Positions 1-42,788 of a DNA stretch of 42,788 bases are shown here, in pieces. The stretch is from contig JBNGIO010006129.1 of assembly GCA_049999805.1 (NCBI GenBank), positions 27,473-70,260 on the forward strand. The letters run 5' to 3'. The notes beneath the pieces are model-generated. The model searched no databases. It saw only the letters and a program-made list of their open reading frames with translations, and was not told where the DNA came from. The position numbers were made by a program, and so were the translations under genes. How positions within the stretch are numbered: position 1 is the first letter of the stretch; each line of letters opens with the position of its first letter. Source of the stretch: Folioceros fuciformis (lineage: Eukaryota).

Positions 1-189
1 CTGACTCCCGCCTTTTCTTTTCTTTTTTAAGCAAATTTATTCAACGTCAAGCCGTGAGGCTTGAAAGGGAACATTCTACAAGCAAGTTGTCCACCGAAAG
101 ACGTCCAACTCTGGAAAGGCCCCCCTCAACTTACGTTGTAGGAATGGGAGTGCCTACTGCCTGACCTAACAGCATCTAGAGTGGTTGTG

Positions 190-1956
190 TCACCCAAGAA
201 TGTGACTTAAAATGATGCGGATTAAGGTGAAGTAGCAGAGTTTGTCAAGTGCCCGGACGTGACGAGAGCAACGGCCTATTGTCTTGAGCACACATCCAAA
301 ACTGAAGCCCTTTCTGGGAACTAAGGTCCTGGTCCTGGAGTGACTTCCGTAAGCCCTATATGCCTGCAAAGAGGCACATCCCCTGCATCCGGAAGCATCC
401 ACGTCTAGCGCAATGACGGAAGACCCATCCCTCCCACGATGGTTGCTGCACCTCGTGATGTGGCCCTGGCCCTCCACCGCAGATACGTCACAGGACGTCA
501 TCCGGGAAGTGGACTGGCAGTTTTCCACAAGATATCTGTGCACCACGGGATATTCCCAACACCGCCTAAGTCTCAGGCGTTCCGTCCGATTCCGTGGCCA
601 CCTCCAATCGGAGACAAGGATGGCTTCGCAGTCACTTATTTCTGTACAGCTAAGAAGGGATTCTCTGCGTGAGCTATGCTCTGAGGAGGCAGGTAGACAG
701 CTACTGCGGCCCTGCTGATTCCATAGACCTGCTTGCTTGCTGTTGAAATGACTACAAGAACGACCATCGTGGCGCCCAGACGAGCTCATGTCACCATGTC
801 TGAATCCTTGCTCCCTCCACTCACTTTCCTCTCGCCCTCCTGCTGCATCCTCCAGATTAGAGCTGTCTTTCTCAGAACGAAACAACGTTGCATCAGCCTG
901 AAACGAGAGTTTCTGTGAACTGCTTCCGAGCTTGTGCCTCGAAAGGGCACGAGACAGGGCACGCATCACACCGTGCTCATAGGTTGCTGTAGTATGCTGC
1001 ACAAACATAAACGCGTCAAAGCCAATGGCACACGCAAAATTGAGCTTTGACTGCCAAAGGTTGAGGCTATCCGTGCAAGTGACTTTCAGTAAGTCTTCAG
1101 GACCCTTCTCCTCCACGTCCAGGAGAACAACATGACCAGCGAATGCGTAAGTCCAGGATGTGGAGGGCAACGCCAGCTTCATGAAGCACCGCAATAACAA
1201 CTTGATCGGCAAAGGCACGGCCTTCTCAAGGCCCTGAATCACTGGCGCAAACGGCAACCACTTGAGAATCGAGAGCGCCTTCCCCAGAACGGACAATCCT
1301 TCCAAGTAATCCTCGTGTCCGTAGATCACGGCTTGAATAGCCGAGACCACCGGAAGAAGCTTCGGCACAAAATCCTTCTTGCCAACCACGTGGAAGAACA
1401 CATCCTTGTAGTGCGAATTGATGACCTCCGCCAGATCGGGGCTAGCAAAGAGAGGCGCCCCAAACGTGATGCACCGCACCTGTTGCTCGAAGCTCCCTCC
1501 CATCATCTTCAATACTCGAAGGCTCAGCAGAGACGCAACAGCACCTCCAAGAGAATGGCCAGTGAAAATGAGCTGCTCCCCATTGTCCAGCAATTTGCGG
1601 AACAACTCCACCGGCACACTCTGCGCTCTCTCCGCAAATCCCCAGTGTGCTGCTCCCTCAGCGTACGGCAGCCGGCTGTGGAAATACTTCAGGTCCTGCA
1701 CCACATCCTTCAAGCTGGAAGTCCCCCTGCAGGCCACAATCACGTGCCCGCTAACGCTCCTTGCCACGAAAATAGCCTGCTGTCCCTTCCCGTCAAATCC
1801 ATGATGCATCAGCGGAACCACATTTCCGAACTTCTGCCTCAGATCTCCCAGCACAGCATCCGGACTTTCCCCATACACCGCCGACGAGAAGAAGAGCGCG
1901 TGCATCATGTGATCCGTGAAACATCTGCTCTCGCCCGCAACTACCACCCGCTCCAT
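190..1956 (-). CDS. Class-3 lipase / alpha-beta hydrolase (EDS1/PAD4-like lipase domain) with long Ser/Arg/Cys-rich C-terminal tail; apparently intronless
   Basis: Uninterrupted ORF with IVACRGT, HWGFAERA, nucleophile motif LIFTGHSLGGAVA, CITFGAPL and HVVGKKDFVPKL. First in-frame ATG is at 1956 (MERVVVAG); an in-frame TGA lies just upstream of the GTG at 2001. Confidence 0.85.
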   Translation of the reverse strand: MERVVVAGESRCFTDHMMHALFFSSAVYGESPDAVLGDLRQKFGNVVPLMHHGFDGKGQQAIFVARSVSGHVIVACRGTSSLKDVVQDLKYFHSRLPYAEGAAHWGFAERAQSVPVELFRKLLDNGEQLIFTGHSLGGAVASLLSLRVLKMMGGSFEQQVRCITFGAPLFASPDLAEVINSHYKDVFFHVVGKKDFVPKLLPVVSAIQAVIYGHEDYLEGLSVLGKALSILKWLPFAPVIQGLEKAVPLPIKLLLRCFMKLALPSTSWTYAFAGHVVLLDVEEKGPEDLLKVTCTDSLNLWQSKLNFACAIGFDAFMFVQHTTATYEHGVMRALSRALSRHKLGSSSQKLSFQADATLFRSEKDSSNLEDAAGGREESEWREQGFRHGDMSSSGRHDGRSCSHFNSKQAGLWNQQGRSSCLPASSEHSSRRESLLSCTEISDCEAILVSDWRWPRNRTERLRLRRCWEYPVVHRYLVENCQSTSRMTSCDVSAVEGQGHITRCSNHRGRDGSSVIALDVDASGCRGCASLQAYRAYGSHSRTRTLVPRKGFSFGCVLKTIGRCSRHVRALDKLCYFTLIRIILSHILG

Positions 1957-3371
1957 TGTGCACCGGTGCAGGGAAGCAAGCCAAACCTCCAAATCATACA
2001 CGCACGATCATAGCCCAACTGCCTCGATCAAACCACAATCCTCCTTCCTCCCTTCCAGCTGCCACCTCCACCCCAATGTTGCGCCTCACGCAAATATGTA
2101 GACGCACAGATCTATATATATAGACGCTCAGCCCAAAATCAGAAAACCGAGAATTCATGCAGTTTCGACACATTGAGCGCCTAGGAAAGCGGAGGCGCAA
2201 CGGGAGCATCAACTTTGCTATCAACGGACGGATAGGAAAACGGGCGTCTGACCGAGCCGTCGATTGGCAGCAATCAATCCACCACGACAGCGACGAGGAA
2301 GAGAAATGGGAGAAGCCGGCCGTTGATGAGGGAGGAGCCGGGGTGACTGTCCCGTTTTTCCTGCCTGCACTTCTCGCTCTTCCCTCTGCTTCAGCACGCA
2401 GACGAGTGTCTACCTGTCGCCAGTTTGGACTGCACCGATCTGCCCTAAAGCACGGAAACGAGTTCATTAGATGCAGGCTGTGAGGTGTCGATGCACAGCT
2501 GGCCAGAGTCGTAGCGAAGAATGTGCAAGGTGCTGCACCTCGTAGCGTGCGGGGTTGACGCGTGCTCGTGTGGCGACAGTATCTCAAGCCTTCCGAGAGG
2601 GCGGCTGCCGGGGTCGGCACGTTCCATGAGAATGCCGTGCCCGCTTCCTTGATTGGCTGGACGCTCAGACACGAGGTTGTTTTGCTAGATAGTTTGGAGG
2701 AAAGCCAATTAGGCTATGTGATAGGAGGGCCGGGGAAGGTTGGCTGGGATGGAGCGGCTAGTGGTGGCCCAGCCTTGCGTTTCCGGGCTCGCGGCCACTC
2801 GGCCCCGCTCGCTGCACCGTGCCTCGTCCTCCTGCCTGAGGATTCAAGGTTCCGCTGAGGTCAGTTTCTCTGAGATGAGCTGTGATCGACGTGGCCATTT
2901 TTGTGAGCTGTGTTCCCTCTGGAGACTGTGGGGACGCTGTGGATCGGGTCGGCCAGCGTGTGCTGTTGAAGTCGCGTGGCTGTCTAGCTCTGTTTGCCGT
3001 TTCGGGAGGTGGAATCCAGGTTCATCCGGGTGACGTTAGCTGCTCGCACCGTGTGGCACCGTGTGTGCATCTCACGGAGTGTTGGGATTTGTGTCGTGCA
3101 TAGAATGCCAGTTTCTATGGTTGCGCCCCTATCAAATGCTGGGTCGGTCTGTGGAATCCGTTCTTGTGATGTGAGGTTGCGGGATGTGTTGTGAGTGAGC
3201 AGCGGCAGCGGCTATGAGATGTGGACAAATATGGAGTTCGGGGTTTCTTAACCTGGCGCTTACCTGTGGCAGCGAAGGCACACACCATGTCAAATATGCT
3301 CTGAACTGTCTCGAAGAGATAGTCTGCTGGGTTTCGCTGCTGTGTTTCTGGGAGCTTTGAGGTCTGACACC

Positions 3372-3847
3372 ATGGTCTCAGTGCCCTCCAATCCGAACAT
3401 CTTTCGCAGGGAGCTTGTGGCTGGGTCTGCAACTGTATCTGTGGTTGGTGCTGGGCCATCCAAGATGGCAGCATCAGTAGTTGGGGAACTGGAGGGTTTG
3501 ATTGCCCAACGACAAGGTGCAACCATGGCCAGCACGGTATTGCTGAATGCTGTGGTTGGGTCACAAGACTCATTCAAACCATTCGATGGTGACGGGAAGG
3601 CGGTGATGCAGCTGCTCGACCAAGTCTCCCGGGTTATGGCCCTCTCAGCAGGTGAGGATTATTCTTTGCCTATGATCTGCACATCTTCAATGGCACATCA
3701 ACCTCGACGGGATTTTTGAGCGAGGTTGTCAGCTGATGGGCAAGACTATGCTGTGCGTCCTCATCTTGCAGCAGGAGGACAGACTGGAGACGGGTGAGCC
3801 AGGACTTAAGTCTACCGCAACAAATTGTTTGAACAAGATTGTATGAA
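3372..3847 (+). other. Possible small spliced gene or fragment of unknown function
   Basis: ATG 3372 opens ~93 codons (MVSVPSNPNIFRRELVAG...VMALSA) ending at a strong donor CAG|GTGAGG (3652); TTGCAG acceptor near 3771. No recognisable domain. Confidence 0.2.
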
Positions 3848-4588
3848 GTGACACTGTAAAATTAGGTTCAAGATCGGTTGAACTATGTCGTCAAAGGTGC
3901 CTACCAAGCGACATGTTCGATGTGTAGAAGAGAAATCGTGGATGGTCTTTCTAGGGGTGACTGAGAAACACCCCTCCTGTACCCTAAAATCACCATGGTG
4001 AGCATCTCTACAACTCCAGAACTAGTGGATGATACCGCACGATTAAGCACGAACGCTCTCCATCTCTCGGAAGACTCTTCATAGAGTCTCGGATTATGGC
4101 ATGGTTAAGGCGAGGCCCAATGAACTCTCTCGGAGATCACTGCTGGGGACAGTACGGCCACCACACAACCAACTGGTGGATGAAACTGGTGAGAAATCCG
4201 ATGTAGTCGTTAGGCTAATAATATCGACATCGCCACCAAGCACAGAAATGACGTAGGAACGACCTAACGACCCTGTGTCCCTCACCCCTCATTGGACACA
4301 AGCGGCCTCCGGTTCGCGACCACTGGAGTTGGCACCGCCGGCAGCCGCCCGTGTTGAGCGATGCACGATACCTCCGAGCTCCACACACGCGGCCGGTACG
4401 GGAGCATAGAAATACACGAGCATAGTACTGTGCTTCAGTCTCTGACCGCACGTCGCGAAGGCCAGGAACCGGGGCCGGCTCGTGGCCGGCGTCCGTCTGG
4501 GAAGGACGCATCTTGACTTCGTATTTGTATGTCGGTAGGAAGCAAAAGATCCAGGCGGCTGCATGCTCTCCGTGTCTGAGAAAAGAAC

Positions 4589-5223
4589 ATGAGGATGGGT
4601 ATGCATGGCCTGTGGAGGGAAGGGCGGAATGGACCTGCCTGGCAACTATGGCTGAGTTTTCAACTGCGGAACAGTCCTTTCTCAGCACAGGCAACAGGCT
4701 TTGCACTCTGTACAATTCATGCGGGAAGTTGACAAATGTCTGGAGCAGCGTGTCACCTGGGGGCAAGGGCAAGGGCAGCGGCAGCGGCTTGCGAATTTCA
4801 TTCATGCCAACATGCTGGTCAGGGCGTCCCTCACCCGGCGTCTTGCTTCTCACAAAATCAGTGCAAACACACGCACTTGCCAATCCCATGCTGCCAGTTT
4901 AGGTTCAGATGTCCTCCGTCAGTCTGATGAGACTTAATGCCAAGATCACCGTAGTATCGTCCGCACACAGAGCACAGCATTGACAAACTCCCACTGCCCG
5001 GCAGACAGAGAGGTCAGCATCCGGATCCGGATGCGTAGCCCGCCTTCCCCTCCGCATCCCTGCTACGCTCGTTCCGTCAAGATTCTTCCTTCCTCGCATC
5101 TGCTGTCGATGGTAGCCGGTGGTGGAATCCAAGGTGGCCGTGTTGTCCCTGGACAATAAATGCCACCAACACACCCAAGTTCCAGCCACTGGAGGTTCAG
5201 TCCAAGCCCGCCACAGTCAATGA
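4589..5223 (+). pseudogene. Degraded, intron-retaining duplicate of the ALT thioesterase at 9250-10331
   Basis: Colinear matches to the intact gene: ATGAGGATGGGTATGC vs ATGAGGTTGGGAATGC; RLCTLYNSCGKL vs [12 protein letters not shown]; a CQH remnant; AAGATCAC...ACAAACTCCC...GACAGAGAG|GT (exon 4); AG|CCGGTGGTGGAATCCAAG...CCTGGACAATAAA...AGTCCAAGC (exon 5). Most of exons 2-3 are deleted and there are frameshifts. Confidence 0.8.
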
Positions 5224-6475
5224 CGCGTGACACATGAGCGCTCCCCAACCTCGGCAAATATTTTCTGCCGGGGCTAAAAGTGATTTAGAAGTTATTTTCC
5301 TAAAAACAATACTCTCCCTTACGCATCTTTTCAGCCTTTTGTTCGTGGCTTAGGGTTATATGAAAATTAAGAACGCCGCATTCTGTTGTACTTTATGATA
5401 AAAATAAAGAACGCTATCTCAAATTTGATTTATAGCATGGAGTAAAATTGGTCGAGCATCACAAAATGCATTGTAGTTGTTCATGGATATAGAATAAGAT
5501 GAATAGGTTGTGTGATATTTCAACCCTATTACAATCGCTAAGAACACATCAAAAGGTGAACAACAATCACATGACCTACAAGCAAAACCCAACACAACGC
5601 CATGTTTAGCAAGATTTATTAGAGAATAAAAATTAAACAGTGTTCGAAACAAGCGTCTTTGAAAGGTGAGTGACAGCGAAGGACAAAAATAACTAGCCCA
5701 AGGCTTCTTCATTCTCAATTCCATCAAGCCTCTCCATTCCCAACTTTTTTGAAAATAATTGATAAAGCATATGTGGGTTGATTGTAGTATGTGTGAGAGG
5801 GAGGTGTAGGAATTTCAACTCATCTCGATCTTCATATGGACTGGGCTATGTTAAAGTCATTGTTACTCTTTCAATTCATACTACATTCAACTTGTGCGCA
5901 AACAGAGACTTCGATGCTTTAGACAAAACACACACACAAATTACGCAAGACCTAATCACCCACGATTGCCCCATGTAAACTTGGTGTTGTTGAACTCTTC
6001 AAAACCTAGGAACATCTTATGTCATACATATATACCTAGGGATAACTGAGTCAAGCATTACACAAATATGACTTTTAAGTTTAGTTGTGATATTATCCCA
6101 AAGGTGGTTTAGATACTACACAATGCATTTTTGCAAACTCTAGCAACTTACAATTCTATGTTGATACAACCACATTTCTTCACATCACTTGTACATTTCT
6201 TCTTCTTTAGCAAATTTGAATCGTTTGAATCGTCGCTTTTGCAAGTTGCCTTGGGTTTGTAAAGCCTTCGCTTCTTCTTCCTTCCTCAATTCCTCCTTCT
6301 TCTTTTTTGCCTTCTCGATTAGCTCGGCTATGTTTGACAATTGTTTTGGAGAGCTTTGATTCGATTGACATCTCATACATGTGGGTGTCACTTGTCTTTG
6401 GCTTTCACCTTCATGCATTGATGCTAAAGTTTCTATACGATATTCTTGTGATCGACCCTTTTTATTTGGCCTTAT

Positions 6476-6510
6476 CACTATGGAACTAGCAACACTATGG
6501 AACTAGCAAC
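6476..6510. repeat. 17-bp tandem duplication CACTATGGAACTAGCAA x2
   Basis: Read directly from the sequence. Confidence 0.9.
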
Positions 6511-7075
6511 CATAGAGCCATCTATAACATTATTTTTCACCAACTTGGGCTTCATCTCTTTTGGACTTTTTGATCTTTTGGGTTCCCCTTCTTCTAATGG
6601 GCGTTTCTTATTTACATGTGAGACTATAGAGCTATCAGCCTTATAGCCATCTTCAAGACAATTACCCCTTTTCCGCGAAGTTGACTCATTTCTTGAAACT
6701 GTATAAGCAGTGGTCCTTGTGTTGCTCTTGATTAGTTGTCAATCTTTCTCTAATTCGGTACTCACTTGTAAGCAATTTCCTAATTAACTCACTCACACAA
6801 CAAGAAGTAAGGACATTATATACAAGGTAGTTTCCCCTTTACTCACTTGTAGCTAGTTTCCTCTCAAAGTAACTTGTACAAAGTTTCTTCTCTAACTCAC
6901 CAGTAGGTAGTTCGTTGCTTGTATTGATTTTTTTTGTTGCACCTTGTCTCCACGAATTTAGAGCCTTGGTGTTGGTTTGGGAGAACTTCAATGAAGAATC
7001 CTTTCCCTAAAAAACGAAGAGTAAAAGAAAGAGAGAGTAAATAAATAAAAAAAAATGAGCAAGAAAGGGCGTCTT

Positions 7076-7115
7076 TCTTGGCCTATCTCTCGTTTAAACG
7101 AGAGATAGGCCAAGA
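7076..7115. repeat. Perfect 40-bp palindrome
   Basis: TCTTGGCCTATCTCTCGTTT|AAACGAGAGATAGGCCAAGA; the halves are exact reverse complements with no spacer. Confidence 0.97.
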
Positions 7116-8407
7116 CCTGCAAAACACAAAGATAAAGAACAAAATCAAAGTTGAAAGATTAAGAACATGCATAGAATAATTTATGCATGTTAGTAGCTCG
7201 ACTTTATCACTGGGTAATGAGAGTACTTGTAATGAAAAGCAATGGTACAAGCCAACATGCATGAACTACTTATACCCGACTCATTAAATTGTGAAAACCA
7301 ACCCTAAAAAAATGACTAGGAACTATAACGATAACTTGCAAAACTAAGAATAGTTAAAAATACTAAATAAAACCTATCCCATTTAATAGCAAGGAACCTG
7401 TAAAAAGAAGCATGGACTACAGTAATAACTTCTATAAATGAGAATGAGCTAAAAATATGGACAACCCAAATGATCAAGCTAATCGAAATCACAAAGAACT
7501 TTATGGTTAGGGATATGAAAGGGATTTTGAGGATAGAGTGGTTCCGAATGGTTATGTATTATTGATTATTATTAAAGTAACTATGTTTAAAGAAACGTAG
7601 ATTGCGATCTATTACGTGAACAGTGAAGGCGTGAACCGAGGCGCCGGTTGCGCCGATGTGGGACTCGGTGGGTATGGGTCCTCCGGACCCGTGCTCGAGC
7701 CGAGGCTTGAACGCGTAACGCCCGCTTCCGCCCGATGTCGGTGTCGGTGTCTCGGCCCGAATGGTTGCTGTACGCTCTGCTCGATTTGGAGGTCCGGATC
7801 TGTTCCATTATTGGCATACCGAGAGCTAACTTGTCTACTCCGCTGCCCGGTTGGACGTCGGTGCCGCCAAACCAGCTCAATGTCCTTGCCTGGCCCAGCC
7901 AGCTTGAATTCGGGGAGCAATTCTCGGGCGGCGGGAGATGTGGAGAAATTCGAGTGGATGTAGCAGGGGAGCAGACTGCATGGTGTGTTGTAGGATGTTG
8001 GACACGTCCCAGACTTTCTTGACGAGAGATGTATGTCTGTATGCATGTACTCCGTTGGCGTGGATGCTGCGCTTCTGGGATCTCCGAGTCACATCCAACA
8101 CAAACGTCTTTCACCGGTACAGGGCAGACGTAGTTGTGTTGGGAGCGTTTGACAGGGGGTGCAGAGTGCATAGGACGCGCAACTCTGTGTGTGTGATTTG
8201 GGCCGGGCTATCCAGCTTTGCCTGCTCTACTTTGAAGTAAAACCATGGCCACCTCGGGATTGAAGGATTTTGCGGTTTTTTCACGGCAAACACGCTCGGC
8301 CTTTTACAGATGGCTCACACAGCAGGTGAGAAGAATCTAGTCCATGGACATCGTGTGGCACATCCCGAAATGCATCAGCCACGTGAGGTGCACCTTGGTG
8401 AGCGAGG

Positions 8408-8466
8408 TGATGTGTAAAGCCTCCTGCACAACTCATCAGCTGATGTGTAAAGCCTGCTGCACAGCT
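8408..8466. repeat. 33-bp-period imperfect tandem duplication
   Basis: TGATGTGTAAAGCCTCCTGCACAACT at 8408 and TGATGTGTAAAGCCTGCTGCACAGCT at 8441. Confidence 0.85.
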
Positions 8467-9249
8467 TCCTTCTACAGGAAACCAGATAGTATCTTGGAGC
8501 TGCGGGGCAACTTTGACATGGTTGAGATGAGACTCAAAGTTTTGCTGCTGCAAAGCAATGTCAGGGGGAAGTCGTGTATCGAAGACACCTAAAAGAAAAC
8601 AGATTCACCTACATTTGCAGAACAAGATCAAAGATCGGAGCAAGAATCTTCTAAGTACGTGCATAAAGGTGAAGGGCATTAATGGCGTCAAAGGGGACAT
8701 TACTATCGGTGACATGTTGTGACAAGGGAATCCTAGTTGGGTCTTCCAAGGTGTGACTGGAGTTAGTCCCACGTGGAGTCAGTTCCTTCAGCTTGTTACC
8801 ATCAGGTGAGCATCTCCGCAACTCCAAGACGATTTGAGGAGATGCGAGCCTGCGAGCTATCTGGATTGTTGTAGACAGCAGGACCAACACCCACGCTTTC
8901 CTCCTCTCTGACCATAGTCATACCCAATCAAATCGCACCCAATCTCTCAGGTGATAGCATCCGCCTTTCAAAAAGTGCAGCTACGAGACGTGCTGTCTGG
9001 ACCGAACGCGGCTCGAGTTTCCTTGTCTCCTTATCATATCAAGCAGTCCAGCACCTCGTACAAGGATGAATCAATCTAATGTAGTCTGTGAACTACGTAA
9101 CCCTGAAAAGGTAAGTGAGAATTTTGAGGTGGTTAATAACTCCGCCTGTCCGCTGCACAAGGTTTCGGAGGTTTCCATGTTCATGTTCCATATTCAATTC
9201 TCAGAAGGGAGGGTTCCATCAGCTTGGTGCTACATGCTGTAAGTCTGAC

Positions 9250-10331
9250 ATGATGAGGTTGGGAATGCCAAGCCATGGGCAACATAGTGCATGCAGGGGA
9301 GGGCAAGGGCACCCTTGGCTGCGTTGCCAGCTCCAAAGCCCTCCAACCAGAAGCACAAGGCTTGGCACTCTACACAATTCATGCGGGGAACTGGCAAGGT
9401 CTAGAGCTGCATGTCAACTAGGCGGTAGCAGCAGCGGCAGCGGCGGTCTTGGCCTGTCATGGAAGGTGAGCGTCAGGAAGCCTGTGTCAGCGGTGGTGCG
9501 TGCTTTCTCAGAGGGGGACACCAAGCACCTCCTTCATCTGTTCGGGAGCCACGGGTAAGCAAGCCCTTCCCTACCGTCCTGGCCCGCGTAACGGCGTGTG
9601 CTAAATTCGCAAGCTGCAGCATGTCAGAGGCTCTGGAAGTGGAGATGTCAGTGCGGGACTACGAATTGGATCAGTATGGAGTAGTGAACAACGCCGTGTA
9701 TGCTCAGTACTGCCAGCACGGTAGGTTGGAGCCGCCTGGCTCTCCAGCTTCACCTCTATCGATCCTCCCGTCCAACTAACTGCAAGCAATGCTCCGGATC
9801 CCTGCCAGGTCGCCACGAGCTGATCCAAACCCTGGGACTCAACGCCGACGAAGTGGCCCGCAGCGGCAACGCGCTAGCGCTGTCGGAGCTGTCTTTGAAG
9901 TATCTGTTTCCCCTCAGAGTAAGTCTAAACATACACGCTTGCTCTTTCCACGCCACTTGCAGATATCCTCCTCCGTCACGAATTCTCCTGAAACTCATGC
10001 CATGTGCTGTAGAGCGGTGATAAGTTCGTGGTAGCCGTGAAGATCACAGGCTCGTCTGCCGCCCGGATCTTCATGGAGCACAACATCTACAAACTCCCCG
10101 ACAGAGAGGTGCAGATTTACATCCCTCACTTCCCTTCTCTGCTTCTGCTTCCTTGCTTTTGCTCCCTCTCACTTAATCGCTCACTCACCTGGTTTTTCCT
10201 TCTTGATGTTGATGCAGCCGGTTCTGGAATCTAAAGCAACCGTGGTATGCCTGGACAAGAAATACAAGCCGACGCGCATCCCAGCAGACCTCAAGTCCAA
10301 GCTCACCATGTTCTTGCGCAACGAAGCGTGA
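9250..10331 (+). CDS. ALT: Acyl-lipid thioesterase (ALT / methylketone synthase 2-like, single hotdog fold) with putative plastid transit peptide
   Basis: Exons 9250-9554, 9620-9720, 9809-9918, 10013-10108, 10218-10331, all GT-AG and in phase. Protein: [32 protein letters not shown]...[23 protein letters not shown]...[28 protein letters not shown]. Confidence 0.93.
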
Positions 10332-11310
10332 AACAGTGTATTGCATGCATGGCATGGCCCCGGACAAGCGGAGCTGAACTACCTTTGCGGTGCGCAATGC
10401 ACCAGACAGACAATTTCCGCCGATCCCGGTAGTCGAGATGAGAAAGCGCTGTCGCGATTTGGCTACGGTGTTTCCCGTCGGCCCATCCGGAACATGTGCC
10501 TTGCTACTCAACAGCGCACTGGCGTCATGGGCACCCTTCTCGTGGGACGTAAGAGAGTGCAAAATGTTTGGGGCCGGGAATGTGGGCCCCTACTTGGTCA
10601 TGGAAGGCAGTGGCGGGCACTATCCGTGCACCTGCTGTGTCACGTTGCCGCATTCCCCGCGGAGCTTCCCGGTGGGACACCTTTTTTTCTCTTTCTACCC
10701 GAAGTAACTCTCTCTCTGTCTAGCTCGCGCCACGAATTTTTTCCCATTTCTCACGGCCTTGGCTGTGCGCAGGCCAAGTCGTGCCTTCTGACCACGTAAC
10801 GCGCGTTTCCGCCCACCGCTGTGTGAGAGAGCAGGCACGGTCTCGGTGTCCGTGTTGGTGGCCGATCCGGTTCCTGTCCACTCTGCCCAATTTGGTGCTT
10901 GCAATCGGCAACGCTATCTTGTCGGGCGCCCACCTGGATGGATGATTGACGGATCGCTGCCTCCAAATCGCAGCTCCGAATGTCCTGGCCTTGTCCTGCG
11001 TGCTGGAATTCTATGTGAAGCTTCTTGAACCTCTCATTGCCCGAGCCGCGCTTGCTTTGTGATCCCCGCAAGAGGCTGTTTCAGGCCTCCGGGATGGAGG
11101 GGGCGGCAGCCTGCGGAGGAGGCACTTGTGCGCGTCTGGGCCTCTTGGAGGAGTGTGAGCACGGTTCTGTTTGAGGAGGAGTTCCGTTTCTGCCGACAGC
11201 GGCCTGTGAAGTCAGTTGAAGTGAAGGCCAAGGGAAAAGGAAAGGAAAGGAAGGGAAAGGCGGTGTTGGGACGGCGTATGCTTGACGGTTAGAATTGTGC
11301 ACTGGTGGCG

Positions 11311-12988
11311 ATGGAGAAGAAGGATGAATCCGAGTACTCGACCTACGACGAGCACAAGGACCCGGAGAAGGGCAATCTGCAGCAGCATTTCGGTGTGGAG
11401 AAGGTCGGCAAGGACGTGAACTACGTGCAGCCGCGCTTCTCGAATGAACCGGCCCCCGACAGAACGGTTCTATTCAGGTTTCACCGCCTTCACTGCAGCT
11501 GTTGTTTTGGGTGATTTTGGGTTCAGATGGGTTGTGGATTGACGGGAGCTGTGTGGCAGTGTTTCGTCTGCGGTGGCGTATGCCTCTGCGTCTCTGGCCA
11601 TGGTGTTCATCAACAAGGCTGTGCTTATGGAGTATCCGTACACAATTACCCTGCTTGTATTGCAAGTGAGTGGCCGCGCTTGTCTTGAACTCGGCGGGCA
11701 TGAGCTTTGGGTGGGTTTCCTGAGCTGTGGCTGTTGTGGGATTGTACAGCAAGTGACGACGGCTGCCCTTATTCCTGCTGCTGCCTTTGCCGGTATCATT
11801 TTTGTGCGACCTATGGACTTGTCGACTGCTAGGAAGCTACTCCCTCTCTCCTTGCTCTATAATGCCAACGTGGCATTCGCACTCGCGAGCCTCAAGGGTG
11901 TTAACATACCCATGTATGTTGCTCTCAAACGATTGACGCCCATCGGGGTGCTCATGGCTGGCTGCTTCACGGGCACCAAGAGACCTTCCTTCCAGGTTCG
12001 AACCTCATCTGAAACCGTGGACGAAACTTCATCTGTGGCTGCCCACCAGACGTTTGCCTCTTCCTCGTATTATTCACCCCAACGTCGTTCTGGTAACAGG
12101 TGACTCTTGCTGTGGTGATGACGGGTCTGGGGGTCATCGTAGCAGCCTTCGGCGACTTCAGCTTTGACCTGACTGGCTACTCCATGGGCCTCAGCTCGGT
12201 CTTCTTTCAGGTTTCGTAGCATGCGTCTGGCATAGATCTCGGGTATTGTCGTGTTTGGCACGTGAAACCTATCGCTGTTCCTGGGGCCAACACTCGTGTC
12301 CTGCCTGCAGACCGTCTATCTGCTGCTAGTGGAGAAATCTGGCGGTGAGAAGGGTTTGTCGTCAACAGAGCTCATGCTCTACAACGCTGTGCTCTCTCTT
12401 CCTTTTCTTGTGTTGTACATTCTACTCACCGGGGAGGTCAATGTGTCTGTACCTCTGCTTCTTTCAAAGGTTGGCACTCTTCTATTAGTATCGCTCTTTC
12501 TTCTTGTGTTGTATCGAAATGAATTGCTCTTAACTCATGTGCCGTCGCTTCTTGCCCTGGCAGGTGGCAGAATCCACATCGTTTTTTATTGTAGTGACCT
12601 CCTCCCTTTTCATGGGTGTGGTTCTCAATTTCACAATGTTCCTCTGCACGATCGTAAATTCTGCGCTCACCACAACCATTGTCGGCATGCTGAAGGGAGC
12701 TGTCTCAACGGTGACTACCCCATCTACCTGAGCTGGTGTTCCATCAGGCTGGCCCGCTTGCTTTTCTGCTTTTCTAATGCTACGTGCTAACTTTTTCAGG
12801 TTTTAGGTTTCTTCCTGCTGGGAGGGGTTCCGGTCACAAGTCTCAACGTTGCTGGGCTGGTCATCAACACATGCGGGGGTTTATGGTACTCCGCTGCCAA
12901 GTATCTTGAGAAGCAGAAAAGAAAGCAGCAGAGTTCACCGACTGATGAACAACAACCTTTGGTACCGAGTCCTGTGTCTTCTTACTAG
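11311..12988 (+). CDS. UTR7: Nucleotide-sugar transporter, UDP-Gal/UDP-Glc transporter 7-like
   Basis: Exons 11311-11477, 11560-11665, 11750-11995, 12100-12210, 12311-12469, 12564-12710, 12800-12988. Motifs AMVFINKAVL, YNANVAFALASLKGVNIPMYVALKRLTP, LNFTMFLCTIVNSALTTTIVGMLKG. Confidence 0.92.
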
Positions 12989-14452
12989 CTCTCGTCTGCC
13001 CTCTGAATTGTTGAGGCATTCACTGTTAGTCAACTGTTAGCTTGCTGTGTGAGACCTACGTGGATCGCCTGAAGAACATTTTTCAGGGGACCCGTGTGAA
13101 ATGGGGGATTGCTTTTCTTTAGGATTGAATGAAAAGGAACTCTTCGAGTCTCCTCAACAATGGGTAAAGTGGTGTGCAGGTGCAGAAGCGACCTCTGATC
13201 AAGAGAATCAGGAAGGGACGGGACATACTGATTCACGTCCTTGCGTTTTGTATTGAAGAAATTCAGTATCTGACCCGCGGCTGGAAAAGCAAATTGTAAT
13301 ATCCTGGTTTTTGGGCTCTTCTATCTGGGCGTCGGGGCACATCTTTCTAGTATCAGGTATCGGCATCGGGAAGGGTTGACGGGTTGTAGCTGCATCAGCT
13401 GGCTACCTCCTCTGTAATATTTCTGTTGTAGAAGAAAACAGCCTGGGTAGAGAACGGATACGTCCCCGCTGCGAGCTATCCGTGAACCCAGATCACTCTG
13501 GTTATCGAGAGCAAGCTTGATAACTGGATGTTGCAGGCATCTGAAGGATATATGGACTAGAGATTTTCACGAAACACTCGATGTCTCGTGTGGCAAATAC
13601 CACAGAGGCAACAGCTCGCGCCTGGAGCTGTGATTACCCTTCCTGTGCAGGAAGTGTAGGGAGGGGAGGGGAGGTTACAGAAATAAACACGTATTACACA
13701 CGGTTCCACGATGGGTATCAGATAGTTGGACGATCATCTATTGTTCTCTGTTGGTGAGATGAGAAAGTGACTCTCGCTCTTCTTTGGAGTACATGGTACT
13801 GTGTAGGGGCGTGCCACTTCATGGGATTCCTCAAACCTGCGATCTTAGCACAAAATCCTTCGTCTCTTTCCTCGGTTCGCGACCGCTAGTAGAGATGCGA
13901 TCGTCGTGCAACATCTTGAAATCGGAACCTCAGAATAAAACATGCAAGTCAATATGCTCAAAATCAAGTCGACATTGGCCATGCGGGTCAGAGATCTAAG
14001 CTTTATGGTTTCCCATCTGAAGTAAAAAGAAGACTTTCCACCTTCCTTCCTTCCTTCAGGGAATTTCCATGAAGCTTCTCTTAAAGTTCATGAAATCCAG
14101 GGCATCTGAAAATGAACTGTTCATGCCAAGTGTCAACACCGCTGCAGAGCACATTTACAGTATCAAAACAGCTCAAGAGCCTATCTACAGTGTCAACTCA
14201 GGTCGACGAGTACATGTAGTTGGTTAGTTTTCTGCGTCAAGGGGACTGCAGATGTGACCCAGCGAGTATGGTCCACCACAACAACCAAGAGTTATGGATC
14301 AGAGGTTTTATATCTCACAGGGTGCCAGCCATCCAGGCCAGTTCACAGGCATTTTTCATCCGCTAGCTGCAGCGATAGCGGATGAAAGGAACTTGCCTGA
14401 ACTGCAGTCTGTTTCCGTCCAGGCTATACGTATACTCGAACTACTTCGAGTC

Positions 14453-16499
14453 ATGACTGCAGCACGAGGTGAACCTGCGTGGCCTAGCGACGAGGAGGTT
14501 TTACAGGAAATTGAAGCTGTCAGCGAGGACGCAGCGACTGTCCAACAGCAACTCCTGCAAGGCATATTGGAGAAGCATCGCTCCTGCCGCTATCTACAAA
14601 ACCTGGGCTTGGATGAAAAGACTACATTGGAGACTTTCAAAGCCAGCGTGCCCCTTTCTAAGATTTCAGACAATCTTGATGATTTCGAGAAGCTCTTGGA
14701 CGGGAACACGGAACCTCTTCTGTGCTGCTCCCCTCCTATTGCATTTGTCAGGAGGTTGTCGGTTCCGCCACTGCTGCATAGATTTTTGCCATTTGGATTG
14801 CCCCTTTCTTTTAGAACTTATTAGAACAGCAGTTTGCCAACTTCCCGATCGCTCATGGTATCGTGCTTTGAATTCGTACAGTTCAGGGACTTCTGCTGGT
14901 AAAACGAAGTACTTTCCAGTGACCGAGGAATCCGCTCATGCTCAGGGCCTTCTACCGGCGCATCCATGGGCAATTAGACAAAGGTATGATCGCTCTCTAG
15001 CCTGCAACGTTGTGTCTGCACTACTTGTAACATTGTGAGACTGTTGAATGTGCAGCGGCTTCCCCAGCAAACTATCTCCTGGAGTAGGGAGGGCGGGACT
15101 TGTCTACACTGCAGGAAAGAGACAAGCCACCAAAGACGGTGCGAAGGCCAGCACAGTCCTAACAAGATTCCTGGACAGTGACGAATTTGAGTACTTTCAC
15201 AAGCACGTGGCCCACATCGCAAGCCCGATAGAAGTACTGCGAGCTGACGACGGCGGAGATGTTCCGATCGCTTGAGGCTTGGTGGCCAAGCCTGTGCAAT
15301 GACATCAAGACAGCAGATGTGAACAAGGACATTGTTACCGATTCTGTGATCAGAGAAGCAATCTTGTCTACGGTGAGTACATAATGATGTCCGCATGCCG
15401 AAAGTCCTTCACATTCAGCAGTCTTGGATCATGTAGGAGAGACCGTTACAGCCTTCACCTCTGACTTCCAAGTTGTTCAAGCTGCTAGGTGTTGTCCAAG
15501 CCGCTCCCAGATATTGCAGACCGTATTCAGCAGGAGTTGAACATGCAGCGGAATGGACTCGTGCTGCGCCTTTTTCCCAATCTCCAGTACCTAGTGTGTA
15601 TCGGCACGGGTCCCATGAAACCATTCTCTACTGTTCTTGATGGCTACACAAGCAAAGACTTCCTAAAGTTGGCACTTGGTTACGGCTGCTCCGAAGTGGG
15701 CCATTGCGCCTTCCCACTCCAGAAGACTCTCCACGATCCTGAACTCTTTTGCTTGTGGCCAAAGCTCGCCTTCTACGAGTTTCTTCCGGTAGCACAGGAT
15801 GAAGCAAGGGCTGACGATCTCGCGGGGGTGGCAGGGGCAGTGGAGTATCGAGAGGAGCAGACGCCTGTGGAGTTGACAGAAGTGAAGCTGGGCCAAAAGT
15901 ATGAGCTTCTTGTCACCACGTCAGCAGGATTGTACCGTTACCGCGCCGAAGATATCCTCTAGGTGATACACTTCCACAAGTCGCTCCCGATCTTCAAGTT
16001 TGTCTGCCGCAAGGGAGTGATGCTGAGCATCAATACCGATAAGACTGACGAAGCTGAGCTGCAGATTGTGGTGTCCAAGGCCTCTGAAAGGCTGGAAGAA
16101 GGGCTTGATCTCCCTCTTGCAAATTATGCCAGCTTTGCTAACCATTCCACTACTCCTGGTCATTATGTGGTCTACTGGGAGCTGGAAAACTACCCAGCGG
16201 CAAGCCCTCTTGATGCAAAACGAGTTTTGCAGGAATGCTGTGACGTACTGGACTCCTCGTTCAACGAGCCCTACCGACGAGGACGGAAAAACGGATCCAT
16301 CGGCCCTCTGGAGCTAAAACTCGTCAAGCAGGGAACATTCACCAATTCAAGAAACTATGCTGTGCAGCGAGGTTCCAGTCTCTCACAGTACAAGACTCCT
16401 TGCTGCGTGGTGAACCCCGCACTGTTGGAAATCCTGATGCAAGGGGTAGAAGTCTCCTTTCGGAGTTCCTTCACAGCTTGGGGACATATTCAGGCCTAA
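14453..16499 (+). pseudogene. GH3: GH3-family acyl-acid amido synthetase, disabled
   Basis: Exons 14453-14754, 14882-14983, 15056-15372, 15489-16499. Motifs SSGTSAG, YGCSE, YELLVTTSAGLYRYRAED, DKTDEAEL, PGHYVVYWEL, SIGPLELKLVKQGTF, QYKTP. Lesions: frameshifting deletion near 15252 and in-frame TAG at 15960-15962. Confidence 0.88.
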
Positions 16500-18486
16500 C
16501 AACAATTTAATGTTGATGGCGCGGGTCTTTGCAAGCGGCAAATTTGAAACCCTAAACCTGATCATCAAGAATGGGAAAAGGCCATACAGTCATAATAGGA
16601 TTCTCTCATTGATGAGAATGGCACTTCGAGAGTTAGCTAAATTACCTCCTGGCAGGAAAATGGTTTCATGCAAATAGGTATTTAAATTCAAAGTTAAAGC
16701 AGATGGCACATTTGACAGGTATAAGGCTAGACTTGTAGCAAGAGGTTTTTCACAAATTCCAGGTGTGGATTACTTGGACACTTATGCTCCTGTGGCCAAG
16801 CTACCAACCTTCCGAGCCATTTGTGCAATATCACCATATAAGAATTATGAGCTGTAGATGTTTGATGTCAAAACAACATTTTTGAATGGTAAGCTTGACA
16901 CATAGATTTATATGCAACAGCCTCCTGGTTTTGAAGTAGAGGGGAAGGAGGAATACATTTGTAAATTGAACAAAACCTTATATGGCTTGAAGCAGTCTCT
17001 GATGGCTTGGAATGGAGTGTTGGATGCTGAACTCTTAGCCTTTGATTTCACCAAGAGCCAAGCACATAGAAGCCTGTACATTTATAACAAGAATGATATT
17101 GTGTGTTATCTGGCAGTGTATGTAGATGATCTAATTCTGTTTAGTAACAATCTAGCTTCCATCACAACTATCGCAGACCTACTGCCCACAAAGTTTAAGA
17201 TGTCGAACCTTGGCCCTCTATAGAGTTGTCTTGGCATATATGTACAGCGCAACAGAAAAAAGCAAGTCATAACTCTTACACAACCAAGATACTTGCTATC
17301 TAGCATAGAGCAGCTAGGTCTAAAAGATGCAAAACAAAGTGCAACACCCTTACCTTCTGGTCTGAAGTCAAGCAATGAAATGTCACCTCAGACAGTTGTT
17401 GAAAAAGGAAAAATGGCTTTAGTTCCTTATAGACAAGTCATTGGTAAGTTGATTTATGCTGCTAATGCCACCCATCCAGAAGTAGCCTTTGCAACAAGCT
17501 CTCTCTCACAATTTCTTGAGAATCTTGGTCAAGAGCATTGACCATGTGCTAAAAGAGAGTTTAGATATTTGAAAGGAATTCTCAACAAAGCCATTAAGTA
17601 TTGCCACACCCCTGGACAGCACTTGAGCTTGAGGTCTACACTAACTCAGATTATGCTGGCAACATAGACAACAGAAAGTCAGTTTCTAGTTATGTTGTTA
17701 GTCTTGCTAGCGGGCCAATTTGCTGGATGAGTAAGAGCCCACAGTAGCACTCTCAAGTACAGAAGCTAAGTATAGGGTACTCGCAGCAGCAACAAAGGAA
17801 GTAATTTGGTGCACATTGCTGTTGAGTGAGATGGGTATAGTTTTTACCAACGTGCACAGTGATTCGCACATATAATCAAGGCTCGATGTTATTGGCTCAG
17901 AACCCTGTCTTCCATGCTAGAATAAAGCATGTAGAGGTAGAATACCACTTCATTCGTGACCTTGTCAAAGCTGGCAAAATCAATCTAGAATACATTCCAA
18001 CACAAGAGAATCCAGCAGATATTTTAGCTAAAGCTCTTGGAAAGGAGCTTCATGAAAGACATGAGTAGCAGTGGGTCCTAGCTACGACGGCTGAAGGAAG
18101 AGCTCTCTTCCTTAGAATAGTCATTCAAGAAAGAACCAGAGCCAATGTCAGATTCTCCTAATTGGGAACTGACTTCATCTGTTTTGGACGAATCTGGTGT
18201 TTTTTTTTTCGCGAAGGAAAAAATCTGATTATTCGCAGCCTAGGTTGCAACAAGGGTACAGAAGTTACACATGCAACTGAATGAAAAGTTAGCATGCAAG
18301 CTAATTCTATTCTGCAAAAACAAGTACACCTGATCTATCCTATGGGCGGGAGATACCTGGCCCTGATGGTGCTTACCTGCCCGAAGAGCAGGCATGGTCC
18401 CACTGGCCATTATGTCGAAGGAAGCCTGCTAGCTTCCACTCTTTCCTTCTGAACTTAGAGTGGGCGGAATTTTGCATGCTCCATGA

Positions 18487-18695
18487 TGTTACGATATATA
18501 ATCTGGGTTCAGGGTTATATATATATTTATATATACATAAGTAAACGTAGCTGTTGTTAGCAGCCTAAAGTTTAGGATTGTGAAGAGTCATGACTCTTAA
18601 CAATTTTGTATATAAGACATATCAGTGCTTAATTTAATCATCTTTCTTGGTTTTGGCAATTGAGTGAGCATGCGTTGCTCTCAAAAACTTTAACA
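18487..18695. mobile_element. Solo LTR (209 bp) inserted in the LINE
   Basis: TGTTA...TAACA termini flanked by 5-bp TSD CATGA (18482-18486 and 18696-18700); AT-rich. Confidence 0.85.
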
Positions 18696-21148
18696 CATGA
18701 CCACAAGAACCTATTCCCAAATGCGCCATAACACAGCTTTCCCAGAAGCCGGATTGTTCCCGCCATAGACCATTGCCGTCCAGTTTTGCCACAACAAGAA
18801 AAGAGACAAGGACCAAACCACTTCCCATCATTGGTACTGAAGTAGCGGCCCCCCGACTGCCCATCTAGCCCGAATAAGGCAGTTTGCTCGGTAACCAAGA
18901 TGGTCCTCTCAGGGAGAAGTCCCTGCAACCACCGGCCAACTTCGTTCCATATACCTTGCGCATAGCTGCACTGATAGAAAATATGTTGGCTTTCATGAGG
19001 GGTGCCAACATTGCATAGCCTGCAACATTCCTCCCCCGTAGCCACCAATAACTCGTCCCAACGGTCTACATTAGGCAAGCAAGCTTGAAAGAAACACCAG
19101 ATGGTAACCCTCACCTTGGGGGGATCCTTAAGGTCGACCACAAGAGTTTGATCGTGGCCCTCTGCCGACGCTAGGACAGCCTCAACCTAGGGGCCAATCG
19201 ACTTTGCCAAAGAGATTTTTGTATGCGTACCAGTCGGAGGAAAATGACAGTAGACGGAAAGTTGAAGAGTGACTTCGCGGTTGCCTGCTTACTTCCTAAG
19301 CTCCCAGGCCATGTATAGAGGTCGGAACACATCACTAACTCCCGGTTCTCCTTCAAGCGAAACCAACACCTTACTGGACTTTGTTGCCTTGCTCTTCCTG
19401 TGTAAGCTAGTGACCCGCTCGCCTAGCCCTGTAAAGCATAGTAATCCCTCTTAGGGCTACTCCACCGATCACTCCTTCCTCTCTACCTCTCTCCTCTAGA
19501 AACCCCGATGTATTGAGAGTCCTATAAGAGAGATTTCTTTTATCATCTGTTAGTGAAGACACAAGAACCGCTCTATCAAAGTTCGGTAGGGGTCCATCCA
19601 CCTCGTAGTCGGAACCACATGACCTATCTTCCATGGGGTAAGCCCCCCACATATTGATGCCCACTTAGGCCTGCTGTAATAGTGCTTGCTTCACCTCCTT
19701 TGCCATCCCTTCCTGTAGCCAAGAAAGCATTAGTCACAAATGTCGAATCGGAACCCCAAACTCATCTCGCGCCTCCTCTACTATTTTCCAGCCGTCCTCT
19801 ATTCGGTTCCACAAGTCGCCGAGTTGCACAATGCCTCTTCTACAGGACCGGTATACCCATGAAAGGAAGTCCTGTGACCACAACCCCTTAAAGCCTTGGA
19901 GAGGGAGGCCCAGCACATCATCCCTATTCCTAGGCTTGGCTAAGAGAAGGAAGGTTTTAACCTCCAAAAAGCTACGCCATATGGAGGCAAGGAGAGGAGA
20001 GCATTCCCTGGTGTCCAACAGGGGTCTATCTGCCAGTAGGTTGTCCATAGACCTCCGGCCTCGGGCAACCGCTTGAGTTTGCTGTAAGTGTTGGGTTAAC
20101 CAACTTTTCCAAGGGTATCCCATTGGGCCTGCTGCCTTCAGAACCCATTGCGCGTGTAGAACCTTCATTTTTCTCGTGAGGTCCACCAACCCAAGCCCAC
20201 CTCAACGCTGGCTCTGAATAATATGTTGCCACACCACCTTATGGGAAGAAGAGAGCAACTCCTTATACTTGCTCCATAAGAAGTTAGAAATAATCTGTTG
20301 CAATCTCCTCAAGTCTAGCTTGCTAGGAGCCCACAAGAAGAGATAGTATCACAAGGAAGCGGTCAAAATATGGTTTATGACCACAATTCTGCTTGCCAAA
20401 ATAAGATCCAAAAAACGTAAGCTGGTTGCCTTCCGGATGAGCCGGAGGCACACATATTTACCAATCTCTGCATTCTCATTCTCTTCCTGGAAAGGCAAGC
20501 CGAGGTACTTATGTGACGAGCCGGGCTAGACCCGCACTATATGCCTGATGCAGACGGGAAGCTCCCCCTGCATGTTTAATGCACAACATCCTAGTCTTAT
20601 TCCAGTTCACTCTACACCCGGATAGCTGCCCAAAAATTTGTTCCTGAGAGAGCAGGGTTGTTAAGGAAGTCGTATTTGCCGATGAGAAAAGCAAGGTGTC
20701 ATTAGCAAATGCTGAGATGCGCAACTGCAAGCCATCGGGATTCTGAATGCCTTCTATCCTTGAGTCATGCTTGACTTCTCTCAAGAGAAAGTCAGTGACA
20801 ATGACGAATAGGAATGGGGCCAGAGGGCAACCTTACCGAACTGACCGCGTAATAGCAAAGATGTCGGTAAAGGAGCCGTTGACAAAGACCATTGTGCCTT
20901 CATCCTCACAAAGAATTGCAATCCACCTCCAAAAGTTGTCACCAAGCCCAAAACTTCGCAGACATCTCTAGAGGAAGTGCCACTCAATAGAGTCATAAGC
21001 CTTGTAGAAATCTAAGGAAATGAACACTGCTGGTTTGTGTTGAGACAAAGCGTTATACTTAGCCTCACGCAAAATCAGCAGGTTGTCTAGAATACACCTG
21101 TTCTGGACGAAACCCCGTTGCTCCACCTCCAACCACTCGTCTAGAAAG

Positions 21149-21340
21149 TTAGAAGTACAGACCACGTTGGTTATGGTTAACTTAGCTAAATCCAGTGTGG
21201 TCATACCCTTTGGTATCTAATACCAAAGAGGTACAACTCTTCAAACACAGGCTATAAAAGCCCACCTCTTATAATCAATTTTATCAATTAGTAAAGCACT
21301 ATCTTTGATCAAAACGCTTCCGCAAAGCACTACAAACTCA
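21149..21340. mobile_element. ~190-bp insertion (solo-LTR-like or MITE-like) within LINE RT
   Basis: TSD GAAAG (21144-21148 / 21341-21345, or a 6-bp AGAAAG). Removal restores LINE frame ANKLKPFL-DEWLEVEQRGF. Ends in CA but begins TT. Confidence 0.75.
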
Positions 21341-21881
21341 GAAAGGGCTTGAGCTTGTTTGCTAAGACCTTAGCAATCACCTTGTAAGTCGTGGTTAGCA
21401 GGGTGATGGGTCGCCAATTAGCAATGGAGAGACTAGCATGTGTCACTTGTTTGGATCCATGAAGGATGCACACAAACAAGCTAAGACTAGCACAAAAGAA
21501 TAATAGAATTAATATCGGAAGTGTCCTTAAATACAAAATTGAAACGGTAGTAGTTAGACTGATTGGGTAATTAACCCGCGGGTTACTAAAACTAACCCTA
21601 ACGCTAACACTCCCACTTAACCCGCGTGGGTTAATGATATAGATACGGGTACAAGTAAGTAATACACTACGGATACGGATCAGCTACCACTTGAGGAGCC
21701 AAAGACTTCACGTGCATGCCAGGTCAAGCCCATGTAACAAGCATAAAAGCAGAATTCCAGCACCTCGTGACGAACGCTCCAAATTCCAGCATTGCGGCAT
21801 GAGCAGGATGAACGGTGTCTGGCTATAACAGGGATCTCCGCTATTGTGCTGTTCATAACCCTTGCGGTGGAGAGCGCAGTG

Positions 21882-22337
21882 ATGGCACCCAGAGAAGTGA
21901 AGTCGCCTCGACAGAAGCGTCCAAGGTCTCCTACAGCGCTTCAGGCTGGAAGCTCCAGCTTCTGTATGGACTGCGAGATTCCACCTAAGCCTGAGGAACC
22001 TGACACCAACGTCGACAAGGCGAGACAAGGGACGCCCAGACGAAGGAATGGGGACCCATCTTCTTCAACTGTTGACTCGACAGGAGACAAACCTTGGTAG
22101 CCCACACGCGCCGACTCAGACCTGCTATGGAACCTAGTGGAGACGCTGAAAACATGTCAAGAACTGAAGACCTTGCTGTTGGACGAGAGGGTGAAGACTG
22201 TGCAGCTTGAACGACAGCTAACTCAACGAAGCAACAACGACGGTGAAGACACCCTTGACCAAGGACGAAGTCAAGGCTGTGCAGGAAAGACTGAAGAACT
22301 TAAAAAACATTTGTGCCTCCCAGCTGATGACGACTAA
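21882..22337 (+). pseudogene. Antisense accessory ORF of the inner copia, with one internal TAG
   Basis: ORFs 21792-22100 and 22137-22337 are in the same frame, separated by a single TAG (22098-22100). Basic KSPRQKRPRSP motif followed by a coiled-coil-like segment. Confidence 0.5.
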
Positions 22338-22503
22338 AGGTAGGCATCTGTCACACACTCAGCAGGCTACCCACGTTTGAATAGATTCGATGAAGCTTCG
22401 TCCACTGAGTAACCTCCAGAGAAACAGCTTGTCTGCAGAACTGTCGTAAGCCCCGAGCACTGTAATGTGGACATCATGAACCAGACAAGCAATCATGTGT
22501 GTT

Positions 22504-25500
22504 CTACACAGCCTTAGGGACTGTTAGGGTAAACTGTCTTAGTCCCAAGGAGGACAAATGCTTGCAATGTTTTTCCTTCGGGAGGCCCTTAGTGAAAATG
22601 TCAGCAGTATTTTCATTGGTGTGTATGTAGGTCACCTTGATTGCTCCTCTTTCAGCCACATCCCTCACATAATGATGGTAGAGTTCAATATGTTTTGTCC
22701 TAGCATGGAAGCGAGGGTTCGCAACCAAGGCTATGGCAGACATGTTGTCACACCAGAGTCGCGTAGGTCCTGATTGTTTCTGCTGCACAGACGACAAGAA
22801 CTGGCGTTCCCATTCTAATTCCTTACAGGCATCTATCAGTGCTTTGTACTCAGCTTCAGTAGAGGACAAGGCCAGCGATGTTTGCTTTTTGCAAGACCAG
22901 TTTACGGCACCACTGGCCAGCAAGAACACATAAGCAGAAAGACTCTGCCGTGAGTCTGCATATGAAGCCCAGTCTGCGTCTACAAAACTGGTAAGTACAA
23001 AATCCTGTGAAGTGGAAGCTGTATAGTGTAGACCATAATCAATAGTGCCCTTCAAGTATCGGTATATGCGCTTAACTGCGGCCCAATGCACTTTACCAGG
23101 GTGCTGCAGAAACTGAGAGACTACACTGACACTGTGGCTGATATCAGGCCTCGTCCAGTTAGCCACAAGAATCAGGCAGCCAACTGCTTCGGAATAAGGA
23201 ATGGTAGACATTGCCCGTGACTCGTCATCAGACTGTGGGCAATGGTCTGAAGTGAGCTTTTCTCCCACTGCCGAAGGAGTGGCCACTGATTTCGCAGCAT
23301 CCAGGTGAAAACGTTTCAGAATTTCCTTGAGATACTTTGTCTGATGAAGGATGATAGTGCCTTGTGGTCTGTCACGCAGAACCTGAATACCGAGGCAGAA
23401 CTGAAGCTCCCCTTGGTCAGTCATCTCAAACTCCGACCGGAGCAAGTCCTTAACCTTGTTCACCTGAGACATACTGTTACTTAGCAAGATTGCGTCGTCC
23501 ACATAGAGTGCAAGCACAACAAACAAGGCACCGTCAGGCAGGTAAAACACATTAGTATCTGCAGGGGACTGGTGAAAAGCGGCCTTGAGAAGAAAATGTG
23601 TAATGTATTTATACCACGCACGGGGACTCTGTTTGAGTCCGTATATAGTCTTCAGTAACTTACACACTTTTTTCGGCGACTGCGGACTGACAAATCCCTC
23701 TGGCTGTTCCATGTACAGAGGTTCCTCCAACTCTCCATGCAGAAAAGCAGTACACACATCCATTTGATGGATCTCGAGATCAAAAGCAACAGCCATAGCA
23801 AGCAAGATGCGCACTGAAGAGGGCTTCACAACTGGTGAGAACATATCTCCATAGTCAATGCCTGGGATCTGACTAAAACCACGAGCAACTAGTCGCGATT
23901 TATACCGAGCTATTGTACCATCAGCCTTTAATTTTGTCTTGAAAACCCACTTACAGGTGATGGGTTTCCGTCCTGAAGGTAAATCTGAAAGCTCCCAAGT
24001 ATTGTTTTTGATTAAGCTGTTGTATCAGCAATTGACAGATGCCAGTGCTCCTTGTCAGGTCCAGACAAAGCTTCAACATAGGACTGTGGATCTGGACAAA
24101 CTTCAGGGACATGTAGGCTGGTGACATGAGCAGAAGGTTTCCTGAAGTCAATTGACTGATAAGGAGGTTCCACCCAATGTTCACGACCTTTATGTTCTCG
24201 GAGTGAATATCTGGGTGGAGAGTCTGGAGCTGATGCCTGTTCCTGGGCCTGTGCAATTACAGGTGTGGAAACAGCGCTATTATCATCAGACTGGTCCAGA
24301 TGTGTGGAACTAGCATTAGAATGCTCAGACTGAAGATCCTCATAGCCATCATAAGTAGGTATGTCAGCAACATTTTCGGGACCTAAATCCTCTACAGGCT
24401 GATCAAGATCAGCAGCTCCCATTGTTTGAACAGGAAGCTCTGAAGATACCAGCTGATCAGACAAGGGGTCAGAAGAATGAGGTAAGACGGACTAACCTAC
24501 CAGTTCCCCATCTGACTCTGGAAAAATATGTAGATCAGTTTCTTCAGAAGAACCATCTGACTCAACATTGTGTGAATTGGTCAACTCAGAGAAATCGGGA
24601 GACAAGGACAGGCGAGGAAGGGTCAATTCCAGGAAAGTAACACAACCTTAGAGGTGCGTCTGTCAAACAACTTGTACGCTTTTGACTCCTTGGAATACCC
24701 TATGAATACAAGTGGAATAGCACGATGGTCTAATTTATCCCTTTTTGCTTTAGGTACATAAGCGAAGGTTGGCGAACCAAACACTCTAAGATGTAATAAG
24801 CTAGGCTTGCGTCCCCAGAATGCCTCATACGAAGTGCAGCCTGATAAAGCTGAGGTGACGAGTCTATTCAAAATATAGGTAGCTGCCACAACAGCTTCTG
24901 CCCAGGAGGACTTTGGTAAGCCTGCCCAAGTAAGCATGCTTCTGGTCATACTCATCAACGTTTGATTTTTCCTCTCAGCAACACCGTTTTGTTGCTGTGT
25001 GTAGGGGACAGCAAGCTACCTGACAATACCATAGTGTTGAAGTAGGTCATCAAAGTGGAGACCTGTGAACTCTCCTCCATTGTCTGTTCTCAAGCACTTC
25101 ACAAGGCCGCCAGACTCACGCTGCACCATAGGGATCCAGGCAGCCACCGAGTCCAGCACATCCCTTTTGTATTTCAGAGGAAATGTCCATGTATACCTTG
25201 AGAAATCATTTGTGATTGTCAGGTAATACTCAGCACCACCTAAGGATTTAACCGGCATTTTTCCTGCGATGTCAGCATGTAGTAGCTCCATGACTGCCTT
25301 GGCACGATTCGGGGTATGATTCCTAAAGGGCAACTCCTTCTGCTTTGATAGGACACGGGAACTACACACAGCTAGGTGCTTAAAACACTATGGGAGACGT
25401 TCCCTATAGCAGTTTGAGACTGACATCAAATCCAGCTTAGTCTTGTTAACGTGTCCAAGACGAGCATGCCACAAAGTAGCATGAGCTGACGACGTAGCAC

Positions 25501-27103
25501 TTGTTGAGAGTGCACACATTGGTGAGTGGGCAAGTGTATTTAACTGATACAAATCATTGACCAAGACGGCAGTTCCAATGGGTGTATCAGGATCAGCTGG
25601 GTGATACAAATAGCACTTCCTATGTTCAAATCGGAAGCCAAGCTGTTGAGAGTGAGCAAGGGCCCAAATGGACAGCAGATTTTTGGACATACTAGGGACA
25701 AACAATACATCATGCAAACTAAGAGAATGATCAGCTGCAAGAGGTATGTGAACAGTCCCCATGCCTTTTACTTCCACTCCACAGGAATCACCTACATACA
25801 CTAGTTCTGGTGTTCTCCCCTGCTTTGAGTGGAAGGTGGAGAAGAGTGCACGATTGTTGCACACATGAGCTGTAGCACCAAAGTCCACAAACCAAGCGGA
25901 GGAGGATTCTCTGGAAGAGGTCAGGCAAACAGTAAGAACTGTACTACTGCTCTTTGGTTGCTGTCCTGAAAATTTGTTGTTCTTAGAAGTAACATGGGCC
26001 TCATGACGAATGTCCTTCTTGGGCTCCCCTGCCTTCTTTTTCCGGCAATCTCGTTCCCAATGCCCTGGGATCTGACACCAATTGCAGTTCCCTTGACGTT
26101 TAGGAGTTGAAGATGAGGGAAGGGCAGGTAGGCTTGGACCTTTCTTGCCGTTGAACTTCCCCCGTCCATAAGACTTGCCTTTAACAGCATAGAGGACTTT
26201 CTCGCCCCGGAGACGAGAAGAAGATCCACCCTTATGCCTGCTTTGTTCCTCTTGCAGAAGGGCTCCCACTACTCCATTGAAAGTAATGAGAGAAGGTTGT
26301 TGGGAACCACCAGCAACATAGGAGGCTTGTAAGGATGCATTCTGACTGGAGATAAATGTCTAGAAACTTGCAGGCAGGCTAGACAGCAGTTGAGCAACTG
26401 CATCCACCTCCGTAAGTGTACTTCCCAAATTAGCTAATTGCGACCTCAAATGTCGAAACTTGACAATATGGGGTCCAACCGGATCTCCTTCACGCAACTT
26501 CAAGCCAAAGAACTCATTATGAGCTGCAACGAGGGTAAGTATATTTTTAACTTGATATGTATCATGCAGTTGAGTCCAGACAGCAGCAGCAGTAGGCAGA
26601 AAATCAACTTCTGTAACCGTGCTTTCATCTAGCCCAGAGAGTAGAATAGCAAAAGCTATCTTATTTCCTCTGTTCCATTTGTCCAACTGAGCTTATGTAA
26701 CACCAGGTTGTGTAATGTCAGGCTTAGACTGAGACCCATCAATGAACTCCCACATGTCACGCGTGTCCAAAAAAGACTTCATGCGAGCCCGCCAACTCTC
26801 GAACCGGGTAGGCCTTCCATCAAAACGATCTTTTTCCTTGAAGTCTCCTGAATAAGGAATAGCAGTTGTAGTAGTAACTGCCTGTGACATCGTGGTAGTT
26901 GCAGAACCGGGCTGGACACCGGGATTTACTGATTGTGTGGTAAACGCTCCAGTAAGGACAGTAGGAGCCAAGGTATTTAGGTAGTTCCTAATGGTGTCAG
27001 TGATTTGAGTCTGTTCCTCTTGATCAGAATCAACACTACTAGCCAGAGATGCATGATGAGCAGAGGAACCATGAACAAATGACTCACTATCATCATCTGA
27101 CAT
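22504..27103 (-). pseudogene. Copia gag-pol (gag, zinc knuckle, protease, integrase, RT, RNase H) with stops and frameshifts
   Basis: CNWCQIPGHWERDC, WFVDFGAT, LWHARLGHV, RTDNGGEF, QQNGVAERKN, LALYVDDAIL, FVDADWAS, TEAEYKA, HARTKHIEL. Stops at 26693, 26360, 25388, 25016; frame breaks near 24630 and 24020. Confidence 0.95.
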
Positions 27104-28810
27104 CAGTCAGCACAGGACACTCAGAAACAGCAGGTAAAATAGAAGTATGTGAATTGATACTTGAGTTTTTAGCAAAACCCTAAAAAGTAACGAAACGACA
27201 CAACCGACAACCTTTCACAGGAACTACGAAGATGAAGTGTCTGAACAAAAACATCACGACAGAAACATCACAGACGCGACCAAACATCACGCCTCTTCAC
27301 ATCAGATAGGTGCTGCGTTGGCGCGCGCCCGAAGCGACAGCAATCGCCACGACACCTGTTCAAATCTGTGAGAAAATCAGAGTGGCAACGAGCAATCCTG
27401 CTCACACCCACCAATCTGATCGGCCAGGGAAGACATGATCAAGTCCACAACTGAATCCAACGAGCCCCTCCTCTGGTAATTTCCAGCCTAAAGTGTTACA
27501 GCGCTCTCGCTGTGGGTAATGGTCTTTAAAGTTGAAGCTAATCGATCCATGTGCTGCATGTGATTGCGTTGCAGATTCGACTGAAAACTATCAACTTGAA
27601 CTTTAAGAGCACCAAGAGCGAAAGCCTGCTGTCTGCGAAATTGTTCTTCAGGGAATTCCAGACGTCGTGGCTGACAGGGTATGTTAACCCTCTCCTTGGA
27701 ACCAACAGAACGATTACCCAAAATCTGATCACGAGTGCACTGTTTCTGTTGACAGTTGGGGACGCCAACTTGAGAACGAGGATTAAACGACCGGCTAAAC
27801 CTATGTTGTGAGAACAACATGGCGGGACGTCCCTCTCTTTTCTTCCCCATTAGACAAGATCATTTGCAGTTTCTGTAATAATTCATAGCAAACTGAGGAG
27901 ATTGACTCGAAACTGCAGGTAGGTGTAGGCGCCTAAGCACACTACCACATGCTTAGCAAAAATTGCTAAGCCCGTGGTTATGTGCTTGGACGGTCTATCA
28001 CTACCCGCTAATTAGTCACTAAATCTCTATATTGCTCTGATACCATGTCACTTGTTTGGATCCATGAAGGATGCACACAAACAAGCTAAGACTAGCACAA
28101 AAGAATAATAGAATTAATATCGGAAGTGTCCTTAAATACAAAACTGAAATGGTAGTAGTTAGACTGATTGGGTAATTAACCCGCGGGTTACTAAAACTAA
28201 CCCTAACGCTAACAGCATGTTGTTTAGGTAAAAGGGAGATGAGGCCCAGATTAAACCATGGCCCATACTACCTCCTTCCCATACTATCGTGTTGACTGCC
28301 TCCATGAAAAGCGGACTCATAAACTCCTAGCCCCAAGCGAGAAATTCGGGGGGGATTCCATCATGCCCTAGAGACTTGTTCCTCGGCATCTCCTTCAACG
28401 CTTGAGCCACCTCAACAGCTGTGATGGGCTTGTCAAGAACACTGCGTTGCACCTTTATCACTTTAGCAGTAAACTACCCATAGGATGAGCTCCAAAGATC
28501 CTCCCAACCTGCCAGCTTTCCGAGACTTGCAAAAATCCCTACATAAAAGTAGGTGATCAATTTTTTCAAGCCACTAAGGAAGTCTTGCCTGATGCCCTGC
28601 GCATCGGGGAGAGCGGGAATTCTTGACTTGTGTCAATTCGCTACCACCTTGTCGAAGAAGAACTTAAAGGGGCAGTCACCTTCTTGCACCCATTTCACTT
28701 TCGCCCGTTTGTACTATCCCCTGGCTCTATCCTCTTCAAGCTTTGCCAAGTCACATTGAATTTCCTGAAGCCGACTTTCCTCTTCCCCAATTAGCGCTCA
28801 CACTTAAGTT

Positions 28811-29729
28811 ACGAATCTAGTGTATATAGACTGAATAGAGATTTGGTTCTTTTCTTCTCTCTCTTTCTTGCTTGACCAGAGAGCCTTCTATCAGAATTCA
28901 AGTCTGCTTCTTCCTCCATCCGTGTGGTGGACCCTGCCACAAATAGTGGGAGCTTAGAATGCCTCCTGCTTCACAATTCAACATAGTGAAGAAATGTTTT
29001 TTCAAATATATCAGCAGCCAAAGACGAGTATTAGCCTCATATTTGCAACTTACTGTAGGTGCTGACAACATGCCCCGGAAACAGCCAACAATTTTCAACC
29101 TTTATGCGCTCCATCGTTGATTTGATGTAGCCCACATCAACGTTGTACCAAAGAGGGCTGCGTGGATGCTTGAGGGAACCAAATGTGACGATATGTGTTT
29201 CCTCATCCAGGCTTGATGGGATAGGAAAGCTCAAATGTTGATTTTGATCAGTCTCAAATTCCCAAGAAGGAAGTTTTGCACTCACAGCTTTGGTCGGCGA
29301 AACCTGTTTTGCAATCTTAGGCATCGCGCTAATTGGACGAGGTGCTGAAGATCCTCCCATGGAGTTTTGAGATGTAGTGGGGTTCTTGCAGTGCTGAAGA
29401 GTCCTTGTGGCGGCGCTCTGAGAGCTCTTAGGTCTTTGCTTCCTGTCGGCGCTGCTGCCCATTGTTACAGAAGACGCTATTTTTCTCTTGTTGCAGGCAG
29501 CTGCTCCAGTGGCGGCAAACTGCCCTAGGGCGTCCCGTACCTAGCATTGACGCTTAGTCAGCGCTCCGTCAGCAGGAGTATCCATGTCGCAAAGCTCCGC
29601 TAGTTTCTACTCTAGATGGCTTATGAACGTGATGCTAAGGGCGTAAAGGAGAATAAGGATGGGAGCAAACCTGTATTCAGGCTCCAACTTTGAGTTGTTA
29701 TTGCACTCCATCATGTCCAAAGGTGCCAT
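28811..29729 (-). pseudogene. Antisense accessory ORF of the outer copia (continues at 18187-18078 after LINE excision; ~343 codons)
   Basis: One frame from CCATGG (ATG 29729) through the TSD to TAG at 18078-18080, with five internal stops and no frameshift. Confidence 0.55.
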
Positions 29730-30178
29730 GGAGAGGTGTTGGTGTAACGCAATGCTTACTCCGCTGCGACGGCCCTTTGTGGATCTAAAGCTTAAGAGAC
29801 AGTCTCACGAATAGCTCACGGCGGCTACAACTGTCCTTGAATCTTAATCAGCAAGTGGGGGTAATGATAAATAGTGCTGATAATGATTAAAGGGTTTATG
29901 CTGTTAAGATAAGACATGTTGGGTTATGGTTAGATAGAATGCTTAAGTGACGTTACATAAGAGTCACGACTTAAGTGAACAGCTACAACGTTTCAGTTAG
30001 TTTAAGTTGTGTTTTGTGTTTATAAACTAAGACTCTTTTCTTGAACCAATAATGCAAATCTTAATGAATTAATATATGTTTTTTGCATTTACCTTTATAA
30101 TTTGTCACAAGCATTGTGGATGGAGGAGGAGGAAATACCTTAGGCATTTGAAAGTAGACAAGCATCATGGATAGAGGA

Positions 30179-30390
30179 GAAGGCCATACCTTAGGCATAA
30201 ATAGGCATCTTGTCTTGTCTAGTCCTTGCAATAGTGTATACTTATATTTATGCCTACACCTAGTATGTTTATTAACATTGTTAAGAAGGCCATACCTTAA
30301 GCATAAACAAGCATCTTGTCTTGTCTAGCCTTTGCAATAATGTATACTTACATTTATGCCTACACCTAGTATGTATGTTAACATTGTTAA
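30179..30390. repeat. 106-bp tandem duplication (2 copies)
   Basis: GAAGGCCATACCTTA.GCATAAA...TTAACATTGTTAA at 30179 and 30285; partial extra copy near 30128-30147. Confidence 0.9.
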
Positions 30391-31726
30391 TCTTCTGCAA
30401 AGGATTCTTAAGAATTCTGTCATCCGCAAGCAGGCAGGCTTGAAAAAAACTCCAAGTTTATCACCTCAATTTTATGACTGAAGGGTTTCTTGAGCTAATG
30501 TGGGGGGCCAGAGGGAGTGGAAGATGGACTAAGAGGAGAGGAAGAGGAGGCAGTTCTACAAGACGTGATGTGGATGCCCATTTGGTTTCTCGAGCTGACC
30601 ATAATAGCGTGCTGGAGGCCACCGTGTTCCTTGCAAGCAACCTCGCCTGCAAAGAGGCCTCATGGCGACCTCGAGGGTCACTTCTTTGAGCCCTAAAGGT
30701 TGGAAGAGCACAGGATGCCACCTACCTCCAACAACCTTGAAATAATTCTCACCAAATCAAGCATGTAGCCCTAGTACAAAACAACTCATTTTTGTCTAAG
30801 TGTCTGTTAGGAGTGCTCAATCCTTTGTATGCAAGGCAGGGTTAGGGTTTCAAGTTGCTTGTAAGAGATCACAAATAAAGATCAAGGTAGGAAAAAAATA
30901 ATACCCACCTGTTTTTGTAAAGAAGAGTTTCAAAGCCATTGCCCTATTGAAAATCACAATGAGGCTATGGATTACCATGCGCATGAGAAAGCCCTATTTA
31001 ATGGCATAGCCACGAGGCTATGAAAAGAAAGCCTTATTGAATAATTGAAAAACATGGCAACGAAGCAAAACATTTCTATGAATAGTAAAATTTTAAAAAA
31101 ATGTGTGTATTTGCATACTATATTGAGTTAGGGCAAGTGATGTGGAGCTCTAATACACATAAAGGCCTATGATTTTGGGGCATATTCTGTGTAATCTATG
31201 GAGGAGGGGAAAAGAAAGAAACCATGTTTTAGTATTCTATACTATCCTTATTTTATAAGGGGCTCCCTCGTTCTTGGAATTCATCAAGAAAGACATATTT
31301 ACTCAACAGTAAATACATATGGTATCCACATTCTCATATGGAATGCAAGCAATTTTTCCAGCATGCGATCTTTTGCCAAGAACTAAATGCTCGGAGCAAT
31401 ATGTATTTAGTCACTTCATTAACCTTAGGCTCTTAATCTCCGTTGCTCTTTATGAGGAGTGGAGTTCCTTTTTAAGAATAAACTACAACAATGGTTCCGT
31501 ACGCGATAACGATCGAAAGCATCTATCATGCCTTTTGACACGCAAGAGGTGTGGTAAGGTCTCCCCGTTCTCTCCGTTCTTCCAGAATTTATGCTCCGCT
31601 GTCATATACATTTCGAAACTTGTGCACAGCAGACGAGATGTTCGTACTCCCTCATCTGCAAGCCCCATCGTTGGACTACTTCGTCTGTCAATGCTGGACG
31701 TTTGGCTCTACATTGTCAAGAACTCA

Positions 31727-34050
31727 TCAAGCAGGCACAAAATTCCAGAGAGTGACAGTATTATCCGTGTGCCCTGTGACTGCACGAGTTGATCCCATTT
31801 TGACACACAAAATCGGAGCGGTTTGTAACTGACACCTCAAAATAGGTGCGTCCGGAGGTCCCGGTCTCCACTCTCTTTGGTAAGTACTGAGACGCGAGTT
31901 CACAATCCTTGACGTACACTGCCCATCGCCATCGCCCCTTGCCAGATCCCGAACTGTGTTCTCCGTAGTTGCCAGCCGAAGAGGTTGATCAAATTGGGTT
32001 CGTTTGTAGCTCGAAAGGAGCTCTCCTGTGTCAGATTTCAACACTCGCAACGTACCATCCAGTCCCCCCGCAACAAATATCGTCGGACCATACACTGGCT
32101 GGTGCATGCAAGTAACCTCACTTGTGCTTATCTTCGTTGACCACAGCTCCTTCCGCTTCCTGCAGATACCATTTCATCCAGTTATAGCAAGGTGAAATAG
32201 TATATCTGCCTGAGACGTTGGCACTCAGGCAAGTGCGTAACAAACGAATGTAGCTCACCTTAAGTCCCAGCAATAGAAGTTCCCCGCCCTTGTTCCACAG
32301 TAAAGGTAATGACCAGTTGAGGTCATGTGCACACAGGTGATACCTTTGCGACAAGAGACAGTGTAAGAAGCCCAACGCCACACAGACGGAGCCCTCGAAG
32401 AACTCAAACAAAAGTTGCTTAAGGAGTATACCAGATAAGTGTGCATCAGGCCGAATGCTTGCAACCTCCTGCCCGTACAGCATGTCACAGAGCTGCACCT
32501 TTCCATCATCAGAGCCACTAGCTAGTATTTGAGGAGTAGACCCATCCATGGCAAGACACTTGACCAAGCCTCTGTGATGCCTGCCAAATCCTAGTGCGTG
32601 TCGTTAGATATGCCTTCACACCAACCAGCATCACGAGAGAACCTTGCCTTGCGGAATGACCCACATACGTCGTTGTGAACCACAAAGCGCTGCCCATATC
32701 AGCATGCAACCACACGAGTTTGATTTAGGGGCTTAAGGTGCAAACCTGTAAATTTGAGAGCAGCGGCCACTGTACATGTCCATCACTCGAGTACTTCCAT
32801 CAGCGCATCCTACAACGAGTTCTGGTTCTGCAAGACTGAAACGTCCAACATCAGAGCCATCCATTGCTGAAATTATCCAGCTTGTGACCTATCCAGCATC
32901 AGCTGAAGGCAAGAAGAGAGCAGAGAGCCCGTCCCACATAGCGTCTCACGACAAGACCTAACCATCACGGCTACGCTCCCGTGAGTCACTGGGATGGGAC
33001 AAAAGACGCAAAGCAAAATGGCTCGTCACAATTGCAGACACAAGGCATACAAACAAGAAATACACCAGAAACAACTCAGGCGCTGGTTTGCAACACAGAT
33101 GCGCTTGAGAAGGCTATTTCCATTACGGCTCCAGACGAGCACCTCTGTTCCTGCTGCACATATAACCTGTTTACCAGGCAGAGGAAAATCACAATTGAGT
33201 CCAAACACTAAACCAGAGGAGACTCCAGATGACAGAACCCAGGTTTTCCAAATTCCCGTAGCCACTCCCAACTCACCTTCGATCGATCGAACTCGAGGCC
33301 AATGACAGCGGAGTCACAGGGAACCCTGTACTCCTCCAAACAGTGACGAGACTTCACTGACCAAATCCGGACGGTCTGTAAAACCCATACAGCCGGTACA
33401 CCTCGTTACAGATGGACTAAAGGAAATATCACTCTGTCTGACATACAAAAGAGATTGCATCTTGCTTACCCGATCAGCAGACCCGGTGGCAATCTGGTCC
33501 ATCTCCATCCCACAGCAATTCACTCTGCACCCAGCAAGTTCCACAGAAGGGTGCCAACAGCGGTTAGCACTGACCAGCCTCAGTGCACACTTCAAGGGCA
33601 ATCCAACTGCATCCTTCAAGAGAACACCCTACCTCCCAGAGTGTCCCTTCCACTTTTTCACAGTAACACAACCCTTTCCCATCCGCTTCTGCTGCTCGGC
33701 TGCAATACCGTATATCTTCCACCTGCACACCATCTGAGCAGCGGCTGTAGAGGTGGCAGCTTGGCAACTGTCGTCCACAAGTGAGCTAACCTGCTCCCCC
33801 AGGCCCTCCACATTAGCTCTCTCCCTCATGTAAACTCGGTTCCACAAGGCGGGGCTGTTCTCGATTAGGCTGTGCCTGGACACACATGCACAAAACAGAA
33901 ACATGACCGAGGTCCCATCCAAATGCCACAGGAACCCACGAGAAGCGAAGAACGCTACCAATGGCTACAGACTGAGGGGCAAAGCCCGAGGAGCAACGGA
34001 GACATGCTCTGAAAGATCCTCTGCAGCAAGTCATCTCCAAGCGTGTTCAT
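31727..34050 (-). CDS. F-box/WD40-repeat protein (At3g52030-like)
   Basis: N-terminal F-box MNTLGDDLLQRIFQSM..CPSVCSHW (exon 34050-33959). WD segments WKGHSGR|VNCCGMEMDQIATGSADR, ELVVGCADGSTRVMDMYSGRC, ILASGSDDGKVQLCDM, GTRAGNFYCWDLR, FVAGGLDGTLRVL, VTGHTDNTVTLWNFVPA*. Internal exon borders not all resolved. Confidence 0.85.
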
Positions 34051-34829
34051 GCTAGCTTGCGAATCGCAATCAGTTGCAACAGGGCAGCACCACAGGTCCT
34101 CCAGATCCCTGCTGCACTCTCGGCACTTGGTCCATATCAGCGCGCCTGCAAAGAATTCTGCAGACGTGCATTTCACCGACAGATGTACCCTCGGCGTTGC
34201 TTTGCTGGTGGATGATGAATCACTCCTGATGATTTGTTGGTGTGTGCTGATTCACCATCGCGTGGATCCTCCTGGATCGTTAAGCCGACGATTCAGCTGA
34301 ACGCAGCCAGTCGTTGTTTCGCTCTGCCCTAACAGACGGGATCACTCAGAAGGGTGCCTTTCCAGTTTGTCCTTATGTGCAGTCTTCAAAAGTATGTGAG
34401 GGCTGAAGGGGGTTCACAGCGTTGTTGTCGTAGGTTGAGTCCTGCTAGCTTCCTTTAATCGCTGACGATCCAATCAGCTCACTTGATTCCAATGTAATTT
34501 GTTACTACGACAATGAATAGGTACGATTGCCACAAGCTAATCTTTTTCCAGGGGAAAATCCATAAAGGCAGGGAAAAGAGCAAATAACACAAGAAAGACG
34601 AGAAGTCGAAGTGTCCATTCAGCCTCAAGGAAGACGAGAGTCCAGAATCCGTAGAGTGTGTCTTCAGGTGAATTGTGGCCATCACATGAGGTGCTCCCAG
34701 GCGGGACCTCTACGAGTCGAGGAGAACTTCGCAAGAGTTCTCCGGTCAGCCAGTGTCTCGAATTTGGGTTTTCTCAGATGCCGAAGCTCAGCTCATCTGG
34801 AGCATGAAATAAAGGCTATCTCACAAAGT

Positions 34830-35816
34830 TTACATGACAGATGTGTTAGGATCGCCGATGAGACCAAGGAAGTCGTCCTTGATTGTGCCTATGCAGAACT
34901 GCAGATTGGAAAAAGAAAGCATGAGAGGGTGGAAGGGTCTGAGGCATGCAAGGTGCGGGACGAAAGGTGTTGATTGCCTATACTCACGATCTCAGTCGCA
35001 TCGACGCGAGTACCCACGATCTTCAATCTGACCTCGCTGTCCTTCTGTATCCTTACCTGAGAAAGAAAGGGGAGAGTATCACAAGACTTGCTGTAACTTG
35101 GCATCAAAACAAACAGCATCGTCATAGACCATCATACCGAGCCATCAGCAGTCTCGTAGCTAGGAACATCTCCTGATTGGAACACCATGTCATCTGGTAT
35201 CAACTGTCAGACCCACGCATTGCGGGGTAAGAGACAGCGAAGGGATCGAAACCACTCTGTGCAAATTGTTGACTTGAAAAACAACTCACATGATTTGACA
35301 CGAAGATTTGGACAGGACCTGCTTCTGCGAAAAACCCCATCTGCAAACACCAGGAATGGTTCATCCGAGGACCATGATAAGCCTAAACCCTAAACACACG
35401 ACCTGAACTTCAACGATCCAGCCAGAACCTTGTTAACCATTGTCACCATGCTTTCCAAGACCTCTCCCTTAAAAGGTCTGAACACAACGCATTGGTACTT
35501 GACTAAGAAAGTCACAAAGCCTGTTCCATCACGGATCAATCCCTGCCCAACATTGTCGACGGCCGTGACAGCCACCACGAAGCCGTGCCTTCCGCTGTTA
35601 CGCCCCCAACGTTGGAGCCAAAAACCTTACAGCTGAGTAAACCTGCGTTTCTGACAGAAAGGAACGTCCCAGCAGGAACAAAACGGCCTCATTCACAGAC
35701 CTGCAGGTGCCCTCCACGTCCTGAATCAGCTTATTGACAAGTTTCTCCCTCAGATTAGGCCCGAAGTGACGAGGATGGAGCTGCAAATTCCGCTCCAAGA
35801 AGATATGGAAAAACAT
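34830..35816 (-). CDS. NRPB7: DNA-directed RNA polymerase II subunit RPB7
   Basis: Six exons: MFFHIFLERNLQLHPRHFGPNLREKL..VEGTCS|GRHGFVVAV..FRPFKGEVLE..VNK|MGFFAEAGPVQIFVSNH|LIPDDM..ADGS|VRIQKDSEVRLKIVGTRVDATEI|FCIGTIKDDFLGLIGDPNTSVM*. Confidence 0.96.
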
Positions 35817-35904
35817 CGCAGCGCCTCTTACAACTCCTCAGAAGGTGAGCATCGAAGTCCGCCCTTCGGGATTGCAAGGTTGGCGCACAAGTAGTCTTCA
35901 ACTT

Positions 35905-35965
35905 TCGAACGGGCTTTAGTACTAACGGGCTTTGGGGCCGCTGCGGCCTTTTATTTTGGGCCCTG
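35905..35965. promoter_or_regulatory. Site II-like GGGCC/GGGCT motif cluster upstream of NRPB7
   Basis: ACGGGCTTT x2, TTGGGGCCG and TTTGGGCCC within ~150 bp of the start codon, typical of plant housekeeping promoters. Confidence 0.4.
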
Positions 35966-36619
35966 CGCCGTGCTGCATATAAGAGCCTCGCTTTTTTATT
36001 TCCTCAAGGCGGATGGCTGTTTTATCTGTTGCACATCGCGAAACTTGTGCGCCTAGCCTTGACCCCTTGTCTCTCCATTATTATCCCATATAACGGATCG
36101 GGCAGGCTTCCGTCGGAACAAAAGAAAGTCGAACGAAAGTCTGGAGCGCACGCAAAAAAAATCCTTGCCCATTCTCGGTCTGTTTTTGTGTCCAAAAAAT
36201 AAGGATGTTTTGAATACGGATACCACGTCCAATTCTTAATTTCCACTCATCTCCAAAGGACTACATCCTAGAGAGATGTATTGTGTTGTTACAATAAAAC
36301 TTTGTATCATCGAGATTTATTTGCAAAAATTCTCTCCTTCTCTCATCATGGTTTAGATCTTAATTCTTTACATTGTGAAAGTTGCATGAGAAGAACTTCG
36401 TCTCCAAACTAAGTGGCTAAATCGTCAAACATTTCAGGATTTTACTAATAGGTCATGACCTTCCACATTGAGCTCACGACTTGCAGTTGTCAAAATTTCA
36501 AGACATTCTTAGAACTTTTACTCTGGTGTATGTATATAGCGAGCTATATAAGAGCTTTGAAGACATGGTTAGAAAGAGTGATTGTCTCACTTGTTGCTCA
36601 ATTGTGCGCCTACTACAGA

Positions 36620-37265
36620 CAGATAGCTTTGGAGGGCTTAAAGAGCAAGAATGTTAGAGTTGGCATGTGGGTATAGATTGCTACACACTCGTTACAAGTA
36701 TACTTGAATAAAGAGCAAATTGAATGTTGTATGTGAAGTGATAGCTTTGGAGGGATTGAAGAGCAAGCTTGTGAGAGTCGGAAGTTGGATATACATTGCG
36801 AGGCTCTTGTGTATTCTTGAATAAAGAACATGCTTTGGAGGGAGCTTGTGAGAGTTGACAATTGGATAGGGATTATAGAGCAAGCTTGTGAGAGTCGACA
36901 ATTGGATAGAGATTACAGAGCAAGCTTGTGAGAGTCGACAATTGGATAGGGATTATAGAGCAATCTTGTGAGAGTCGACAATTAGACATAGATTACTAGG
37001 CTCTTATTGTAAGTATTGTTGAATAAAGAACATATTGTGAAGGGATTGAGGAGCAATCTTGTGAGAGTTGACAATTGGATAGAGATTATAGAGCAAGCTT
37101 GTGAGAGTTGGGAATTGGACATAGATTGCTAAGCTCTTATTGTAAGTGTTATTGAATAAAGAACATTCGATGGAGGGAGTGAAGAGCAAGACAGATATAA
37201 ATTACTAGGCTGTTATTATAAATAGATTGCTAGGCTCTGGTTGTAAGTATTCTTGAATAAGAACT
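36620..37265. repeat. Minisatellite: 40-bp unit nested in longer degenerate units
   Basis: GAGCAAGCTTGTGAGAGTCGACAATTGGATAGGGATTATA at 36838, 36878, 36918, 36958 and again at ~37050-37130; recurring TTGAATAAAGAAC blocks. Confidence 0.9.
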
Positions 37266-37725
37266 TTTGAGCGCCATGTGTGGAGTGAATTGACTAGATT
37301 CGAGGCCATCGCTTGTTTAATTTCTAGAAAATTATTTAAATATTTTATAAATTCAGAATGTAAAATTCATAAGGTAAATACATGGATGGTTTGTGGAAGT
37401 GGCTTTCGAAAACATTAATTTAACCAATAAAGATATGCGTGTGATTGGAACCAGCTAAATCATGTTAGCTGGGTAACATGAGCAGCGGTGCGTACCAGCA
37501 CGGTGTAAGGCCATCGTGGCGGGGAAGAAGTTTGCTGTGAAAGCGTTGCAAGAGGAACCGCGAGGAGGCACCGGGAGCTGAAGTGGGCAGGGGCTTGATC
37601 ACTCCGTTGATGAGCAACCATGAACTGCTTTTGGGGACTACTTTGAAGGTTCCGTAGGATTGTCCAGGGCGTGCGATTGTAGTTCCAACTCTGTATGCAC
37701 AGCCTGCGATTCCTGAAGGGAGAAA

Positions 37726-40700
37726 ATGGGGAGATCAACCAATGGCAGCATCCTTTTTTCCCTCTTTGTGGGCTTCTCTTGGACGATCCTTGGTGTTGTG
37801 GCCAATGCGACCGTGAGGGGGATTTCGCCTGCAGGTGACCTAGCTCCTCCACGCTCATTGGCTTGATCACTGCAGGACGGCAACGTCGCGTTCAAGAATT
37901 GGTCAACTGAGTTATCATTTCAGTCAACTGATAGGTGTTCTTACTGATCGTAAAGACGAATGGTTTGGCTCCTGCTTGATGCAGATGAAAAATTTTATGC
38001 CGGCACCGTTATGTGGTGCAAGGATGGCTCAAAGAGTTTTCATAGGGAACGCTTGAATGACGATTTCTGTGACTGTGTCGATGGTACTGATGAACCAGGT
38101 ACTAAAGTTTCTGTGATTATGGGCTACAGTAGTTTGCAGTGGTACTGGGAAGTAGCACATTGTCATCTGCTATTCTTCAGCACGCATCCACGCAGGTGAT
38201 ATCTTTCTGTTTTGACCAGGGACATCTGCCTGCCCGGATGGGAAGTTTTATTGCTTCAACAGAGGGCATTCTCCACAATTCATATTTTCATCAAGGGTGA
38301 ACGATGGCATTTGCGGTGTGGCATTTCCCCCGGTTCTCTTCTTCAGGTTTTTTCATTTTAACTTACTTACGCTGGCCCCATCAACCTCCCATATATTCAT
38401 GTTACTAGCTTGATGCAGATTGTTGTGATGGGAGCGATGAGTATAACGGGCAAGTGAGATGTGCAAATACATGCTGGGAGGCAGGAAAGTCTTCTAGAAT
38501 GAAATTGTCAGAGAAAATCAATGCTCTAAAGGATGGTCTAAGCGTCAAAGCCAAGAAAGTTGAACTGGCGAAGAAATCCCGCAAGGAGAATGAGTTGGAA
38601 CTGTCCAAGCTGAAGACAGAAGAGAAGATACTTTCAGCCACTGTCAGCAAGCTTAACGGTTAGTCCTCATCCGGCTTAGCTCGTGTTTCAAAAGCTTTTT
38701 TGGTCAGGAAAACTAGAGAAGTGATCGTACTACTGCCTGGTATCAAGCTTGATTGTGATGTGTAACATGCTTGGTTTAAAGGTCCTGTGAGCGTCAATTG
38801 CTGCACGTTGTGATCTGGGACTAGCAAGGATAAGATAGGGCCTTCAGCAGTGCGTGGCCAGGATCTTTGAGCGAGTTATAATCTGCACGTGCGTGAGTTG
38901 CGTTTAGAATGGTTTTGAGGTGGTAAGGTGCAGGTTGTCTAGAGTGAGTAGGCTTATGATTGCAGCCTCTGGCCTGTTCCATGACAGACATGACACTGCT
39001 GGTGGCATGCGAGATGGTTTTGGTGGCTGCATTTTTCGGGTGGCTTTGTTGTGGTGGCCGAGTTCGCAAGGTGCACCCACGATTGAGGAGAGGCATACCT
39101 CATTAATATTGTTACGTGATCTCTGTGTTCTTGAGAAGTATGCAGACGTTCCTTCTACATGCTTGAGATGACATGATGGTGATGCCTTTCGCAAAGGCAG
39201 TATTTTGTTGCCTGTGCTTTGCACAAACCGCGCTGATTCTACAGGGTATCGTTAACATATTACAGTGGAAAAGGAAGCTGTAGAGGCGGCAGAGAGGCAG
39301 GCACAGCTTGAGAGAGAGAAGAAAGACAAGGAAGAGAGAGAAAGTAACGAGAGGGACTCGTCTGAAGCAGACGTCAAGGCAGATGAAGAAGAGGTAGTTT
39401 ACCCTTTGCTTTTGGGCCGTGCTTCTGGTTGCAGGAGTGGAGAGCAGTCAGTAGGTAGAGTGTAAAATGCATGGCTTGCTCTGAACTAGAATGTCCGCAA
39501 GGGAATTTTCTGTTCGATGAATGTCCTGGGATTCCATTTTTTTATCAAATTTTGACCTGGGGCCCAGCGCCTCCACTTGTAAGAACACGTAACTTGGGTA
39601 TTTAATATCAAGCTGGATATTATTTGATGTCACAAAGAGTTCTTTGCTATTGCAGGATGACTATGATGACGATTTTGTTACTGGTACTGAAGAGCAGACT
39701 ATGCCTTCAACAACAGCACACGACAGTGCCAACCCAAGTCATGATGTATTAGAACTTTCTCTGTCACGACCAAATTTTGTTTCCCTTCAGCCACCTGTAT
39801 GAGAAAATCTAGTATGTCTGAGGAGTCACTTTTCATGTGACTGGCGAGGCTGCCTCAATGTCCTGAGAAAGGATTGTGTGATTCTTGTACAGTCAGATCA
39901 AGCCAAAACGGCTGAGGTTGAACCAGCAGCAAGCAGCCAGACTGAAGGTGTAGGAGCCGAATCGAAGGCAGATGCTGAAGCAGTTGATTTGGAGAAGCTG
40001 TCTGAGGAGGAACTTGGCAGAGTAATAGCGTCTCGGTGGACGGGAGAAGCAACAGGTCTGGAGGGGAAAACGGAGGAAGTAGAAGACGTAGAGACAACTG
40101 AGGAGTTGGATGTTGAAGACCAGGAGGACTACGAACAGTTTGACGAAGATCTCCTTGTCCATGAAGACCATGCCCGTGAAGTTGATGACCTTGACAACTT
40201 TAGTGCAGGCACATCGGATTCCAAAGAGGGGCCAGGTTGGTACTGACACTTGCTGGCCACAGTTGCGCTTGTTTTGCCACCGTCATCAATTGCCTACAGT
40301 TTGCGCGTGTTTTGCCCCCGCCATCAGATTCTCTCTGTTTTCAAGTAGTGTTTTATCTGTTGAACCAGCGGCACAATCAGTTTGGTCCAAGATAACAGAG
40401 AAAGCCCAGGCTTTGTTGAGAGTGGTGGGACTTGCTACGGTCACGGTTGACAAGTCAGGTGACAAGGGCTGACCTGTTCACATGTCCGATATGCTATTTC
40501 TATGCTTGAATTCTAAGAGTTATTTTGTGAGGCAGCAGATGGTGATCGAATTAGAAGCCAGTATCGGGAGGCATCATCTAGGCTGTCAGATGCTCAATCA
40601 CAAATCTCTGACTTGGAGAGCCGATTAAAGGAAGATTTTGGTAATGGCCCAGGATTTGAATGTTGTTGAAGGAGTTTCCCTTTCATTGTTCTAAGGTCCT

Positions 40701-41727
40701 GGTGTCGCAGGGAAGGAAGGCGAGTTCTACCTGATGTATGGAGAATGTTATGAAACAAAGCAAAACAAGTAAGAGATATTTGCTGTCACAACTCTTCCGA
40801 GCGTCTTCTTTTCCATTGCCGTAGCCCGTCACTTCTGGATTTGTTTCACTGGGTGTCATTACACTGTTTGCTGTGTACAGGTACACCTATAAAGTATGCC
40901 CGTTTCGTCAAGCAACCCAACTTGAGGGCAGTTCAACAAGTCGATTGGGGTAACTATTCTGTCGTGTTCCATTTGTCGGCTGGTGGGTTTGGAATGTTGT
41001 TCGTCCCCCACGTGAAGGAGCTTGTTTTCCGTGTGTTTAAGTTCAATTCCTTTTCTGGTCACAAATATTCAACTGCTAGAAAGATTAAGTAGTGCGTGTA
41101 CTGTTTCTGGTTATTTTGTGCGGACTGGTGAGTCATCTTCTGAGATACCAGGCTTCATTTCTTCCTCCTTCTAATCAAGCAGCCATTGCAATCAGGTCGT
41201 GGAGTGGCTTTAAGGATGGGTACAGTTTTATGTTGTTTGATCACGGTGACACATGCTGGAATGGACCACCGAGGAGTCTTAGGGTACTTATATGACTTTT
41301 TCGGCTTCATTTATCAATGTGTTACGCTGCATTGGACCGATGTCACTAAAGTGATCGTGCTAGCTGCTGTGTTTATTCTGTTCTGGGTGCAGGTCCGGCT
41401 CCTTTGCGGATCCAAAACTGAGCTGCTTAATATTGACGAGCCAAGTCGTTGCGAGTAAGCGCTTGAAGTTCTGGCTTTAAGCTAGAAATGGTTGTGTGGC
41501 TCTGTTTGCTCTGTTCTCATTATGGCTAGTGCAGATATGTCGGAGACTTGTCTACTCCTGCGGCCTGTTCTGTGGCGAAGTTGCAGGTATCCCTCGTTGG
41601 CTGACCTTTAGTTCAACGGAGGAGTCCGCAGTGCTGATCATTCTGTCGGGTTTGTTGTTCTACTTAGGCACTGCAAGCTCAGCTGTTGGAGCTAACACAG
41701 GAAGTGGATGGCCATGAGGAGCTCTGA
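37726..41727 (+). CDS. PSL4: Glucosidase II beta subunit (PRKCSH / PSL4-like)
   Basis: Signal peptide ([25 protein letters not shown]), [49 protein letters not shown], acidic region with [20 protein letters not shown] domain ([27 protein letters not shown]), C-terminal HEEL*. Confidence 0.93.
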
Positions 41728-42368
41728 TTCAACACTAGTCACAATTTTGGCCACAGGTTTTCCAGCTCTGCCTAGGCATCTACGGAAGAAAATTCTGTAC
41801 GTACGTGGGGAGAAGGTAACGCCGTGAGAGAAGCTGTGTCGAGACAAGCAAGCAGGGTTGTAATTAGTAGGTCGTCTGTAACTCGACCTTCACAGATACC
41901 GGCGCCATGATCATTAACCTCAGTCGACCCACATTGGGTCGTTTTTATCCTTTTGGGCCGCTTAATTTTGTTTTCCAGGTTGATGTTGCGGCTCGTACTT
42001 GTGAGCAAAAGCTCAGGGTAGGGCTGATTTGAATCAAAATACTTGAAAAATATAAATGTTTATTATGGAAAAAAATTCCTCAAGTAGTTTAAGTTTAAAC
42101 TGATTCGGAACGTGGTTTGAGGCAACCACTTCCTAAGAGCATGGGTCACATTGTTAGTAAAAGGTGGAATCCACTGAACAACGAGTGCCTTCCTCACAAA
42201 AACCTATAGCACTAGGGTACATGCCTAAACATTCTATGCACCTTTACATTTTTTAACAAAGTATTTTTTATGATTGAAAAAGAGATGGAACGTCTCATCT
42301 ATTCCAAAGATTGGAGGAACAACCCCGTTAGGGCCAAAGGCAAAAAGAGGTACTCTCCCCTGCGAATA

Positions 42369-42788
42369 TCATTTTTGAAAACTACCTATTGCTCCCAAAA
42401 TGTCATGATGTGGAATAACAAAAGGCCTACCTACCACCGATGTCGAAGAAGCCGCTTGACCTGCACTTGTTGCTATTCTAAAAACTGCTTTGGCCAATGC
42501 TCGTTGCAAAGCAATGGATACATGTTGTCGAAAGAAGGCCACCACAAAGGAAAGAGGGAGAACACCATTCCTATTGCTCTGATAAACCTTGGCGCACTCC
42601 TTGATAAACCTTGAAAAGTCCTTGCCTATAGCTCCATGAGTCTCAAGAGCAAGGAGGATGAAAGTATGCTCGTCTTGCAAGGGAGAATACTTATGGACTT
42701 GTGCACTTGCACAACCCTCTGCTACCCAACCAGGGGGGTTAATGATGACGTGCTCACAAATCGAATCCCTAGTGGGATCCGTAACAAC
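42369..42788 (-). mobile_element. 3' end of an RLE-type (CRE-like) non-LTR retrotransposon, cut by the window edge
   Basis: VVTDPT...AQVHKY...HTFILLALETHGAIG...FFRQHVSIALQRALAKAV resembles the C-terminus of restriction-like-endonuclease LINEs (FIPxAxETxG...QRLSIALQR). Confidence 0.55.

Follow-up and report, generated by a model that had tools for sequence, protein, structure and literature searches.

A conserved antisense gene with two predicted exons marks one Ty1/copia clade and lies as a dead, LINE-split copy in Folioceros fuciformis

The stretch of Folioceros fuciformis DNA analysed here (42,788 nt of contig JBNGIO010006129.1, referred to as the window) contains a decayed copia element with a long frame on the strand opposite to pol, which becomes continuous when a LINE is removed. 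The locus raises the question of whether this frame is the remnant of a gene and, if so, what the gene would encode. A preliminary description had read it as a single hidden gene of 343 codons with one frame, no frameshift and five C>T stops. Comparison with other copies showed that the window copy is a dead gene copy split by a later LINE insertion. The features are listed in Table 1.

Table 1. Features of the host copia remnant, the LINE and the nested copia in the window
Feature	Position	Strand	Basis or remark
RT-RNase H of the host copia, 5'-truncated and decayed	16557..18068	+	Sister comparison; groups inside the gene-carrying clade
Exon 2, 3' part (acidic, Ser-rich tail) and stop codon	18078..18187	-	Convergent with pol; joined to 28824 upwards in sisters
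LINE target-site duplication, left copy	18188..18200	.	12/13 bases as in 28811-28823; adjoins T run
LINE interrupting exon 2	18201..28810	-	Poly-A end on left; zf-RVT domain
Nested full-length copia, different RT clade	21441..28214	-	LTRs 99% identical; 5-bp TSD; PBS
Second antisense gene, of the nested copia	21771..22360	+	Hydrophobic leader, basic start, long helix; broken in this copy
LINE target-site duplication, right copy, within exon 2	28811..28823	.	
Exon 2, 5' part: conserved S..R[LI].EE start, then basic cluster	28824..28933	-	Profile and coding constraint
Predicted phase-1 spliceosomal intron, 120 nt, GT...AG	28934..29053	-	Inferred by comparison of copies
Second copy of PPT core, AGTGGGAG on pol strand, within intron	28945..28952	+	
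75-aa conserved core domain, closing exon 1; prediction: small domain of beta-strands	29055..29279	-	Alignment, AlphaFold2 model, dN/dS
RDxxGRF-type motif (window: RDALGQF)	29520..29540	-	Nonsense stop two codons upstream
Second ATG (codon 49), position conserved	29583..29585	-	
Hydrophobic leader, ~20 aa	29613..29672	-	Nonsense stop at codon 41 directly after
First ATG	29727..29729	-	ATG in 6/8 sisters compared; other 2 unaligned there
Terminal polypurine tract	29853..29861	+	
3' LTR, ~246 nt	29862..30107	+	Sister similarity stops at 30107

The LINE is flanked by a 13-bp duplication as had been described, but 12 of the 13 bases are identical rather than all. Beyond it, the 18187-18078 piece kept the matching frame as far as a stop. 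Three LINE-free sisters (C2934, C3114 and C6274; 85-89% identical to the window copy) ran straight through from RT-RNase H, and the link of 28811-30107 with the RT family was thus upheld. The LINE contained the nested copia, whose PBS is presumably of the tRNA-Met type, and a 218-nt insert. Of the PPT and the paired LTRs, TSD and PBS of an element, the host copia retained in the window only its PPT together with its 3' LTR. Rfam searches gave no match within 16500-30200. The gene and RNase H are convergent, as stated before; their tail-to-tail closeness, however, was increased in this copy by the loss of ~62-70 nt from the end of RNase H relative to the sisters.

Read from the ATG at 29729, the minus-strand frame had stops at codons 41, 63, 231, 233 and 253, as reported, while the other five frames had 10-20 stops each over the same 302 codons. 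The absence of a frameshift proved to be an accident of the window copy: an extra base at 29037 was present in all four close sisters covering the site, and it falls within the predicted intron. The stops were likewise reinterpreted. The three late ones lie in the predicted intron, and those at codons 231 and 253 were common to 4/4 close sisters, which leaves codons 41 and 63 as the only nonsense lesions in the coding sequence. That each stop is one C>T change from a sense codon carries no weight, because this is true of every stop codon. The single gene of 343 codons was therefore replaced by two predicted exons, and the spliced gene would encode ~302 aa from the first ATG or 254 aa from the second conserved ATG. 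Frame-breaking indels in sisters, proposed earlier as evidence against a gene, were found inside the intron only, apart from scattered copy-specific lesions.

The intron is predicted from the comparison of copies. A donor GT was present at the profile-defined column in 44/50 distinct copies, with a variable base before it; the exceptions were TT in one subfamily of five copies and GC in one sequence. A YAG acceptor was found in 37/42, a count that is partly circular because the acceptor finder favoured AG, and no acceptor was found in 7/56 copies. The 26 intron types measured 76-158 nt, with all three frame classes represented, and adjacent host introns measured 82-218 nt. Exon sizes in the family were ~170-235 and 65-100 codons. 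The second PPT core occurred in 27/41 distinct introns, against 0.09 expected from shuffles. One contig-level RNA run was spliced RNA, as judged by host joints; in it no contig lay over 29328-31300, and no piece or joint fell in the gene among the rows listed, which weighs neither for nor against transcription. The nested copia was bridged by LINE contigs. For a young family member, no RNA source was listed.

Substitution patterns were examined for selection on a protein. The core had dN/dS of 0.12-0.55 (17/20 pairs where defined) and exon 2 of 0.05-0.64 (14/20 pairs), and to this extent the suggested check of dN/dS below 1 came out in favour of a gene; whole exon 1 compared with three close, decayed sisters gave 0.80-1.02 and did not. 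In seven disjoint pairs, differences at third versus second codon positions were 0.47 vs 0.27 in the core, 0.54 vs 0.34 in exon 2 and 0.52 vs 0.33 in the leader (codon periodicity p=1e-4), versus 0.45 vs 0.39 in the intron (p=0.3). These data support an antisense accessory gene that is conserved as a protein in one copia clade under purifying selection. The reading in which no protein exists, and the conservation is due to chance or to signals in RNA or DNA (PPT, elements near the LTR), can point to the second PPT as a conserved non-coding signal in the region and to one opposite-strand frame, sharing third positions, that also had low pN/pS. It is largely refuted, and only a very slight chance is left to it, by codon periodicity in both exons and none in the intron, by invariant residues that persist across 24-30% identity, and by the 10-16 stops in each pol-strand frame over 302 codons.

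The gene family comprised 76 matches in the genome, with identity down to 24%. Wherever the fetched stretch included pol, they lay in antisense orientation immediately 3' of copia RT-RNase H. In an RT tree of 76 sequences, made by quick search, 32/32 gene-positive sequences and the window RT fell in one clade of 34 (SH-aLRT 99), and 0/35 other gene-negative sequences lay inside it. Six loci fetched via RT-RNase H alone all belonged to this clade and all had the gene. Full-length elements whose LTR pairs were 97-99.6% identical carried it too; the relative L083 had 271-bp LTRs (99.6% identical), a 5-bp TSD, PBS and PPT. Gene-carrying elements were ~7.0-7.2 kb long. The domain order GAG-INT-RT-RNase H of sister L058 is that of copia, and when homologues of a sister RT-RNase H were listed, nearly all of the 120 carried PF07727 (RVT_2). 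Except for two Logan contig fragments (75% and 81%), public RT-RNase H sequences were at most 44% identical, and no named angiosperm sequence fell within the gene-carrying RT clade. Comparison established the position, orientation and clade-wide presence of the gene, the purifying selection on it and its splice-site signatures.

The clade consists of many low-copy families, and Ty1 copy-number control provides a precedent for elements that restrain themselves. The antisense gene could in principle be such a module, its protein, or an antisense RNA overlapping RNase H, limiting copy number. In several intact relatives the gene stop and the RNase H stop are 9-23 nt apart, so that the antisense 3' UTR must overlap pol RNA, and regulation by dsRNA has been proposed (PMC7264820). 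Action by RNA only, however, would leave the selection at protein level unexplained, and self-restraint is considered improbable.

The predicted protein consists of a hydrophobic leader, an RDxxGRF motif, an AT-hook-like motif, the 75-aa beta domain and an acidic tail. RDxxGRF was found in loose form in 36/37 distinct exon-1 copies and in strict form in 21. The AT-hook-like core (GRP with basic flanks) was present in 22/37 copies, with no Pfam AT-hook match. We take the RDxxGRF, AT-hook-like and acidic motifs to be DNA-binding or chromatin-contacting. An AlphaFold2 model of the core from a natural relative, cut at the exon boundary, had a pLDDT of 87.

The N-terminal hydrophobic stretch seen earlier was confirmed, with coding behaviour of its own in the codon periodicity given above. 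Its hydropathy was specific to the frame of the gene, where the 19-residue maximum reached at least 1.7 in 14/21 copies. In 15/21 copies an AGGT precedes the second ATG by 76-96 nt; a leader that is a mere 5' intron is not favoured given the codon periodicity, and alternative splicing may still occur there. A membrane-anchored long form might be the main product, an env-like or movement-like protein binding the nucleic acid of the element and docking it at a membrane or plasmodesma, as has been proposed for plant env-like ORFs. The coding constraint on the leader and its hydropathy agree with this, as does a similar leader ahead of the antisense gene of the nested clade. Against it, three subfamilies, including a young one, had an intact or nearly intact core but a leader in a different frame from the second ATG, and the start context of the second ATG was strongly conserved, with a purine at -3 in 21/21 deduplicated copies having this ATG and C at -4 in 17/21; two further copies lacked it. 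We regard this explanation as quite unlikely. The two antisense proteins are unrelated: homology between the protein of the host family and that of the nested copia was rejected (hhalign probability <0.1%), and the model of the latter had one long and one short helix.

Searches for relatives were carried out in several collections. Pfam gave nothing meaningful for 17 exon-1 members and single proteins (best E 0.034, in 1/17), and neither PF04195 nor PF10536 matched any of them. The PDB sequence search gave one match with E 0.63. Among 1.84 billion representatives there were five matches, each scored over 4-10 short stretches, and the three inspected were tandem-repeat artefacts. Among 5.8 billion proteins no relative of similar length was found, and none among 8000 longer candidates scored, which is weak evidence. 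ESM Atlas yielded no usable match, two 10-residue matches in IMG/VR were judged to be chance, and 0/125 pattern matches in metagenome contigs were confirmed with one 75-aa query. Spliced genes of eukaryotic transposons are scarce in these collections, so such blanks are not proof of absence. Foldseek gave no match of the 75-aa model in PDB and BFVD at E<=0.001. With VIA-align the best Z was 3.2 (rmsd 3.9 over 64 residues). These results establish neither novelty of the fold nor any difference.

From the motifs, we infer a nuclear accessory protein that binds DNA or chromatin and regulates the element, and this is our tentative first choice, held at somewhat less than even confidence. A backward-facing promoter, located in the 3' LTR or just inside it, would give an antisense mRNA, from which the intron would be removed. 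We propose that the intron survives retrotransposition, because it is on the other strand and is never spliced from genomic RNA; on the pol strand the same stretch may serve as another primer for the plus strand. Starting at the second ATG, translation would yield a basic protein of ~254 aa. Its RDxxGRF and AT-hook-like arms may grip AT-rich DNA, with specificity conferred by the beta domain, and the acidic, Ser-rich tail may contact histones or the transcription machinery. Expression from the element's own LTR would be favoured, or the element would be shielded from silencing. The first ATG would add a hydrophobic anchor, giving a longer form held at a membrane. Counting against this model are the loss of the AT-hook core in the window subfamily, which has KQRPKS instead, and, as given above, the leaders in a different frame, the atypical donors, the copies in which no acceptor was found and the dN/dS of whole exon 1.

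The same basic and AT-hook-like motifs would also suit a tether that takes the pre-integration complex to the nucleus or to chosen chromatin and alters landing sites, not the level of transcription. Nuclear import of this complex was proposed as a role for such ORFs by Vicient and Casacuberta (PMC7264820), and strict co-inheritance with one RT clade points the same way. A separate antisense mRNA would, however, imply no default packaging with Gag-Pol, and the acidic tail suits a regulator equally well; a tether is thought unlikely.

VANC proteins are the anti-silencing proteins of VANDAL DNA transposons. Like them, the regulator proposed here would be a transposon-encoded accessory protein acting on the chromatin of its own element; unlike them, it comes from a retrotransposon, is a different protein and has no sequence link that we could see. 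To our knowledge, plant copia elements have been taken to encode gag-pol only, the env-like sense ORF of Sireviruses being the exception.

This antisense arrangement has been described in gypsy elements and only seldom in copia. The Ty3/gypsy aORF-3R or eORF-3'R genes include maize Grande gene23, rice RIRE2, Retand TRP28 (PF04195) and the Ogre plant mobile domain (PF10536). A nuclear location and a promoter of its own have been described for GENE23 (PMC7264820), and DNA binding has been predicted for TRP28 (PMC11963269). The family gene resembles them in being antisense, located between pol and the 3' LTR and lineage-wide, and in basic motifs hinting at a protein of the nucleus (PMC7264820, PMC11963269, PMC6317226). 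It differs in its Ty1/copia carrier, predicted splicing, lack of a meaningful Pfam match, hydrophobic leader and second PPT in the intron. It resembles SIRE elements (Sireviruses) in that copia is the carrier, the linker between pol and LTR holds an additional gene, a hydrophobic segment is present and a PPT octamer occurs in more than one copy. In contrast to the sense env-like eORF-3'F of SIRE, the family gene is antisense. SIRE elements average 9.9 kb, longer than those described here, and have about four copies of the octamer AGGGGGAG (PMC2829016), versus one extra AGTGGGAG, a similarity in kind only.

The suggestion of a poorly described copia accessory gene was borne out: it is conserved between RNase H and PPT and has rarely been recorded for copia. 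The survey of Neumann 2019 (Additional file 5) gives 74% 3'F and 1% 3'R for SIRE and lists no 3' reverse ORFs for most lineages. The survey considered only unspliced ORFs of at least 250 codons, and with its shorter exons the gene described here would escape this criterion; spliced genes in antisense orientation may therefore be going unnoticed on a wide scale. Full-text searches, covering few subscription papers, listed no paper that describes a spliced gene of this orientation in plant copia.

A bolder reading, which we consider doubtful, is that these elements form a deep, unsampled copia lineage with the first known copia trans-acting regulator of its own chromatin, a two-ATG switch that moves a DNA-binding protein of a new kind between membrane and nucleus, an intron that doubles as a second primer, and an exchangeable cassette between pol and PPT. 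If true, neighbouring copia clades would fill this slot with at least two unrelated proteins, and the pol-PPT linker would be comparable to the accessory genes of complex retroviruses. A whole copia clade, recently inserted members included, retains the predicted spliced antisense gene, and other copia clades of the same genome keep different antisense genes. Several independent compact proteins are now available for studying the role of antisense accessory ORFs in LTR retrotransposons, a question that dates from Grande and RIRE2.

The window forms part of contig JBNGIO010006129.1 of an 87-Mb assembly. Translation of the minus strand recovered the antisense frame of the preliminary description, which opens with the ATG at 29729, spans 306 codons, and is interrupted by stops at positions 41, 63, 231, 233, and 253 of the codon count; the other five frames had 10-20 stops over the same stretch. 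The continuation proposed on the far side of a LINE, 18187-18078, was in matching frame and ran to a stop. The insert carried a zf-RVT domain and was thus identified as a LINE, on the minus strand. Its proposed 13-bp target site duplication (TSD) was present and adjoined a T run, but the two copies were identical at only 12 of 13 bases. The assumed linkage of 28811-30107 to the RT-RNase H region was proven by three sister copies (85-89% identical) that pass directly from one to the other. The window copy of this copia element lacked about 62-70 nt at the RNase H end and all sequence 5' of about 16557. A second, full-length copia (LTRs 99% identical, 5-bp TSD) was nested inside the LINE. The neighborhood genes included a GH3 gene and a lipase, which together with the shortness of the introns suggest a land plant whose genome is compact. 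Because the copia remnant began about 58 nt past the GH3 stop codon, the GH3 copy may be a pseudogene or may have lost its 3' end.

Features located in the window
Feature	Position	Strand	Remarks
GH3 gene (PF23572)	14258-16499	+	In-frame stop at 15960-15962
TSD copies of the LINE	18188-18200 / 28811-28823
AT-rich insert in LINE	18481-18698		218 nt; missing in LINE contigs of RNA run
Nested full-length copia	21441-28214
Antisense gene of nested copia	21771-22360	+	Hydrophobic leader, basic start, long helix, conserved LLWHL..TLEKC.EL motif
Predicted intron	29053-28934	-	120 nt; 121 nt in all four close sisters
Second PPT core in intron	28945-28952	pol strand	20 of 27 occurrences lie 9-12 nt from the acceptor
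Degenerate repeat arrays	36620-37260 and 30107-30389		Spacings 40, 117-118, 133 nt; tandem duplications (51, 106 nt) directly 3' of 3' LTR

Comparison among copies demonstrated that the antisense gene family is real, that its structure differs from the one first described, and that its extent is broader. Protein similarity stopped sharply at YS[KE] and restarted, in phase 1 after YAG, as S..R[LI].EE. In the profile-defined donor column of 50 distinct copies, GT occurred in 44 (GTAAGT in 29, GTGAGT in 6), GC in 1, and TT in 5 near-identical copies. GT was kept even where the preceding base varied (A 43, C 5, T 2) and with it the residue (S, R, or C). The acceptor was identified in 49/56 copies and was YAG in 37 of 42 distinct ones, a count to be read with the finder's preference for AG. 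The 26 intron types measured 76-158 nt and fell into frame classes of 13, 9, and 4; neighboring host introns measured 82-218 nt. Over seven disjoint pairs, third codon positions differed more than second ones in the core, the conserved 75-aa domain at the end of exon 1 (0.47 vs. 0.27, p = 2e-11), in exon 2 (0.54 vs. 0.34, p = 1e-5), and in the N-terminal hydrophobic leader (0.52 vs. 0.33, p = 1e-4), while the intron had no codon periodicity (0.45 vs. 0.39, p = 0.3). These sequence patterns indicate that the gene very probably contains a spliceosomal intron. In a subfamily with TT at the donor (L080, L084, L085, L087, and L098), exon 2 was intact; these copies may use another donor or may have spread with the gene unspliced.

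Instead of a single frame of about 343 codons, two exons were therefore predicted, giving by arithmetic a product of 302 aa from the first ATG or 254 aa from the second. The window intron is one base shorter because of a missing base, and three of the five stops previously taken for lesions are intronic, two of them common to all four close sisters; the unbroken frame was thus a coincidence. The true lesions of the window copy are the LINE, which splits exon 2, and the remaining two stops, both nonsense mutations of exon 1.

Nei-Gojobori dN/dS of the core was below 1, as had been proposed as a check, at 0.12-0.55 over the 17 pairs that gave a defined value (the other three of 20 were saturated), and that of exon 2 was 0.05-0.64 in 14/20 pairs. 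For exon 1 as a whole, the comparison against three close sisters gave 0.80-1.02, in line with the decay of these copies and the looseness of its middle part. One opposite-strand frame sharing third positions also appeared conserved, which could be taken to mean that no protein is made, but the pol-strand frames were closed by 10-16 stops and this reading is highly improbable. The antisense gene is almost certainly a real protein-coding gene.

The leader was about 20 aa long and hydrophobic in the frame of the gene (19-residue hydropathy of at least 1.7 in 14/21 deduplicated copies), with a frame differing from the rest of the gene in three subfamilies. A role of the long form in membranes or movement is doubtful. 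The second ATG had a purine at -3 in all 21 copies possessing it. An RDxxGRF motif was found in 36/37 copies in its loose form and 21/37 in its strict form, and an AT-hook-like GRP core in 22/37, missing from the window copy. Alignment of the core domain showed near-invariant P, T, P, Y, M, H, S, and Y, and its model had five short beta strands (pLDDT 87). Exon 2 encoded an acidic stretch, a basic one, and a D/E/S-rich tail; in several intact relatives, 9-23 nt separated its stop from that of pol. Sequence searches of Pfam and large protein collections revealed no relatives of the protein.

A natural 252-aa sister stretch used as query had at least 76 matches in the genome, with identity down to 24%, all antisense and directly behind RNase H wherever the fetched stretch included pol. 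The quick-search RT-RNase H tree comprised 76 rows; the gene was present in 32, absent from 36 (negative for this gene family only), and undecidable in 8. One clade (SH-aLRT 99) held all 32 positive rows, one undecidable row, and the window RT, which was scored negative because the LINE parts it from its gene; the other 35 negative rows all lay outside. Most positive rows were retrieved via the gene itself; six (L014, L022, and L024-L027) were retrieved by RT-RNase H alone, and all carry the gene. Most negative rows came from one other clade, making the outgroup uneven. Public RT-RNase H proteins reached no more than 44% identity, two fragments from one Logan contig excepted; in a FastTree analysis with 53 public sequences, only the sole Logan fragment included fell inside. 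Three full-length relatives measured 7.0-7.2 kb with LTR pairs 97-99.6% identical, and one fetched copy had pol open over 1459 codons alongside two open exons, which indicates that recently active elements have carried the gene along.

Vicient and Casacuberta (PMC7264820) describe antisense ORFs of unknown function that lie between pol and the 3' LTR of Grande, RIRE2, Retand, PvRetro13, and Boty; the Grande protein is nuclear with its own promoter, and examination of antisense and spliced transcripts is urged there. The present gene occupies the position of this Ty3/gypsy class (aORF-3R) and, by analogy, is taken to act like a member. The survey of Neumann et al. (PMC6317226) was limited to ORFs that are unspliced and no shorter than 250 codons. 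Its Additional files 4 and 5 give 3' reverse ORFs in 1% of SIRE and none for Ale, Alesia, Angela, Bryco, Gymco, Ivana, Lyco, Osser, TAR, or Tork; the small values for Bianca (5, 2) and Ikeros (4, 6) may refer to this or another ORF class. Reverse copia ORFs may also be listed in Additional files 1 and 3. A Retand survey gives TRP28 in 97% of clusters (PMC11963269). The present gene is distinct from TRP28, plant-mobile-domain, and SIRE env-like ORFs.

The nested copia belonged to another RT clade and carried an antisense gene in the matching slot, whose protein was unrelated to the present one. In this second clade, the best tblastx match lay on the antisense strand in 86/90 diverged pairs, and 18/29 loci matched the profile of the nested element's protein. 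A third antisense ORF type with a coiled-coil-like stretch was seen in a sub-clade of these elements (L117, L120, L124, L125, L133, L137, and L139), ending in two Cys pairs (CxxC...CxxC) in L120, L125, and L139; two PPT copies each were present in L120, L125, and L137. Antisense ORFs behind pol in L118, L121, and L130, all of the second clade, started with MARTKQ or MARxKH, which we take to resemble the histone H3 N-terminal tail.

AT-hooks and acidic tails are marks of DNA/chromatin-binding regulators, and the make-up of the short protein (basic arms, folded core, acidic tail) would fit a nuclear regulator of this kind. Tentatively, it may promote or protect the element's own expression; a tether for integration is unlikely, and a module of self-restraint more so. 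A second PPT core on the pol strand was found inside 27/41 introns, against 0.09 expected; read on the gene's strand, it also provides the pyrimidine-rich tract upstream of the acceptor. According to Bousios et al. (PMC2829016), Sireviruses characteristically have multiple PPTs and classic copia elements a single one. In the proposed mechanism, the antisense mRNA would start on the 3' LTR side, be spliced, and then be translated. Because genomic RNA is the other strand, the intron would be copied intact in each round of retrotransposition and, so kept, could bear a second plus-strand primer.
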